This document shows, in pieces, positions 1 through 64,000 of a DNA stretch of 64,000 nt (the first letter of the stretch is position 1; each line of letters starts with the position of its first letter). The notes under the pieces were generated by a model. It searched no databases, was not told the DNA's origin, and saw only the letters and a program-made list of their open reading frames with translations. The DNA is taken from positions 1,811 to 65,810 of the forward strand of contig JALEGK010000067.1 of NCBI GenBank assembly GCA_022763105.1. Reading direction: 5' to 3'. The position numbers and the translations under genes were made by a program. Source of the stretch: Rickettsiales bacterium. Lineage in GTDB: Bacteria > Pseudomonadota > Alphaproteobacteria > Rickettsiales > UBA3002.

Positions 1-81
1 GCCAGCAGGCCGAGATGAGGCGCAGCGCGACGCGCAAGCCAATCCACTGTCGCCCACCATTGCACCCATGAGGAGAGGCAT

Positions 82-492
82 ATGACGAATAGTAAAGGCA
101 GTTGCTTGTGTGGAAGCGTAACCCTTCAGTTTGATTCTCCGAATAAATGGTACCATGCCTGCCATTGCGGTATCTGCCGTAAAATGTCTGGTGGCCCGAT
201 GATGGCAGTCCATGCCGGCACGGATGTAGACATCACTAATAGTGACGAAATTACAATCTACTCAACATCCGAATGGATGGAGCGAGGCTTTTGCAAACAA
301 TGTGGCTCGGTAATATTTGCTCGGCTAAAAGAGCAGAAAGAATATTACATCCCTGTTTGGCTACTTGATAATGCCGACGAATATTCGTTCGATTTACAGG
401 TATTCACTGATAATAAGCCGCACAGTTATTGTTTTGCAGAAACCACGAAAATGATGACCGAAGAAGATGTCTATAAGCTATATGCTGGGTGA
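82..492 (+). CDS. GFA-family (CENP-V / glutathione-dependent formaldehyde-activating-like) zinc-binding protein
   Basis: 136 aa. Cys clusters CLCGS, CHCGICRK and CKQCGS are typical of the GFA fold. AGGAGAGG lies 3 nt before the ATG. Confidence 0.75.
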   Translation: MTNSKGSCLCGSVTLQFDSPNKWYHACHCGICRKMSGGPMMAVHAGTDVDITNSDEITIYSTSEWMERGFCKQCGSVIFARLKEQKEYYIPVWLLDNADEYSFDLQVFTDNKPHSYCFAETTKMMTEEDVYKLYAG

Positions 493-498
493 CGATTC

Positions 499-2742
499 TC
501 ACGCCTTCTTCACATAATCAGCCATTAGTTTTTTCGTACCTGCATGTTTGAACGCAATGGTCAGGTGATCACCCTCAACCTTTAACACCACCCCATTACC
601 GAATTTCTGATGGAACACAGGCTGGCCTTTATTAAAGCCATTAGGTTTAGGCGTTGAGGATGGGCTAGGGGACATCGCCGCTTTCATCAGCCCGTCAATT
701 TCCTTCTGGAACATGGCTGGCCCACTCGCACGCTGGCGATGCACACCGCCCTCCATCACCTCAATATGTTCTTCGGGTAATTCCTCAAGAAAACGAGAAG
801 GGATACTCGATTGCCATTGATTATAAATCCGGCGGTTTGCCGCATGACTAATAATACAATGCAGCTTGGCGCGCGTAATGCCCACATAAGCCAAACGGCG
901 TTCTTCCTCTAGGCCGCTAGAGCCTTTTTCATCCATCGAGCGCTGAGAAGGGAACAACCCTTCTTCCCATCCGGTCAAAAACACGACATCAAACTCAAGC
1001 CCCTTAGCGGCATGCAACGTCATGATGCTAACCATCTCATCATCAGGCGTATTGTTATTGCCGCCGTCCGTGACTAAGCCAACATGCTCCAAGAATTGAG
1101 TGAGCGACTCATACTCGCTTAGCGCAAACACCAATTCTCGCAAGTTCTCTATACGTCCAGGCGCTTCGGGCGTTTTATCTTTCTGCCACATTTCTTTGTA
1201 GCCAGACTCATCGAGAATCAATTCGGTCAACTCTGATAGAGGCAGATCATTAAGCTTGGTACGCCACGCCTCGAATTGGTCAATCAATCCGCGCAGAGTA
1301 GTCGCCTGTTTGCCGCGCAAACTTCCATCTTCCAACATTGCCTGAATCGATGAGTAAAGCGATGCATTGTCTTGCCGCGCTCGAGAATGCAGATTCTCGA
1401 TGGTGGCCTTACCCAGCCCGCGCTTGGGTGTATTCACAATCCGCTCCAATGCCAAATCATCATGAGGTTGCGAGACAACGCGCAAATAGGCGACCGCATC
1501 GCGAATCTCCATGCGCTCATAGAATCGTAAGCCGCCGACCACACGATAAGGAACGCCAAGCGTCATGAATCGTTCCTCGAAACTGCGTGTCTGGAAGCCT
1601 GCACGCACCAGCACAGCCATTTCATCAAGCTTGATACCATCACGCTGGAAGGCTTCGACTTCCTCACCAACAAAGCGCCCTTCTTCCGAATCATCCCATA
1701 CCGATTTGATGCGTACCGGATGCCCGCCATCTGCATCGGTCCAAAGCGTCTTGCCCAAACGCCCTTCATTGAAGTCAATCAGATGCGACGCCGCCGCCAG
1801 AATAGGAGAGGTGGAGCGATAATTCTGCTCTAGCCGAATCACTTGCGCATCGGGGAAGTCTTTCTCGAACTTGAGAATATTTCCAACTTCTGCGCCACGC
1901 CAGCCATAGATCGATTGATCATCATCACCGACACAGCAGATATTCTGATGCCCCATCGCAAGCAATCTCAGCCACAAATACTGCGCGATGTTGGTGTCCT
2001 GATACTCATCCACCAGAATATAATGAAAGCGATGCGCATACTCATTGAGGATATGCTGATGCTCGGTAAATAGCGTAATGCAATGAAGTAGCAAATCACC
2101 AAAATCCATCGCATTTAGCGTTTTCAAGCGCGCCTGATAGAGCGGATAGAGTGCTGCTGCTACCGCTCCAACACCATCTTCACCTTGATGCGAGTCTGCA
2201 AGCTTCTCTGGAGTCAACGCCTTATCTTTCCAACCCTGAATGATAGACAGCGCCACTTTGCCTGGACATTTACTGTTATCAATATTCTGCTCGGCCATAA
2301 TCTGTTTAATCAGGCGGTGCTGATCATCGGCATCGAGAATGGTAAATTGTGGCGTGAATCCTAGCGCTTCGGCATGACGACGAAGAATCTTCGCACCAAT
2401 CGAGTGGAAGGTGCCAAGCCATACACCTGAACTCTGCACGGTCTCATCCGGCGAATGCCCAAGCAAGCGATCCACACGCTCGCGCATTTCGGCAGCCGCT
2501 TTGTTGGTAAAGGTAACGGCAAGAATCTGGCCGGCAAAGGCTTTCTTCTGCATTAAAATATGAGCGATACGCGTGGTAAGCACACGTGTTTTGCCGGTTC
2601 CTGCACCCGCCAAAACCAATACCGGCCCATCGACTGCCTCAACAGCCATGCGCTGAGGTTCATTCAACGCTTGCAGGTAATTGGGAGTCGCCATATTCTG
2701 TGTATGTTCAAGCGGTGCTACCGCATCTATTTGCATGGCCAC
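499..2742 (-). CDS. uvrD: UvrD/PcrA-type ATP-dependent DNA helicase
   Basis: 747 aa. Walker A AGAGTGKT, motif VDEYQDTN, TLHAAKGLEF, and a C-terminal Tudor-like tail. The codon at 2742 is GTG. ATG alternatives exist at 2736 and 2694, so the start is uncertain. Confidence 0.9.
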   Translation of the reverse strand: MAMQIDAVAPLEHTQNMATPNYLQALNEPQRMAVEAVDGPVLVLAGAGTGKTRVLTTRIAHILMQKKAFAGQILAVTFTNKAAAEMRERVDRLLGHSPDETVQSSGVWLGTFHSIGAKILRRHAEALGFTPQFTILDADDQHRLIKQIMAEQNIDNSKCPGKVALSIIQGWKDKALTPEKLADSHQGEDGVGAVAAALYPLYQARLKTLNAMDFGDLLLHCITLFTEHQHILNEYAHRFHYILVDEYQDTNIAQYLWLRLLAMGHQNICCVGDDDQSIYGWRGAEVGNILKFEKDFPDAQVIRLEQNYRSTSPILAAASHLIDFNEGRLGKTLWTDADGGHPVRIKSVWDDSEEGRFVGEEVEAFQRDGIKLDEMAVLVRAGFQTRSFEERFMTLGVPYRVVGGLRFYERMEIRDAVAYLRVVSQPHDDLALERIVNTPKRGLGKATIENLHSRARQDNASLYSSIQAMLEDGSLRGKQATTLRGLIDQFEAWRTKLNDLPLSELTELILDESGYKEMWQKDKTPEAPGRIENLRELVFALSEYESLTQFLEHVGLVTDGGNNNTPDDEMVSIMTLHAAKGLEFDVVFLTGWEEGLFPSQRSMDEKGSSGLEEERRLAYVGITRAKLHCIISHAANRRIYNQWQSSIPSRFLEELPEEHIEVMEGGVHRQRASGPAMFQKEIDGLMKAAMSPSPSSTPKPNGFNKGQPVFHQKFGNGVVLKVEGDHLTIAFKHAGTKKLMADYVKKA

Positions 2743-2758
2743 AATCTAATCGGAATCT

Positions 2759-3253
2759 ATGTCAACTCACAAGTCTAGCCCTGTCACTATCCACAAAGCT
2801 GAAGAGAAAGACGCCGACAAGCTCACCTATCTAGCGCATGAGCTAGCAGAGCATGAAGGCATGAACTGTAAAGCAGATGCGAACAGCTTTCGCACGCTTA
2901 TTAAAGATAGCAAGCAGTCACCCGAATGCGAATTATTTACCGCGAAATGCAATAATGAGATTGTCGCCTTCGCGCTGATCTATCCGGGTTATGATTTATC
3001 AACCGACGCTTACGGCTATCATCTAGCCGATATCATCGTTCAGAAAGAACATCGCGGGCAGGGGATTGGCACGCAAATCATGAAGTTTTTAGCCATTTAC
3101 ACGCTCAGACAAGGCCGCGAATGGATCTCTCTCACCGCCTTAGAGCAAAACGAACGAGCCATTGGGTTTTACGAGTCGCTTCATATGGTCAATATGCCGA
3201 TTCGTTTCCTTGCCGCTGGGCGCAACATTTTATCCTCAATGGGCGCAGAGTGA
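2759..3253 (+). CDS. GNAT family N-acetyltransferase
   Basis: 164 aa. Carries the acetyl-CoA motif QKEHRGQGIGTQIM. Confidence 0.8.
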   Translation: MSTHKSSPVTIHKAEEKDADKLTYLAHELAEHEGMNCKADANSFRTLIKDSKQSPECELFTAKCNNEIVAFALIYPGYDLSTDAYGYHLADIIVQKEHRGQGIGTQIMKFLAIYTLRQGREWISLTALEQNERAIGFYESLHMVNMPIRFLAAGRNILSSMGAE

Positions 3254-3319
3254 TGTTGCAGCCAGCAAAAGCATTCGCTACATTTACGACGTGTTAACGC
3301 TAAACCTTAGGGAGATATC

Positions 3320-4696
3320 ATGATTAGGGTTTTATCGTTGGTTTTAGCCCTCACTTTTAGCGTTATCTCTGTCTCTGAAGCTGCCACCAAAATTAATGTC
3401 CGCTCTAGTAAATACGCAGCCCTCGTTATGGATGCGGATACGGGCGAAGTGCTTTTCTCCAGAAATGCGGACAAAAAACGTTATCCCGCATCACTCACCA
3501 AGATGATGACCCTGTATATGCTGTTTGAAGCGCTTTCTTCCGGCGAAGTGTCTATGTCTACACGCCTGAAAGTGTCTGCCAAAGCGGCGTCGCAGCCACA
3601 AACAAATATTAGCCTCAAATCAGGCGAGAGTATTCGCGTGTCAGATGCGATTCGTGCGCTAGTTGTCCGCTCAGCTAACGATGTTGCGCTAGTGATTGCC
3701 GAAGCATTAGCAGGCTCTCAAGCCGCCTTCGCAACGCAAATGACAAAGAAAGCGCGCCAGCTTGGCATGCGCCGTACCGTTTTCAGAAACCCGCATGGCT
3801 TGCCAGATAAAAACCAGTTCACCACTTCTCGTGATATGGCAAAGCTCAGCATCGCGCTACGTCGTGACTTTCCTCAATATTATAATTTCTTCAAAACCAC
3901 GGTTTTCCGCTGGAAGGGCAAGACATACAAATCTCACAATAAGGTGCTAGGGCGCTTTAACGGCGTAGACGGCATTAAAACCGGCTATATCCGCATGTCT
4001 GGCTTCAACCTCGCCACATCAGTAAAGCGTGATGGTTATCATATCGTCGCGGTCGTTATGGGCGGCCAGAATAGTAAAGCGCGCGATAATCATATGCTAT
4101 CGCTTCTATCGCGTACCTTCACCGTGCTAAATGACCGCGGTGATCGCCCACGTGTTTTCGCCAATGCCCCTGTGCCTGTACCGAAACCTGATACGACGCG
4201 CCGTAGCTTCACGACGGTCTCGGCAAAAACTATTGAGGTCGATGACAAGCTCGTCGTTCCACACAGTGAAACGGTTGAGTTGAAAATGGGCAATGCAATT
4301 ATTGTCCCACGAGATAAGCCGGAAGCATTCGCCAATGTTCGCGCTATCTCTACCGCAGCGAAAGAAACGCTGCCGCGCTCTAGCCTGCAACCTGCAAGCT
4401 TAGAGCTTCCATCCAGATCATCTCCAAACTTTAGCAATAGCTGGGGAATACAGGTGGGAGCATTCCAAGATCAAAAAAGTGCGCTATATGCAGCAGCTAA
4501 TGCCGTGAAAATGGCGCGCGACACATTACGCAACTCTAAAATAATGGTGAGCGGCCAAGGTCGCATTGGCAGCACGATTCACCGTGCACGCTTAGCTAAC
4601 CTATCCGAGACCGAGGCGAAGCGCGCCTGCCGCCAACTGGTGGAAAATAATGCACAATGCTTTGTCTTTAAAACGGAACGTCTAGCGGGGCTTTAA
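3320..4696 (+). CDS. Serine-type D-Ala-D-Ala carboxypeptidase (S11) with C-terminal SPOR domain
   Basis: 458 aa. Signal peptide, SxxK (ASLTK), SxN (SAND) and KTG (KTGYI) motifs. The C-terminal WGIQVGAF...[16 protein letters not shown] segment is SPOR-like. RBS is AGGGAG. Confidence 0.85.
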
Positions 4697-5640
4697 GCGC
4701 TTTGGCGTAATGCCTTTGGCAGATTGAATTTAATCGTCTCAACAATCCCATCATGCATATGAGTTTCCGTATCAAACTGCGTTGATAGAAACGTCTGCAC
4801 GCGCTCTATCAAAATCTCAGGAGCCGACGCACCAGCGGTGATGCCAACTCTAGAGACGCCATCAAACCACTCAAGCTTGATATCTTTCTCATCCGATATC
4901 AGATAAGAGGGGATCCCATTCTCTTCGCCTAAATCACGCAAACGATTAGAGTTTGAGCTATTGCGAGCACCCACCACTAACAACAAATCCACATCTTGCG
5001 AAATTTCGCGCACAGCTTGCTGACGGTTCTGTGTAGCGTAGCAGATATCATTAACATCAGGCCCTTGAATATCTGGATATTTAGCGCGCAAAGCCGCAAT
5101 AATATCGCGCGTATCATCCACGCTCAGCGTTGTTTGGGTGACGTAGGCGAGCGGAATATCCGCAGGCAGCTCAAGCTTTTCCACATCATCAATATCGGAA
5201 ACCAAATGTACCTTCTTCACGCGGCCACTTGTGCCCTCAACCTCAGGGTGCCCCTCATGACCAATCAGAATAATCTCCGAGCCATCACGTTCATATCGCT
5301 TAGCCTGATAATGCACTTTGGTTACAAGCGGGCAGGTGGCATCGAGTACAGGCAGATTACGATCAAGCGCCGAATTCTCAACAGCTTCCGAAATGCCGTG
5401 CGCGCTAAAGATAGTGACCGCACCATCGGGAATTTCATCAACCTCTTTGACAAAGATCACCCCCTTTGCACTCAGCGTATCCACCACCCATTTATTATGA
5501 ACAATCTCATGGCGGACATAAACAGGCGCACCATATTTCTCTAGCGCCTTTTCAACGATTTCAATGGCACGCTCAACCCCAGCGCAAAACCCTCTCGGTT
5601 GCGCCAAGACAATCGTTAGTGGAGTAGGGGAATTAGCCAT
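4693..5640 (-). CDS. ispH: 4-hydroxy-3-methylbut-2-enyl diphosphate reductase
   Basis: 315 aa. LytB/IspH pattern (GFCAGV, HEIVHN, ATCPLV, SSNSNRL). Its stop overlaps the convergent dac gene by 4 nt. Confidence 0.9.
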
Positions 5641-6790
5641 TGCTACGAATATGCGAAGCTTCCAGATAACCTTCTGATTGCATCTCTTTTAGACGTGAAA
5701 CGGTACGCTCAAATTCAAACGAGCCATCACCTTTGGGATAAAGATCTTCTTCGCCAACCTCGGCCGAGCAGATCACATTGGTTTTATGCTCATAAAGCGT
5801 ATCAATCAGCGTGACAAAGCGCTTCGCTTCATTGCGCTTCTCAGGCGATAGCTTAGGAATGCCTTTGATAATGATCGTATGGAAGGTGGAGGCAATCTCC
5901 ATATAATCTGAAGCACCAAGTGGTTGTTCGCACAAAGATGCAAAACTGAACCAGCCCACACCGCCCGCAGCGGTTTTAATATCAATTTTACGGCCCAAAA
6001 TCTCAATGGTAACAGGTTTAACCTGTTGACCACGTGTCAGGCTTTGGAATGATTTAATCAGGAATTCATCAGCTTTCGGACCAAGCGGTGTAAAATAGAC
6101 CTGATCCATCGATTTGATTTGCTCTAAGCGATAATCCGTACCGCCTTTAATCTCAGTCACATCCATATGGCCTTTGACAAGCTCAATAAAGGGCAGGAAC
6201 TGATCGCGTTGAATCCCGTTCTTATAAAGCTCATCCGGTTCACGGTTAGAGGTAATAACCACCACCACACCTTTTTGGAACAGGCATGTAAACAGTTTCG
6301 ATAGAATCATCGCATCGGTGACATCAAGCACCTGAAATTCATCTAAGCAAAGCAGGTGAAATTCTTCCGCCAATTGATCAACAACAAGCGGAATCAGCTC
6401 AGCTTCTGGCTCATTCTTACGAATCATGTGAATACGTTCATGCACATCACGCATGAAGGCGTGAAAATGCACGCGGTGTTTATTGGGAATAGGGGCTAGC
6501 TCAAAGAACATATCCATCAGCATGGTTTTACCACGCCCGACACCACCCCAGAGATAAGTGCCGCATCGCGCCGGAATCTTATCCTTGCTTCTAAAGCGGG
6601 CAAAGAATCCCTGACCACGCACACGGAAAGTGTCCGAGCATATGTAATCAAACAAGACCTGCAACGCATCCACCATCCGCTTTTGCGCCAAATCAAAACC
6701 AATGGTTTTGCTCGCTAGCAGAGACGCATAGGCATCAACGGGCGTCTTGGTAGATGCAATAATGTCTTTAATTTGTCCTGAACCACTCAT
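5633..6790 (-). CDS. zapE: AFG1-like ATPase / cell division protein ZapE
   Basis: 385 aa. Walker A GGVGRGKT and Walker B LLCLDEF. Overlaps ispH by 8 nt. Confidence 0.85.
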
Positions 6791-6852
6791 TACTTATAAG
6801 ATATTATTTCTTTCTTCACGATGTAACCCATCAATGCTATGAACACAAGCAA

Positions 6853-7698
6853 ATGACTCACTTTATCGACACCCCGCTTAAGTTACGTGAACATTGCAAC
6901 GCTTTATCGGCGGGCGCTGCTACCATTGGTCTGGTTCCCACTATGGGGGCGCTGCATGCAGGGCATATCTCATTGGTGCGATTAGCCAAGCAACAATGCA
7001 GCCATGTCATCGTCAGCATCTTTGTCAATCCAACGCAATTTGGCCCTAACGAAGATTACGAGCGCTACCCAAGAACATTAGAAAAAGACAAGCAATTACT
7101 TGAGCTTGAAGGAATCGACGCCATCTATGCGCCCAGCGCACAGCATATGTACCCCGAAGGATTTAATAGCACTATCCATCTGGGCGGCATGACGGAGATT
7201 TTATGCGGTGCTTCAAGGCCCGGGCATTTTGACGGGGTAACCACAATCGTATGCAAACTGCTTAATCAATCAGGCTGCCATAAAGCCTTCTTCGGCGAAA
7301 AAGACTTCCAGCAGCTTTGCGTCATTAAGCAAATGGTCAACGATTTGGATATGCCGGTTGAAATTATTGGTGGGCATATCATCCGCGAAGCCTCTGGCTT
7401 AGCGCTCTCTTCGCGCAATCAATACCTAACGGAAGTAGAGCACACCATTGCCAGCACCATGAACCATGAGCTAATCGCCTCTGCGGAAAAACTTCACGGT
7501 GGAGAGCCAATCGAGAACACTTTGCAAAACTTAGAAAAAACGTTATTAGGAAATGGTTTTAACTCGGTTGAGTATGTTGAGCTTCGCGATTCAATAACGC
7601 TTGAGCCCGTACAAGCTCTGGTGCGCCCAGCAAGATTATTGGCCGCCGTGAAGCTTGGGAATACTCGGTTAATCGATAATGTAGAGGTTACACCATGA
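6853..7698 (+). CDS. panC: Pantoate--beta-alanine ligase
   Basis: 281 aa. PTMGALHAGH motif, plus GEKDFQQ. Confidence 0.9.
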   Translation: MTHFIDTPLKLREHCNALSAGAATIGLVPTMGALHAGHISLVRLAKQQCSHVIVSIFVNPTQFGPNEDYERYPRTLEKDKQLLELEGIDAIYAPSAQHMYPEGFNSTIHLGGMTEILCGASRPGHFDGVTTIVCKLLNQSGCHKAFFGEKDFQQLCVIKQMVNDLDMPVEIIGGHIIREASGLALSSRNQYLTEVEHTIASTMNHELIASAEKLHGGEPIENTLQNLEKTLLGNGFNSVEYVELRDSITLEPVQALVRPARLLAAVKLGNTRLIDNVEVTP

Positions 7699-8282
7699 AT
7701 AACGATGAAATCATGAGCGAATTTGAGGCTGCTCAAGCCATCCTAAAAGGCCACTTCATTCTGTCTTCGGGCTTACATAGTGACACCTATTTACAATGTG
7801 CCCGCGTCCTCATGGATACCAACCGCGCCGCACGTCTATGTAAAGCGCTGGCAGATAAGGTCCGCGAGCAAATCGATGTGGAATTTGATATGGTCGTCGC
7901 ACCCGCAATGGGTGGTGTGGTTGTTGGTTATGAAATGGGACGCCAGATGAATGTTCCCTCCATTTTCTGCGAAAGAGAGAATTCAGAATTCACGCTGCGT
8001 CGAGGCTTTGACATTGAAGACGGCGCAAATGTGCTTCTCGTCGAAGATGTGGTCACCACTGGTAAATCATCCCTAGAGGCGGCAGAATGTATCCGCGGCT
8101 ACGGTGGAGATATCATTGCTGAAGCCTGTCTGGTAGACCGCAGTGGCGGAGACCATAAGCTAAGCTTCCCGCTTATTTCATTGGTTGAGCTGGAAGTGGC
8201 GACCTATGAGTCGAATAAGCTACCTAACGAGCTGGCAGAAATTCCGCCTATCAAACCGGGCAGTCGCTGGCTGAAGGCTTAG
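7695..8282 (+). CDS. pyrE: Orotate phosphoribosyltransferase
   Basis: 195 aa. PRPP-binding loop LLVEDVVTTGKS. ATGA overlap with panC. Confidence 0.85.
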   Translation: MNNDEIMSEFEAAQAILKGHFILSSGLHSDTYLQCARVLMDTNRAARLCKALADKVREQIDVEFDMVVAPAMGGVVVGYEMGRQMNVPSIFCERENSEFTLRRGFDIEDGANVLLVEDVVTTGKSSLEAAECIRGYGGDIIAEACLVDRSGGDHKLSFPLISLVELEVATYESNKLPNELAEIPPIKPGSRWLKA

Positions 8283-10168
8283 CGTCCTCCAATAATTTCT
8301 GAAGAAGGAATATCCGCGATTCTGTGATGGTCAGAGTGCTGATGGTCCGATGTATGCGCCGCATCCAGATGTGCCGGATAGGGCTGGAACTGCGCAACAG
8401 ATTCATAACACCCTTCAGCTTGCTGGGCCAAAGATTGTAGCAACCAATTATCGGGGTGCATACTTGCTTGCTGAGTGACATCATGATTAAACTGATTGAG
8501 AGCACTTCCAATATTTTTCATAATCTTAACACGCTCTACGCTTCGCACCGAACGGGCTGAACGAAACGCAGGCTCTCTTCGCACATCCTCAATACTTGCC
8601 TCCAATTCTTTTTCTGAAAAGAAGCCGCTGAAGAACACAAATAAACGCCCAAACGTTCCATGATCTGGCGCATCGGGCGTATCAGGCACTTCGACAGCAC
8701 GCTTACTACGTTGGGGAAAGATTTGTTCTGGTCGGTTTTCTGCAAGTTTATCCCAACGGTTTAATTGTGAGGTCAGAGATGCCTGAAGCGTATCTGCAGC
8801 AGCGCGAACACCTTGCGGTAAAGCGGTGGCTCGCTCTTGAAGCGTATCTTCGAGCACTTGCAAATGGTAAAGAATATTACGCCCTTGGGAAGATTGTAGG
8901 GTTTCGTTCAGCGCTACCGCAGAATCAAAAGACATATCCTCTGCCTGGTGAGCGATCATTAGGTGAATGGCGGTACCATAATTTCGAGTATCATGAATGC
9001 TGTAATTCTTAGGCCCAAACAAACCACTTAACCGTGTATGTGTTCCTGCAGCCGTATCATCGATATGGCTAAACATCTCTGCTGTGACAGAGTATTTATC
9101 AGCCATTTGCACAAGTTGATTAGTTAAATAGCTATAAGCTCTCCAAATGATACCACTTCCTTCTTCATTGGCATAATGCATCGTATCTTTAGGTTCTTCA
9201 GTATTACTGGCTTTAATCACATGCCCTTCATCATCTTTCATTTTCAAAACATGCCCGTCCATATCCATAGGAATCCACTGACCAGCATGTACATACCCTT
9301 TTTCATTATGCAGCGATAAATCCGGATTAAAGGGCGGAAGGCCCGGCATAGGGTCACCATATTGATCAAAACGGTAATAATGACCATGCAAATGATGTTC
9401 TAAGCCAGAGCGAAAATAACGATTGCCAACACGAGGCTGACCAAACGTATATAGCCCGTCAATTGGCACATTAGGTTCTTCGGAAATCATACGTGATGCG
9501 GCGATGGTAGCCAAAGCCCCGCCAGAAGAGTGCCCAGTAAATGTTAGATTTCGTGTTTTCGCTAAATCTAAACAATCCTTTTTAATCGCATCCCACAAGC
9601 TATTGCCTTCGCCAGAAACAACAACCCCATCCAGTGCGCTATTAAAACCCCAATGGATTCGAGCCTCTTTATCCTTTAACGCCTCTAAATCTGCTTCATA
9701 TTGTTCAGCTGGCATATCATTCTTTTTGGCTTCTAAAGCCTCTCGCTCTACCTGACGCCCACGCTTACTGAATATCTCTGCAACCGGCTCAAACCATGCC
9801 GCAAAATAACTAGTGAGGTTACGGTTATAATGGCGCAATTGCCAAGGGTTAGACCCTTCAAAAGCTACAATGACATTGTGATCATTAAAGAAAACAACCG
9901 CTTGTTGTGATGCAGAAGAGAAGACATGCGCATGATAGCCATAGACTTTTGCATAGCGCTCAATCTTTTTGCATTCTTTTTCCCAAGACGCCTTGTTGGA
10001 GGATTCAATGGGATTCCAGCTTTTATTATCGCGGTAACAAATATCACTAAGCTCAGCACACACAAGTGCGCGATGCAGGTTCATGTCCGGTGGTGGGGAA
10101 CCATCGGTAGTGAAACGACCACTTTCAATGCCTTTTTGTACAAGGCCTGCTTGATATTTGTTTTCCAT
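8279..10168 (-). CDS. Class-3 (Lipase_3) lipase-domain protein with ~330-aa uncharacterised C-terminal region
   Basis: 629 aa. VIVAFEGS, nucleophile elbow GHSSGGA and YTFGQPRVGN are in the spacing typical of fungal/plant-type class-3 lipases. No signal peptide is visible. The C-terminal half has no motif I recognise. Confidence 0.75.
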   Translation of the reverse strand: MENKYQAGLVQKGIESGRFTTDGSPPPDMNLHRALVCAELSDICYRDNKSWNPIESSNKASWEKECKKIERYAKVYGYHAHVFSSASQQAVVFFNDHNVIVAFEGSNPWQLRHYNRNLTSYFAAWFEPVAEIFSKRGRQVEREALEAKKNDMPAEQYEADLEALKDKEARIHWGFNSALDGVVVSGEGNSLWDAIKKDCLDLAKTRNLTFTGHSSGGALATIAASRMISEEPNVPIDGLYTFGQPRVGNRYFRSGLEHHLHGHYYRFDQYGDPMPGLPPFNPDLSLHNEKGYVHAGQWIPMDMDGHVLKMKDDEGHVIKASNTEEPKDTMHYANEEGSGIIWRAYSYLTNQLVQMADKYSVTAEMFSHIDDTAAGTHTRLSGLFGPKNYSIHDTRNYGTAIHLMIAHQAEDMSFDSAVALNETLQSSQGRNILYHLQVLEDTLQERATALPQGVRAAADTLQASLTSQLNRWDKLAENRPEQIFPQRSKRAVEVPDTPDAPDHGTFGRLFVFFSGFFSEKELEASIEDVRREPAFRSARSVRSVERVKIMKNIGSALNQFNHDVTQQASMHPDNWLLQSLAQQAEGCYESVAQFQPYPAHLDAAHTSDHQHSDHHRIADIPSSEIIGGR

Positions 10169-10235
10169 AGTATTCTTACACGCACTTCTCCGAAGTTTGA
10201 GTGTAGAACAGGAAAGTTTCTAAAAGATTAACGGA

Positions 10236-10778
10236 TTACGTTGCTTTTGCTGGGGAAACCACCATCACAACCTGACGGCCTTCAAAAGATGGTCTGTGCT
10301 CAACTTTGATTTTTTCGCCCAATTCATCCTGAATTTTGGTGAGAAGTTGCATACCAATTTCTTGGTGAGCCATCTCACGTCCACGAAAACGCAGGGTAAA
10401 TTTGACTTTATCACCCGCATCCAAGAATTTGTGCACGGCCTTCATTTTAATGCCAAGGTCATGCGTGTCAATATTAGGGCGAAGCTTAACTTCTTTAATA
10501 TTAACAACCTTTTGCTTCTTCTTGGCCTCATGAGCTTTCTTCTGCTGCTCATATTTATATTTGCCGTAATCAAGAATTTTACAAACAGGAGGGGTGGCGT
10601 TCGGAGATACTTCGACGAGATCAAGGCCAACTTTCTCGGCCATGGTAACACCTTCATCGACAGACACGACGCCCACCATGTTACCTTCATGATCTACTAA
10701 TCGGATTTCAGATGCTCGAATGTCGCGGTTTAAGCGAGGACCGCTATCACGCGTGTTTTTATAGCTCATGGCTACCAA
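10236..10778 (-). CDS. infC: Translation initiation factor IF-3
   Basis: 180 aa. The [16 protein letters not shown]-terminus and C-terminal domain are IF-3-like. The first in-frame start after an upstream TGA is TTG at 10778, with ATG at 10769. A non-ATG start would fit known infC autoregulation. Confidence 0.9.
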
Positions 10779-10821
10779 TCATATTCAACAGTTATCTCCT
10801 ATGTAATTAGACAAATGCAAC

Positions 10822-12804
10822 CTATGCAGGAAGTGCAATTGCATTCTTTAGTTTATCAATTGCGGCATCAATCGCAAGGAATTCTTGCCCTTCCTTACCC
10901 AATTCACGGATAGCCACGGACTGGTTTTCGACGTCCTTCGGCCCAACCGCAATGATAAATGGTATTTTCTTGTGGCTATGTTCACGCACTTTGTAATTGA
11001 TTTTATTGGTAGAAAGGTCGGTATTAACGCGCACACCAGCCGCTTCAAGCTTATCTGCTATCATTTGCGCATAGTCATCTTGCTCATTGGTAATCGGGCA
11101 GACCACCGCTTGAACTGGCGCCAACCAATGCGGGAATTTACCGGCATAATTCTCAATCAGAATACCTAAGAAACGCTCTAATGAGCCTAAAATCGCGCGA
11201 TGAAGCATCACTGGGCGGTGTTTTTCACCATCTTCAGCAATATACGCCGCATTCAAACGCTCTGGCAGCACGAAATCGAGCTGCAAGGTGCCACACTGCC
11301 AAGTACGACCAATCGCATCTTTCAGGTGAAACTCAAGCTTAGGCCCATAAAACGCGCCTTCATTCGGCTCAATCGAATAGTCTAAGCCAGCCGCTTTGAC
11401 CGCTTCCGCTAAGCCAGACTCGGCCTTATCCCAGGTTTCATCGCTACCAGCACGCACCTCTGGACGAGTCGCCAGCTTCACATCTACTTCGGTAAAGCCC
11501 AAATCATTATAGACATCTTCAAGCAGACGACAGAAACGCTCGGTCTCTTCAACAATCTGATCTTCGGTACAGAAGATATGCGCATCATCTTGCACCATAG
11601 CGCGCACGCGCATCAGACCATGAAGCGCACCGGTTGGTTCATTACGGTGACACGAGCCAAACTCAGCCATACGCAATGGCAAATCGCGATAAGACTTAAT
11701 ACCCTGATTGAAAATCTGCACATGGCACGGGCAGTTCATCGGCTTAATCGCAAGCGTGCGATCTTCATCTTCATCGGCCACGGTAAACATATTCTCACGA
11801 AATTTATCCCAGTGGCCTGACTTCTCCCACAAGGTGCGATCGACCAAAATAGGCGTCTTCACTTCCTGATAACCATCGGCACGGATTTTACGGCGAATAT
11901 AATCCTCAAGCTCACGGTATAACGTCCACCCCTTATCGTGCCAGAAGACCTGACCTTGCGCTTCTTCCTGAATATGGAACAAATCGAGCTCACGTCCCAA
12001 TTTACGATGGTCGCGCTTCTCCGCTTCCTCAATCATGGTGAGATATGACTTCAACTCATCCTTAGACGCAAACGCCACGCCGTAAATACGCTGAAGCATT
12101 TTATTTTTGCTATCACCACGCCAGTAAGCACCGGCAAGCTTGGTTAGCTTAAAATATTTGGCGATATGACCAAGGGAAGGGGTGTGCGGCCCACGACATA
12201 AATCGATAAAGGCATCATCACCTTCACCCTGACGATACAATGAAATCTTACCTGCTTCGGTCGTATCATCAGCTGGAGCATTCTCAATCAACTCTGCCTT
12301 ATAGGATTCTCCACGACCATTAAACATCGCTATTGCCTCAGCGCGGTCCCACATCTCGCGGGTAACGGTAAGCTTGCGCCCCAGAATCTCTTTCATCTTC
12401 TCTTCGATCTTTGGCAGATCTTCTGGCGTAATCTTTTCATCTAAATCGACGTCGTAATAAAAACCATGCTCAATCGTCGGACCAATAGCGAGCTTCGCCG
12501 CAGGCCACATCTCTTTTACTGCCAAAGCCAATACCTGCGCCGTAAGCGTGTGGCGCATAATCTCAAGACCTTCTTCGTCTTTTGGTGTAAGGATATTGAC
12601 GTTCGCATCATGGGTGATCGGCAGATACAAATCGCGCTGCACACCATCAACATTGACCGCAACGGCTGCTTTCGCCAAACCGGGGCCAATCGATGCCGCC
12701 AATTCTTCACCAGTCACAGCATGATCGAATGCTTTTGTGGAACCGTCAGGCAGCGTAATGGTAACCGGTTGATCGGCTGAGATGGCAGATTGCGTCATAA
12801 TCAC
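10822..12804 (-). CDS. thrS: Threonine--tRNA ligase
   Basis: 660 aa. TGS N-terminus, class II core (FRMAEFG-like [11 protein letters not shown]) and an anticodon-binding C-terminus. Confidence 0.95.
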
Positions 12805-12849
12805 TTCTTTCTATTGGAAAACATGAGATAAGTGCGCTCAGAGCTTAAG

Positions 12850-13782
12850 TCAAGCTCTCTGTACCAGCTTGACATGGGTTTGCACATCATCCGGCAATAA
12901 TTTGGTCAAATCGTTCTCTTGTAGCACCGTTACATGCTTTCCGCGTGGGGCACACAGATCAGGATTTGACTCTGCAGAAAACAGCACCACCGAATTACAT
13001 CGTACCGCTGCAATAATATGCATCGGCCCCGTGTCATTACCAATGGCATATTCAGCCTTTCGGCCAAGCGACGCAACTTGTCCAAAGCTGGTCTTATCAC
13101 ATAAATTCACGGCCTTCGGCACACGTGCTGCAATATGATTCAGCAGCTTCTCTTCAGCCTTTGTGCCAATCAGCACAGGGATATGGCCTTGCTCTACAAT
13201 CCATTTAGTCAAATGCGAATAATACTCTAGCGGCCAGCGCTTCTTCGGGCGATGCGCGGAACCACCCGGTACAATCATCACGTAAGGCACATCTGGTTTG
13301 ATGTCAGCAATATCATCTTTCAGCCAACCAATACTTGGAGAAGGCACGCGGGTAATACCCGTCATCTTCAATTGCTGCTTCTGACGCTCAATGGTGTGCA
13401 GCGTTTTACGCTCTGGCGTGTTGTGCCTAAAACTGGCCTTCTTCGCGATACCGGAGAATTCTGGCTTACCACGTAAGAACCGCAAATATAACGAGCTACG
13501 GCTTGAGGTCTGCAAATCATAGACAAAGACATAAGCCCGCCTGCGAAGCATATTATAGAGCTTGATGCATTTACCAATTTGCCAAGGCTTTGGTCGCACA
13601 TCAACGAGCACCTCATCAACATGCGGACACATCTGAAACAATGACGCAAACGCGGGAGAGGTCAATACAGTGATATGGGCAATCGGGTTATTCTTACGAA
13701 TCGCCGCAATAGGCCCACTCGCCAGAACAATATCGCCCAACGCACCATGTTTAATGATCAGAATGTTATCTAAAGCACTCAT
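12850..13782 (-). CDS. Glycosyltransferase family 9 (LPS heptosyltransferase-like)
   Basis: 310 aa. ILIIKHGALGDIV N-terminus and GNDTGPMHIAA motif. Confidence 0.8.
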   Translation of the reverse strand: MSALDNILIIKHGALGDIVLASGPIAAIRKNNPIAHITVLTSPAFASLFQMCPHVDEVLVDVRPKPWQIGKCIKLYNMLRRRAYVFVYDLQTSSRSSLYLRFLRGKPEFSGIAKKASFRHNTPERKTLHTIERQKQQLKMTGITRVPSPSIGWLKDDIADIKPDVPYVMIVPGGSAHRPKKRWPLEYYSHLTKWIVEQGHIPVLIGTKAEEKLLNHIAARVPKAVNLCDKTSFGQVASLGRKAEYAIGNDTGPMHIIAAVRCNSVVLFSAESNPDLCAPRGKHVTVLQENDLTKLLPDDVQTHVKLVQRA

Positions 13783-13788
13783 CGCAGA

Positions 13789-14925
13789 TTACGATAGCAG
13801 GGTTTTATAAAGCTCAATAGTTTTATGCTGCATAACATCGAGCGAGAAATTTTCTCTAATATGCTGCATACCGGCATAACCCATCGATTCCCTATCTTCA
13901 GCAGACATCTCCAAAGCGACCTTCATGGCTTCGGCCATGCCGTCTTCATCGCCCGGCTCAACCAAAAAGCCCGTTTCATTATGCTTGATAGTCTCCATCG
14001 CCCCGCCATGATTCGTCGCAATCACTAGCTTGCCCATCGCTTGCGCTTCTACTGGCACACGGCCAAATGCCTCAGGCTCCATCGATGGCACCACAACAAT
14101 ATCGCTAAGCGCATAAGCCTCAGTCATGTATTTGGTGTGTGGTGTGAAGCGGATATGCTCTTCCATACCCAATTCAACAATCAGGGTTTTCATTTCTTCT
14201 AAATAACCCGGATGCCCGCCAGCATCCCCGCAAAGCAAACATAGAAACTTATGATCTTTTAGTTGCGAGAGGGAGCAAATCAGAAACTCATGGCCCTTCC
14301 AGCGCGTAATACGGCCGGGCAGCAAAATCACTGGGCGAGGGTCATCCGGCAAATGCCATTCTTTTGCCAACTCTTCTAAGAAACCCGGCGTCACCTGATC
14401 GGGGCCAAACAAAGACATATCAGCACCGCGATGAATCAACTCAATCTTGAGCGGGTCACATGGGTAATTCTCTATGATGTGATCGCGGATGTGGCGCGAC
14501 ACGGCAATCACACGATCACCCAGCGTCATCACCTTATTATAATGAAGTTTTATCGGCGGCTTAAGCCCATACACACCATGAAAAGTGGTGACAAACGGAC
14601 GGCCAGTAATCTTCGCCGCATAATAAGCAGACCATGCCGGAGCACGTGAGCGTGCATGAACAATATCGACTTCTTCATCGCGAATGATCTTTGCGAGTGC
14701 TTTGATGTTCTTAATGATCTTTAGTGGGTTTTTTGATTTGAGCGGCAATTGATAATGCTCGCCGCCACTATAGGCCACGCCAGACACCATCGGCCCGCCA
14801 GAAGAGGCAACCAAGCTACGCCAGCCATTACGTTTAATCGCGGTTGAAATTTCAATCGTGCCGCGCTCAACACCGCCGCTTTTTAGCGCAGGCAAAACTT
14901 GGAGTATCGTTGCTGGTTTTTGCAT
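13789..14925 (-). CDS. Glycosyltransferase family 4/1
   Basis: 378 aa. GT-B C-terminal motif EAFGRVPVEAQAMGKLVIATNHGG. Confidence 0.8.
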   Translation of the reverse strand: MQKPATILQVLPALKSGGVERGTIEISTAIKRNGWRSLVASSGGPMVSGVAYSGGEHYQLPLKSKNPLKIIKNIKALAKIIRDEEVDIVHARSRAPAWSAYYAAKITGRPFVTTFHGVYGLKPPIKLHYNKVMTLGDRVIAVSRHIRDHIIENYPCDPLKIELIHRGADMSLFGPDQVTPGFLEELAKEWHLPDDPRPVILLPGRITRWKGHEFLICSLSQLKDHKFLCLLCGDAGGHPGYLEEMKTLIVELGMEEHIRFTPHTKYMTEAYALSDIVVVPSMEPEAFGRVPVEAQAMGKLVIATNHGGAMETIKHNETGFLVEPGDEDGMAEAMKVALEMSAEDRESMGYAGMQHIRENFSLDVMQHKTIELYKTLLS

Positions 14926-15034
14926 GCAGATTATTTAAGCGAAGCTATAGATATTGTCGTGCCTTAAAAGCGGCTTATGGATAAGTTTGCGCTCATGATT
15001 GCCAAAGGCTTTCATTCGCTGGCATAAGAATGCC

Positions 15035-15799
15035 ATGAGCAGCCCTAAACCACATAAGACATTACAACTAGAGTCCGGCGCGACACTCGCCTACCACCAC
15101 CATGAGGGCAGCACGCCCGGCGTCATGTTTATGGGCGGCTTTATGTCCGATATGGAAGGCGGTAAAGCTACCGCCGTCGAAGCGTTTTGCGTAGAACATG
15201 GCATTCAGGTGACCCGATTTGATTATCAAGGCCACGGCATGTCATCCGGCGTCTTTGAAAATGGCACCATTGGTGAATGGGCGCAAGATGCCATTGCCAT
15301 CCTCGATGAAGTCACCACAGGTCCACAAATCGTTATTGGCTCTAGCATGGGCGGATGGCTGATGCTGCACGTCGCACTCGCCAGACCAGAGCGTGTCACA
15401 GCGTTAATTGGTATTGCTGCCGCACCTGACTTCACCGAGAATCTGCTGTGGGAACAGATGACAGATGAACAAAAGCAAGAGTTAGAAGAGAAGGGCGTGT
15501 TCTACGCACCATCATGCTACGGCGATGATCCATATCCAATCAGCAAAACCCTCATTGAGGACGGGCGCAACCAGATGCTACTCGATCAGCCCATCAATAT
15601 CGATATGCCCGTAAGACTGATTCATGGCTGCCAAGACCCGGATGTGCCGTGGCAACTCTCCACACAACTCAGCGATCAACTCACCAGCAATGATGTTGAA
15701 ATTTCACTAGTGAAAAACGGCGATCACCGCATGTCATCGCCCGAGCAAATCGCACTGTTGCTGCAGACGATAAAAACTTTAAGAAAACACTGCGCATAA
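15035..15799 (+). CDS. Alpha/beta hydrolase
   Basis: 254 aa from the ATG at 15035 (the ORF track starts at TTG 14999). Nucleophile elbow GSSMGG and a late GDHRM His. Confidence 0.75.
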   Translation: MSSPKPHKTLQLESGATLAYHHHEGSTPGVMFMGGFMSDMEGGKATAVEAFCVEHGIQVTRFDYQGHGMSSGVFENGTIGEWAQDAIAILDEVTTGPQIVIGSSMGGWLMLHVALARPERVTALIGIAAAPDFTENLLWEQMTDEQKQELEEKGVFYAPSCYGDDPYPISKTLIEDGRNQMLLDQPINIDMPVRLIHGCQDPDVPWQLSTQLSDQLTSNDVEISLVKNGDHRMSSPEQIALLLQTIKTLRKHCA

Positions 15800-15877
15800 G
15801 CCATTTTTTCTTTTGCATTCCATCGATTGTATCGTTACACATACGCGTGATTTTTCTGCATTGTTAAGGAATCCCGC

Positions 15878-17041
15878 ATGAAACCAACCACACGCCCACA
15901 GAATCCTGAATTCTCTTCTGGCCCATGCGCCAAGCGCCCCGGCTGGAATTTAGACGCATTAAAAGACGCGGCAACCGGTCGTTCTCACCGTGCTAAAATC
16001 GGCAAATCCAAACTGAAAGAGGTCATTGACCGCTCAAAAGCGATTCTTGGCCTGCCAGACGATTATGTGCTGGGTATTGTGCCTGCATCCGACACGGGCG
16101 CGATTGAAATGGCAATGTGGAGCATGCTAGGCGCACGTGGCGTTGATGTGCTTGCGTGGGAAAGCTTCGGCTCTGGCTGGGTAAAAGACATTACCAAACA
16201 ACTCAAACTAGAAGACGTAAACACCTACGAAGCTGGCTACGGCGCAATCCCAGATTTAACCCAAGTCGATTGGTCTCGCGATGTCGTCTTCACATGGAAT
16301 GGTACGACCTCAGGCGTATGCGCTCCTAACGGTGACTGGATTGCCGATGACCGTGAAGGCTTAGCCATTTGCGACGCAACCTCAGCCGTATTTGCAATGG
16401 ATATTCCATACAACAAACTCGATGTCATCACATGGTCTTGGCAAAAAGTCATGGGCGGAGAGGCAGCTCACGGCATGATCGCACTCAGCCCGAAAGCAGT
16501 TGCACGCCTAGAGAGCTACACACCCGCATGGCCACTACCAAAGATTTTCCAGATGACCAAAGGCGGCAAGCTGATTGACGGCATCTTTGAAGGTGCCACC
16601 ATCAACACCCCATCCATGATCGCGGTAGAAGATGCGCTCGATGGGCTAAAATGGGCAGAATCAATAGGCGGACTAGAAGCGCTAATCAACCGCTCAAAAG
16701 CGAATCTCAATGCGGTAGAGAAATGGGTCGCTAAAACGGACTGGGTAGACTTCCTGGCAGAAGGTGTGGCAACACGCTCTTGCACCTCTATCTGCTTAAA
16801 GATTGTTGACCCTTGGTATCAAGGCCTAACCGATGAAGAGCAAGCAGCAGGTGCAAAAAAGATCGCTTCACTGCTCGATGCAGAAGGCGTGGCATATGAT
16901 ATCGGCGCCTACCGTGATGCACCTCCGGGCTTGCGTCTATGGGGTGGCGCAACGGTAGAGACCAGCGATATGGAAGCATTGCTCCCATGGCTCGACTGGG
17001 CATTTGAAGAAATGAAAGGTGAGGTGGCGCAAGCCGCATAA
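15878..17041 (+). CDS. serC: Phosphoserine aminotransferase (long alpha-type)
   Basis: 387 aa. Directly upstream of serA. Overall pattern matches the ~390-aa SerC class. Confidence 0.85.
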
Positions 17042-17064
17042 TTTGGCAGAAGATAGGAGACATC

Positions 17065-18645
17065 ATGCCTAAAGTATTGATCTCAGATAAACTGAGTCCG
17101 AAAGCAAAAGAGATTTTTGAATCAAACAACATCGATGTCGATGTCAAAGTCGGTATGAGCGAAGACGAATTGCTCGCATGCATCGGTGAATATGACGGTC
17201 TGGCAATTCGCTCAGCAACCACCGTTACCGAAAAGGTACTTCAAACCGCTACCAACCTGAAAGTCGTTGGCCGTGCGGGTATTGGTGTTGATAACGTCGA
17301 TATCAAAGCAGCCACCGCAAACGGTGTCGTGGTCATGAACACACCATTTGGTAACTCAGTCACCACCGCAGAGCATGCGCTATCACTGCTTATGTCGATG
17401 GCACGCAAAATCCCGCAAGCCAATGCTTCTACGCATGATGGCAAGTGGGAGAAAAGCAAATTCATGGGTACCGAAATTTCAGGCAAAACTCTTGGCCTGA
17501 TTGGTTGCGGTAACATCGGCTCTATCGTTGCAGACCGCGCGCAAGGCCTGAAGATGAAAGTCATGGCTTACGACCCATTCCTATCAACGGAACATGCTGC
17601 CGCGATCAATGTCGAGAAAGTCGAGCTAGATGCCTTGCTGGCACGTGCTGACTTTATCTCACTACACACACCACTGAATGACGCAACCCGTCACATCCTG
17701 AATAAGGAAGCGCTATCGAAGACCAAAAAAGGTGTCATGATTGTGAACTGCGCACGTGGCGGCCTGGTTGTCGAATCGGACATTAAAGAACTACTGGAGT
17801 CTGGTCATGTTGCCGCAGCTGCCTTTGACGTGTTCGAAGAAGAGCCAGCAAAAGAGAATGTACTATTTGGCCTAGAGAATGTCGTATGTACGCCGCATCT
17901 CGGCGCATCTACTTCTGAGGCGCAAGAAAATGTAGCCGTGCAGGTAGCAGAGCAAATGTCTGATTACCTAAATAACGGCACCGTGACTAACGCGCTCAAC
18001 ATGCCATCTGTATCGGCTGAAGATGCCGCCAAGCTAAAGCCATATATTACGCTTGCAGGCCAGTTGGGCAGCTTTGCCGGTCAGATTACCGAGAGTGGCC
18101 TCAGCAAAGTTATCATCGAGTATGAAGGCGATGCATGCGCACTCAATACCAAGCCACTCACCGCCGCAGCACTAAACGGCCTGCTTCAACCCCTCATGGA
18201 AGGGGTGAACATGGTCAACGCACCGGTGATTGCGAAAGAACGTGATATTCAGGTAAGTGAGATCAAACATGAGCGTGCATCTAACTACAAAACCCTAATG
18301 CGCATTACCGTGACCAGTGAGCGTCGTGAACGTACCGTATGCGGCACCTTGTTCGGCGAGAATCCGCGCATTGTTGAGATCAATGCCGTACCATTAGAAG
18401 CCGCCGTTGCTGCCAATATGCTTTATGTAAACAACGAAGATAAGCCCGGCCTGATCGGCCATGTCGGTAATCTTTTAGGTGGCGCGAACATTAATATTGC
18501 GAACTTCCATCTGGGCCGCACCAATGAAGGCGAGAAAGACGCGATTGCATTAATCGAAGTCGATCAAGAGCCGGGAAGCGATATTTTAGAAGCGATTAGC
18601 TCTGAAAGCAGCGTGAAACAAGTCAAAGCGCTGAAGTTCGCTTAA
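17065..18645 (+). CDS. serA: D-3-phosphoglycerate dehydrogenase
   Basis: 526 aa. NAD fold GLIGCGNIGS and a C-terminal ACT-like domain. RBS is TAGGAGA. Confidence 0.9.
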   Translation: MPKVLISDKLSPKAKEIFESNNIDVDVKVGMSEDELLACIGEYDGLAIRSATTVTEKVLQTATNLKVVGRAGIGVDNVDIKAATANGVVVMNTPFGNSVTTAEHALSLLMSMARKIPQANASTHDGKWEKSKFMGTEISGKTLGLIGCGNIGSIVADRAQGLKMKVMAYDPFLSTEHAAAINVEKVELDALLARADFISLHTPLNDATRHILNKEALSKTKKGVMIVNCARGGLVVESDIKELLESGHVAAAAFDVFEEEPAKENVLFGLENVVCTPHLGASTSEAQENVAVQVAEQMSDYLNNGTVTNALNMPSVSAEDAAKLKPYITLAGQLGSFAGQITESGLSKVIIEYEGDACALNTKPLTAAALNGLLQPLMEGVNMVNAPVIAKERDIQVSEIKHERASNYKTLMRITVTSERRERTVCGTLFGENPRIVEINAVPLEAAVAANMLYVNNEDKPGLIGHVGNLLGGANINIANFHLGRTNEGEKDAIALIEVDQEPGSDILEAISSESSVKQVKALKFA

Positions 18646-18671
18646 ACGATTCTAATCACTGTTTTTTGATA

Positions 18672-18705
18672 ATACCGAGCATGTTTTTCGTGCTCGGTAT
18701 TTTTT
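18672..18705 (+). terminator. Rho-independent terminator of serC-serA
   Basis: Perfect 10-bp stem ATACCGAGCA/TGCTCGGTAT, 9-nt loop, then TTTTT. Confidence 0.85.
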
Positions 18706-18768
18706 ATTCACAGCCGTTAACCATTGCTTAATAGTTCATTGCTATTCTGCATAAACCAACGGGGGATA

Positions 18769-18870
18769 ATGAAAAACAATGTTAGTTACGATTACAAAAA
18801 AACCAGAATATCTAAAACAGGCAAGCTACTCACTTCTAGCATCGGGCACCACGGGTTCGGTATGGTTTGA
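18769..18870 (+). CDS. Candidate 33-aa small ORF (MKNNVSYDYKKTRISKTGKLLTSSIGHHGFGMV)
   Basis: ATG preceded by GGGGGA. It lies in a ~255-bp space bounded by the serA terminator and the bidirectional terminator at 18961-18993. No homology evidence. This could instead be a non-coding transcript or nothing at all. Confidence 0.2.
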   Translation: MKNNVSYDYKKTRISKTGKLLTSSIGHHGFGMV

Positions 18871-18902
18871 AGATGAGGAAATCCACGAGTCGCTCGGCAA
18901 GC

Positions 18903-18935
18903 AAAATAGAAAAAAGCGTCCAGTAGTAGACGCTT
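18903..18935 (-). terminator. Second (backup) intrinsic terminator downstream of phaB
   Basis: On the minus strand: 7-bp stem AAGCGTC/GACGCTT, 8-nt loop, followed by TTTTCTATTTT. Confidence 0.55.
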
Positions 18936-18960
18936 AAACAAATACATCCTTTGAAGCACT

Positions 18961-18993
18961 AAAAAAGGCCTTGGGGTAACCCGAGGCCTTTTT
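18961..18993. terminator. Bidirectional intrinsic terminator
   Basis: Stem GGCCTTGGG/CCCGAGGCC with GTAA loop. AAAAAA on one side and TTTTT on the other. It ends phaB on the minus strand and any plus-strand transcript from the serA-phaB spacer. Confidence 0.8.
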
Positions 18994-19017
18994 GCATGCT
19001 ATTCATCGCAATCGCGA

Positions 19018-19755
19018 TTATTCCATATGCTGACCGCCATTTACAGACAGTGTCTCACCGGTAATAAACCCAGCTTCGTCTGCAATCAGGAAGCAAACCG
19101 CACGCGCGATTTCTTCTGGCTCGCCCAAACGGCCAACCGGAATGCCTGAAATGATTTTATTCAAAATATCTTCTGGCACAGCGCGCACCATGTCGGTGCC
19201 AATATAGCCCGGAGCTACCGCATTCACGGTAATGCCCTTGGCTGCCGTCTCGCGAGCAAGCGCTTTGGTAAAACCAAAAATACCAGCTTTAGCAGCAGAA
19301 TAGTTGGTCTGACCAAACTGACCCAACTGACCATTCACAGAAGAAATATTGACGATACGACCAAATTTGCGATCACGCATCGAATCGATCACGCATGCCA
19401 CCATATTGTAGCAAGAAGAAAGGTTCGTTGCGATCACGTCATTCCAATTCTCTTCTGACATTTTGTGAATCGCACCATCACGCGTAATACCCGCATTGTT
19501 GATCAGCACATCAACCGGCTTACCCTTAGCTTCTACAATCTTTGCAATCTCAGTCTTACAAGCTTCAGCGTCTGACACATCCCACTTAGCAACATCGATA
19601 CCGGTTGCTTCTTTGAATGCGTTGGCTTTCTCATCGTTACCCGCATAATTGGCAACCACCTCATAGCCTGCTTGTTTTAAATCCACGCAAATCGCCTTAC
19701 CAATACCGCGCGTACCGCCGGTTACAATGGCTAAGCGCCCATCACCTTTTGACAT
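19018..19755 (-). CDS. phaB: Acetoacetyl-CoA reductase (SDR)
   Basis: 245 aa. TGGTRGIG cofactor motif and the YSAAK catalytic motif. Adjacent to phaA. Confidence 0.85.
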   Translation of the reverse strand: MSKGDGRLAIVTGGTRGIGKAICVDLKQAGYEVVANYAGNDEKANAFKEATGIDVAKWDVSDAEACKTEIAKIVEAKGKPVDVLINNAGITRDGAIHKMSEENWNDVIATNLSSCYNMVACVIDSMRDRKFGRIVNISSVNGQLGQFGQTNYSAAKAGIFGFTKALARETAAKGITVNAVAPGYIGTDMVRAVPEDILNKIISGIPVGRLGEPEEIARAVCFLIADEAGFITGETLSVNGGQHME

Positions 19756-19778
19756 TACCTAAACTCCTAAATCGTCAA

Positions 19779-20960
19779 TTAACGTTCAACACACATGGCG
19801 ATTCCCATACCGCCACCAATACACAATGTCGCCAAACCTTTCTTGGCATCACTGCGTTTCATTTCATGAAGCAGGGTGGTCAACACACGCGCGCCTGATG
19901 CACCAATTGGGTGACCCAGCGCAATCGCACCACCATTCACATTCACTTTGCTGGTATCCCAACCAAGGTCTTTATTCACTGCAATGGCTTGTGCAGCAAA
20001 AGCTTCGTTGGCTTCAACCAAATCCAGGTCATCTTTGCTCCAACCCGCTTTTTCTAGCGCTGACTTAGATGCCGGAATCGGACCAGTACCCATAATAGCC
20101 GGATCCACGCCGTCAGTAGACCAAGACTTGATAGTCGCAAGCGGTGTCAGGCCACGCTTATCAGCTTCTGCTTTACTCATAAGCAACACGGCTGCCGCAC
20201 CATCATTAATGCCCGAAGCGTTTCCTGCAGTAACCGAACCTTCTTTGCTAAAGGCCGCACGCAGACCAGACAGGCTTTCCGCTGTGGTTTCTGGCTTAGG
20301 GAATTCATCCGTATCGACGATATTCTCGCCCTTGCGGTGCTTCACTGTTACCGGCACAATCTCATCTTTAAATTTGCCCGCCTCCATCGCAGCACCCGCT
20401 TTTTGCTGCGAGCTTGCTGCGAATGCATCTTGCTCTTCACGAGAGATGCTGAATCTCTCAGCCACATTCTCTGCCGTAATACCCATATGGTAATCATTGA
20501 AGCAATCCCACAGACCATCGGTAATCATGGTATCAGCCAAGGTGGCATTACCCATTTTGGTGCCGGTACGTAGAGATGAACAATGCGGAGACAGGCTCAT
20601 ATTCTCTTGGCCCCCCGCAATCACAACCGATGCATCGCCCGATTTGATCGCTTGCAAGCCCATCGCAACCGCCCGCAAACCCGAACCACAGACTTGGTTG
20701 ATGGTGATAGCAGTCGTTGATTGCTCAAGCCCAGCTTTAATCACGGCTTGGCGAGCAGGGTTCTGGCCCACACCAGCCGTCAACACTTGGCCTAAAATCA
20801 CATCATCAACATCTGCGGCAGCAACATTCGTGCGCTCTAGCAATGCTTTAATGACGGTAGCACCCAAATCCGATGCAGCAACAGTAGATAATCCACCCAA
20901 AAAATTACCAATGGCGGTACGACACGCATCAACAATTACGATCTCGGTATCTGCAGACAT
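19779..20960 (-). CDS. phaA: Acetyl-CoA acetyltransferase (thiolase II)
   Basis: 393 aa. Active-site NQVCGSG, plus [14 protein letters not shown] and CIGGGMG. Confidence 0.9.
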
Positions 20961-21024
20961 GGCTTTCTCCTTATATTCCCTGAAATTTCGCGTGTTTTAG
21001 CAGGGTTGGCAGCTTTGTCCAGCA

Positions 21025-22008
21025 CTAGCTGTTGTGCAGCGCGTCAATCCACTTGGCATGTGGAAGCCATAGCTCTTTCTTGGCACGCTTACCCACAATC
21101 ATGCTGACATGCCCGCAATCCGGCGTAATCACATCGCAATCATCAATCATTTCACCCAAAGGTAAGGCGCTATGAAGCGGCACGATACGGTCTTGAGTAG
21201 GAGCAGAAATAAAAGTCGGACACTTAATAAGCTCAGGATCAATGCGCCATCCACGCACGCGCCATTCACCTTTGGCGAGCTTATTATTATACGGCCATTC
21301 AATTAAACATTCTTTCGCCACGGCCTTTGTTAACGGCACCCCGTCATTCACCCACGCCTCTACACCTAAGAAATGCTGACGTTCTTTTGGCTTCATCGTA
21401 GCCAATTTTGAATATTTCTGCTGGAAGTGCCACGGATTCGCCATATGAAAAGCCGATTGCACCCACGAAGCGGGCACATAGCTCTGCGCATCAATTTGCG
21501 CTTCAAACTCACTCAATGCGCGGTCATCAAGCAAATGCATATTCACACCTTGCGCCTTAAAATCCCATGGTGTGGCAAGCAATGTCAAACTATCGACATA
21601 ATAAGATTCAAGCTGGGTGAGGGCGAGGGCGAAGATACCGCCCATACAATAGCCAAGTACATGAATCGGCCCATCATGTTTACGGTAAATAGAGCGCAGC
21701 GCATCCCGCGCAAATTGATAGACATAATCGGCACAATCAAAATTCTGCTCGCGTAGGCCCGGCTCACCCCAATCCAACAGAAGCGGACGATAGCCTCTAT
21801 CAAGATAGAACTGCACCAAGCTCACCTCAGGGTTGAGATCCAGAATGTAAGATTTATTGATAAGAGAAGGGATACAGAAGATCGCAGGAGCATCGCGGTC
21901 TCCGCCATAATCTAACAATCTGGCATGGCCTTTTTGCCAAATCACATTACAGGCAGATTCTGCACGATAGCCCGGCTCACTTTGATACAGCGACAAGCCT
22001 TTCAGCAT
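21025..22008 (-). CDS. phaC: Short (class III/IV-like) poly(3-hydroxyalkanoate) synthase
   Basis: Lipase box GYCMGG and an alpha/beta core. The length from ATG 22008 is 327 aa, with TTG 22041 as an alternative. The 460-aa ORF-track version (to 22407) would overlap the upstream gene by 329 nt in another frame, so I truncate it. Confidence 0.75.
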   Translation of the reverse strand: MLKGLSLYQSEPGYRAESACNVIWQKGHARLLDYGGDRDAPAIFCIPSLINKSYILDLNPEVSLVQFYLDRGYRPLLLDWGEPGLREQNFDCADYVYQFARDALRSIYRKHDGPIHVLGYCMGGIFALALTQLESYYVDSLTLLATPWDFKAQGVNMHLLDDRALSEFEAQIDAQSYVPASWVQSAFHMANPWHFQQKYSKLATMKPKERQHFLGVEAWVNDGVPLTKAVAKECLIEWPYNNKLAKGEWRVRGWRIDPELIKCPTFISAPTQDRIVPLHSALPLGEMIDDCDVITPDCGHVSMIVGKRAKKELWLPHAKWIDALHNS

Positions 22009-22078
22009 CGCTTCCGAGCGGTTACACGCCTCAACATGCAACGCCTCTACAAATTGCTGATAATCGATGCCATCAACA

Positions 22079-22555
22079 TCAGGATTTAGTGCGTTTAACG
22101 GCCTTTTTGACCGTCCGTTTAACGGCTGATTTTTTTGCTGTTGGCTTGGCAGCAGGCTTTCGGGTTCGAGTAGTCTTTCCAGCTGCGCTAGCTCTTGCAG
22201 CAGGCTTGCTGCGCTGTTCACTTTGTTTTTTGCTCGTTTTGGCTGCTGGCTTTTTCTTCGGCGCTGGCTTTTTGGCTGGTTTTGCTTGGCCCTCAAGCTC
22301 TCTAATTCGTCGTTCGCAATCTGCCAAGCGCTCTGAGAGCACGCGCAATTCATCATCATAAACATGAGATGCATCGGCAGTGTTTCGATGGGAGGATTCG
22401 CTCGCATGGTTAAATGGATTTGCCTCCTTTTGAAAACGCTGCATCATTTGCATCATCTGACTGATGGTGTCTTGCGAGTTCAGCGATTCCGTCAAGCGTT
22501 CCTGCCACATATCGAGAAAAGCGCTTGCGATCTTTTGATAATCTTGTTGTGCCAT
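22079..22555 (-). CDS. PHA-granule-associated protein candidate (PhaE/PhaF-like) with histone-H1-like K/A/P-rich tail
   Basis: 158 aa. It sits where phaE lies in phaEC operons. Helical N-terminus (FLDMWQERL), heptad segment LRVLSERLADCERRIRELE, then AKPAKKPAPKKKPAAK...KKAVKRTKS. Confidence 0.6.
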   Translation of the reverse strand: MAQQDYQKIASAFLDMWQERLTESLNSQDTISQMMQMMQRFQKEANPFNHASESSHRNTADASHVYDDELRVLSERLADCERRIRELEGQAKPAKKPAPKKKPAAKTSKKQSEQRSKPAARASAAGKTTRTRKPAAKPTAKKSAVKRTVKKAVKRTKS

Positions 22556-22664
22556 AAATCATTGCCAGAAGTGATTTGTCGTTTGTGTTTTTATAAGCTA
22601 AGCTATAAGAACAAAGCATAAGTTGTTTAACCACAAAATCAATTGGCAAGATAAGAGGGAAGGC

Positions 22665-23180
22665 ATGGCGAAAAAATCAACGAATAAAGATGAGCCGGTA
22701 GTAGTTAAAAAATACGCGAATCGCCGCCTATACAACACGCAAACCAGCACGTATGTTACGCTCGATGATCTGTGTGAAATGGTCAAAGAAGGTACCGATT
22801 TTATTGTGTGCGATGCAAAATCTGGCGATGATCTAACCCGCCAAGTGCTCACTCAAATCATTTTCGAACAAGAATCACGTGGCGAAAACCTGCTTCCAAT
22901 CGGCTTTTTACGTAATCTGATTGGCTTCTACGATGATAACATCAAGGAGTATGTGCCGCATTATCTTGAGAAAACGATGGAAACCTTCATCACCAATCAG
23001 GAAAAAATGCGTGAGATGATGGGCATGAACCAATTTGGCAATCCTTTGGAACAACTAGAAGAAATTGGTAAGCAAAACATGGAGTTTTTCTCTAAAACCA
23101 TGGGTCAAACCATGGAAAACATGGAGAATATGGGCAACATGTTTAATCCATTCACCGCTCCGGATAATGACAAAAAGTAA
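22665..23180 (+). CDS. phaR: Polyhydroxyalkanoate synthesis repressor PhaR
   Basis: 171 aa from ATG 22665 (RBS AAGAGGGAAGG). Signature KKYANRRLYNTQTSTYVTLDDL. Divergent from the pha operon. Confidence 0.85.
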   Translation: MAKKSTNKDEPVVVKKYANRRLYNTQTSTYVTLDDLCEMVKEGTDFIVCDAKSGDDLTRQVLTQIIFEQESRGENLLPIGFLRNLIGFYDDNIKEYVPHYLEKTMETFITNQEKMREMMGMNQFGNPLEQLEEIGKQNMEFFSKTMGQTMENMENMGNMFNPFTAPDNDKK

Positions 23181-23895
23181 CTCCCTGCGTTTAGGAGTTA
23201 ATATTGATCACGTTGCCACGCTTCGCAATGCACGCGGTGGTACGCACCCATGCCCTATCAGAGCCGCCGAACTAGCCGCCTATGCGGGCGCAGATGGTAT
23301 TACCGCACATTTACGTGAAGATCGCCGCCACATCCGCGATGAAGATATGAGGCGCCTGAAGGCCGAAGTGAACCTGCCACTCAACTTCGAAATGGCTGCC
23401 ACAGACGAAATGCAAACACTCGCACTGGAAGTTAAGCCCAATGCGGTGTGCCTTGTACCTGAAAAACGTGAAGAGCTGACCACAGAAGGCGGCCTAGACG
23501 TTGCAGGCCAACAGGCCAGACTCACCGAATATTGTAAACCTTTCATTGATACGGGCATCCGCGTGTCATTATTCATTGATGCGAATGCTAAGCAGCTTGA
23601 AGCATCGAAAGCATGTGGCGCTGATATCGTTGAATTACACACGGGCCATCACTGCGACGCCCCAACCGATGAGAGCTATCAGGCACTCGTATCGGCTGCG
23701 GAATACACAAGTGAATTAGGGCTAGAATGCCATGCGGGGCACGGTATCAGCTTCCAAACCGTCAAAGAAATTGCTGCCATTCCACAAATCATGGAGCTTA
23801 ATATTGGACATTTTCTCGTAGGAGAGGCGGTGTTCTGCGGCTTTGAAACCGCCATTCAACGCATGCGCAAACTAATGGATGAGGCACGCATATGA
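23167..23895 (+). CDS. pdxJ: Pyridoxine 5'-phosphate synthase
   Basis: 242 aa from ATG 23167. LGVNIDHVATLRNARG N-terminus. The longer ORF-track start would overlap phaR. Confidence 0.9.
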   Translation: MTKSNSLRLGVNIDHVATLRNARGGTHPCPIRAAELAAYAGADGITAHLREDRRHIRDEDMRRLKAEVNLPLNFEMAATDEMQTLALEVKPNAVCLVPEKREELTTEGGLDVAGQQARLTEYCKPFIDTGIRVSLFIDANAKQLEASKACGADIVELHTGHHCDAPTDESYQALVSAAEYTSELGLECHAGHGISFQTVKEIAAIPQIMELNIGHFLVGEAVFCGFETAIQRMRKLMDEARI

Positions 23896-24299
23896 TTTTC
23901 GGCATTGGTACAGATCTCGTCGATACACGCAGGGTCGAGCGTATGCGCAAACGATTTGCCGATCGCTTCGAAGATCGCTTCTTTACCGAAGAAGAACGCA
24001 ATAATGCCCATGCTCAAGTCAATCCATTGCCACGTTTTGCCAAATACATCGCCGCCAAAGAGGCATGCTATAAGGCATTACGAGCCGAGCCAAACTCCGG
24101 CATTGGCTGGAAGGATATGGTGGTGTCGTACGAAGAAAATGGCCGCCCAATCATGACGCTAAGCGGCAACGCGCTTCAGCACATAACGCGGCAATATTCA
24201 AAAGGTGAATTCTACAAAATCCATGTCAGCTTAAGTGATGAGCTACCTTACGCCTGCGCACAAGTCGTGATCGAGATTGTGCCAATGGCTAATTCATAA
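23892..24299 (+). CDS. acpS: Holo-[acyl-carrier-protein] synthase
   Basis: 135 aa. MIFGIGTDLV N-terminus. ATGA overlap with pdxJ. Confidence 0.9.
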   Translation: MIFGIGTDLVDTRRVERMRKRFADRFEDRFFTEEERNNAHAQVNPLPRFAKYIAAKEACYKALRAEPNSGIGWKDMVVSYEENGRPIMTLSGNALQHITRQYSKGEFYKIHVSLSDELPYACAQVVIEIVPMANS

Positions 24300-24840
24300 C
24301 CTCAGGCTCTGGCGAAAAAGACGCATGCCGAATCATATAGCCGGGCTTTATGCCATGCTTTTGCACCGTACCACCATAAGCATATAGAATCGCTTTAATC
24401 TCACGACCCGAAAAGTAATCTTTCTTCAAGCTCTCCAACACCAGATTTGGAATGATCTGCACAATCATGCCGCGCTCATCGACAAATAACACATCCAGCT
24501 GATTACGTACCGGCAAAGCCATCAGCGGAATATCCAGCGGGTGACGCATCACCACCATCACCGAATGCTCTGGCTTCATCGTTTGCAGCAAATGCATATT
24601 ATGCTGACGCAATGCCTGCTCACCACGTACCGACACACCAAGTGTAATCGGCTTTACTTCTGCCTTGGCGGCCTCTGGCGTCGTTTGATTATATTGCTGC
24701 TCTTTAGAGAAAATAACAAACGGCGCAGGCGGCACTATCGTGATGCTGTCGCGCTTATAAACAAGCGAGGGCGCACGGCGATCTATCGCCCATGCATTTA
24801 GCGATACAAACATAAGCAATATGGCAATTGCTCGCATCAT
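24289..24840 (-). CDS. Secreted DUF192-like protein (divergent paralog)
   Basis: 183 aa. Signal peptide MMRAIAILLMFVSLNAWA. The LDVLFVDERGMIVQI segment resembles the DUF192 core of the neighbouring gene. Confidence 0.55.
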   Translation of the reverse strand: MMRAIAILLMFVSLNAWAIDRRAPSLVYKRDSITIVPPAPFVIFSKEQQYNQTTPEAAKAEVKPITLGVSVRGEQALRQHNMHLLQTMKPEHSVMVVMRHPLDIPLMALPVRNQLDVLFVDERGMIVQIIPNLVLESLKKDYFSGREIKAILYAYGGTVQKHGIKPGYMIRHASFSPEPEVMN

Positions 24841-24843
24841 CGG

Positions 24844-25305
24844 CTATTCAACCTCCAGAATCTGCAATCTATCACCCGTAATAATGCCATGTTTGCGCGC
24901 TTTTCCTGCTTCTAATTCAAGCACATAACGCACATTCACTGGCGCTTGAATGCCTTGCGTAGAGTAGGGCGTGGTGTGTTTAGCGATATGAACAACATTC
25001 ATCCCCTCATCAATAAAGATCATATCGAGAGATAATGGCGTATTTTTCATCCACATGCTGATGGGCTGAGCATGTTTAAAATCGAATAGCATGCCGTCAT
25101 AAGGCGCTAGATTATGACGAAACATCAAGCCACGCTTGCGCTGAGACTCATTAAGCGCGATTTCTACTTTAAATTCAGCGACATGCGCGCCAGTTCCAAC
25201 CGAAATTCGACCGTGCTTAAAACCACCATCGGCGAGACTGGGTTGCGATAAGCTCAAAACCAGGGCTAAAACCGAAAAAATGAAATAATTCCGCATATTT
25301 ACCAA
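24844..25305 (-). CDS. Secreted DUF192 family protein
   Basis: 153 aa. Signal peptide, then the core MWMKNTPLSLDMIFIDEGMNVVHI typical of COG1430/DUF192. Confidence 0.7.
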   Translation of the reverse strand: MVNMRNYFIFSVLALVLSLSQPSLADGGFKHGRISVGTGAHVAEFKVEIALNESQRKRGLMFRHNLAPYDGMLFDFKHAQPISMWMKNTPLSLDMIFIDEGMNVVHIAKHTTPYSTQGIQAPVNVRYVLELEAGKARKHGIITGDRLQILEVE

Positions 25306-25345
25306 TCATTAACCGCTTTAGCGTAAACTAACTAGACGTATAAAT

Positions 25346-25395
25346 GTAACGTAATTGTAACAATACTGACGCATTGGAATGCGTATAATACGTAT
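25346..25395 (+). promoter_or_regulatory. Candidate promoter/operator cluster upstream of the GW-tail gene
   Basis: GTAAC-GTAAT-N-GTAAC repeats at 25346-25361. Perfect inverted repeat ACGCATT-GG-AATGCGT at 25369-25384, abutting TATAAT at 25384-25389. Palindrome ATACGTAT at 25388-25395. Confidence 0.4.
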
Positions 25396-25425
25396 ATAGA
25401 ACAAAAATAATAGGGGTACATACAT

Positions 25426-26145
25426 ATGTCGCGATTCACACCGCAATTGCCTAGTCACTACACTGACAAAAACAACGGTAAAAGTGCGAAAGCTCAATTC
25501 ATGAAAGCCATGCAGAAAGGGTTGAAAAACCCTGCTGAGCAGGACGCGAAAGCTCGTTACAAAGAAATTTTGAGCGAAAAAATGGCCTCTGTACAAAAAG
25601 AGGCAATGAAAGGAGCGAAATATTCGTTCCAACTTCCGGGAACAGATGCGAGTGAATGCCGCAAGCTCTCCAAAGGCGCACAGGAAATCCTCGAAAAAGT
25701 GGCTGAAAAGCAAGCGAAACGCGAGCAAAAGAAACGCGAGCGTAAAATGGATAAAGTCGCTGTTAAAGCGAAATACTTTACCGGCATGCAGGGCGGCCGC
25801 ATCGACAATAAAGGCCAAATCTATGATTCAGCCGGTCAGGTGATCATGAAAGTTGATACCAAAACCGGTAAGATCAAGAATGCTGCAACCGGCAGCACAC
25901 TTGCGAAATATCGTCCAAATTGCGGATATACCGAACACCGTATCTGTGAGTTGATCGCAAGACACGATACCACCAAGAAAGATGGTTGGTATGCAGGTTC
26001 TACCGATATGAGCTCTATTTACGGCACAAACACCAGCAACAATAGCGGCTGGGGTGACTCAGGCAGCGGCGGAAGCTCTATCTGGGGTGATACCGGTGGA
26101 TTCTGGGGCAACAAGAACGACGATAATAACGGCGGCTGGTGGTAA
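25426..26145 (+). CDS. Hypothetical protein with K/E/A-rich N-terminal half and Gly/Trp-rich C-terminal tail
   Basis: 239 aa. AGGGG RBS and no signal peptide. The tail is SGWGDSGSGGSSIWGDTGGFWGNKNDDNNGGWW. I recognise no family. Confidence 0.7.
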   Translation: MSRFTPQLPSHYTDKNNGKSAKAQFMKAMQKGLKNPAEQDAKARYKEILSEKMASVQKEAMKGAKYSFQLPGTDASECRKLSKGAQEILEKVAEKQAKREQKKRERKMDKVAVKAKYFTGMQGGRIDNKGQIYDSAGQVIMKVDTKTGKIKNAATGSTLAKYRPNCGYTEHRICELIARHDTTKKDGWYAGSTDMSSIYGTNTSNNSGWGDSGSGGSSIWGDTGGFWGNKNDDNNGGWW

Positions 26146-27342
26146 TTACAGCGCCGCTAACGCCTGATCCAGATCATTCAACAAATCATGAGCTGATTCT
26201 AAGCCGACCGATAGTCGCATCACATTCTCTGTAATGCCCATATCATTGCGCGTCGCTTCATCAATATTGGAGTGTGTCGTGGTTGCTGGGTGCGTAATCA
26301 ACGATTTTGCATCACCCAGATTATTCGAAATATCAATCACCTCTAAACCATTCATCACTTTAAAGGCATCATCTTTTTTACCCTTAACGGCAAACGCAAC
26401 CAATCCACCACCTCGCTTCATTTGCTTGGCGGCAATCTCATATTGCGGATGCGATGGTAAATGAGGATAGAACACACGTTCCACCTTCGGATGCTCTTCT
26501 AGCATCTTGGCAATCGCTTCAGCGTTATCGGTATGGCGCTCCATACGTAAATCAAATGTCTCAAGTGATTTCAAAATCACCCATGCATTAAACGGGCTAA
26601 GGGCAGGGCCGGTATGACGGAAATACGGCACCACCGTTTCATTGATAAATTCAACATCACCAAGTACGGCACCACCAAGCGTGCGGCCTTGGCCGTCCAT
26701 ATGCTTCGTTGTTGAATACACGACTACATCCGCACCAAGCTCTAGCGGCTTCTGATACATCGGCGTGGCAAAGATATTATCGACGATTAAGCGCGCACCA
26801 TTCTTTTTAGTAATGTTCGATACCGCCTGAATATCGGTCACGGTCAGAATCGGATTCGCAGGCGTTTCAATAAACACACAAGTAGTCTTGTCCGTCATCG
26901 CCGCTTCCCACGCAGACACATCAGCGACATCATCCACTAGCGTGTAGCTAATGCCAAAGCGTGGCAGAATTTCGGTAATAATATAATAGCACGAGCCAAA
27001 CAACACGCGGTTCGCCACCACATGATCGCCTGTTTTCAAAAAGCTCATCATGCTTGCATGCACAGCAGCCATGCCACTCGCCATTGCAGAACACGCTTCT
27101 GCACCCTCAAGCAGCGCTAAGCGCTCTTCTAGCATTGCAAGTGTCGGATTCAGATAACGGCTATAGACAAAACCAGGCGCTTCGCCATTAAAACGACTCT
27201 CCGCTGTTTCTGCGGAATCATAGCAAAAACCGGAATTCAAATAGATCGCTTCGCTCACCTCGCCAAACTGACTGCGTTTCGTTCCACCACGCACCAATTT
27301 GGTTTGCAAACCCTTACCTTCAACAGACGTTGATTTTGTCAT
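26146..27342 (-). CDS. metZ: O-succinylhomoserine sulfhydrylase (Cys/Met PLP family)
   Basis: 398 aa. PLP lysine context YSTTKHMDGQG. AGAGG RBS. Its stop abuts the convergent GW-tail gene. Confidence 0.85.
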   Translation of the reverse strand: MTKSTSVEGKGLQTKLVRGGTKRSQFGEVSEAIYLNSGFCYDSAETAESRFNGEAPGFVYSRYLNPTLAMLEERLALLEGAEACSAMASGMAAVHASMMSFLKTGDHVVANRVLFGSCYYIITEILPRFGISYTLVDDVADVSAWEAAMTDKTTCVFIETPANPILTVTDIQAVSNITKKNGARLIVDNIFATPMYQKPLELGADVVVYSTTKHMDGQGRTLGGAVLGDVEFINETVVPYFRHTGPALSPFNAWVILKSLETFDLRMERHTDNAEAIAKMLEEHPKVERVFYPHLPSHPQYEIAAKQMKRGGGLVAFAVKGKKDDAFKVMNGLEVIDISNNLGDAKSLITHPATTTHSNIDEATRNDMGITENVMRLSVGLESAHDLLNDLDQALAAL

Positions 27343-27354
27343 GAAAAACCTCTA

Positions 27355-27410
27355 AATCTCATGCTTTTGCGACAGAGTGGCGCAACATAAGCCACATTAG
27401 TTTTGCATGC
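27355..27410 (-). promoter_or_regulatory. Candidate SAM-II (metA-type) riboswitch in the metZ leader
   Basis: Minus-strand RNA GUGGCUUAUGUUGCGCCACUCUGUCGCAAAAGCAUGAG can form an H-type pseudoknot. Pairings are GUGGC/GCCAC interleaved with UUGCG/CGCAA, and GCUU can pair with the conserved-looking AAAGC tail. The location upstream of metZ matches where SAM-II occurs in alphaproteobacteria. Confidence 0.5.
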
Positions 27411-27427
27411 AACTGAAAGAGTAGGCG

Positions 27428-28105
27428 ATGTTGGGCAACAATCCAATCCGGCCAGTAGAGTTTGGCAACGGCGACACATTAGCTATTCAGGAGATCTTCC
27501 CGACATTGCAGGGGGAAGGTCCTTATACTGGCTGGCCCGCCATTTTTGTGCGCTTAGGCGGCTGTAATCTGGCATGCGAATTCTGCGATACCGAATTTGA
27601 AAGCTTCAAAGAGCAGGAGCTTAACAACATAATCGAGCGTATCGAACGCTTTAGCTATGTGAACGGTCAGCGCACCGCTGAATTAGTGGTGATCACCGGA
27701 GGTGAGCCATTCCGCCAACCGATCGATAAACTTTGCGAAACCCTAATTGATCTGGATTATCTGGTACAGATTGAGACCAACGGCACACTCTTCCGCGAAA
27801 TTCCGTATGGCGTCGATATTATCTGCTCACCGAAAGTATCGACTCCTAAGGGTTATTTTCCGATCCGCGAAGATTTGCTGGAGCGTGTCAGCGCCTTTAA
27901 ATTCATCATCTCCGCCACCGATGATCGCTATAGCGACGTACCCGAAATAGGCCAAAGCCAGCTGAATATTCCGGTCTATGTCCAACCAATGGATGAGCAG
28001 GACGACACCAAGAACAAGAAAAACCTATCGAAAGCCTTGCAATTATGTACCGAAAAAGGCTATCGACTCTCCCTTCAAACACATAAGATATTGGGGATTC
28101 CATAG
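27428..28105 (+). CDS. queE: 7-carboxy-7-deazaguanine synthase (radical SAM)
   Basis: 225 aa. CNLACEFC cluster motif. First gene of the que cluster. Confidence 0.85.
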
Positions 28106-28107
28106 GT

Positions 28108-28806
28108 ATGAGTAAAAAAGCAGTCATGCTGTTAAGTGGCGGCCTAGACTCTGCAACCATTGGCGCCATCGCCAAAGAGCAGGGCTATGAGTTATACGCA
28201 CTAAGCTGCAAATACGGCCAACGCCATGCTGTAGAGCTGAATGCCGCTGTACGTGTGGCGCAACATCTGGGCGTTGCCGATCATAAAACCGCCGAAATCG
28301 ATTTAAGATTATTTGGCGGCTCAGCACTGACCGATGAATTGGATGTGCCCAAAGCAAATACCGTCGAAGAAATAGGTGAGGGCATCCCCATCACATACGT
28401 GCCCGCGCGAAATACTATCTTTTTATCATTCGCGCTCGCATGGGCGGAAACACTCGATGCTTATGATATCTTCATCGGCGTAAACGCACTGGATTATAGC
28501 GGCTACCCCGATTGCCGCCCGGCATTTATCGAAGCTTACGAAGCCATGGCAAACCAAGCCACCGCATATGCCACGGAGAAGAACGAGAAGGTTCGCATTC
28601 ACGCACCGCTCATCGATATGACCAAAGCGCAAATCATTACCCAAGGCACACAACTAGGCGTGGATTACGGCTTGACCTTAAGTTGCTACGACCCTAGTGA
28701 ACAAGGCGAAGCCTGCGGCCATTGCGATTCGTGCTTATTGCGCAAAAAAGGCTTTGAAGAAGCAGGGGTAGCAGACCCAACCATTTACAGAAAGAACGCA
28801 GCATGA
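28108..28806 (+). CDS. queC: 7-cyano-7-deazaguanine synthase
   Basis: 232 aa. SGGLDS PP-loop and the C-terminal CGHCDSC zinc motif. Confidence 0.9.
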
Positions 28807-29264
28807 ACGATATCTACGAGCCATTGACCCAATTAGGCGGTAGCAGCGAGCTGCCAGAATCTCCCGACAAGGCAGTCATTGAATGCGTTGATAACCCACA
28901 CCCAAACGTTGATTACAACGTACGTTTCACCTGCCCAGAATTCACCTCGCTATGCCCAAAAACAGGGCAGCCAGACTTTGCCCATATCGTGATCGACTAC
29001 ATCCCCAATCGAAAGCTGGTAGAAAGCAAATCACTGAAATTATACCTGCATTCCTTCCGCAACCACGGTGGCTTTCATGAGGAATGCACCATTGATATCG
29101 CCAAAAAACTGATCGATGCCGTCGATCCAATCTGGCTGCGCATTGGGGGGTACTGGTATCCACGCGGCGGAATCCCAATTGATATCTTCTATCAAAATAG
29201 CGATAAGCCTAAGCATATATGGGTGCCCGATTTGGATGTGCCGGGTTATAAAGGGCGCGGCTAA
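28803..29264 (+). CDS. queF: NADPH-dependent 7-cyano-7-deazaguanine reductase (unimodular type)
   Basis: 153 aa. [14 protein letters not shown] catalytic Cys context and ESKSLKLYL. Confidence 0.9.
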
Positions 29265-30485
29265 TTACTGCACAATCATGCGCATGGACTTATCCATCGC
29301 CGCAACATCCAAGAAGGTAAACCGGTCACGGCTTAGATGCGCATTGAGAATGACACTTTCATAGCATTCTTTATCCCAGTTCAGCGCCACCGAATTCGTT
29401 GGCGCACTCGCTTTATGCAACGCAATCTCTAGCTGCGTGGCGCTTACCATCTGAGCGCGAATCTGCGCCTGAATATCGGGCCAACTTTTATCGAGCTTGG
29501 CATTGATAGCGTCGGCTTGCTCTTGGGTAATCACTTTCTTCTGATACGTCTCATACATCTCATTGCCAATTTTCACGCCAAACAGGGTCTGAAAACGTTT
29601 TTTAGGTTGATAGTTTGGCTTCATCAATGGCTGTTTCAACAATAGTTTTTCTTGCGCCCGTGCCATATGCAGCGTGGTCACCGCAATCTGCTCGCCATGC
29701 AGCCACGAATTGGTATAAGCCGGAAAGAGCAGCTCCATTGTATGCGCAATCATATGCTCACCCTGACTCGCACTGGCACTCGATTGCTGGGCGGCCATGC
29801 CATCACCAGCAATGATCAACATATCCATTAGTAGCTTCAGCATGTGAGGGTCGCGCTTGCTCAGCAAATCCGCATGACGCATCACTTCATGCTCTAGCGG
29901 CAGCAATGCCTGAAACACCGAATCATCGTAAGACGTGCCGAGCAAATGATGAGATAGCAACCAATCTGCCTGCACGGTGCTGCGACATAACATATCGCCC
30001 AAACCGGCACGCACCATTCGGAAAGGAGAGGTGCGCAACGTCTCTTCATCTATCCACACGGCTTTGGGTTGCACGGCTTGGAAGGATTGCTTGTGTTTTC
30101 CATTTATCAACGAAGCCGTTGATGAGGTGTAACCATTCATCGATGGCGCAGTAGGGCACACTACATACTCACGCCCAGCATTAAAAGCTGCATGTTTCAC
30201 GATGTCGTTGATGGTGCCACTACCCACTGCAATGAGCTGCTGATCTGCATTCAACAACGATTGCACATGCTCGCTTCGCCTCACATTCGCTTTAATTGAT
30301 TTGCCCGAAAGCACCTCTAACTGCACGGGGTACTCAGCCGCTTGCAATGCCTTTAGCAAGTCCGTACCCAACGCCTTATGCGTATTTTCATCGCAAACCA
30401 ATAGCAATGGCTGGCCGTCAAAATAGCTACGAACTAGCTCTGTGATCGTGTCTGGCAAACGGGTTACATATTGAATCGCGGGCAT
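29265..30485 (-). CDS. Iron-containing alcohol dehydrogenase superfamily protein, glycerol-1-phosphate dehydrogenase/AraM-like
   Basis: 406 aa from ATG 30485. GSGTINDIVK nucleotide loop, plus GLGDML and HGEQIA metal-site-like motifs of the GldA/EgsA clade. Confidence 0.6.
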   Translation of the reverse strand: MPAIQYVTRLPDTITELVRSYFDGQPLLLVCDENTHKALGTDLLKALQAAEYPVQLEVLSGKSIKANVRRSEHVQSLLNADQQLIAVGSGTINDIVKHAAFNAGREYVVCPTAPSMNGYTSSTASLINGKHKQSFQAVQPKAVWIDEETLRTSPFRMVRAGLGDMLCRSTVQADWLLSHHLLGTSYDDSVFQALLPLEHEVMRHADLLSKRDPHMLKLLMDMLIIAGDGMAAQQSSASASQGEHMIAHTMELLFPAYTNSWLHGEQIAVTTLHMARAQEKLLLKQPLMKPNYQPKKRFQTLFGVKIGNEMYETYQKKVITQEQADAINAKLDKSWPDIQAQIRAQMVSATQLEIALHKASAPTNSVALNWDKECYESVILNAHLSRDRFTFLDVAAMDKSMRMIVQ

Positions 30486-30592
30486 GGCGCACACCATAAA
30501 TTGGCATCTCAAAATGTAAACAGGCTTTGCATTTATTCTTGTCAATCCACGCGTTCAGACCATTATGTTGTGGTTCAATTTGAGGTTACGAC

Positions 30593-31573
30593 ATGCGCCT
30601 GATTACCTGCTTTTTACTTACCTTATTTTCATTGCATTCAATGGCTTGTGCAAATGAATTGGTGCCACCCAATCCGGTCCCATTTGGTATGTGGCTCGAT
30701 GAATTAAAAGCACAAGCAAAGTCGCAAGGCATTAGCCAAAGCAATATTGATCGCATTTTCAAAAACATGAAGCCTCATGAGCGTGTGATTGAGCTGGATC
30801 GCAAACAACCTGAAGGCACCAAAACACTCACCCAATATCTTACCGGATCAGTGACCGCTTCCCGCGTGAATAAAGGGCGCGCACTCCTTAAAAAGCACAG
30901 CGCAATCCTGAATAAGATTTCAAAAGAGTTTGGCGTGCAACCACGCTTTATCGTCGCGCTTTGGGGTACCGAGACCAGCTATGGCGGCTATACCGGTAAT
31001 ATGGACACTATCCGCTCACTCATGACACTGGCCTATGATGGCCGTCGCAGCGAATTCTTCCGCGATGAATTGCTTAAAGCGCTACGCATCATTGAAGAAG
31101 GCCATATTTCTTATGCCGATATGAAAGGCTCTTGGGCGGGTGCGCTCGGACAATGCCAATTCATGCCTAGCAGCTTCTACGAGTTTGCTGTTGATTATAA
31201 CAAAGACGGTAAAATCGATATTTGGAACAGCTTGCCAGATGTCTTCGCCTCTATCGCCAATTACCTCTCTAAATCCGGCTGGGATGACGATCTGACATGG
31301 GGCCGCAAAGTCCAGCTACCACCAAAGTTCGACATGGCATTCGCAGATGGTCAAATGAGGTTCACACTAGCCGACTGGAGTAATCTGGGAGTTCGCAAGG
31401 CTAACGGCGCACCACTACCGCAAAAAGACTTAAAAGCCGCCATCACCATTCCCGGCACCTTGCAGGACGGCGCGTATTTGGTCTACGACAATTACGACGT
31501 CATTCTAAAGTGGAATCGTTCACGCTATTTCGCCACAGCTGTGGGCACTTTATCGGATAGGATTCGTTATTAA
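30593..31573 (+). CDS. Lytic murein transglycosylase (MltB/SLT_2-like)
   Basis: 326 aa. Signal peptide and the catalytic region ALWGTETSYGGYTG. Confidence 0.8.
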   Translation: MRLITCFLLTLFSLHSMACANELVPPNPVPFGMWLDELKAQAKSQGISQSNIDRIFKNMKPHERVIELDRKQPEGTKTLTQYLTGSVTASRVNKGRALLKKHSAILNKISKEFGVQPRFIVALWGTETSYGGYTGNMDTIRSLMTLAYDGRRSEFFRDELLKALRIIEEGHISYADMKGSWAGALGQCQFMPSSFYEFAVDYNKDGKIDIWNSLPDVFASIANYLSKSGWDDDLTWGRKVQLPPKFDMAFADGQMRFTLADWSNLGVRKANGAPLPQKDLKAAITIPGTLQDGAYLVYDNYDVILKWNRSRYFATAVGTLSDRIRY

Positions 31574-32742
31574 TGAAGCGGTTAGCTCTATATACCAGCC
31601 TTTTTTTGGCATTCATACTCACCGCTTGCGGAGACTCTAAAGAGCGCGTGCCGTGGGATGCACCCGGCTATGTGAAAGGCAAGGCGGTGCACCCAACCGT
31701 TAAAATCGGTGTGCCATACAAAGTCATGGGCAAACGCTATTACCCTAAATATGACCCTACCTACGATGAGATCGGGCTGGCTTCATGGTATGGCCCTAAC
31801 TTCCACGGTAAAAGCACCGCTAATGGCGAGCGCTATAACCAATGGGCGATGACGGCAGCACATAAAACCCTGCCGATGCCATCGATTGTCCGCGTCACCC
31901 ATCTGGGGTCTAACAAATCCATTATCGTGCGCATCAATGACCGCGGCCCATTCGCCGATGGCCGTATCATTGACCTATCACGCGCTGCCGCTGAAGAGCT
32001 TGGAACCGTGAGAGAAGGGGTTGCCAAAGTCCGCGTGGAATATTTGAAAGAAGCCACCGAACAATATATCGCCAAGCTAAACCTCAAAAAACCATCGGCA
32101 TGGGAAGAGCTTGATCTGGCGTTCGATGCGAAATCTGGCAGCGATGTATCATTCCCAACCAAAGTGAGTGCATCGCCAGAAGCACCTAAAGCCATGCTGA
32201 AATCAGCCGCTGCCGCTCCAGACATCTATGAAAAAGGCCTGCAAGAAAAAGAAGTCAGCACCCTTGATGTGCGCGGCGTGAAGATGGAAGAAATCGGCTA
32301 CGCGGAAGATGCGTTTACCGTGCTGGATGATGAAGACTTCGAAGAGCAGCCAAAAGCAGACATTCCCGTCCACAAAGACGAAGAAATAGAAGCGGTGCAG
32401 CCTTATGTCGCCACCTATCGCCCAGAAGATGCGAAAGCTGCGCCAAAAGTCCCAACGCCTGCAGCAACACCACCCGCACAAACAACGACTATCAGCTCGC
32501 AACCTCTGGAAACACCTAAACTCTATGTGCAGGCAGGCTCATTCTCCAGCAAAGACAATGCCATGCGTTTAGCGCATAAATTGTCCGAAATTTCAGCCGT
32601 TGAAGTGGAAAAGATCACAAGCAGTGAACGGGTATTATTCCGTGTACTATTGGGGCCAACCTTAAATAAAGAAACAGCTTCTGAACTTAAAAACCGCCTG
32701 AGTGAATATAACGTCAAAGACGGCCGTATTATCAGAAAGTAG
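31573..32742 (+). CDS. rlpA: Septal ring lytic transglycosylase RlpA (DPBB + SPOR)
   Basis: 389 aa. Lipobox ILTAC. DPBB core ASWYGPNFHGKSTANGERY...RINDRGPF. Acidic/Pro linker and a C-terminal SPOR (LYVQAGSFSS...). Confidence 0.85.
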   Translation: MKRLALYTSLFLAFILTACGDSKERVPWDAPGYVKGKAVHPTVKIGVPYKVMGKRYYPKYDPTYDEIGLASWYGPNFHGKSTANGERYNQWAMTAAHKTLPMPSIVRVTHLGSNKSIIVRINDRGPFADGRIIDLSRAAAEELGTVREGVAKVRVEYLKEATEQYIAKLNLKKPSAWEELDLAFDAKSGSDVSFPTKVSASPEAPKAMLKSAAAAPDIYEKGLQEKEVSTLDVRGVKMEEIGYAEDAFTVLDDEDFEEQPKADIPVHKDEEIEAVQPYVATYRPEDAKAAPKVPTPAATPPAQTTTISSQPLETPKLYVQAGSFSSKDNAMRLAHKLSEISAVEVEKITSSERVLFRVLLGPTLNKETASELKNRLSEYNVKDGRIIRK

Positions 32743-32744
32743 TT

Positions 32745-33890
32745 ATGTCTAAACACACGATCTTTTTCATCTTCCTGCTCAGCGCAGCTATTATGCTGCC
32801 ATTCTTCTCGCCATCACATGCCTTTGAAACCAAAGCAAAACAAATGGTTTTAATCGATCTTACCACCAAAGACATGCTGGCGAACAAAGACGCCGACACC
32901 CAGATGCACCCATCATCCATGAGTAAACTCATGACGCTTTACGTCCTGTTTGACCACATCAAGCAAGGCAAAATCGCGATGGATAGTAAATTCAAAGTGA
33001 GCGAAAAAGCATGGCGCAAGGGCGGGTCTAAAATGTTTGTCCGCGTGGATACCGAGGTAACGGTAAGCGACCTCATTCGCGGCATTATCGTACAATCGGG
33101 CAACGATGCCTGCATTGTGGTGGCAGAAGGCATTGCCGGCACCGAAGAGCATTTTGCCAAACTCATGAACGATACCGCTAAGCGGATTGGCCTCACCAAA
33201 AGCCACTTCGTCAATGCAACCGGCTGGCCTGACGCTAACCACCTCATGAGCGCCAAGGATTTAGGCATACTCACCGAACATTTACTTACTGATTTCCCAG
33301 ACTTTTACCCTATGTTTGCCGAAACAGAATTTGAGTATAACAACATCAAACAACCCAACCGCAACGGCCTGCTTCACGACAATATTGGGGTGGATGGCTT
33401 AAAGACCGGACACACCGATGCGGGTGGCTACGGCATCGTCGTATCCGCTAAATCCGAAGATGCTTCGCGGCGCCTGATTGCTGTGGTCAACGGGCTAAGC
33501 AGCGAAAAGGAACGTCTAGAAGCCGCAAAAGCAGCTCTATTACATGGCTTTAACAATTTCCACATCATCACCGCGCTTCAAGAACAGCAAAAGCTCGCAG
33601 AGATTCCGACCTATTATGGCAGCATGCCTATGGTTGCAGCTGGCGCCTCACACGCATTACGCATGACTATGCCCACAGACCATAAAAGCGCTATTTCTGC
33701 GCAGCTAGAATATGCGTCACCACTTGAAGCACCAATCAGTAAGGGTGACGAGATCGGCACCATTCGAGTCACGCACCCCAATGGCAGTGAGCGTAGCATC
33801 CCACTGATTGCGCTTGATGATGTTGCCGAGATGGGCTTTTTCGGCCGCGCCATTCACAATTTCATGCAATGGGCTCTGCCAGCATCATGA
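32745..33890 (+). CDS. D-alanyl-D-alanine carboxypeptidase (PBP5-like, S11)
   Basis: 381 aa. Signal peptide, then SMSK, SGND and KTGHT motifs. Confidence 0.85.
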   Translation: MSKHTIFFIFLLSAAIMLPFFSPSHAFETKAKQMVLIDLTTKDMLANKDADTQMHPSSMSKLMTLYVLFDHIKQGKIAMDSKFKVSEKAWRKGGSKMFVRVDTEVTVSDLIRGIIVQSGNDACIVVAEGIAGTEEHFAKLMNDTAKRIGLTKSHFVNATGWPDANHLMSAKDLGILTEHLLTDFPDFYPMFAETEFEYNNIKQPNRNGLLHDNIGVDGLKTGHTDAGGYGIVVSAKSEDASRRLIAVVNGLSSEKERLEAAKAALLHGFNNFHIITALQEQQKLAEIPTYYGSMPMVAAGASHALRMTMPTDHKSAISAQLEYASPLEAPISKGDEIGTIRVTHPNGSERSIPLIALDDVAEMGFFGRAIHNFMQWALPAS

Positions 33891-34510
33891 GCCGGTTCAT
33901 TACATTTGAGGGCGGAGAAGGGGGTGGAAAATCCACACAAATCAAACGCTTGAGCGACGATTTGTCTGAACGCAATATAGAGCATATCCTCACCCGCGAG
34001 CCGGGAGGCTCAGAAGGTGCTGAACAGATTCGAGAACTCATCGTTACTGGCTCAAAAGACCGATGGGACCCAAAAACTGAAACCCTGCTCATCATGGCCG
34101 CACGTTGCAATCACATCGAGAAAACGATCAAGCCAGCACTGAAGGAAGGCAAATGGGTATTATGCGACCGATTCTTTGATTCTACTCGCATATATCAAGG
34201 TATATCCAAAGGCTTAGGGCTAAACTGGCTCTCTCAACTGCATTATGCATGCTTTGGCAATATGCAGCCAGATATCACCTTTCTACTCGATATCGACCCA
34301 AAACAAGGCCTAAGCCGTGCAGAGTCACGTGCTGGCACCGAAATGCGATTTGAAAGCCTCCCCATGGACTTCCATGAATCCGTGCGGGCTGGCTTTTTAG
34401 AGTTCGCAAAAAGCGAACCCGATCGCTTTGAAGTGATTGACGCATCCGCAGAGATTGATAGCATTCACCAAGCAATCATCAACCGCCTTAAGCCAATGAT
34501 GCACCCATGA
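33887..34510 (+). CDS. tmk: Thymidylate kinase
   Basis: 207 aa from ATG 33887 (ATGA overlap). P-loop FEGGEGGGKST. Confidence 0.9.
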   Translation: MSRFITFEGGEGGGKSTQIKRLSDDLSERNIEHILTREPGGSEGAEQIRELIVTGSKDRWDPKTETLLIMAARCNHIEKTIKPALKEGKWVLCDRFFDSTRIYQGISKGLGLNWLSQLHYACFGNMQPDITFLLDIDPKQGLSRAESRAGTEMRFESLPMDFHESVRAGFLEFAKSEPDRFEVIDASAEIDSIHQAIINRLKPMMHP

Positions 34511-35556
34511 CGACAGCACGCCCACACGAAAACCTAGAATGCATCGGCCATCAGCTGATCGAAAAGCAATGCCTAGATGAATGGGATCGCGGTAAATTCC
34601 CACACAGCTTGCTGCTTGCAGGCCCCAAAGGCATTGGCAAAGCAACCTTCGCCCATAAGTTAGCGCGCTTTATATTAGCGGGTGGAGCAGGGGGCGGAGC
34701 ACTTTTCGGCCCGGAAGATTTATCCATCGATGAGAATCACCCCGTCATTGCACGCATTCAATCGGGCGCGCATGGCGATTTTCATCACATCACCACAGAT
34801 CAATCAGAAACCGACACCATCAAAATCGATGATATTCGTGCCGCGACCCAATTTTTAACGCTAACGTCAGCCGAATCCGCATGGCGAGTCGTGCTTATCG
34901 ATGGCGCCGAGAACATGAACCCAAATGCTGCCAATGCGCTGCTAAAGACACTCGAAGAACCGCCATCAAACGCAATCATCATTCTGGTCAGCCACCATCC
35001 GGGCAAATTATTGCCAACCATTCGTTCACGCTGCCGCATGATTCAGTTTCAAACCCCATCTTTTGAGGATTTCTGCAAAATCATCGCGATAAACAACGCA
35101 AAACTCACCGATGACGAGTTAAAACGCCTCTATAGCCTGTCGCATGGCTCTGCCGGACAGGCGCTGGAATATATCGAGGAAGATGCGGATAAACTATATA
35201 ACCACCTAGTCTCCATCATGGCAGAATCACCCAAGGCGCAAGATAAAGCCTTTCAATCCATCCTAAAGAAGGCGTCTGATAGCAAAAACAAGCAGGGCTG
35301 GCATTGCTTTAAACAGATGTGGGATCTGGCCATGCATCATATCATTGCCACGCATCAGCAAATAGAGATACCATTTCTCGACACCGATTCACACAACACT
35401 CTGACGCAGATTAGCGCTCGAAAACCTTTAAATGATTGGTTTGAGCTCAGAGAAAGCGCAAAAAAATGGTTTATCGATAGTGATATCTTGCATCTGGACC
35501 GCAAACAAGTCATATACAGCCTGCTTTCCGCCGCATCCGGCGCTCAACGTATATGA
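34507..35556 (+). CDS. holB: DNA polymerase III subunit delta'
   Basis: 349 aa. GPKGIGKAT P-loop, LKTLEEPP and SRC motifs. Confidence 0.85.
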   Translation: MTTARPHENLECIGHQLIEKQCLDEWDRGKFPHSLLLAGPKGIGKATFAHKLARFILAGGAGGGALFGPEDLSIDENHPVIARIQSGAHGDFHHITTDQSETDTIKIDDIRAATQFLTLTSAESAWRVVLIDGAENMNPNAANALLKTLEEPPSNAIIILVSHHPGKLLPTIRSRCRMIQFQTPSFEDFCKIIAINNAKLTDDELKRLYSLSHGSAGQALEYIEEDADKLYNHLVSIMAESPKAQDKAFQSILKKASDSKNKQGWHCFKQMWDLAMHHIIATHQQIEIPFLDTDSHNTLTQISARKPLNDWFELRESAKKWFIDSDILHLDRKQVIYSLLSAASGAQRI

Positions 35557-37121
35557 ACGGAATAGGTATGACGTCTAATTTCTATATCACCACCCCCATT
35601 TACTACGTTAACGACAAACCCCACATCGGACATGCCTACACCTCAGTCGCATGCGATGTTGCCGCTCGTTTTATGCGCCTAAGTGGCCGCAGAACCTTCT
35701 TCCTAACCGGCACCGATGAGCATGGGCAAAAGGTTGAAAAATCAGCCGAAAGTGCAGGCATTCCGCCGCAAACCTTCGTCGATGAAGTCTCTGAGCATTT
35801 CCGCACCCTAACCGAGACACTCAATATCAGTAATGATGATTTCATCCGCACCACGCAGCCGCGCCACATCAAAGCCGCGCAGGCAATCTGGAAAAAGCTG
35901 GAAGAGGCGGGTGATATCTATCTCGATAAATATGCAGGCTGGTATTCTGTCAGGGATGAAGCCTTTTATTCCGAATCCGAATTGACCGAAGATAAAAAAG
36001 CGCCAACCGGTTCTGATGTCGAATGGGTTGAAGAACCCAGTTACTTTTTCAAGCTTTCCGCATGGGAAGATAAGCTTTTGCAGTTCTACGAGGATAATCC
36101 GGACTTTATACTACCCAAATCACGCCGAAATGAGGTGATAAGCTTCGTTAAAAGCGGTCTAAAGGACCTTTCTATATCCAGAACCACCTTTAAATGGGGT
36201 GTACCTGTTCCGGATAACGAAGAACATATCATGTATGTCTGGCTCGATGCATTGACCAATTACCTAACCGCCATTGGCTACCCAGACACCGACTCAGAGA
36301 AGTATAATGCCTATTGGCCTGCCTCAATTCACATGGTTGGGAAGGATATTTTGCGTTTTCATGCGATTTATTGGCCTGCATTTCTACTTTCTGCCAATAT
36401 TGAGCCGCCAAAATGTATTTTTGCCCACGGTTGGTGGACATTAGAAGGCGAAAAGATGTCAAAATCACTGGGTAACGTCGTAGCGCCAGATCATCTGGTT
36501 GAGAAATATGGCCTCGATCAGACTCGATATTTCCTGATGCGCGAGGTTCCTTTTGGTAATGACGGCAATTTTTCCCGTACAGCCATGATCGAGCGAATCA
36601 ACAGTGATTTATCAAATAATATTGGCAATTTAGCGCAAAGAACTCTTTCAATGATTCAAAAGAACTGTGACGGAGCAGTTCCAGACCCTAAAAAGGTCGA
36701 TACAAGACCACAGGATAAGCAATTATTAGATATGGTCAGGGTCACTGAAAGCGACAGCTTAGAAGTCGCCACTCAAGCCATTGAAAAATGCAAATTTAAT
36801 GACATTCTTCACAGCATTCTCAACATGTCTTCAGCTGCCAATGAATATATTGACCGCGAAGCACCATGGAAGCAGAAAAAAGAAGCCCCGGAAGAGATGG
36901 AAGCGACCCTTTATACACTATCCGAAGCAATTCGCTGTATTTCCATTATGCTTCAACCATTTATTCCTGATTCTTCAAGCAAATTGCTAGACCAACTTGC
37001 CATTCCTGAAGATCAGCGATCGTTCAGCCACTTAACGGAAGAATTCGCGTTAAAGCCAGGAACAGCATTGCCTAAACCAGAGGTGATTTTCCCACGCTTC
37101 CAAATGGATGAGGCTGCTTAA
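35553..37121 (+). CDS. metG: Methionine--tRNA ligase
   Basis: 522 aa. HIGH variant PHIGHAY and KMSKS. The alternative start at ATG 35568 is equally plausible. Confidence 0.9.
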   Translation: MNGIGMTSNFYITTPIYYVNDKPHIGHAYTSVACDVAARFMRLSGRRTFFLTGTDEHGQKVEKSAESAGIPPQTFVDEVSEHFRTLTETLNISNDDFIRTTQPRHIKAAQAIWKKLEEAGDIYLDKYAGWYSVRDEAFYSESELTEDKKAPTGSDVEWVEEPSYFFKLSAWEDKLLQFYEDNPDFILPKSRRNEVISFVKSGLKDLSISRTTFKWGVPVPDNEEHIMYVWLDALTNYLTAIGYPDTDSEKYNAYWPASIHMVGKDILRFHAIYWPAFLLSANIEPPKCIFAHGWWTLEGEKMSKSLGNVVAPDHLVEKYGLDQTRYFLMREVPFGNDGNFSRTAMIERINSDLSNNIGNLAQRTLSMIQKNCDGAVPDPKKVDTRPQDKQLLDMVRVTESDSLEVATQAIEKCKFNDILHSILNMSSAANEYIDREAPWKQKKEAPEEMEATLYTLSEAIRCISIMLQPFIPDSSSKLLDQLAIPEDQRSFSHLTEEFALKPGTALPKPEVIFPRFQMDEAA

Positions 37122-37903
37122 TGCTTGTCGATTCGCATTGTCATCTCAATTACCCCGAATTCTCAGATATTGAGACGACCATTGCCAATGCCAAACAAGC
37201 GGGCATTCAACTGATGCAAACCATCAGCACCAAGCGCAGTGATTTCGACGAAGTCATCGCGCTCGCAGAGTCGCATGAGCGCATTTATGGCTCCATCGGC
37301 ATTCACCCACACGAAGCAGAATCACATCAAGACGTAACCGTCGAAGAGATAGTGAGCAGGGCACAACACCCAAAAATCATCGGCATAGGAGAAACAGGGC
37401 TAGATTTCTTTTACGAGCACTCACCCAGAGAAGAGCAAGAAATCCTTTTCCGCCGCCATATCGAAGCATCACGCCAAACCGGCCTACCGCTCATTGTCCA
37501 TAGCCGAGATGCGGATGAAGATACTGTACGTATTCTACATGAAGAGTATGAAAAAGAAGCTTTCACGGGCCTCATTCACTGCTTTAGCTCTACGAAATAT
37601 CTATCTGATAAGTCATTAGAAATAGGCTTTCATATTTCGATATCCGGCATTATCACCTTTAAAAAGGCCGAGGCACTTAGAGAGGCCGTAAAAACCGTAC
37701 CGCTCGATAAGCTGCTGGTTGAAACTGACGCGCCATACCTAGCGCCAGTGCCATATCGCGGCAAACCGAATCAGCCAGCCTATACACGCGAAACAGCTGA
37801 ATGTTTAGCAGATTTAATGGAAGTTAGCTTCGAGAAGCTCGCAGAACAAACCACCCAGAATTTCTACAATCTCTTCACCAAAGCAAAACCATTATCATTA
37901 TGA
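37121..37903 (+). CDS. tatD: TatD family metal-dependent hydrolase
   Basis: 260 aa. VDSHCHL N-terminus and the ETDAPY motif. Confidence 0.85.
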   Translation: MLVDSHCHLNYPEFSDIETTIANAKQAGIQLMQTISTKRSDFDEVIALAESHERIYGSIGIHPHEAESHQDVTVEEIVSRAQHPKIIGIGETGLDFFYEHSPREEQEILFRRHIEASRQTGLPLIVHSRDADEDTVRILHEEYEKEAFTGLIHCFSSTKYLSDKSLEIGFHISISGIITFKKAEALREAVKTVPLDKLLVETDAPYLAPVPYRGKPNQPAYTRETAECLADLMEVSFEKLAEQTTQNFYNLFTKAKPLSL

Positions 37904-38682
37904 TAAATATCACGGTTTTAGGGTGTGGCGCATCCGCCGGCGTTCCTATCATCGGCTGTGACTGTGATATCTGCCAATCAGATAACCCCAAAAATAAGCG
38001 CAGCAGAGCCTCTATACTCATTGAATCCAAGAATACCGCAGTCATCGTCGATCTCAGCCCAGACTTCAGATCTCAAATGCTTGCACACAATATAAAGCAC
38101 ATAGACGCCATATTCCTCACACACGCCCATGCAGACCATGTCCACGGTATCGATGACGTCAGACCCTTCAATTACCGAAAACAAGGCGTATTGCCGATTT
38201 ATTCGGATAAATCCACCCTAGATGAGGTGATTAGTCGTTTTTCTTATGCATTTCAGAAGCCTAACCCAGAATATGGATGGTTTAGGCCCGCATTAGAGGC
38301 CATTGCAATCGATGAACATATTGGAAAACCGTATAAAATCACAGATGAAATCACGATTATTCCATTTTACCTGGATCATGGTAGCTGCATGACATTGGGC
38401 TTAAGAATCAATGATGTCGTGTATTCAACGGATGTGAAAGACTTTCCTGAGAGTGCAGAGCCATTCTTACAAGATATCAACACGTGGATTGTCGATTGCC
38501 TAAGACCCGAGCCAGCGCCAACACACGCACATTTAGATATGACGCTTGAGTGGATTGAGCAATACAAGCCAAAGAGGGCCATTCTGACACATATGAGTCA
38601 CGCATTTGACTATGATGATTTGAACCGCAAATGCCCTGAACACGTGACTCCAGCTTATGATGGGCTGCGCATCACTGCCTAA
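37900..38682 (+). CDS. MBL-fold metallo-hydrolase (PhnP-like)
   Basis: 260 aa. HAHADHVHG metal motif. ATGA overlap with tatD. Confidence 0.75.
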   Translation: MINITVLGCGASAGVPIIGCDCDICQSDNPKNKRSRASILIESKNTAVIVDLSPDFRSQMLAHNIKHIDAIFLTHAHADHVHGIDDVRPFNYRKQGVLPIYSDKSTLDEVISRFSYAFQKPNPEYGWFRPALEAIAIDEHIGKPYKITDEITIIPFYLDHGSCMTLGLRINDVVYSTDVKDFPESAEPFLQDINTWIVDCLRPEPAPTHAHLDMTLEWIEQYKPKRAILTHMSHAFDYDDLNRKCPEHVTPAYDGLRITA

Positions 38683-38684
38683 GC

Positions 38685-38724
38685 ATCATTGTTTTCCATA
38701 ATATATATTATAAGATCATTGTTT
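38685..38724. repeat. 10-bp direct repeat ATCATTGTTT (x2, 30 bp apart) flanking a 14-bp perfect palindrome ATAATATATATTAT
   Basis: Read directly. Repeat copies at 38685-38694 and 38715-38724, palindrome at 38698-38711. It lies in the convergent spacer between the MBL hydrolase gene and ccmB. Confidence 0.6.
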
Positions 38725-38759
38725 GGTGAGATGTGAGCAGGAAGAGGATGAGGCAAGCC

Positions 38760-39401
38760 TTAAACCCTACTTCTTAAAAGAGCCGCAGAAGTATATAAAG
38801 ATAAAGGAGAAATAAAGCCAGATACGCCCAATAATACCGTCCAACCAATCGATACACTCATATCAACCGCAGAGACTCCAAATACAAGAATGGGAAAGTA
38901 AAATGGCATAATCATGAGGATAATAACTTCAGATTTCATTTGCTTGCCAGCAGTTGCTGCCGCACCTACCGAGCCCACGGCTAACATCGCCACAGACCCC
39001 ACCAACACACTAATACATAAATTGATAATCTCTGCCTCAGGCACATGTAACATCAATGAAGTCAAAGGGATAAACAATATAATGGGAATCATAACGGCCA
39101 GCCAATGCCCTACCCATTTAGCGAGAATGGTGATCTCCAAACTTTGTGGCAATATAATCCACTGCTCAAGCAGCCCTTCTTCCGCATCCTTTTGATATAA
39201 CATGGGCAATGACAATAAAAAGGCCAGCATCATGTTAATCCAAATCACCGCATAGGCAATGCGCTGCTGCAATAACGGGTCCATAGAGAAATGGTGCGCA
39301 TACAACGCCGCAATAATCACAAATGCTCCATATATTTGAATAAGATATCCTTTATTCTTAATGTAATGAGTTAAAGAATGCCCTACCAGATGCCAAAACA
39401 T
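38760..39401 (-). CDS. ccmB: Heme exporter protein CcmB
   Basis: 213 aa. Polytopic membrane protein directly downstream of ccmA. Confidence 0.8.
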   Translation of the reverse strand: MFWHLVGHSLTHYIKNKGYLIQIYGAFVIIAALYAHHFSMDPLLQQRIAYAVIWINMMLAFLLSLPMLYQKDAEEGLLEQWIILPQSLEITILAKWVGHWLAVMIPIILFIPLTSLMLHVPEAEIINLCISVLVGSVAMLAVGSVGAAATAGKQMKSEVIILMIMPFYFPILVFGVSAVDMSVSIGWTVLLGVSGFISPLSLYTSAALLRSRV

Positions 39402-39407
39402 AATTTA

Positions 39408-40037
39408 TTACCTTAAGTTTTTCTTATAACTATCTATATTTAATATAGAAACATGTTCTTCGCTTACATGAGAATGCAACGACATCACGATAATACCGCC
39501 CTGCTCCTTACGCGTTGCAACCAAAGACTCCATTAACGCCACCCCCTCATCATCCATATGACTTGCCGGCTCATCGAGCAACCAAACGCTCGCTGGGCTA
39601 AGGATCAATCGGGCCAACGCCACGCGCTGCTTCCATCCCGCTGATAAATGTGCCGATAAAACATCGCGATAGCGATTCAGATCGAAATAATGAAGCGCCG
39701 CATCTAACAATTCAGAGCGATCATATAACTTTGCCCAAAACTGAAGATTCTCCTCGACGGTGAGATACGGCACAACGGCCAGCCGATGCCCAACATACGC
39801 CACATGCTTACCATAGAGCGGGCTGTTAGATATATTACTGTTATTAAATAGTATTTCACCGTAGGAAGGCTGCAGCACCCCAGCCAGTAATTTGAGCAAC
39901 GTGCTCTTGCCGGAGCCGTTTTTTCCCTTTAGCACCAATATATTACCAGACTCAAGCCGCGCGCTAAGACCACGAAACAGTTCGTAGCCACCGCGCTCCA
40001 TATGCAAATTCTTCCATTCGAGTGTGTCTTTTGTCAC
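39408..40037 (-). CDS. ccmA: Cytochrome c biogenesis heme-exporting ATPase CcmA
   Basis: 209 aa. Walker A GKNGSGKST, signature LSAGWKQR and Walker B LLDEP. Confidence 0.85.
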   Translation of the reverse strand: MTKDTLEWKNLHMERGGYELFRGLSARLESGNILVLKGKNGSGKSTLLKLLAGVLQPSYGEILFNNSNISNSPLYGKHVAYVGHRLAVVPYLTVEENLQFWAKLYDRSELLDAALHYFDLNRYRDVLSAHLSAGWKQRVALARLILSPASVWLLDEPASHMDDEGVALMESLVATRKEQGGIIVMSLHSHVSEEHVSILNIDSYKKNLR

Positions 40038-40174
40038 GTTTTTTAACGAAGTCTTAAGTAAAAAAAGGTTATAAGCAAATGTTGGTAATCACCATCACCA
40101 AACTATGCTAGATTCCTAGCAACTGTTGCAAGAATTAACAGAGCAGTATGAACAGAATAACAGGAGAGACACAA

Positions 40175-42874
40175 ATGACGAACGCTAGCATTGACTCACT
40201 AGGCACAAAATCGTCTTTAAAAATCAATGGTGTGGCTTATCATTATTACAGCATTCCGGCTGCCTCTGAAAGCTTGGGCACCGATCTGTCTCGTCTTCCC
40301 TACTCCATAAAAGTGCTATTAGAGAATCTTTTGCGTCACGAAGACAACCGTTCGGTGCACAAAGAAGATATCTCCGCATTCGTTACATGGCTGAATGAAA
40401 AGAAGAATCCTCAGGAAATTGCATACCGCCCTGCCCGCGTCCTCATGCAAGATTTCACCGGTGTGCCAGCTGTCGTTGACCTAGCTGCCATGCGTGAAGC
40501 AGTATCGCACATGGGAGGGGATCCTAAGAAAATCAATCCATTATCACCTGTTGATCTGGTCATTGATCACTCGGTAATGGTCGATAAATATGCGAGCAAC
40601 AACGCATTCAAAGACAATGTAGATATTGAAATGCAGCGCAATCAAGAGCGCTACGAATTCCTGCGCTGGGGACAAAACGCTTTTGATAATTTCCGCGTGG
40701 TGCCACCGGGAACCGGTATCTGCCATCAGGTGAATTTAGAATATTTGGCACAAGTCGCTTGGACCAAGCAAGTCGGTGATGAAACCGTCGTCTACCCAGA
40801 CACACTTGTTGGAACCGATAGCCACACCACCATGATAAACGGTTTGGGCGTGCTTGGCTGGGGTGTTGGCGGTATTGAGGCTGAGGCTGCAATGCTCGGC
40901 CAGCCTATTTCAATGCTCATTCCTGAAGTGGTCGGATTTAAACTGTCCGGCTCAATTAAAGAAGGCACCACTGCAACTGACTTGGTGCTAACCATCGTAC
41001 AAATGCTGCGCGAAAAAGGCGTGGTGGGCAAGTTCGTTGAGTTTTATGGTGACGGTCTGGATCAGCTATCATTGGCTGACCGCGCAACGATCGCAAATAT
41101 GGCCCCTGAATATGGCGCAACCTGCGGCATCTTCCCGGTAGACCAAGAAACCATCAATTATCTGAAGCTTACCGCACGCGATGATGATCGCATTGCGCTT
41201 GTAGAAGCCTATGCGAAGGCGCAAGGTATGTGGCGCGACGAAAATTACGCAGAGCCTGTCTTCTCAGATACACTCTCTCTTGATATGTCTAGCGTAGAGC
41301 CAAGCCTAGCTGGCCCAAAGCGCCCACAAGACCGCATTGCCCTATCACAAGCATCTGGCGCATTTGCGGGTGAAGTGGAAAAGCTAAACACCGGTAACAC
41401 CACTCCAGGCCAGCGTGTGGGCGTGAATAGCAAAGAGTTTGATCTAGGTCATGGCGATGTCGTGATCGCAGCCATCACCAGCTGCACTAACACATCAAAT
41501 CCTAGCGTCATGCTAGCGGCCGGATTGGTCGCGAAAAAAGCGCGCGAAAAAGGATTGCAAACCAAACCGTGGGTGAAGACCTCTTTAGCACCCGGATCAA
41601 AGGTTGTAACCGAATATTTGGAAAAAGCACAACTCCAGGACGACCTCGACGCACTCGGATTTAACCTCGTTGGCTATGGCTGCACCACTTGTATTGGCAA
41701 CTCTGGCCCACTCATGCCCGAGATTGAAGAATCCATTAAAGACAACCAGTTAGTGGTCACTTCCGTGCTCTCAGGAAATCGCAACTTCGAAGGGCGCGTC
41801 CACCAATTGGTCAAAGCCAACTATCTAGCCTCCCCTCCATTGGTGGTGGCATATGCTTTAGCTGGCTCTATGAATGTTGACGTGCTCAATGATGCCATTG
41901 GCAATGACTCAGATGGTAATCCTGTCTATCTGAAAGACATCTGGCCGACCAATGCCGAAGTGAAGGCTGTGGTAGAATCATGCGTCACCTCTGACATGTT
42001 CCGCGAGAAATATGCAGATGTGTTCTCTGGTGAGCCAGAATGGCAATCCATCAAAACCTCTGCTGGTCTTACCTATCAGTGGAATGACGCAAGTACCTAT
42101 GTGCAAAACCCACCATATTTTGAAGGTATGCAGCCAGTTTCGACCGGTGGGAATATTCAAGACATTGAAAATGCTAGCATTCTAGCACTTCTGGGGGACA
42201 GTATCACCACCGACCATATCTCACCTGCCGGTAACATTGCCGCAGATGGTCCAGCCGCAAGATATTTGACCGATAACAAGGTGGTTCAGGCTGACTTCAA
42301 CTCATTTGGCTCTCGTCGTGGTAACCACGAAGTGATGATGCGCGGCACCTTTGCCAATATCCGTATTAAAAACGAGATGGCTCCTGGTACCGAGGGCGGC
42401 GTCACTACCTACATCCCATCAGGCGATCAGATGAGTATTTACGACGCAGCCATGAAGTACAAAGAAAGCGACACGCCACTCGTGGTAATTGCTGGTAAAG
42501 AATATGGCACCGGCTCATCACGCGACTGGGCGGCGAAAGGCACCAACCTTCTGGGTGTGAAAGCAGTCATTGCCGAGAGTTTCGAGCGTATTCACCGCTC
42601 TAACCTTGTCGGTATGGGCGTGATTCCACTCATGTTCAAAGATGGTGATAGCCGTAAATCGCTCAAGCTGGATGGTACAGAAACCGTGAGCATTGTCGGT
42701 CTATCAGGCGAAATTAAGCCGCGCATGGACGTAAAATGCAACATTACCAGAAAAGATGGCAGTACAGAGTCTATAACGCTGCTGTGCCGAATTGACACCG
42801 CAGATGAATTATCATACATTCAAAATGGTGGCATTCTTCAGTATGTTATGCGCAACCTGATGAGTGCAGCCTAA
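40175..42874 (+). CDS. acnA: Aconitate hydratase A
   Basis: 899 aa from ATG 40175 (RBS CAGGAGAG). Fe-S ligand regions [17 protein letters not shown] and CTTCIGNSG. Confidence 0.95.
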
Positions 42875-42911
42875 GAATAGACAGGTTACGAATGAAAAGA
42901 GGCTAAGTCTT

Positions 42912-43280
42912 ATGAACGACGAAACCAACACTTCCGGTGAAGATAAATACGAACCAGATAATATCTCACGTATTATCATGCTGATTTATGGCACACTGGA
43001 AACTGGCGGGCCATTCTGGTGCTATGTCGCTGTTAAACCTAGCCAATTTGACGCATTCCAAGAAGCCGAAACCTCTGGAAAACTAGATCTGTATAACTTC
43101 GACCAATTTGGCGAAGTGGTAGTCTCCGGCGAAGGCGATAAGCCACCTAAAGAGGTTACACAGAAGGTAGCAGAGATGTATAACACCAACCCTGCGGACT
43201 TCTTCAAACCGATTGATCCAAAGGCTGAAATCAATCGTAAGATCGATGAGCTAAAGTCTCAGGAACAGCAGGACACCTAG
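42912..43280 (+). CDS. Hypothetical small acidic protein
   Basis: 122 aa from ATG 42912. Acidic, with no hydrophobic segment. No motif recognised. Confidence 0.6.
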   Translation: MNDETNTSGEDKYEPDNISRIIMLIYGTLETGGPFWCYVAVKPSQFDAFQEAETSGKLDLYNFDQFGEVVVSGEGDKPPKEVTQKVAEMYNTNPADFFKPIDPKAEINRKIDELKSQEQQDT

Positions 43281-43406
43281 GCTTCCCCTCTCCCTTCGTA
43301 TTGAATTTGCAATAGAAACTTCACCGAACTGTCACACACAATCGTGTGGGCCTATGGTACAACTTGATTATCGATAGAAATTTTATAGTCAGCGAAGGAG
43401 TTTATC

Positions 43407-44387
43407 ATGGCTGAAGAACAAGGTGGCGCACTAGCCGGAATCGCAAAGATTGGAAAGGTTGTCCTAGCAGTTGCCGCTGTAATTGGTATTGCTGCCGCAG
43501 CAGGCTACGGTGTTGAATCACTAGGTGGCGAACGAATTTACGGCCAATTAGGCGGTGGTATCGGTGCGAGTCTTCTAGACATACCAAATCAAATCGTATC
43601 ATGGCTCTCATCCTTTACTGGCGGAGAAGTGGGTACCACGGATGGTCTTCCTGGTATTGAACAGGTTGGCGAAGCCGCAAAAATTGACCCTGAAGTGATA
43701 AATTCACTAAATGAACAAGCGAATACTCTTGGTGGCACAGATGGCGTATTAACTGCTAACGTGAAAGAGTTAGGCGAGTTTGTAACTGAGTTAGAAAAGC
43801 TCAAAGGCACAAACCCTGACCTATATGCTAAAATCGTCGATTCATTCGATAGCCATGGCTTTTCCATTGACAAGCTTAAAGCAGCGGCAGACAGCTTAGC
43901 CACTGTCGAGAATGTAGACTTTAAGAACATGACCGGTAAAGAACTTACCGATTACATCAAAAATGCAAATTATTTGCATGATTCTATAGAAGCCTTTAAT
44001 TCATCTGAAGGCTATATCTCTCAAGCTATTGATGACAAAGCTAAAGAAGTGAAATTAGCCATTGATGGTTTGGATGTAGACAGCAAAGACTTTGCAGCAG
44101 ACAAAGCAGCAGAGTTGAAAAAGCTGACTGATTTTAAAGCAGGCTTTGAGCCATTCCAAACCGCAACCACTGAAGCACGTGACGCTATCACGACAGCTAA
44201 AAACGGTTTGTTGGAACTTCGTAATGCGCAACATGCGGTACTGAATCCAAGCATCAACCCTTATGCAGCCACAGCAGCAGTAGCTGCCGGTGGTGCAACG
44301 GCTTACGGTATTGCAAAAATGGGTTCTCATGCAGAGCGTGAGGAAGCCCGTCGCGAGATGCCGCAAGATAACCAAGTTTACGTATAA
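43407..44387 (+). CDS. Hypothetical protein with N- and C-terminal Ala/Gly-rich hydrophobic anchors and a long helical middle
   Basis: 326 aa. Strong RBS GAAGGAG. No family recognised. Confidence 0.7.
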   Translation: MAEEQGGALAGIAKIGKVVLAVAAVIGIAAAAGYGVESLGGERIYGQLGGGIGASLLDIPNQIVSWLSSFTGGEVGTTDGLPGIEQVGEAAKIDPEVINSLNEQANTLGGTDGVLTANVKELGEFVTELEKLKGTNPDLYAKIVDSFDSHGFSIDKLKAAADSLATVENVDFKNMTGKELTDYIKNANYLHDSIEAFNSSEGYISQAIDDKAKEVKLAIDGLDVDSKDFAADKAAELKKLTDFKAGFEPFQTATTEARDAITTAKNGLLELRNAQHAVLNPSINPYAATAAVAAGGATAYGIAKMGSHAEREEARREMPQDNQVYV

Positions 44388-44405
44388 GAAACTGAAAGAA
44401 ACAGG

Positions 44406-44963
44406 ATGGCTAGCCCATCACAAGACCGCTCTACAACATGGGGCAAAATGTTTGAAACTGGCAAGGCCGCAGTGAAAGTCACACTCGCGGCCTTCGCTTT
44501 CGCCTTTGTATCCCTTGTCCTTTATCATTTTGGTGTAAATGTCTACGAGAACGACATTGCAGGAACCGGCTTTGGCGATGCCATGTCTGAGGCTTGGAAA
44601 AGCGGTGTCAGCGCTACCCAAAGTGTCTGGGGTAGCATTGAAGGCTTCTTCTCTGATGTCACCAGCGCTGGCGGCACTCCAAGCGACACATGGTCATGGA
44701 TGCAGGAGCAATGGCAGAAACCTTGGGTAAAGGCCGGAACGGTCATCTCAGGTTTAGGTATTGGCGCAATCATGATCAATGAGGCAGGCAAAGAACCTGC
44801 AAGACGCCCGCAACCTCAACCAGCCGTACAAACTTATCGCCCTCGCCCTACTCGCTGTAACCAGCTACCACCATTGCCAAGCGCCACCGCATCACAAGAC
44901 GAATTCCGCGCACTTAAGCAACGCCTAGACGCAGCCCGCGCACAAGAACGTGGTCTTGCCTAA
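44406..44963 (+). CDS. Hypothetical membrane protein (2 predicted TM helices, Trp-rich loop, Pro-rich tail)
   Basis: 185 aa. Starts 18 nt after the preceding ORF. No family recognised. Confidence 0.65.
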   Translation: MASPSQDRSTTWGKMFETGKAAVKVTLAAFAFAFVSLVLYHFGVNVYENDIAGTGFGDAMSEAWKSGVSATQSVWGSIEGFFSDVTSAGGTPSDTWSWMQEQWQKPWVKAGTVISGLGIGAIMINEAGKEPARRPQPQPAVQTYRPRPTRCNQLPPLPSATASQDEFRALKQRLDAARAQERGLA

Positions 44964-46604
44964 CTAATCGAGTTTGACGGTTAATTTCGTCCCCAGAAAA
45001 CGCAATCCGAACCATAAGATCGCCGCACCTATGCCTAGCCCCAGCCACGAAGGTAGGCCATAAGCGCATGGAATAACGCATGAAATTATCGCAACCGCGG
45101 CTACAAACAGCGCATAAGGCATCTGGGTGCGCACATGATCCATGTGAGAGCAGTCAGAAGCAAGCGATGATAGAATTGTCGTATCAGAAATAGGTGAACA
45201 ATGATCACCCCAGACCGCACCAGACATCACCCCAGCCGAGACACTAAACAAAATCGGCCAGTAAGCCGCAGGCTCTAAGCCGCTAGAGCTCACCAAAGAC
45301 CAGGCAAGCGGAATCACGAGCGGAATCAGAATACCCATCGTACCCCAGCTAGAGCCGGTAGCAAATGCGGTAATGGCTGCAATCACAAACACAATCAATG
45401 GCAACCACTCTGCCGACATGCCATCCCCTACAAAGGAGACGACATATTGTGCCGTGCGCAGATCGGTGTTCACATCAGCAATTGCCCACGCAAAGGTCAG
45501 AATCATCACGGCCATAAGCATGGGTTTAAAGCCATCTTCCATCGCCTCCATGGCGCTAGAAAGGTTCAGCGACTTGGTGAAAACCGAAATCAAGATAGCA
45601 GAGATCAGGCTTAGCAATGCCGCCCATAACATTGAGCGAAATGGATCAGCCGAACCCAGAATTTCACGCAGGCCACTCCCGTCACCCGTCACAAACAAAC
45701 CGTAAATGGTGGTCCCAATCAAAATTGCAATCGGAATGGCGGCCTTAAACGCGCCGGTATTGCCCTGCTCTACCTCTTCTTTGCCACCAACACCCATCTG
45801 CTCAATCGCACGCTTTTCAGCCGCTAGCATTGGCCCAAAATCACGACGCGAAACAATGATAAACACAATGAATATGAGCATCAGCAATGGGTAGAAGCTA
45901 TAGCTGATCGACTCGACAAACAGCTCATAGGCAGACAATTCAAAACCTTCTAGGTCTTTGATCACGCCTTCTAGCAACGAAATCTGGAAACCAATCCACG
46001 TCGTCACGAGCGCAACGCACGCCAACGGCGCTGCCGTAGAATCTACCAAAAATGCAAGCTTCTCGCGTGAAATGCCTAACTTATCGGTCATTGGGCGCAT
46101 CGTCTTACCGACAATCAGCGTATTGGCGTAATCATCAAAAAAGACAACAAAACCAAGCAAGTACGTCGAAAGTTGCCCGCGAGTACGGTTATGGGCAAAT
46201 TTGGTAATCCAATGCACGACCCCTCGCATGCCACCATTTGCCGAGATGATGCCGATCGTTCCACCAATCAGCAGGGTAAAGCCCACCACCGACATATGAT
46301 CGCCTGAGCCATCTGCCGGCACCAATGCACGTAGCATATAGGTATCGACCACACGCAGCAATCCTTGTAAGAAGCCGTCGACCAGCCCGCCTTCCATAAT
46401 GGCCGCACCTGCCCAAATACCGACAAATAACGAGACAAACACCTGACGAGTCAAAAACGCCATACCAATGGCTAATAATGCAGGAAGTAGCGATAATTCA
46501 CCGAAATCTTTAACCACGCTGACTTCAGCAGCCCCCACCTCAGCAAATGCCGGAAGAGCAATACAAAGCCCCAAAACTCCAAAAACGATGGTCGAAATAC
46601 GCAT
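44964..46604 (-). CDS. nhaC: NhaC-family Na+/H+ antiporter
   Basis: 546 aa. Polytopic membrane protein with the NhaC-like pattern. Confidence 0.75.
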   Translation of the reverse strand: MRISTIVFGVLGLCIALPAFAEVGAAEVSVVKDFGELSLLPALLAIGMAFLTRQVFVSLFVGIWAGAAIMEGGLVDGFLQGLLRVVDTYMLRALVPADGSGDHMSVVGFTLLIGGTIGIISANGGMRGVVHWITKFAHNRTRGQLSTYLLGFVVFFDDYANTLIVGKTMRPMTDKLGISREKLAFLVDSTAAPLACVALVTTWIGFQISLLEGVIKDLEGFELSAYELFVESISYSFYPLLMLIFIVFIIVSRRDFGPMLAAEKRAIEQMGVGGKEEVEQGNTGAFKAAIPIAILIGTTIYGLFVTGDGSGLREILGSADPFRSMLWAALLSLISAILISVFTKSLNLSSAMEAMEDGFKPMLMAVMILTFAWAIADVNTDLRTAQYVVSFVGDGMSAEWLPLIVFVIAAITAFATGSSWGTMGILIPLVIPLAWSLVSSSGLEPAAYWPILFSVSAGVMSGAVWGDHCSPISDTTILSSLASDCSHMDHVRTQMPYALFVAAVAIISCVIPCAYGLPSWLGLGIGAAILWFGLRFLGTKLTVKLD

Positions 46605-46744
46605 TTATCCTTTTTACGCCCGCCTAATCTTACGATCAAGCGGTAAGCAACGCTTGTGTAAAACACTTATTTTTCAATGAAATGTCATGAGACTGTCATT
46701 TGTTGGCCATGTAGGCACATGGTAAAATTATAGTGAGACGAACT

Positions 46745-48523
46745 ATGCATGATGCAATGACAGAAACGATATTTATAGAAGGCGACATCGCCTCGAAGAT
46801 TCGCTTTATGGCGAGCGCAATGCGCGATAAGCCATGGAGCCTTAATGTCGTATTGCCAAAAGACTATGAAAACAGCCCAACCAAACAGCGCGAATTACTC
46901 GACGGTTTAAAACGCACTGACGCTGAACTCGCGTTAACACGCAATAATCATGATCAACTTACCTTAGGCCTGAATTATAGCCCAGCTACACTCACTGCCG
47001 CGCAAAAAGCAGCCTATGGTGCTAAGGAATACGCCAAAGGCATATTCGGTGATAGCGCACGACTAATCGGCGCCATCTATCTCATGGGCGATGCTATGGT
47101 GACGCTCTCACCAATGCTCAATAAAAGCCCAACCGCGCAAGCAGAGAAAAACAATATCCTGCACGGATTAAAAGACCCGTATAATGTCATGCAATATTTC
47201 CAGGGCATCTCTACGGTATTGCAATCGATTGTCTACGCACACTACGCACGAGACGGTAAAGACACATTGCTCAATCAGCTAGATGATCACCTAGATATCG
47301 CACAGCAGGAAAAGCAAAACCCTCTCGATGTGAAGCTGTGGCACGGCCATGAGCCTGAACAAAGCCTATGGTCAGAGATGAACCAATTCTTATATGACCA
47401 CGCCATTACCGTTGGCGCAGGCCTTATGATGGCGGGTCAAACCGGCTATATTGCAGGTGGTTTGCTACGGCAAAACAGATGGGCCAAACATTTAGCTGAC
47501 TACGAAAAAGGCCAATTAGGTAAAGACACAAAAACCTTCCTTGAGACCTTTGCCACTGACAAAAAGATCAGCACCAAAGAGAAGATATTACTTAATAAAA
47601 AAGCGGGCCTTATGGAGATCGGCCGTGGTGCGCTGTCTATCCTAACTTGGGCCACGTTCATTCGCACCAGTAAGGAGCATGAGAAAAAAGCCAACTGGAA
47701 TGACGATCCATTCGAACGCGCTAAGCAAGAGCTGGATGAAAACCCACAACGCTTTGCAGCGATTATGTCAATGGCATCTAGTGCTTTTGGTATGTATGCG
47801 GGTGCCGCCAAAGGTAACGCACTACAGAAACTGGGCGAAGGCACCTATTTAGGCGCAGACGCACTCATGTTTGTGACCCGTAAGAAAGACTATGGGCGCG
47901 ATAATGCAGAGAATAATGACATTATTATACAAGCTGGCGCAGAATTTATCGCCAATGCACCATTTGCCTTGGGCGCACAGGCCAAATCAGACTTTGTAAG
48001 AGATTTAGCTGAGTATTTTGTCACCCATGAACAAGAACATAAGCCAGATGAAAAGCGCTTAAGAGAACGCCAAGCGATTATAGCCGATGAAATGGAAGCG
48101 GTATTAAATGATACCGAAACCGCCTATGACCACACGATTGCAGCGGCCATTGACATCATTCAAAAGTTCCCACCTGAGAAGCATGCAGACGTCGCTCATA
48201 AACTTAGTTATTATTTGGCTAATCAATCCACTATCTATGCCACCCCGGAAGAAATAGAACAAAGCCTGCAAAAAGGCTTAAAGAATGTCATGCATGTTCA
48301 GCGCAAACCTCACATTGCAGAACTAGACGCATCCATGCAGCGTTTAGTCGCCGCAATCCCGGGTATGGATGATGCTTCGCAATCTGTAAAACTCTATGAT
48401 GTCATCGAACATTGTATTGGCACAGACCCAAAGAAAGAGGCGCCAACCCATCCGGACTCGGAAGTGAAAATGGCTAAACATTTAGGCCAACAACAAATCA
48501 CCGAGAGCAATGTCGCGATCTAA
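46745..48523 (+). CDS. Hypothetical large protein with several paired hydrophobic segments
   Basis: 592 aa from ATG 46745 (the track starts at GTG 46733). Soluble N-terminal (~95 aa) and C-terminal (~200 aa) regions flank ~6 hydrophobic stretches. No family recognised. Confidence 0.7.
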   Translation: MHDAMTETIFIEGDIASKIRFMASAMRDKPWSLNVVLPKDYENSPTKQRELLDGLKRTDAELALTRNNHDQLTLGLNYSPATLTAAQKAAYGAKEYAKGIFGDSARLIGAIYLMGDAMVTLSPMLNKSPTAQAEKNNILHGLKDPYNVMQYFQGISTVLQSIVYAHYARDGKDTLLNQLDDHLDIAQQEKQNPLDVKLWHGHEPEQSLWSEMNQFLYDHAITVGAGLMMAGQTGYIAGGLLRQNRWAKHLADYEKGQLGKDTKTFLETFATDKKISTKEKILLNKKAGLMEIGRGALSILTWATFIRTSKEHEKKANWNDDPFERAKQELDENPQRFAAIMSMASSAFGMYAGAAKGNALQKLGEGTYLGADALMFVTRKKDYGRDNAENNDIIIQAGAEFIANAPFALGAQAKSDFVRDLAEYFVTHEQEHKPDEKRLRERQAIIADEMEAVLNDTETAYDHTIAAAIDIIQKFPPEKHADVAHKLSYYLANQSTIYATPEEIEQSLQKGLKNVMHVQRKPHIAELDASMQRLVAAIPGMDDASQSVKLYDVIEHCIGTDPKKEAPTHPDSEVKMAKHLGQQQITESNVAI

Positions 48524-48627
48524 GGCGCATTTTTATTCATAAAACACTAGACTAACCAATCTTTTATCGCTATAAGCGCCCTCCCTCTTGGGTATATGCA
48601 AAGTCAACCGAAAGTAGGAGATACAAA

Positions 48628-49101
48628 ATGGCTGTAGCAATTAGATTACAACGCGGTGGCGCAAAGAAACGCCCTTATTACCGCATCGTCGTAACCGATA
48701 AACGTATGCCACGTGATGGCCGTTTCATCGAAAAAGTGGGTACATTCAACCCAATGCTTCCTAAGGATAGCGCTGAACGTCTGACCCTTAAAAAAGATCG
48801 CATCGAGCACTGGCTAAAAGTTGGCGCACTGCCTTCAGAGCGCGTGCACGGCTTCCTTCATAAAGAAGGTATTCTGGAAGAAGCGTTTGACGTATCACAC
48901 CGTCCGCAAAAATCTCGTAAGCGTCCAGACAAGAAAACCCGCAAAGAGCTAAAAGCAGAAGCGGATGAAGCTGCAAAGGCAGAAGCAGAAGCGGCACCAG
49001 CCGAAGAAGCTCCGGCTGAGGAAGCGGAAGCAGCGCCTGCTGAAGAAGCACCAGCTGAAGAAGCGGCAGCGGAAGAAAGCACAGAAGAGACCAAAGAATA
49101 A
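48628..49101 (+). CDS. rpsP: 30S ribosomal protein S16 with acidic A/E/P-repeat C-terminal extension
   Basis: 157 aa. [22 protein letters not shown] core. The tail is [33 protein letters not shown]. Confidence 0.95.
48988..49059 (+). repeat. Imperfect in-frame tandem duplication inside rpsP (units of 33 and 39 nt encoding EA(EA)APAEEAPAE)
   Basis: Read directly: GAAGCGGCACCAGCCGAAGAAGCTCCGGCTGAG followed by GAAGCGGAAGCAGCGCCTGCTGAAGAAGCACCAGCTGAA. Confidence 0.7.
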
Positions 49102-49126
49102 TAACGTTTTACCATAGGAGTCTCTC

Positions 49127-49195
49127 ATGGAAATCGCACTAGCATTAGTCGGTGTAGGCTACATCCTTATCGGCATGTACATGCAAGCTTACTAA
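49127..49195 (+). CDS. Candidate 22-aa hydrophobic mini-protein (MEIALALVGVGYILIGMYMQAY)
   Basis: Canonical AGGAG sits 6 nt before the ATG. The ORF fills the rpsP-rimM gap and ends 10 nt before rimM. Its single predicted TM helix suggests a membrane peptide. It is below the ORF-track length cutoff. Confidence 0.45.
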   Translation: MEIALALVGVGYILIGMYMQAY

Positions 49196-49204
49196 GCAAA
49201 CATT

Positions 49205-49750
49205 ATGCAACATCACGATACGCTTGTGGCTGTAGGGGTAATTACCTCTGCCCACGGCGTACGTGGTGAAGTTAAAATCAAAAGTTTCACCGAATCCCCC
49301 GAAGACCTGACGGCATATGGCACACTCACAGATGCCGATGGCAAAGCATTGCAGATTCAAATCAAAGGCCATTCTAAAGGCCAGCTCATCGCCCGCCTGA
49401 AAGATATCAATGATCGCAATCAGGCCGAAGCGCTCAAAGGCAAAGAATTATTCATTCACAGAGACCAGCTCCCTGAATCCGATGATTCGGACGGCTTCTA
49501 TATTACCGATATGATCGGCCTAAAGGTAAGCTTAGGTGATGGCACTCCCTTTGGCATTATCAAGGCGGTTCATAATTTTGGCGCCGGTGACGTGATCGAA
49601 ATCAAACGTAACGATACCAAGAAGACCGAATTACTATCCTTCACCGATGCATGCTTTCCGGTGGTAGACATTAAGAAGTCGCTGATTGTCTGTAATCCCC
49701 CCGAATATGTAAAAGGTACGCCAGAGAAACAGGAGGAAGACGATGTTTAA
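49205..49750 (+). CDS. rimM: Ribosome maturation factor RimM
   Basis: 181 aa. GVRGEVKIKSFT motif and operon position. Confidence 0.9.
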   Translation: MQHHDTLVAVGVITSAHGVRGEVKIKSFTESPEDLTAYGTLTDADGKALQIQIKGHSKGQLIARLKDINDRNQAEALKGKELFIHRDQLPESDDSDGFYITDMIGLKVSLGDGTPFGIIKAVHNFGAGDVIEIKRNDTKKTELLSFTDACFPVVDIKKSLIVCNPPEYVKGTPEKQEEDDV

Positions 49751-50453
49751 AAGCTGCGTCATCACCCTATTTCCAGAAATGTTCCCCGGCCCTCTTGGTT
49801 ATTCATTGATTGGAACCGCTCTTAAGGAGCAAAAATGGGACCTTCAAACCATCAATATCCGCGACTTTGGCCACGGCAAACACGCCCAAGTCGATGACAC
49901 ACCTTACGGCGGCGGCGCGGGCATGGTGTTGCGTGCAGATGTCATCGGACCAGCTATCGACAAGGCTTTCGAGCTACTTCCAGACGCTAAACTCGCCTTT
50001 ATGTCCCCTAAAGGTGAACACTTCACTCAAAAGCACGCGGTTTCGCTGATCGAATCCCCACTCATTATACTGTGTGGACGTTTCGAAGCGGTAGATGAGA
50101 GAATAATAGATAAATATCAACCGATTGAACTATCTATCGGCGATTTTGTCATGACCGGCGGAGAGCTGGCAGCCATGGCTATGTTAGATGCGTGCGTGCG
50201 TTTATTGCCGGGCGTTGTGGGCGAAGAAACATCATTACATCAAGAAAGTTTCGGTTTAGATGAAAAATATGCTTGCCTGCTGGAACATCCTCACTATACT
50301 AAGCCGCCCAATTGGCAGGGGCTTGCAGTTCCTGACGTGCTAACCAGCGGAAATCATGCCAAGATTGATGCGTGGCGGTTAGAACGATCAGAAGAGATAA
50401 CCAAGCAGCGCCGTGGGGACATGTGGAAACAATATTTGGCGAACAAGGAATAG
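49743..50453 (+). CDS. trmD: tRNA (guanine37-N1)-methyltransferase
   Basis: 236 aa. YGGGAGMVL and [10 protein letters not shown] motifs. Confidence 0.95.
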
Positions 50454-50457
50454 TGCC

Positions 50458-50913
50458 ATGAACTTGATTCAAACGCTTGAAAAAGAAGCTCTAGAAAAAC
50501 ACGGCAACAAACGCATCGATGCGTTTGATGCGGGTGATACCGTACGCGTGAACGTAAAAATCGTGGAAGGCGCGAACGAGCGTATTCAGGCATTCGAAGG
50601 CATTTGTATCGCTAAGAAAGATCGCGGTGTTCATTCTTCATTCACCGTTCGCAAAATCAGCCATGGTGAAGGTGTAGAGCGTATCTTCCCACTATACGGT
50701 CCTCGTATTGACTCAGTGGAAATGATCCGCCGTGGTGATGTGCGCCGTGCGAAACTATACTACCTACGTGGTCGTACTGGTAAGGCAGCACGTATTAAAG
50801 AGAAAATGGACTTCGGTAAAACCGACCTGGATGCGGTTAAAGAGAAGAAAGAGGCTCGCCAAAAGGCTCGAGCCGAACGCAAAAAGGCGATAGAAGAAAA
50901 GAAAGCGTCTTAA
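50458..50913 (+). CDS. rplS: 50S ribosomal protein L19 (with Lys-rich C-terminal extension)
   Basis: 151 aa from ATG 50458. Contains [13 protein letters not shown]...RIQAFEG. Confidence 0.95.
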
Positions 50914-50928
50914 GCTTAAAAGATTCAA

Positions 50929-50949
50929 GGGGGCGCACGCCCCCTTTTT
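50929..50949 (+). terminator. Rho-independent terminator after rplS
   Basis: Stem GGGGGCG/CGCCCCC, 2-nt loop, then TTTTT. Confidence 0.8.
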
Positions 50950-51001
50950 CGTATCTAATACCATCATCTGTAAAAACAAAATCAGCACAGAGAAGTGATT
51001 C

Positions 51002-52429
51002 ATGACACAGCCTAAAACTATCTACGATAAAATTGTCGACGCCCACCTAGTCCACGAAGCCGAAGACGGCACTTGCCTACTCTATATTGACCGCCAGTTG
51101 ATTCACGAAGTTACCAGCCCGCAAGCCTTTGAAGGATTGCGCATGGCAGGCCGCCCAGTGCGCCGCCCCGATGCAACTTTGGCCGTAGCAGACCATAACG
51201 TGCCAACCACGCCAGACCGTGCTGAGGGCATTAAAGATGAAACCTCCCGCATTCAGGTGCAGACGCTCGAAGATAACTGCGCCGAGTTTGGCATTCAGTA
51301 TTATAAAATGGACGATAAGCGCCAAGGTATTGTGCATATCGTTGGCCCAGAGCAAGGCTTCACCCAACCGGGCATGACGATTGTCTGCGGTGATTCGCAC
51401 ACCTCTACTCACGGCGCATTCGGCTCACTCGCTTTCGGTATTGGTACCAGCGAAGTCGAGCATGTGCTCGCCACCCAAACCTTAATTCAAAAGCGCGCCA
51501 AAAACATGCTGGTCAAAGTTGACGGCAAACTACCATTCGGCGTCACCGCAAAAGACATCACGCTCGCTGTTATTGGCCGCATTGGCACCGCTGGCGGAAC
51601 GGGCTATGTTATTGAGTATGCTGGCGAAGCGATTCAGTCACTTTCAATGGAAGGTCGCATGACCGTCTGCAATATGAGCATTGAAGCAGGCGCACGTGCG
51701 GGCCTGATCGCACCAGATGAGAAAACCTTTGAATATATTAAAGGCCGCCCACTCGCGCCAAAAGGTGATGATTGGGAGAAAGCCGTTGCTTACTGGAAAA
51801 CCCTTCCTTCAGACGCAAATGCGCATTACGACACGGTTATTGAGCTGAATGCCGACGATATCGTACCGCAAGTCACATGGGGCACCAGCCCAGAAGATGT
51901 GCTGCCAATCACTGCGGATATTCCGGCATCAGTTGAAGGCAAAAACCAAGACGCGGTTGATCGCGCACTGGATTATATGGGCCTGACCGCTGGCACGCCA
52001 TTACAAGAAGTCGCCATCGATAAGGTATTCATTGGTTCATGCACCAATGGCCGCATCGAAGATTTCCGCGCCGCCGCCGAAGTGGCGAAAGGCCGCAAAG
52101 TGGCAAGCTCTGTCATACTAGCAATGGTGGTTCCGGGTTCTGGCTTGGTGAAAGAACAAGCCGAAGCCGAAGGCTTAGATAAAATTTTCGTGGAAGCAGG
52201 CTTTGAATGGCGTGAGCCGGGCTGCTCTATGTGCTTGGCGATGAATGCCGACAAACTAGCTCCCGAAGAGCGCTGTGCATCAACCTCCAACCGCAACTTT
52301 GAAGGCCGCCAAGGCCGCGGCGGACGCACACATCTTATGTCTCCAGCCATGGCCGTTGCTGCCGCAATTACCGGCAAATTAACCGATGTTCGCACATTGC
52401 AAGAATCATCATTGGAGCAAGCGAGCTAA
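51002..52429 (+). CDS. leuC: 3-isopropylmalate dehydratase large subunit
   Basis: 475 aa. CGDSHT, GSCTNGR and CSMCLAMN cluster motifs. Confidence 0.95.
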
Positions 52430-52447
52430 CCACAAGGAGTTAATCTC

Positions 52448-52600
52448 ATGAGTTTTTGGAGCCGCATGTTCAGCTGGATTCGCAATCCATTCACCTATAA
52501 ACGTCGCCAACAAGAGTGGGCGAACCGCTTCGATCAGCCACCCGCTAATCCAAGCAATCCGCTACCGCTCGATCCGGGCCGCGACCCTTGGAGAACCTAG
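52448..52600 (+). CDS. Candidate 50-aa Trp/Pro-rich small protein (MSFWSRMFSWIRNPFTYKRRQQEWANRFDQPPANPSNPLPLDPGRDPWRT)
   Basis: AAGGAG lies 9 nt before the ATG. Starts 18 nt after leuC and ends 3 nt before the next ORF. It is below the ORF-track cutoff. Confidence 0.5.
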   Translation: MSFWSRMFSWIRNPFTYKRRQQEWANRFDQPPANPSNPLPLDPGRDPWRT

Positions 52601-52603
52601 AGA

Positions 52604-53065
52604 ATGGGTACATTCATCAAAATCGTCGGTATTTTATTTCTGCTCGCCCTTGCTGGTGGAGGCATTTGGTTTGGCTTCCAGATCAAACAAGGCGTAAAGC
52701 TGGATAAAACCTCACGCACTTTCGTTGAAACACAACTGCCAAAGCTCGCTAAGAATCGCTGGTATGGCCCGCATATGCGCCCCATTGCCCACACCAAATT
52801 TATGGAAGCGGTGAGCATGGAAGATTGGCAGAAATTATCAGAAAAATACTATAGAGCACTCGGCCCTATGCAGGAATTCGGTGAATGTCAGGGACAGGCA
52901 AAAATCCATTACGGTGATGGCGGTAAGCTCATTACCGCTGATTATGCCTGCGATGCATTCTTTGAGAAAGCCGCCGCTAAAATTGAGGTTCAGCTAACCC
53001 CTGAAGGTGCTGATACCAATTGGAAAATCATTAAAATCAACATTGTCTCAAACGCGTTTTTATAG
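52604..53065 (+). CDS. Hypothetical N-terminally membrane-anchored protein
   Basis: 153 aa. One N-terminal TM helix, then a ~120-aa domain ending in NWKIIKINIV (possibly an NTF2-like fold; this is a guess). Confidence 0.6.
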   Translation: MGTFIKIVGILFLLALAGGGIWFGFQIKQGVKLDKTSRTFVETQLPKLAKNRWYGPHMRPIAHTKFMEAVSMEDWQKLSEKYYRALGPMQEFGECQGQAKIHYGDGGKLITADYACDAFFEKAAAKIEVQLTPEGADTNWKIIKINIVSNAFL

Positions 53066-53073
53066 GAATCAAC

Positions 53074-53619
53074 ATGCTTAAGCATTTTGCTATACTCACC
53101 TCTTTCGCACTCTTTCTTTCAGCCTGCTCTACAGGCACCGCATATGATTTGGGAGCAAATGTCGAAGAAGGAGAAACGCTCGGAAATTATCAAATCACTA
53201 CTCTGGAAGTCGTACCAACTAATCCGTCAATGGCTCAAGATAAAGACTTCCAAATCATCAAGCCTTTTATTGAAAGAGAGTTGGTGCAAGCCTTTACGAA
53301 TGTTGGCACAAATCGCCCGGCAGCTGGCTTAACCGTTGAAATTACCCATATCAGTGCAGAACTTAACGCCTTTACAGCCGCCATGGTCGGTGATGGATAT
53401 AACATCAATGGGCGCGCTCATGTATGGCAAGGCAACCGCAATAATAAAATAGCTGATGTTAAAGTAATCAGTCATACCGGCCCGCTTGGTGGTGGCATTA
53501 TTGGCGTTTTCAACGCAGCTAACACAAGCGAACAAGAAGAAATGGCATACAGAAATGAAGTAGCATCTCTATTTGCACGTGAAATTCGTGGAGCCATCTA
53601 TCCAGAATACGATAATTAA
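53074..53619 (+). CDS. Hypothetical lipoprotein
   Basis: 181 aa. Lipobox FLSAC at residues 14-18. Confidence 0.65.
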   Translation: MLKHFAILTSFALFLSACSTGTAYDLGANVEEGETLGNYQITTLEVVPTNPSMAQDKDFQIIKPFIERELVQAFTNVGTNRPAAGLTVEITHISAELNAFTAAMVGDGYNINGRAHVWQGNRNNKIADVKVISHTGPLGGGIIGVFNAANTSEQEEMAYRNEVASLFAREIRGAIYPEYDN

Positions 53620-53628
53620 GAGGAAATC

Positions 53629-54243
53629 ATGGAAAAATTCACAAACGTAACCGCTACTGCAGCTCCACTCGCGCTGCCTAACATCGATACGGATATGATT
53701 ATCCCTAAGCAATTTTTGAAGACCATTAAGCGCACCGGCCTATCGGAAGGCCTATTCTTTGAAATGCGTTACGATGTCGACGGTAACAAAATCGAAGATT
53801 TCATTTTGCATAAAGAGCCATACGATAAAGCAGAAGTCCTTATTGCTCTTGATAATTTCGGATGTGGATCATCTCGTGAGCATGCGCCTTGGGCCCTGCT
53901 CGACTTTGGAATTAAATGTGTGATTGCCCCTAGCTTCGCCGATATTTTCTTTAATAACTGCTTTAAGAATGGAATCCTTCCTATTGTTTTACCAAAAGAA
54001 CAAGTGGAAGAACTGATTGATTTTGCCAAGCAGCCAGACAATAACTTCACCGTTGATCTGGACAACCAAATTGTACGAGCGTCCAATAAAGAATATGCGT
54101 TCGATGTCGACCCATTCCGCAAACATTGTCTGCAACAAGGCTTGGACGATATTGGTTTGACCTTAGAGAAGTCGCAGCATATTGATGAATACGAAACAAA
54201 ACGCCGCGACCAAGCGCCGTGGCTGTTCCAAAACGCCGGTTAA
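53629..54243 (+). CDS. leuD: 3-isopropylmalate dehydratase small subunit
   Basis: 204 aa. [13 protein letters not shown] motif. RBS is AAGAGGAA. Confidence 0.95.
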
Positions 54244-54256
54244 TCAGGAGGCCACC

Positions 54257-54391
54257 ATGTCAAAGAACACCCTTATTGCAATCATCGTCATTCTGGCTGC
54301 TGGTCTGGGCTATTACATCTATCAAGACCAACAAAAAGAGCAGGTCTCGCTATCGATTGGCGATAAATCGATTTCTATCGAAGCTCAGTAA
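54257..54391 (+). CDS. Candidate 44-aa single-TM small protein (MSKNTLIAIIVILAAGLGYYIYQ...)
   Basis: CAGGAGG lies 6 nt before ATG 54257. It is the internal start of track ORF 54182-54391. Confidence 0.5.
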   Translation: MSKNTLIAIIVILAAGLGYYIYQDQQKEQVSLSIGDKSISIEAQ

Positions 54392-54396
54392 ATTTT

Positions 54397-54810
54397 ATGG
54401 ATAAATATCTCGACACCTTTATGCAGGTCTCAGCACTAGAAGTGCTAGCTGCAACCGTCGCCATGTATGCGGTCTCTAGCATTTGGTTCGCCGTATTATT
54501 CGCAGATAAATGCGCCGAGCTTAAAGGCGTCGCGCCCGGCGAGAATTGCAATCCCACCAAATCCATGCTGATTAAAGGTTTTCTCGCCTATATTCCCGTC
54601 GCCTTTTTGATCGGCGTCATTGATGTGCACGCACAAGGCAACCCAATCGCAATTTTCGCGTCTGTCGGAGTGGTTTGGCTGTTCATGTTCTTCGATATGA
54701 TCCACGCCACCATCTGGGAAGAGATGCCTTTTAAGCTATTTTTAATCTATATATTCAATACATTAGCCACCTACTCCGCAGCTGGCACAGTCTTCTGGCA
54801 AATCTCGTAA
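54397..54810 (+). CDS. Hypothetical 4-TM membrane protein (DUF1761-like by pattern)
   Basis: 137 aa. The hydrophobicity pattern and length resemble DUF1761. The assignment is tentative. Confidence 0.55.
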   Translation: MDKYLDTFMQVSALEVLAATVAMYAVSSIWFAVLFADKCAELKGVAPGENCNPTKSMLIKGFLAYIPVAFLIGVIDVHAQGNPIAIFASVGVVWLFMFFDMIHATIWEEMPFKLFLIYIFNTLATYSAAGTVFWQIS

Positions 54811-54875
54811 TCGCTTGTTGTTCCCTCAAAAATAGTGTATGCTATAGGCATAAACGTTTCAGGTAGGAACACAAA

Positions 54876-55274
54876 ATGACGACTGTAGGTGCAACCCAAG
54901 TAGGTATGTTGCTCGGCGGTAATAACCGATCTTCAAGCCATTCTTATCAAGATAATCTATCAACCAATCTCAATGGTGCGCTTGGCTATTCATCCATCGC
55001 GGATACGACTTCGATCATGCTCAATGAGGCATATTCGGAACATTTGCCAAGTGTCAAAACGCCAACCCCACTCGAGAATTTGCGTAAGTTCGCACAAGAA
55101 TATATGGCCGATGATGATGCGAAGAAGCTAATCGCTACCATCGATGCGGTGCAAGACTTGCATGAGTTTGTGAGCAGTGAGAACTATGCAGACCGTGTCG
55201 CAGATTTGCTTTCAGGAAGAAAAGAAGGTGCTGGCAGCTTTGGTGCCGGACTGTTGATAAACGCACTGTTTTAG
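54876..55274 (+). CDS. Hypothetical protein
   Basis: 132 aa. Ser/Asn-rich N-terminus and acidic helical C-terminus. A plausible TTGTTG-N17-TATGCT promoter lies upstream. Confidence 0.5.
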   Translation: MTTVGATQVGMLLGGNNRSSSHSYQDNLSTNLNGALGYSSIADTTSIMLNEAYSEHLPSVKTPTPLENLRKFAQEYMADDDAKKLIATIDAVQDLHEFVSSENYADRVADLLSGRKEGAGSFGAGLLINALF

Positions 55275-55357
55275 CAAGTTTTCTGCGCCTCACAGCTTGA
55301 CCTAAGCGCACATTCATTCTACATTCCCGCTCCAAACTTTTGTGAAAAGGGAATGAA

Positions 55358-56473
55358 ATGGCGTCTAAGCATATTCTATTATTGCCTGGTGATGGCATTG
55401 GGCCAGAAGTAGTCGGTGAAACCGCAAAAATCATTAAGTGGTTCTCTAACAATTCAGACACGCAATTCGAAACTTCCGAAGCATTACTTGGTGGTATTGC
55501 TTACGATGAGGCTGGCAGCCCCTTCCCCGATAAAACCCTACAAGCCGCAAAGAAAGCTGATGCCATTCTGCTTGGTGCAGTGGGTGGCCCTAAATGGGAG
55601 TCGCTGGATTACAGCGTACGCCCAGAGCGCGGCCTACTTGGCATTCGTAAAGAGCTTGGCCTATTCGCGAACCTGCGCCCAGCCATGTGCTTTGATGCAT
55701 TAGCCGATGCTTCTAGCCTAAAGAAAGAGCTAGTTGCTGGCCTAGATATTATGATTGTGCGCGAGCTAACCGGTGGCATTTACTTTGGCGAGCCTCGTGG
55801 CGTGGTCGAAGAAAATGGCAAACGCCGCGGCTTCAACACCCTTGCTTACCGCGATGATGAAGTACAACGCATCGCGCGCGTCGCATTCGATTTAGCATCC
55901 AAGCGCAACAAGCGCCTCTGCTCTGTCGATAAAGCGAACGTGTTAGAGGTCACCGAGATGTGGCGCGAAGAAGTACAGAAAATCGGCGATAGCGAATATA
56001 GCGATATAGAACTAACGCACATGTATGTCGATAACGCATCGATGCAGCTTGTGCGTAATCCAAAGCAATTCGATGTGCTGGTTACCACCAACATGTTCGG
56101 CGATATCTTGTCTGATTGCGCTGCCATGCTAACCGGCTCACTCGGCATGCTTCCTTCTGCGTCTCTCGGCGAAGAAATCGATAGCAAACGCGCGGCATTA
56201 TACGAACCAGTACACGGCTCAGCGCCTGACATTGCAGGCCAAGGCGTCGCAAACCCTATCGCTACCATCTTAAGCTTTGCCATGATGTTGCGTTACTCAT
56301 TTAACCTACAACATGAAGCGGATATGCTAGAAAACGCCGTGTCAGACGTGCTGGCACAGGGCCTGCGCACTGGCGATATCATGTCAGAAGGTGGCAAGAA
56401 AGTTGGCACCGCAGAAATGGGCGCAGCGATCATCGCTGCATTAGAAGCACAAAAAGCAAAGGCAGCAGCATAA
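55358..56473 (+). CDS. leuB: 3-isopropylmalate dehydrogenase
   Basis: 371 aa. [12 protein letters not shown]-terminus, plus [10 protein letters not shown] and NMFGDILSD. Confidence 0.95.
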
Positions 56474-56943
56474 TGACCAAACTATTACTCACCACACTGA
56501 CTATCTTACTTGGCGCATCCATCGCATGGGCGAACCCGTATGCAAATAACCCTGACATTCAAAAAGCTCAGGAAATGATGCAGAAAATGCAGAATATGAC
56601 ACCAGAACAGCAGCAACAATATATCATGCAAATGCAGCAAAATATGATGCAGGCGCAAAGCTGTTTTTCTCAAATCGATCAGCAGAAGATGAACGCCTTG
56701 ATGGCGCGCGGTCAAGCAGTCTCGAATAAAATCGAAACCATGTGTAAGGCCGGAAATGTCTCTGCCGCAGAAAAATACGCAATGACCGAAGGCACGAAGA
56801 TGATGAATGACCCGACCGTCAAACAACTTCAAGCCTGCTCAAAAGACATGATGGAAAAATTAAAAGGCAAGTTTCCCGGTGTGTTGGACACCTCGCCAGA
56901 TGGCGCCAAGGGCGGAAGCATTTGCGATGGATATGAAGGATAA
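56473..56943 (+). CDS. Secreted Met/Gln-rich protein with LTxxQ-like motif (possible Spy/CpxP-like periplasmic protein)
   Basis: 156 aa. Signal peptide ...SIAWA. MMQKMQNMTPEQQQQYIMQMQQNMMQ, and 4 Cys. TAATG overlap with leuB. Confidence 0.6.
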   Translation: MTKLLLTTLTILLGASIAWANPYANNPDIQKAQEMMQKMQNMTPEQQQQYIMQMQQNMMQAQSCFSQIDQQKMNALMARGQAVSNKIETMCKAGNVSAAEKYAMTEGTKMMNDPTVKQLQACSKDMMEKLKGKFPGVLDTSPDGAKGGSICDGYEG

Positions 56944-56948
56944 TATCA

Positions 56949-57980
56949 ATGAGTTATAAAGTAGCAGTTGTCGGTGCGACCGGTAATGTAGGTCGCGAAA
57001 TTTTGAATATTCTAGCAGAACGCAACTTCCCTGCTTCTGAAGTAGTGGCCGTTGCATCTCAGCGATCTAAAGGCAAAGAGGTGAGCTACGGTGAAGATCA
57101 AATCCTCACCTGTCACGCACTCGATGAATATGATTTCAGCGGCACCGATATCGCCCTCTTCTCTCCGGGTGGCAAAATCTCTGCTGAATTTGCGCCAAAA
57201 GCAGCGGCAGCAGGTTGCGTGGTGATCGATAACACCTCACATTTCCGTATGGACGAGGATGTGCCTCTGATCGTACCAGAAGTGAATGCACATGCGATTT
57301 CTGGCTACACACAGCGCAATATTATTGCGAACCCGAACTGCTCCACCATTCAGATGGTGCAAGTGCTGCAAGCCTTCCAGAAGGTGAACCCGATCAAACG
57401 TGTGGTTGTCTCGACCTACCAGTCAGTATCAGGTGCCGGCAAAGAGGCAATGGATGAGCTGTATGATCAGACTAAAGCGCTTTATGTGAATGATGAAAAA
57501 GATCCAAATAATTTCACCAAACGTATCGCCTTCAACGCCATTCCTCACATCGATAAATTTATGGATGACGGCAACACCAAAGAAGAATGGAAAATGATCG
57601 TTGAAACCAAAAAGATCATGGAGGCCGATATACCGGTCAGTGCTACTTGCGTGCGTGTGCCCGTCTTTGTTGGTCATGGCGAGTCAGTGAATGTGGAACT
57701 TGAAAACCCAATCACCATCGATGAAGCCTATGAGATTCTTGAAAATGCCGAGAATGTTAGCGTTGTAGATCGCCGTGAAGATGGCGGCTACATGACGCAA
57801 GCCGAATGCGTCGGTGAAGATGCAACCTTCGTCTCGCGCCTGCGTATCGATGCCAGCGTGCCAAACGGCCTGAATATGTGGATTGTATCAGACAATCTTC
57901 GCAAAGGTGCGGCACTCAACGCCGTACAGATTGCAGAAGAGCTGGTCTTCAACCAAAAACTAATGCCTAAGGCTGCGTAA
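56949..57980 (+). CDS. asd: Aspartate-semialdehyde dehydrogenase
   Basis: 343 aa. VGATGNVGRE N-terminus and the NPNCST active-site Cys. Confidence 0.95.
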   Translation: MSYKVAVVGATGNVGREILNILAERNFPASEVVAVASQRSKGKEVSYGEDQILTCHALDEYDFSGTDIALFSPGGKISAEFAPKAAAAGCVVIDNTSHFRMDEDVPLIVPEVNAHAISGYTQRNIIANPNCSTIQMVQVLQAFQKVNPIKRVVVSTYQSVSGAGKEAMDELYDQTKALYVNDEKDPNNFTKRIAFNAIPHIDKFMDDGNTKEEWKMIVETKKIMEADIPVSATCVRVPVFVGHGESVNVELENPITIDEAYEILENAENVSVVDRREDGGYMTQAECVGEDATFVSRLRIDASVPNGLNMWIVSDNLRKGAALNAVQIAEELVFNQKLMPKAA

Positions 57981-57981
57981 T

Positions 57982-58833
57982 ATGGTGAAAGGGCTTACTC
58001 GTTCTGCCCTGTATGTGCCAACCGATCACGATCGGGCGATGGCTAAAACCAATACGCTGGACTGCGATATCCTCATCTTCGATCTAGAAGATGGCGTCGC
58101 ACCTGACAAAAAGGCTTATGGCCGCCAAGCAATTGTGACCGCATCTGAGCGCAAAGCGTGGGCGAACTTTACCGTGATCGTGCGCATCAATCATCACAGC
58201 ACACCCTATTACGAGGCTGATATCGAAACAGCGCTCACACTACCTATCGATGGCATCATGCTATCGAAAGTGTCAGGCCCAGAAGATGTCGACAAACTGG
58301 TGCACCACACTGCACTGGCTGAACGTGCAGATTTAGCCATTTGGTGCAATGTCGAAACCCCACGCGGCGTGATTAACGCATTTGATATCGCCAATCACCC
58401 GAATGTGCATGGCATTGTCGTTGGCACAAATGATCTCGCCAACGACCTCCGCGTGATTCGCAAATCCAATCGCGGCACGATCATGGGCGCATTACAGCAG
58501 CTAGTTATTGCGGCACGCGCGGCTGAGAAAACTATTCTGGATGGCACCTTCATCGATCTAGAAGATCATGATGGATTAAAGGCAGAAGCTAAACAAGGCC
58601 GCGAAATGGGCTTTGACGGCAAGACACTCATTCACCCCAAACAGATTCCCGCGACCAACACTGCCTTTGCCCCTCGCCAAAGCGACATTGATTACGCGCG
58701 CAAGGTCATCAATATCTACGAAGAAGCCATGAAAGCAGGCAAAGCCGTTACCTTGGTAGATGGTAAGATGATTGAAAAATTACATTACGATCGCGCGGTG
58801 GAACTGCTAGAGACGGTCAAAAAATCCGCCTAA
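57982..58833 (+). CDS. HpcH/HpaI aldolase / citrate lyase beta-subunit (CitE)-like protein
   Basis: 283 aa. RSALYVP...DILIFDLEDGV N-terminal pattern of CitE/malyl-CoA lyase-thioesterase relatives. Confidence 0.75.
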   Translation: MVKGLTRSALYVPTDHDRAMAKTNTLDCDILIFDLEDGVAPDKKAYGRQAIVTASERKAWANFTVIVRINHHSTPYYEADIETALTLPIDGIMLSKVSGPEDVDKLVHHTALAERADLAIWCNVETPRGVINAFDIANHPNVHGIVVGTNDLANDLRVIRKSNRGTIMGALQQLVIAARAAEKTILDGTFIDLEDHDGLKAEAKQGREMGFDGKTLIHPKQIPATNTAFAPRQSDIDYARKVINIYEEAMKAGKAVTLVDGKMIEKLHYDRAVELLETVKKSA

Positions 58834-59987
58834 ACCGCATGACCATTTTGGAAAAGATGATGGAAGCCCATCTCTTTGGCTTTATCTTTCACACGGTCAC
58901 CCGTGGCTGCCTTCGCACCAAACTTGATATCATTCACTGCTGCAAAAACCGGCTTTAATGCATCGGTTTGTGCTGATACTTCTTCTTTCTGACGTGTCTT
59001 CTGATTAACAGCTGCCGTGCTAAACATCGCATTCTTATAGAATGGATTACCATGAGCCAAATCATCAATACGGTGCGCATATTCATTAAACTCTAATAAG
59101 TCCGCCCCTTCTTGGAAATAACGCAATGGGCGATGCTTATGATCAAGCTTCAGCCCTTTTTCATCATTAATGAAATCATTCTTCGCTAAATATTTTCTGA
59201 TCTTTTCAGCTCGGTTTTTAATCAGCTCTTTGTCAGACCCATGAAGGAACAATTCATCGACATTATTTTCGCAGGCATATGGGCGCGTACCTTTACGTTC
59301 TGCAAAATAGGTTTTCTCCATGATCTTAAAGGCCTCGCCAAATAATGGAACAGAATCTCCATGGTTAAACCCTGGCAGCAAACCTTCGCGTAAAAAATGA
59401 ATAAGATCAGTAAGCGCCGGCAATCCTTGTTTCTTGGCAATATCTTTAGCGGTCTTACCATCTGGCACTTCACGTCCATCACCAAGCTCATGATCGCGGC
59501 CTTTCAGATGCTCAGCGAGCTTATCTATCCCCTCCACTTCAATCACATACATACGTAATTCATGTGGTTTACCCGCATGGGATGGATAGCGAATTTTAGA
59601 CACAGGCTCCGAAAAGATTTTCTCTTCTACGCTACTGCCATCATGATCTGCATAAAATGCCGATTTTTTAACAACGGTAACCCCTTCATAACCTTCCGGC
59701 CCACCTCTAAGCAGTCGGTCTATATTGATACCTGTTTCTTCTGAAAATTCTTTCTTGGCTGTCTCAGACAAACTATGCCCTTCTTCCTGACTGCCTTTAC
59801 CGAATGTGTAGGCTTTTACTTTATCGCCAAAACGCCCCTCATTAAATGGGGCCACCACTTTCCAATCGGTGTGCCCTCTGCCTAGTGACTCGGCAAGACC
59901 ATTCACCTTGCCAACCAAAATAATGCCCGCCTTGCGATCTTCACGGGGCACATAATAAGCTGGGGCATAATTCTTCATCATTACCAT
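58830..59987 (-). CDS. Hypothetical protein with degenerate Nudix box and ~230-aa unknown C-terminal region
   Basis: 385 aa. GKGSQEEGHSLSETAKKEFSEETGI approximates Gx5Ex7REUxEExGU, with a 9-residue spacer and Lys replacing Arg. No signal peptide. Confidence 0.6.
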   Translation of the reverse strand: MVMMKNYAPAYYVPREDRKAGIILVGKVNGLAESLGRGHTDWKVVAPFNEGRFGDKVKAYTFGKGSQEEGHSLSETAKKEFSEETGINIDRLLRGGPEGYEGVTVVKKSAFYADHDGSSVEEKIFSEPVSKIRYPSHAGKPHELRMYVIEVEGIDKLAEHLKGRDHELGDGREVPDGKTAKDIAKKQGLPALTDLIHFLREGLLPGFNHGDSVPLFGEAFKIMEKTYFAERKGTRPYACENNVDELFLHGSDKELIKNRAEKIRKYLAKNDFINDEKGLKLDHKHRPLRYFQEGADLLEFNEYAHRIDDLAHGNPFYKNAMFSTAAVNQKTRQKEEVSAQTDALKPVFAAVNDIKFGAKAATGDRVKDKAKEMGFHHLFQNGHAV

Positions 59988-60176
59988 AACAGTTTAATTT
60001 ACCAAGATTTACTGGTGTTTTGCGTGACGAATAGATGAAGCATTTATGAAGATGAGACAGAGCACCAAATTATTGCCCACAAACCATGAAAATTCATGAT
60101 TTTTGCTGGATTCAGCCCCCTAATTCCATATAATGCAGGCAAAATATCAATACCCTTTCGGGAGACACAATCGCAC

Positions 60177-60581
60177 ATGACTACTCAATCACGCCCCCTT
60201 TCTCCTCATTTGCAGGTCTATCGTCCCCAAATCACCTCTATGATGTCTATTTCGCACCGTGCTTCGGGTGTGTTTCTGAGCTTAGGCGCCATCATGCTGG
60301 TTGGATGGCTGTGGGCCGCCGCTTATGATATCCAGTATTTCAACGAGCTAAGCTACCATTTCAGTCAATGGTATGGGCTGCTCTTCTTGCTGGGTTGGAC
60401 CAAGGCATTTTTCTATCACTTAGCCAACGGTATCCGCCATTTATTCTGGGATATCGGTAAAGGCTACGCGCTCGCCAACGTGACCCGCTCTGGCGTGTTT
60501 GTGATCTTATTCGCTTTAGGCATGACCGCACTGGTCTGGTACAACATCTACGAGAAAGGGCTAATCAATGTCCAATTCTGA
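60177..60581 (+). CDS. sdhC: Succinate dehydrogenase cytochrome b556 subunit
   Basis: 134 aa from ATG 60177 (RBS GGGAGA). RPLSPHLQVYRPQITS...SHRASG. Confidence 0.9.
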   Translation: MTTQSRPLSPHLQVYRPQITSMMSISHRASGVFLSLGAIMLVGWLWAAAYDIQYFNELSYHFSQWYGLLFLLGWTKAFFYHLANGIRHLFWDIGKGYALANVTRSGVFVILFALGMTALVWYNIYEKGLINVQF

Positions 60582-60966
60582 TGAACTTCGAAGCCCACTC
60601 GCAAATGTGCGCGGTCTAGGCTCCGCTAAAGACGGCACCGAGCATTGGTGGATGCAACGCGTTACCGCGCTGGTCCTTATCCCAACCACTATCTGGTTTA
60701 TGTGCTCGCTTATTTGCAAAATCATTGGGCAAGACCATATGGCCGTTGTTGAGTGGTTTAACTCTCCTGCGGTTGCGGCAACCATGCTGGTGCTAGTCAC
60801 CGCCATGTTCTACCACGCTAAACTTGGCTTACAGGTCGTCATCGAAGATTACGTACACAAGACATGCAGCAAGAAGTTTTTACTACTTCTGATCAGCATT
60901 GGCTTTCCTGTGCTGACTGCCATTTCTTGGCTTTCTATCGTTAAGCTTCACTTACTGGGTTTCTAA
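60568..60966 (+). CDS. sdhD: Succinate dehydrogenase hydrophobic membrane anchor subunit
   Basis: 132 aa. GTEHWWMQRVTA motif and operon position. Confidence 0.9.
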   Translation: MSNSDELRSPLANVRGLGSAKDGTEHWWMQRVTALVLIPTTIWFMCSLICKIIGQDHMAVVEWFNSPAVAATMLVLVTAMFYHAKLGLQVVIEDYVHKTCSKKFLLLLISIGFPVLTAISWLSIVKLHLLGF

Positions 60967-60990
60967 TCCTTCAATCAAAGGACACACACA

Positions 60991-62790
60991 ATGACCGTTA
61001 CCGGTGACTATAAAATTGAAGATCATTATTACGACGTCGTAGTCGTCGGCGCCGGCGGCGCTGGATTGCGCGCAACCTTCGGCATGGCCGTAGAAGGCTT
61101 GTCAACGGCTTGTATCACCAAAGTATTCCCTACCCGCTCACACACTGTAGCGGCGCAAGGCGGTATCTCTGCGGCACTGGGTAATATGGGGCCGGATGAT
61201 TGGCGCTGGCATATGTACGACACCGTTAAAGGCTCTGACTGGCTCGGCGATCAGGATGCCATTGAGTATATGTGTAAGAACGCGCCCGATGCGATTATCG
61301 AGCTGGAACATTATGGCGTGCCATTCTCTCGTACCAAAGACGGTAAGATTTATCAGCGCCCATTCGGCGGTATGACGACTGAATATGGCGAAGGTCCGGC
61401 TGCACAACGCACCTGTGCTGCGGCTGACCGTACCGGCCACGCAATTCTACACACGCTTTACACCCAAGCGCTTCGCCATCAGGCGAAATTCTTCATCGAA
61501 TATTTTGCGACCGATCTAATGATGGATGATGAGGGCCGTTGCTGCGGTGTCATGGCTTGGAACCTAGATGACGGGACCCTTCACCGCTTCCACGGACAAA
61601 TGACCGTTCTGGCAACCGGTGGTTATGGCCGCGCCTACTTCTCTTGTACTTCCGCACATACCTGTACCGGTGATGGCGGCGGCATGGTCGCACGTGCAGG
61701 CTTGCCTCTACAAGATATGGAATTCGTACAATTCCACCCAACCGGTGTTTACGGTGCGGGCTGCCTGATTACCGAAGGCGTGCGTGGTGAAGGTGGTTAT
61801 CTGGTGAACTCCGAAGGTGAGCGCTTTATGGAGCGCTATGCACCATCGGCTAAAGACTTGGCATCACGCGATGTTGTCAGCCGCTCAATGACCATTGAAA
61901 TCAATGAAGGACGCGGCGTCGGTCCAAATGGCGATCATATTTATTTGCATCTTGATCACCTCGATGATGACGTCATTCACAACCGCCTGCCGGGCATTGC
62001 TGAAACCGCACGCATCTTTGCAGGTGCCGATGTAACCAAAGAACCAATCCCTGTGATTCCAACGGTTCACTATAATATGGGCGGTATCCCAACCAATTAT
62101 CACGGCGAAGTAGTAACGCTCAAAGGCAAAGACCCTGACCATGTAGTGCCAGGCCTAATGGCAATTGGTGAAGCGGGTTGCGTATCGGTTCATGGTGCAA
62201 ACCGTTTGGGTTCTAACTCACTGCTTGATCTTGTCGTGTTTGGTCGTGCTGCCGCACACCGTGCACGTGAAATCATCAAGCCGGGCGCGCCTCAGCCGGT
62301 GCTGCCAGACTCTGCAACTGAAAAAGCGCTTGAGCGTCTGGATAAAATCCGTCACTCGAAAGGCTCTTCTACGACCGCTGAGATTCGTGGCAATATGCAG
62401 CAAACCATGCAGAAGCATGCAGCTGTATTCCGCTCTGCCGATTCACTTAAAGAAGGCGTGAAGAAAATGGAGAAAGTCCATGCGTCCTTCGAGAAAATCG
62501 GCATCAAGGACCGCGGCATGGTCTGGAACAGTGATCTGGTCGAAGCACTCGAGCTGGACAACCTTCGCTCACAGGCGTTGGTGACCGTATCTTGCGCACT
62601 CAACCGCGAAGAAAGCCGTGGCGCACATGCGCATGAAGACTTCCCGGACCGCGATGACAAGAAATGGATGAAGCACACCATTTGTTGGATCGATGAAAAA
62701 GGGAAACGCAAAATCGATTACCGCCCAGTCCACATGACCACCCTGACAGACGAAGTCGAAGTCGTTCCAGCAAAGGCACGAGTCTATTAA
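60991..62790 (+). CDS. sdhA: Succinate dehydrogenase flavoprotein subunit
   Basis: 599 aa. [12 protein letters not shown], covalent-FAD His context [10 protein letters not shown], and HGANRLG. Confidence 0.95.
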
Positions 62791-63635
62791 TGATCAGACA
62801 GGCCACAACCTCATCTATCATCTTTTCGGCGATTGCATCTGCAACATTGCTGCTGGCAGCCTGTGCCAAGCCAACAACGGCTGTGCCTAAAGCCACGCAA
62901 GCTGAGATTGATCGTGAGCGTAATTGGCAGATGAAAGATGTGCATGGCAAAGTCGCCAAAGATTATGCGGAAGTAGAATATTCTAAGACCGAAATCAATG
63001 CGATGACAGAGCGTATGCAACGTATCGTCAATAAACTGTCTCCAGAAGCAACCAAGCTATGCCGTGAAATGAATGGCCCTGAAGCCAACTGCAATATGAT
63101 CATCTCACTAGCGCAAGAAGGCAAAGGCGTAAATGCGCATGCAGACGGCGAAAAAATTGTCATCTACCCAGCGATGATCGACTTTACGACCAATGATAAT
63201 CACCTCGCATTTGTGATTGCCCATGAATACACGCACCACATGCTCGAGCATGTTAGCTCTAGCCAACAAAATGTGCTTACCGGAGCCATACTTGGCACGC
63301 TCGCCGATGCGCTAGCTTCATCACAAGGCGTGAATACAAGTGGTCAGCTTGGAAAGCTTGGAGCTCAGGCTAGTATCCTAACCTATTCCCCAGAGTTTGA
63401 GCATGAAGCTGATTATGTTGGTGCCTATATGTTGGCACGCGCGGGCTTCAAGCTCGATAATGTGCCAGACTTTTGGCGTGAAATGTCGCAGAATAATCCG
63501 AAAGGAATTTACACGCGCACCACGCACCCAACCACACCAGAACGCTATGTCGCTTTGAGAAAAGCGATAGAAGAAATTCGTGACAAACAACGTCGTAAAC
63601 AACCACTACGTCCAAATATGGTCGTTGAAAATTAA
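62790..63635 (+). CDS. M48-family zinc metallopeptidase lipoprotein
   Basis: 281 aa. Lipobox LLAAC and the HExxH site AHEYTHHMLEH. The ATG shares one base with the sdhA TAA, and sdhB follows 18 nt later. Confidence 0.7.
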   Translation: MIRQATTSSIIFSAIASATLLLAACAKPTTAVPKATQAEIDRERNWQMKDVHGKVAKDYAEVEYSKTEINAMTERMQRIVNKLSPEATKLCREMNGPEANCNMIISLAQEGKGVNAHADGEKIVIYPAMIDFTTNDNHLAFVIAHEYTHHMLEHVSSSQQNVLTGAILGTLADALASSQGVNTSGQLGKLGAQASILTYSPEFEHEADYVGAYMLARAGFKLDNVPDFWREMSQNNPKGIYTRTTHPTTPERYVALRKAIEEIRDKQRRKQPLRPNMVVEN

Positions 63636-63653
63636 GCCCTAAGGGAGACACAC

Positions 63654-64000
63654 ATGGTCGAATTTGCGCTACCGAAAAATTCTAAGATTACCAAAGGACA
63701 GCATCATGCTGCACCTTCGGGAGCTAAGAACACCAAAACCTTCCGCATCTACCGCTGGGATCCGGAAGATGTAAACGATAAGGGCGAAGCGAAGAACCCG
63801 CGCGTCGACTCATACGATGTCGATATGGATAGCTGCGGCCCGATGGTGCTCGATGCGATCATCAAAATTAAAGACGAGATGGATAGCAGCCTAACCTTCC
63901 GCCGCTCTTGCCGCGAGGGAATTTGCGGCTCATGCGCGATGAATATCGATGGCACCAACACGCTTGCCTGCACCAAATCAATCGATGAGGTGAAAGGCGA
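63654..64000 (+). CDS. sdhB: Succinate dehydrogenase iron-sulfur subunit (5' part; runs off the window)
   Basis: My own translation from ATG 63654 (RBS AAGGGAGA) gives [11 protein letters not shown]...FRIYRWDP...[28 protein letters not shown]. It is absent from the ORF track because there is no stop inside the window. Confidence 0.9.

Follow-up and report, generated by a model that had tools for sequence, protein, structure and literature searches.

In the haloarchaeal class III system of Haloferax mediterranei (plasmid pHM300), a small gene for the non-catalytic protein PhaE (182 aa) lies directly upstream of phaC, which encodes a short catalytic core with a Cys-Asp-His triad. The class IV system of Priestia megaterium pairs a PhaC of ~360 aa with PhaR, a ~20-kDa helical partner with a K/A/E/P-rich C terminus. 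PhaM of Cupriavidus necator (Ralstonia eutropha), a protein of about 32 kDa, binds and activates PhaC1, attaches granules to the nucleoid and carries a histone-like PAKKA tail (PMC9049629). PhaM and PhaF are accessory proteins rather than obligatory subunits (PMC9049629). The plasmid-borne AbPhbC2 of Azospirillum baldaniorum Sp245, a 419-aa synthase outside class I, is unstudied in the literature; its activity has never been demonstrated, and its published description does not mention an overlapping gene (PMC11338129). Azospirillum brasilense no longer accumulated PHB once its chromosomal class I phbC was disrupted (PMC11338129). For both of these reasons, synthase activity in the clade that AbPhbC2 shares with the enzyme described below is a prediction.

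We analyzed a PHA locus within a stretch of 64,000 nucleotides from a Rickettsiales bacterium (contig JALEGK010000067.1), referred to here as the window. The repressor gene phaR is transcribed divergently from the cluster phaX-phaC-phaA-phaB, in which phaC begins inside phaX (Table 1). The initial annotation had described three ORFs here, two of them overlapping by 329 nt in different frames and one antisense, and all were recovered at the same positions. Likewise, the lipase box GYCMGG, the heptad segment LRVLSERLADCERRIRELE and the tail AKPAKKPAPKKKPAAK...KKAVKRTKS of the phaX product (X), and the phaA, phaB and phaR neighbors were all present. The sense strand of the overlap contains ~14% T. 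The antisense ORF is a by-product of this T-poor DNA, in whose complement stop codons are rare; among relatives, the antisense strand ranges from fully open in some to broken in many, and we rejected the ORF as a gene because composition explains the open frame. An Rfam scan of the window gave no match, and a promoter and terminator scan of the locus yielded nothing informative.

Table 1. Coordinates of genes, protein segments and signals of the PHA locus in the window
Feature	Position	Strand	Remarks
phaX (ORF X; small protein of 158 aa, putatively PhaE-like)	22079..22555	-	ORF; stop 22079-22081
phaC (460-aa PHA synthase, by sequence and fold)	21025..22407	-	begins within phaX, frame +1; stop 21025-21027
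Antisense 90-aa ORF	22089..22361	+	open reading frame only
phaX/phaC same-strand out-of-frame overlap, 329 nt	22079..22407	-	
phaR, divergent PHA-responsive repressor	22623..23180	+	TIGR01848, 144 bits (cut-off 109); PF07879 and PF05233 matches
phaA	19779-20960	-	acetyl-CoA acetyltransferase model; downstream of phaC
phaB	19018-19755	-	acetoacetyl-CoA reductase model; downstream of phaC
phaA and phaB together	19018..20960	-	downstream of phaC
X N-terminal helical hairpin, residues 2-45	22421..22552	-	AF2 helices 2-25 and 28-45; upstream of phaC start
X disordered linker, residues 46-62	22370..22420	-	pLDDT <50 for residues 49-58
X coiled coil, residues 63-91, YDDELRVLSERLADCERRIRELE	22283..22369	-	AF2 helix 63-91, pLDDT ~90; encoded in phaC codons 14-42
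X basic disordered tail, residues 92-158	22082..22282	-	pLDDT <50; ~38% K+R, 32% A+P
Shine-Dalgarno-like AAGGAGG	22423..22429	-	15 nt upstream of phaC ATG, within X codons 43-45
PhaC N-terminal motif, residues 5-20, PPIETLPMHLMFMMMN	22348..22395	-	L10, P11, H13, L14 nearly invariant
PhaC variable, mostly disordered linker, residues 41-115	22063..22287	-	pLDDT <50 at 41-63 and 80-111
PhaC alpha/beta-hydrolase core, residues 116-460	21028..22062	-	TIGR01836 match at residues 150-455; fold matches
PhaC C254, D406, H433	21646-21648, 21190-21192, 21109-21111	-	predicted catalytic; invariant in 20 aligned sequences

PhaC has the fold of a PHA synthase. Its AF2 model (mean pLDDT 81) had the PHA synthases 9knk, 5xav and 5hz2 as top PDB fold matches, and PDB PHA synthases were also matched by sequence (class I chains at E 1e-18 to 1e-14). 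The computed Cys254-Asp406-His433 triad includes the cysteine of the lipase box. Among the NCBIfam models, TIGR01836 (class III) scored best (159.7 bits, E 9e-47), far below its curated cut-off of 365.3 bits, while the class I model TIGR01838 gave 119.3 bits and did not reach its cut-off of 622.65. Only the last 50 positions of PF07167, the PhaC_N model of ~190 aa, matched PhaC, exactly at the threshold of 23.7 bits. Among named bacterial sequences, the class IV PhaC of P. megaterium gave the best tblastn match (31.6% identity, E 7e-39). Judged by these scores, the PhaC core is closer to class III/IV than to class I and lies under every curated cut-off; the class III-like label of the initial annotation agrees with this ranking of models. 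The alpha/beta-hydrolase core, the lipase-box Cys and the Cys-Asp-His triad are class III traits. However, class III enzymes have ~355 aa and no N-terminal domain, whereas the window PhaC carries an additional N-terminal extension of ~115 aa with a conserved motif and a linker.

This extension recurs in relatives. Most PhaC homologues are 430-500 aa long and cover 97-99% of the 460-aa frame, and the nearest is only 58% identical to the window protein. The N-terminal motif (IETLPMHLMFMMM) was present in all 43 loci examined; PhaC codon position 3 varied most in it, with positions 1 and 2 almost fixed, and residues 1-20 were modeled at a pLDDT of 73-78. The linker that follows differs among homologues in length and sequence, and repeat-element insertions are tolerated there in relatives. 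The phaC ATG and a Shine-Dalgarno-like sequence are conserved 4-10 codons ahead of the motif. In relatives, GGAG occurs 10-14 nt upstream of the ATG; AAGGAGG in the window is a putative counterpart whose spacing is long. No start codon occurs between PhaC codons 63 and 123 in the window, and codon 123 already lies within the conserved core helix.

In about 32 loci, tblastn detected a homologue of X that lies upstream of phaC and overlaps it, and the X family comprised 48 clusters labeled 'hypothetical' and 838 representative clusters at E<=1e-3. In the N-terminal hairpin, A10, W17 and Q18 are invariant (A..F..LWQ motif), and X codon position 3 varied most (1.45 versus 1.11 bits, p=1.6e-4). The DNA of the disordered linker also carries the putative phaC ribosome-binding site, the start codon and most of the PhaC N-terminal motif. 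Within the coiled coil, R76, E81 and L87 are nearly invariant. The tail, which also includes PAKKPAPKKKPAAK, has a net charge of +25 over the last 68 aa of the window protein, while in the PhaC frame this DNA encodes a neutral, Q/S/P/N-rich segment. A comparable basic tail was found in 29 of 32 relatives (median 45 aa, 37% K+R, net charge +14.5), with drifting sequence and weak X-frame codon periodicity (p=0.004); X of the relatives L031 and L035 has no basic tail. No clear Shine-Dalgarno sequence precedes the start of X in the window or in its closest relatives. The helical N terminus, coiled coil and basic disordered tail that the initial annotation had read from the letters are borne out by AF2 and by the tail composition. 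Homologues, periodicity and conserved phase likewise identify phaX as a genuine conserved protein-coding gene beside phaC, as had been proposed.

In all 43 related loci, X lies upstream of phaC on the same strand and phaC is in frame +1 relative to X. The overlap spanned 134-392 nt in the 32 loci measured, and all loci retrieved with X instead of PhaC as the query had the arrangement phaR-X-phaC. One locus (L027) that appeared to be a non-overlapping exception was rejected as such; it has a frameshift inside phaC, and its N-motif is in frame +1. One ancestral event, with both frames under selection afterwards, would be expected to leave such an invariant phase. The overlap exceeds what chance would give. 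When the PhaC protein was held fixed and synonymous codons were resampled, the X frame of the window stayed open over the observed overlap in none of 2000 trials; across the 32 loci, it was open in a mean of 22% of trials. The third sense frame contained stops in 31 of the 32 loci.

The distribution of variation over codon positions differed between segments of the overlap. In the X linker segment, variation fell on X position 1, which is PhaC position 3 (1.17 versus 0.47 bits at X position 3, p=0.0024). In the coiled-coil segment, X position 3 varied most (1.52 versus 1.25, p=0.019). Likewise, in columns 26-56 of the PhaC-based alignment, PhaC position 2, which corresponds to X position 3, was often the most variable, and the periodicity signal of each frame recurred in the alignment built on the other. 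By codon-position entropy, resampling and phase, both frames are real, conserved and under purifying selection in the shared DNA. Constraint is interleaved in these alignments: the PhaC motif is encoded in the disordered linker of X, and the X coiled coil in a poorly conserved segment of PhaC. It is because of this interleaving that phaX and phaC can coexist. The initial annotation had derived all three ORFs from low-complexity K/A/P-coding DNA, which is correct for the distal part of the overlap only; the proximal ~125 nt encode the conserved PhaC motif and the conserved X coiled coil. It had also framed the 460-aa and 158-aa frames as a choice, which falls away with both under selection. Across the loci compared, conservation of the overlap extends over a large alphaproteobacterial group to which cultured Azospirillum belongs.

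Indeed, Azospirillum argentinense Az39 (plasmid p4) and AbPhbC2 of A. baldaniorum Sp245 belong to the same PhaC clade (36.5% identity), and the order phaR-phaC-phaA-phaB is as in the window. On Az39 p4, we found an unannotated 170-aa X gene that overlaps phaC by 230 nt in frame +1. In contrast to the window, the Azospirillum locus is GC-rich and its X tail is shorter and arginine-rich. Gene callers either omitted X (PGAP, in Azospirillum) or cut PhaC to about 310-380 aa, and the PhaC model was shortened because the caller had kept X. As a result, phaX is missing from or inconsistently called in public annotation.

X had no Pfam or NCBIfam family match. Scans of the window protein, of 34 members and of 141 members of the family returned only sub-threshold coiled-coil matches (DUF7310 in 65 of the 141). 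PhaE (PF09712 / PHA_synth_III_E) was not found at E<=0.1 among the most frequent families of the 141 members, and PF09712 was without a match at E<=1 for the 34 members; NCBIfam likewise gave none. Phasin domains (PF05597, PF09361) were found neither for the window protein nor among the most frequent families of the 141 members, and no PhaM-type family occurred among the NCBIfam matches of X. The X profile matched only generic or designed coiled coils among PDB sequences, and class IV PhaR was matched with a probability of 0.5% in hhalign.

Direct profile comparison by hhalign gave a suggestive link to PhaE. The X profile aligned with H. mediterranei PhaE over 78 columns (probability 84.8%, E 6.5e-6) and with a profile of the three usable PhaE sequences, from one of six fetched haloarchaeal plasmid loci, H. 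mediterranei and H. larsenii, at a probability of 61.9% (E 7.6e-5). The score of 39.5 exceeded those of shuffled (12.0 +/- 2.4, at most 21.5) and reversed (about 12-13) sequences. The match to H. borinquense PhaE alone was weak and in another register (probability 11%). X aligned with the C-terminal half of haloarchaeal PhaE (residues 88-172), comprising the F..W helix and the terminal coiled coil, and residues 63-91 of X fell on the C-terminal helix. Of ten ORFs upstream of class III-like phaC genes (loci L046-L077), nine were without PhaE signal. The small upstream ORF of L049, which does not overlap phaC, had a weak PF09712 match (E 0.002); it was rejected as a bridge to PhaE, as the X profile matched only 26 coiled-coil columns (probability 18%). 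The initial annotation had proposed a PhaE/PhaF hybrid. Its PhaE half is retained as a suggestive profile similarity to the C-terminal half of PhaE (hhalign, 62-85%), while homology to PhaF or phasins was not detected. 'Mini-PhaE with H1-like tail' appears to be a reasonable label for X, and by analogy PhaM would be a closer functional counterpart of the tail than PhaF.

Taken together, these comparisons make it probable that phaX and phaC are both genuine and overprinted, and that X is a PhaE-like synthase partner with an anchoring tail. PhaC (460 aa) would then combine a class III/IV-like core with a lineage-specific N-terminal motif and a disordered linker, and X (158 aa) a helical hairpin followed by a disordered linker, with the coiled coil and the strongly basic disordered tail behind it written into the poorly conserved linker of PhaC. 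Most likely, the overlap arose when the phaC start codon moved upstream into a neighboring phaE-like gene, an event that may have been fixed once in an alphaproteobacterial ancestor. X would most likely act as a non-catalytic partner or activator of the synthase, a counterpart of PhaE, class IV PhaR or PhaM, and its tail would probably anchor the synthase or the newly forming granule to DNA or a different polyanion, the role that the PAKKA tail has in PhaM. Four steps are predicted: that X binds PhaC, that it activates the synthase, that it binds DNA, and that translation of phaC starts independently at the internal ATG. Ribosomes translating X must cross the phaC initiation site, and the overlap could set the X:PhaC ratio. 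The wider proposal of an unrecognized two-component PHA synthase type, widespread in Alphaproteobacteria, whose N-terminal extension arose de novo by overprinting the 3' two-thirds of a phaE-like gene and whose partner is a mini-PhaE with an H1/PhaM-like tail, the two being locked together in a single piece of DNA by their interleaved constraints, is put forward tentatively, at slightly less than an even chance.

Other readings deny one of the two frames. The initial annotation assigned the synthase to a class III-type PhaC of ~330 aa that starts after the X stop, with the 460-aa frame an accident of low-complexity DNA. Short PhaC models (320-360 aa) are indeed given by some callers for relatives, the class III model covers nothing before residue 150, and T-poor DNA keeps extra frames open. 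However, those short models come from loci in which the caller had retained X, and the first starts past the X stop (TTG at codon 123, ATG at codon 134) both lie within a confidently modeled conserved helix (residues 116-143) and have conserved columns upstream. With homologues of 430-500 aa, a nearly invariant N-motif that varies at PhaC position 3 and no start at codons 63-123, the ~330-aa enzyme is scarcely credible and was abandoned. Very unlikely, too, is that only phaC is real and that the 158-aa ORF, or its part inside phaC, is untranslated and conserved as a shadow of PhaC. A first word-based search gave just two X homologues, PGAP annotated no X in Azospirillum, and the X segment HDANARRPAHAPDA is, in relatives, a shadow of the PhaC motif. 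Yet X-frame periodicity is clean over the first ~49 codons of X, which are not part of phaC and include the invariant A10, W17 and Q18. A shadow would not give a coiled coil that varies at X position 3 (PhaC position 2), the length of the X frame goes far beyond what synonymous resampling of PhaC permits, and the basic composition of the tail is kept.

Two further readings accept both frames and assign the overlap another role. X could be a granule scaffold, phasin-like or regulatory protein rather than a catalytic subunit, with the overlap serving only to co-regulate expression. This is unlikely, though it has points in its favor: X passes no PhaE or PhaR model, the N-terminal extension of PhaC might itself stand in for a partner, and PhaM and PhaF offer a precedent for accessory, non-obligatory proteins (PMC9049629). 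Against it stand the strict co-occurrence of X and PhaC, physically interlocked in 43 of 43 loci, the span of the PhaE profile similarity over both the F..W helix and the coiled coil, and the absence of a phasin-family signal in family scans of X. Programmed +1 ribosomal frameshifting to an X-PhaC fusion is hardly plausible. It would fit the constant +1 phase and two database proteins (P0174, P0312) that resemble such fusions, but phaC has its own conserved ATG and Shine-Dalgarno-like sequence, and no conserved slippery site was noticed. The assemblies behind P0174 and P0312 have internal deletions or several frameshifts and still show a separate PhaC N-motif in frame +1, and both proteins were rejected as natural fusions.

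Overall, the probable reading of phaX and phaC as an overprinted pair has several consequences. It would add a well-supported, deeply conserved same-strand long overlap between functionally linked bacterial genes and illustrate how two proteins may share DNA through alternating ordered and disordered segments. A systematic annotation error comes to light, one that hides a family of hundreds of sequence clusters. The data point to a PHA synthase type beyond the four classes, with a partner that combines PhaE-like and PhaM-like features, and they suggest a concrete reason for the unexplained status of the plasmid-borne Azospirillum PhbC2. Heterologous expression from the annotated synthase ORF would leave out the N-terminal third of the probable partner X.

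Compared with the described PHA systems, the arrangement in the window resembles class III in outline, in which a small non-catalytic gene is likewise found directly upstream of phaC. However, X, which is not matched by PF09712, corresponds to one half of PhaE only and carries a basic tail in addition, and the phaE/phaC overlap of H. mediterranei is only 4 nt, compared with 329 nt in the window. PhaM shares with X a helical N-terminal part and a Lys/Ala/Pro-rich histone-like tail, a likeness of composition (PAKKPAPKKKPAAK, 38% K+R, +25) with no sequence homology detected; in contrast to X, PhaM is larger, partners a class I synthase and is encoded by a gene neither adjoining nor overlapping phaC. 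In the class IV system of P. megaterium, phaB lies between phaR and phaC and there is no overlap, unlike in the window.

Start-codon shift and overprinting are among the listed routes to overlapping genes (PMC2268670). With overprinted pairs, phaX/phaC shares the encoding of two proteins in one stretch of DNA and a newer frame that is disordered or of low complexity. Overprinted regions are usually of this kind in the newer frame. To our knowledge, deeply conserved same-strand long overlaps between functionally linked bacterial genes are rare. The bacterial overlaps in the literature that we found are mostly antisense, young and narrowly distributed. In contrast, phaX and phaC are functionally linked genes that overlap on the same strand throughout a deep clade, in which PhaC identity falls to about 31-37%.

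The initial annotation described a 460-amino-acid (aa) polyhydroxyalkanoate (PHA) synthase frame (PhaC), a 158-aa open reading frame (ORF) sharing 329 nt with it in a different frame, an antisense ORF, a GYCMGG box, a heptad segment and a K/A/P tail, and all of these were confirmed in the ORF list and sequence of the window. The 158-aa product is here called X (gene phaX); the locus also comprises phaA and phaB as neighbors, with phaR divergently oriented. Among relatives, the antisense frame is open or broken without pattern, as expected where the sense strand contains only 14% T, and this ORF is therefore a by-product of the T-poor sense strand. In many relatives, a TTGGCAAG-like motif recurs 10 to 20 nt 5' of the X start and may belong to an operator, promoter or leader that the divergent phaR and phaX share in their intergenic region.

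Coordinates of features in the window and in two comparison loci
Feature	Location	Strand	Source
PhaC, 460-aa frame	21025..22407	-	ORF list and sequence
X, 158-aa ORF	22079..22555	-	ORF list and sequence
Antisense 90-aa ORF	22089..22361	+	ORF list and sequence
Five in-frame ATG, PhaC motif region	22353-22374		
TTGGCAAG-like motif: ctggcaat before X, attggcaagataagaggg before phaR ATG at 22666	22556-22665		
135-aa coiled-coil ORF, uncultured bacterium	L049:3597-4004		
360-aa PhaC, same locus	L049:4037-5119		
Tandem 15-nt repeat inside the overlap	L097:2736-3055		

The synthase had been assigned to a protein of ~330 aa, with the long frame as a possible artefact; instead, the 460-aa frame is the real PhaC. 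It has ~1,900 homologues, and most of the best are 430 to 500 aa long with 97 to 99% query coverage. A 20-sequence alignment shows an N-terminal motif (I-D/E-T-L-P-L/M-H-L-x-L-x-M-M, with L10, P11, H13 and L14 nearly invariant), a linker of variable length and a core with invariant C254, D406 and H433. Initiation 3' of the X stop is untenable, as start codons in the window occur at codons 1, 12, 15, 17 to 19, 38 and 63 with none between 63 and 123, codon 123 already lies within a conserved helix (residues 116 to 143), and AAGGAGG precedes only ATG-1. The ATG cluster in the motif region (codons 12, 15, 17, 18 and 19; M-H-L-M-F-M-M-M), whose Met-rich character is kept in relatives (MMRMPDALPMHLMLAMMQ), may permit alternative initiation within codons 12 to 19.

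The AlphaFold2 model of PhaC (mean pLDDT, 81) contains an N-terminal helix (residues 10 to 43; pLDDT of 73 to 78 over residues 1 to 20), disordered stretches (residues 41 to 63 and 80 to 111) and a core that is confident from residue 116 on. The top-ranked PDB structures by fold are PHA synthases (A. caviae 9knk, Chromobacterium 5xav and C. necator 5hz2), in agreement with the sequence matches; computationally, the catalytic triad is intact and the core adopts a PHA-synthase fold. The proposed class III-like character holds insofar as the class III model TIGR01836 scored best (159.7 bits; cut-off, 365) ahead of the class I model (119.3 bits; cut-off, 623), but neither cut-off was reached.

A first word-based search returned only two X homologues, one of them on a 36-kb contig with a PhaC called at 340 aa, which suggested that gene callers pick one of two overlapping ORFs, X or full PhaC. 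When 80 phaC loci from GTDB species genomes were searched with X by tblastn, a homologue was found directly 5' of and overlapping phaC in ~32 alphaproteobacterial loci. In every locus with X, phaC lies in frame +1 relative to X; the overlap spans 134 to 392 nt, and X starts 130 to 163 nt 5' of phaC. The only apparent exception, L027, carries a frameshift within phaC, with the N-terminal motif still present in frame +1. The same arrangement was observed in six distant loci (L026, L033, L034, L036, L038 and L045), in four loci found by searching from X rather than PhaC (all phaR-X-phaC) and, overall, in 43/43 loci examined. Computationally, X and phaC are strictly linked. A profile search yielded 48 X clusters, all annotated "hypothetical," and an exhaustive HMM search yielded 838 representative clusters (E ≤ 1e-3), almost all of 90 to 200 aa. 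Two apparent X-PhaC fusion proteins in the database (P0174 from L082 and P0312 from L081) were rejected, as their contigs carry a deletion or multiple frameshifts; the arrangement is still seen on the noisy, GC-rich L081 contig (phaR-X/phaC-phaA-phaB). Distant PhaC-like genes with 28 to 35% identity occur at L041, L043 and L044 (Micavibrio-like), L039, L040, L042 and L046. Both X and the LP-H-L motif are absent from these seven loci, which bound the clade carrying the overlap.

Nucleotide entropy was calculated by codon position across 32 loci, where X position 1 equals PhaC position 3 and X position 3 equals PhaC position 2. As each signal reappears when the alignment is based on the other protein, alignment bias does not account for the pattern. 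When the PhaC protein was held fixed and synonymous codons were redrawn, an open X frame across the observed overlap was retained in 0/2000 trials for the window and, averaged over loci, in 22% of trials; the third sense frame is interrupted by stops in 31/32 loci. The initial annotation had treated the 460- and 158-aa frames as alternatives. Both are used, with purifying selection on the two genes interleaved in alternating segments, and the proposed 158-aa partner is real, given its homologues overlapping phaC, the uniform arrangement and selection on its frame.

Entropy (bits) at X codon positions by segment
Segment	X position 1	X position 3	p	Frame selected
X-only N-domain	1.11	1.45	1.6e-4	X
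PhaC N-motif	1.17	0.47	0.0024	PhaC
X coiled coil	1.25	1.52	0.019	X
Tail/linker	1.22	1.42	0.004	X (weak)

The PhaC linker of L005, L015, L023, L026 and L027 carries an in-frame insertion reading ...(E/W)IPAFAGMT... (a variant in L016), which resembles a palindromic, GC-rich repeat element placed within coding sequence and suggests that the linker tolerates insertions. The L097 repeat, just 5' of the PhaC motif, reads PDSL(A/S) x4 in X and (S)PRTL x4 in PhaC, and both frames tolerate its expansion.

AlphaFold2 places helices in X at residues 2 to 25, 28 to 45 and 63 to 91 (the last with pLDDT of about 90), a disordered linker coinciding with the DNA for the phaC RBS, start and motif, and a disordered tail. 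In the window protein, the C-terminal 68 residues comprise 38% K+R and 32% A+P (net charge, +25). The tail in relatives has a median of 45 aa, 37% K+R and a net charge of +14.5 (at least +9 in 29/32), and X of two relatives stops immediately C-terminal to the coiled coil. The tail DNA encodes a neutral, Q/S/P/N-rich segment in the PhaC frame. Computationally, X is predicted to be a conserved helical hairpin and coiled coil followed by a basic disordered tail.

X matched no Pfam or NCBIfam family, only sub-threshold coiled-coil models. Genuine PhaE and PhaR sequences were obtained by a PhaC-core search of plasmids, from annotated loci of Haloferax mediterranei (pHM300), Halogeometricum borinquense, Haloferax larsenii and Priestia megaterium. 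In hhalign, the X profile aligned with H. mediterranei PhaE (probability, 84.8%; E = 6.5e-6; 78 columns, X 9-92 to PhaE 88-172), a three-sequence PhaE profile over that region (61.9%; E = 7.6e-5) and H. borinquense PhaE alone on the first of two similar PhaE segments (11%; E = 0.0028); P. megaterium PhaR was negative (0.5%; E = 0.11). Controls support the H. mediterranei match, with shuffled PhaE scoring 12.0 ± 2.4 (maximum, 21.5) and reversed sequences ~12 to 13 versus 39.5 for the real one. This match favors the suggested PhaE-like nature of X; that X is a remote homologue of the small haloarchaeal PhaE, over the C-terminal half of the latter, is probable but unproven. The L049 ORF, which gives weak matches to PhaE (E = 0.002) and to phasins, lies directly 5' of its phaC without overlap, an arrangement that may be similar to the one preceding the overlap. 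Four haloarchaeal plasmids (L086, L087, L088 and L091) carry a phaC paralogue after a MaoC-like dehydratase gene, flanked by an integrase gene, with no adjoining phaE.

The best plasmid matches of the PhaC core are in Azospirillum brasilense and A. argentinense (36 to 37% identity). On plasmid p4 of A. argentinense Az39, PGAP calls phaR, a 415-aa "alpha/beta fold hydrolase," phaA and phbB, and nothing in the 485-nt gap 5' of the hydrolase gene. Together with the first 230 nt of the hydrolase gene, this gap holds a 170-aa X ORF in the expected phase, whose product carries the LAQRYLDLWQEQ motif, a coiled coil and an end rich in Arg. This synthase is "AbPhbC2," which PMC11338129 describes as an unstudied 419-aa protein outside class I, of unknown functionality. 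In A. brasilense Sp7, as the same paper notes, PHB no longer accumulates once the chromosomal phbC is disrupted, which cautions against assuming that synthases of this clade are active under standard conditions. Literature searches returned no account of the overlapping X gene. The overlap is ancient, widespread and systematically mis-annotated, and it matters for these reasons and as a pair testable in Azospirillum.

Overall, the proposed H1-tailed, PhaE-like partner stands, but PhaC is the long form. We infer that phaC initiates independently at the internal ATG, and that the overlap could have been born when the phaC start shifted upstream into a phaE-like gene, an event probably fixed once; such a shift is among the routes to gene overlap listed in PMC2268670. 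Ribosome traffic over X may modulate phaC initiation. X would bind and activate PhaC, like PhaE, PhaR and PhaM, and its tail may bind DNA or another polyanion. PhaM is an activator of PhaC1 that tethers granules to the nucleoid (PMC9049629); its PAKKA tail resembles that of X in composition only. We rate X-PhaC as a variant of two known kinds, the two-component PHA synthase and the overlapping gene pair.
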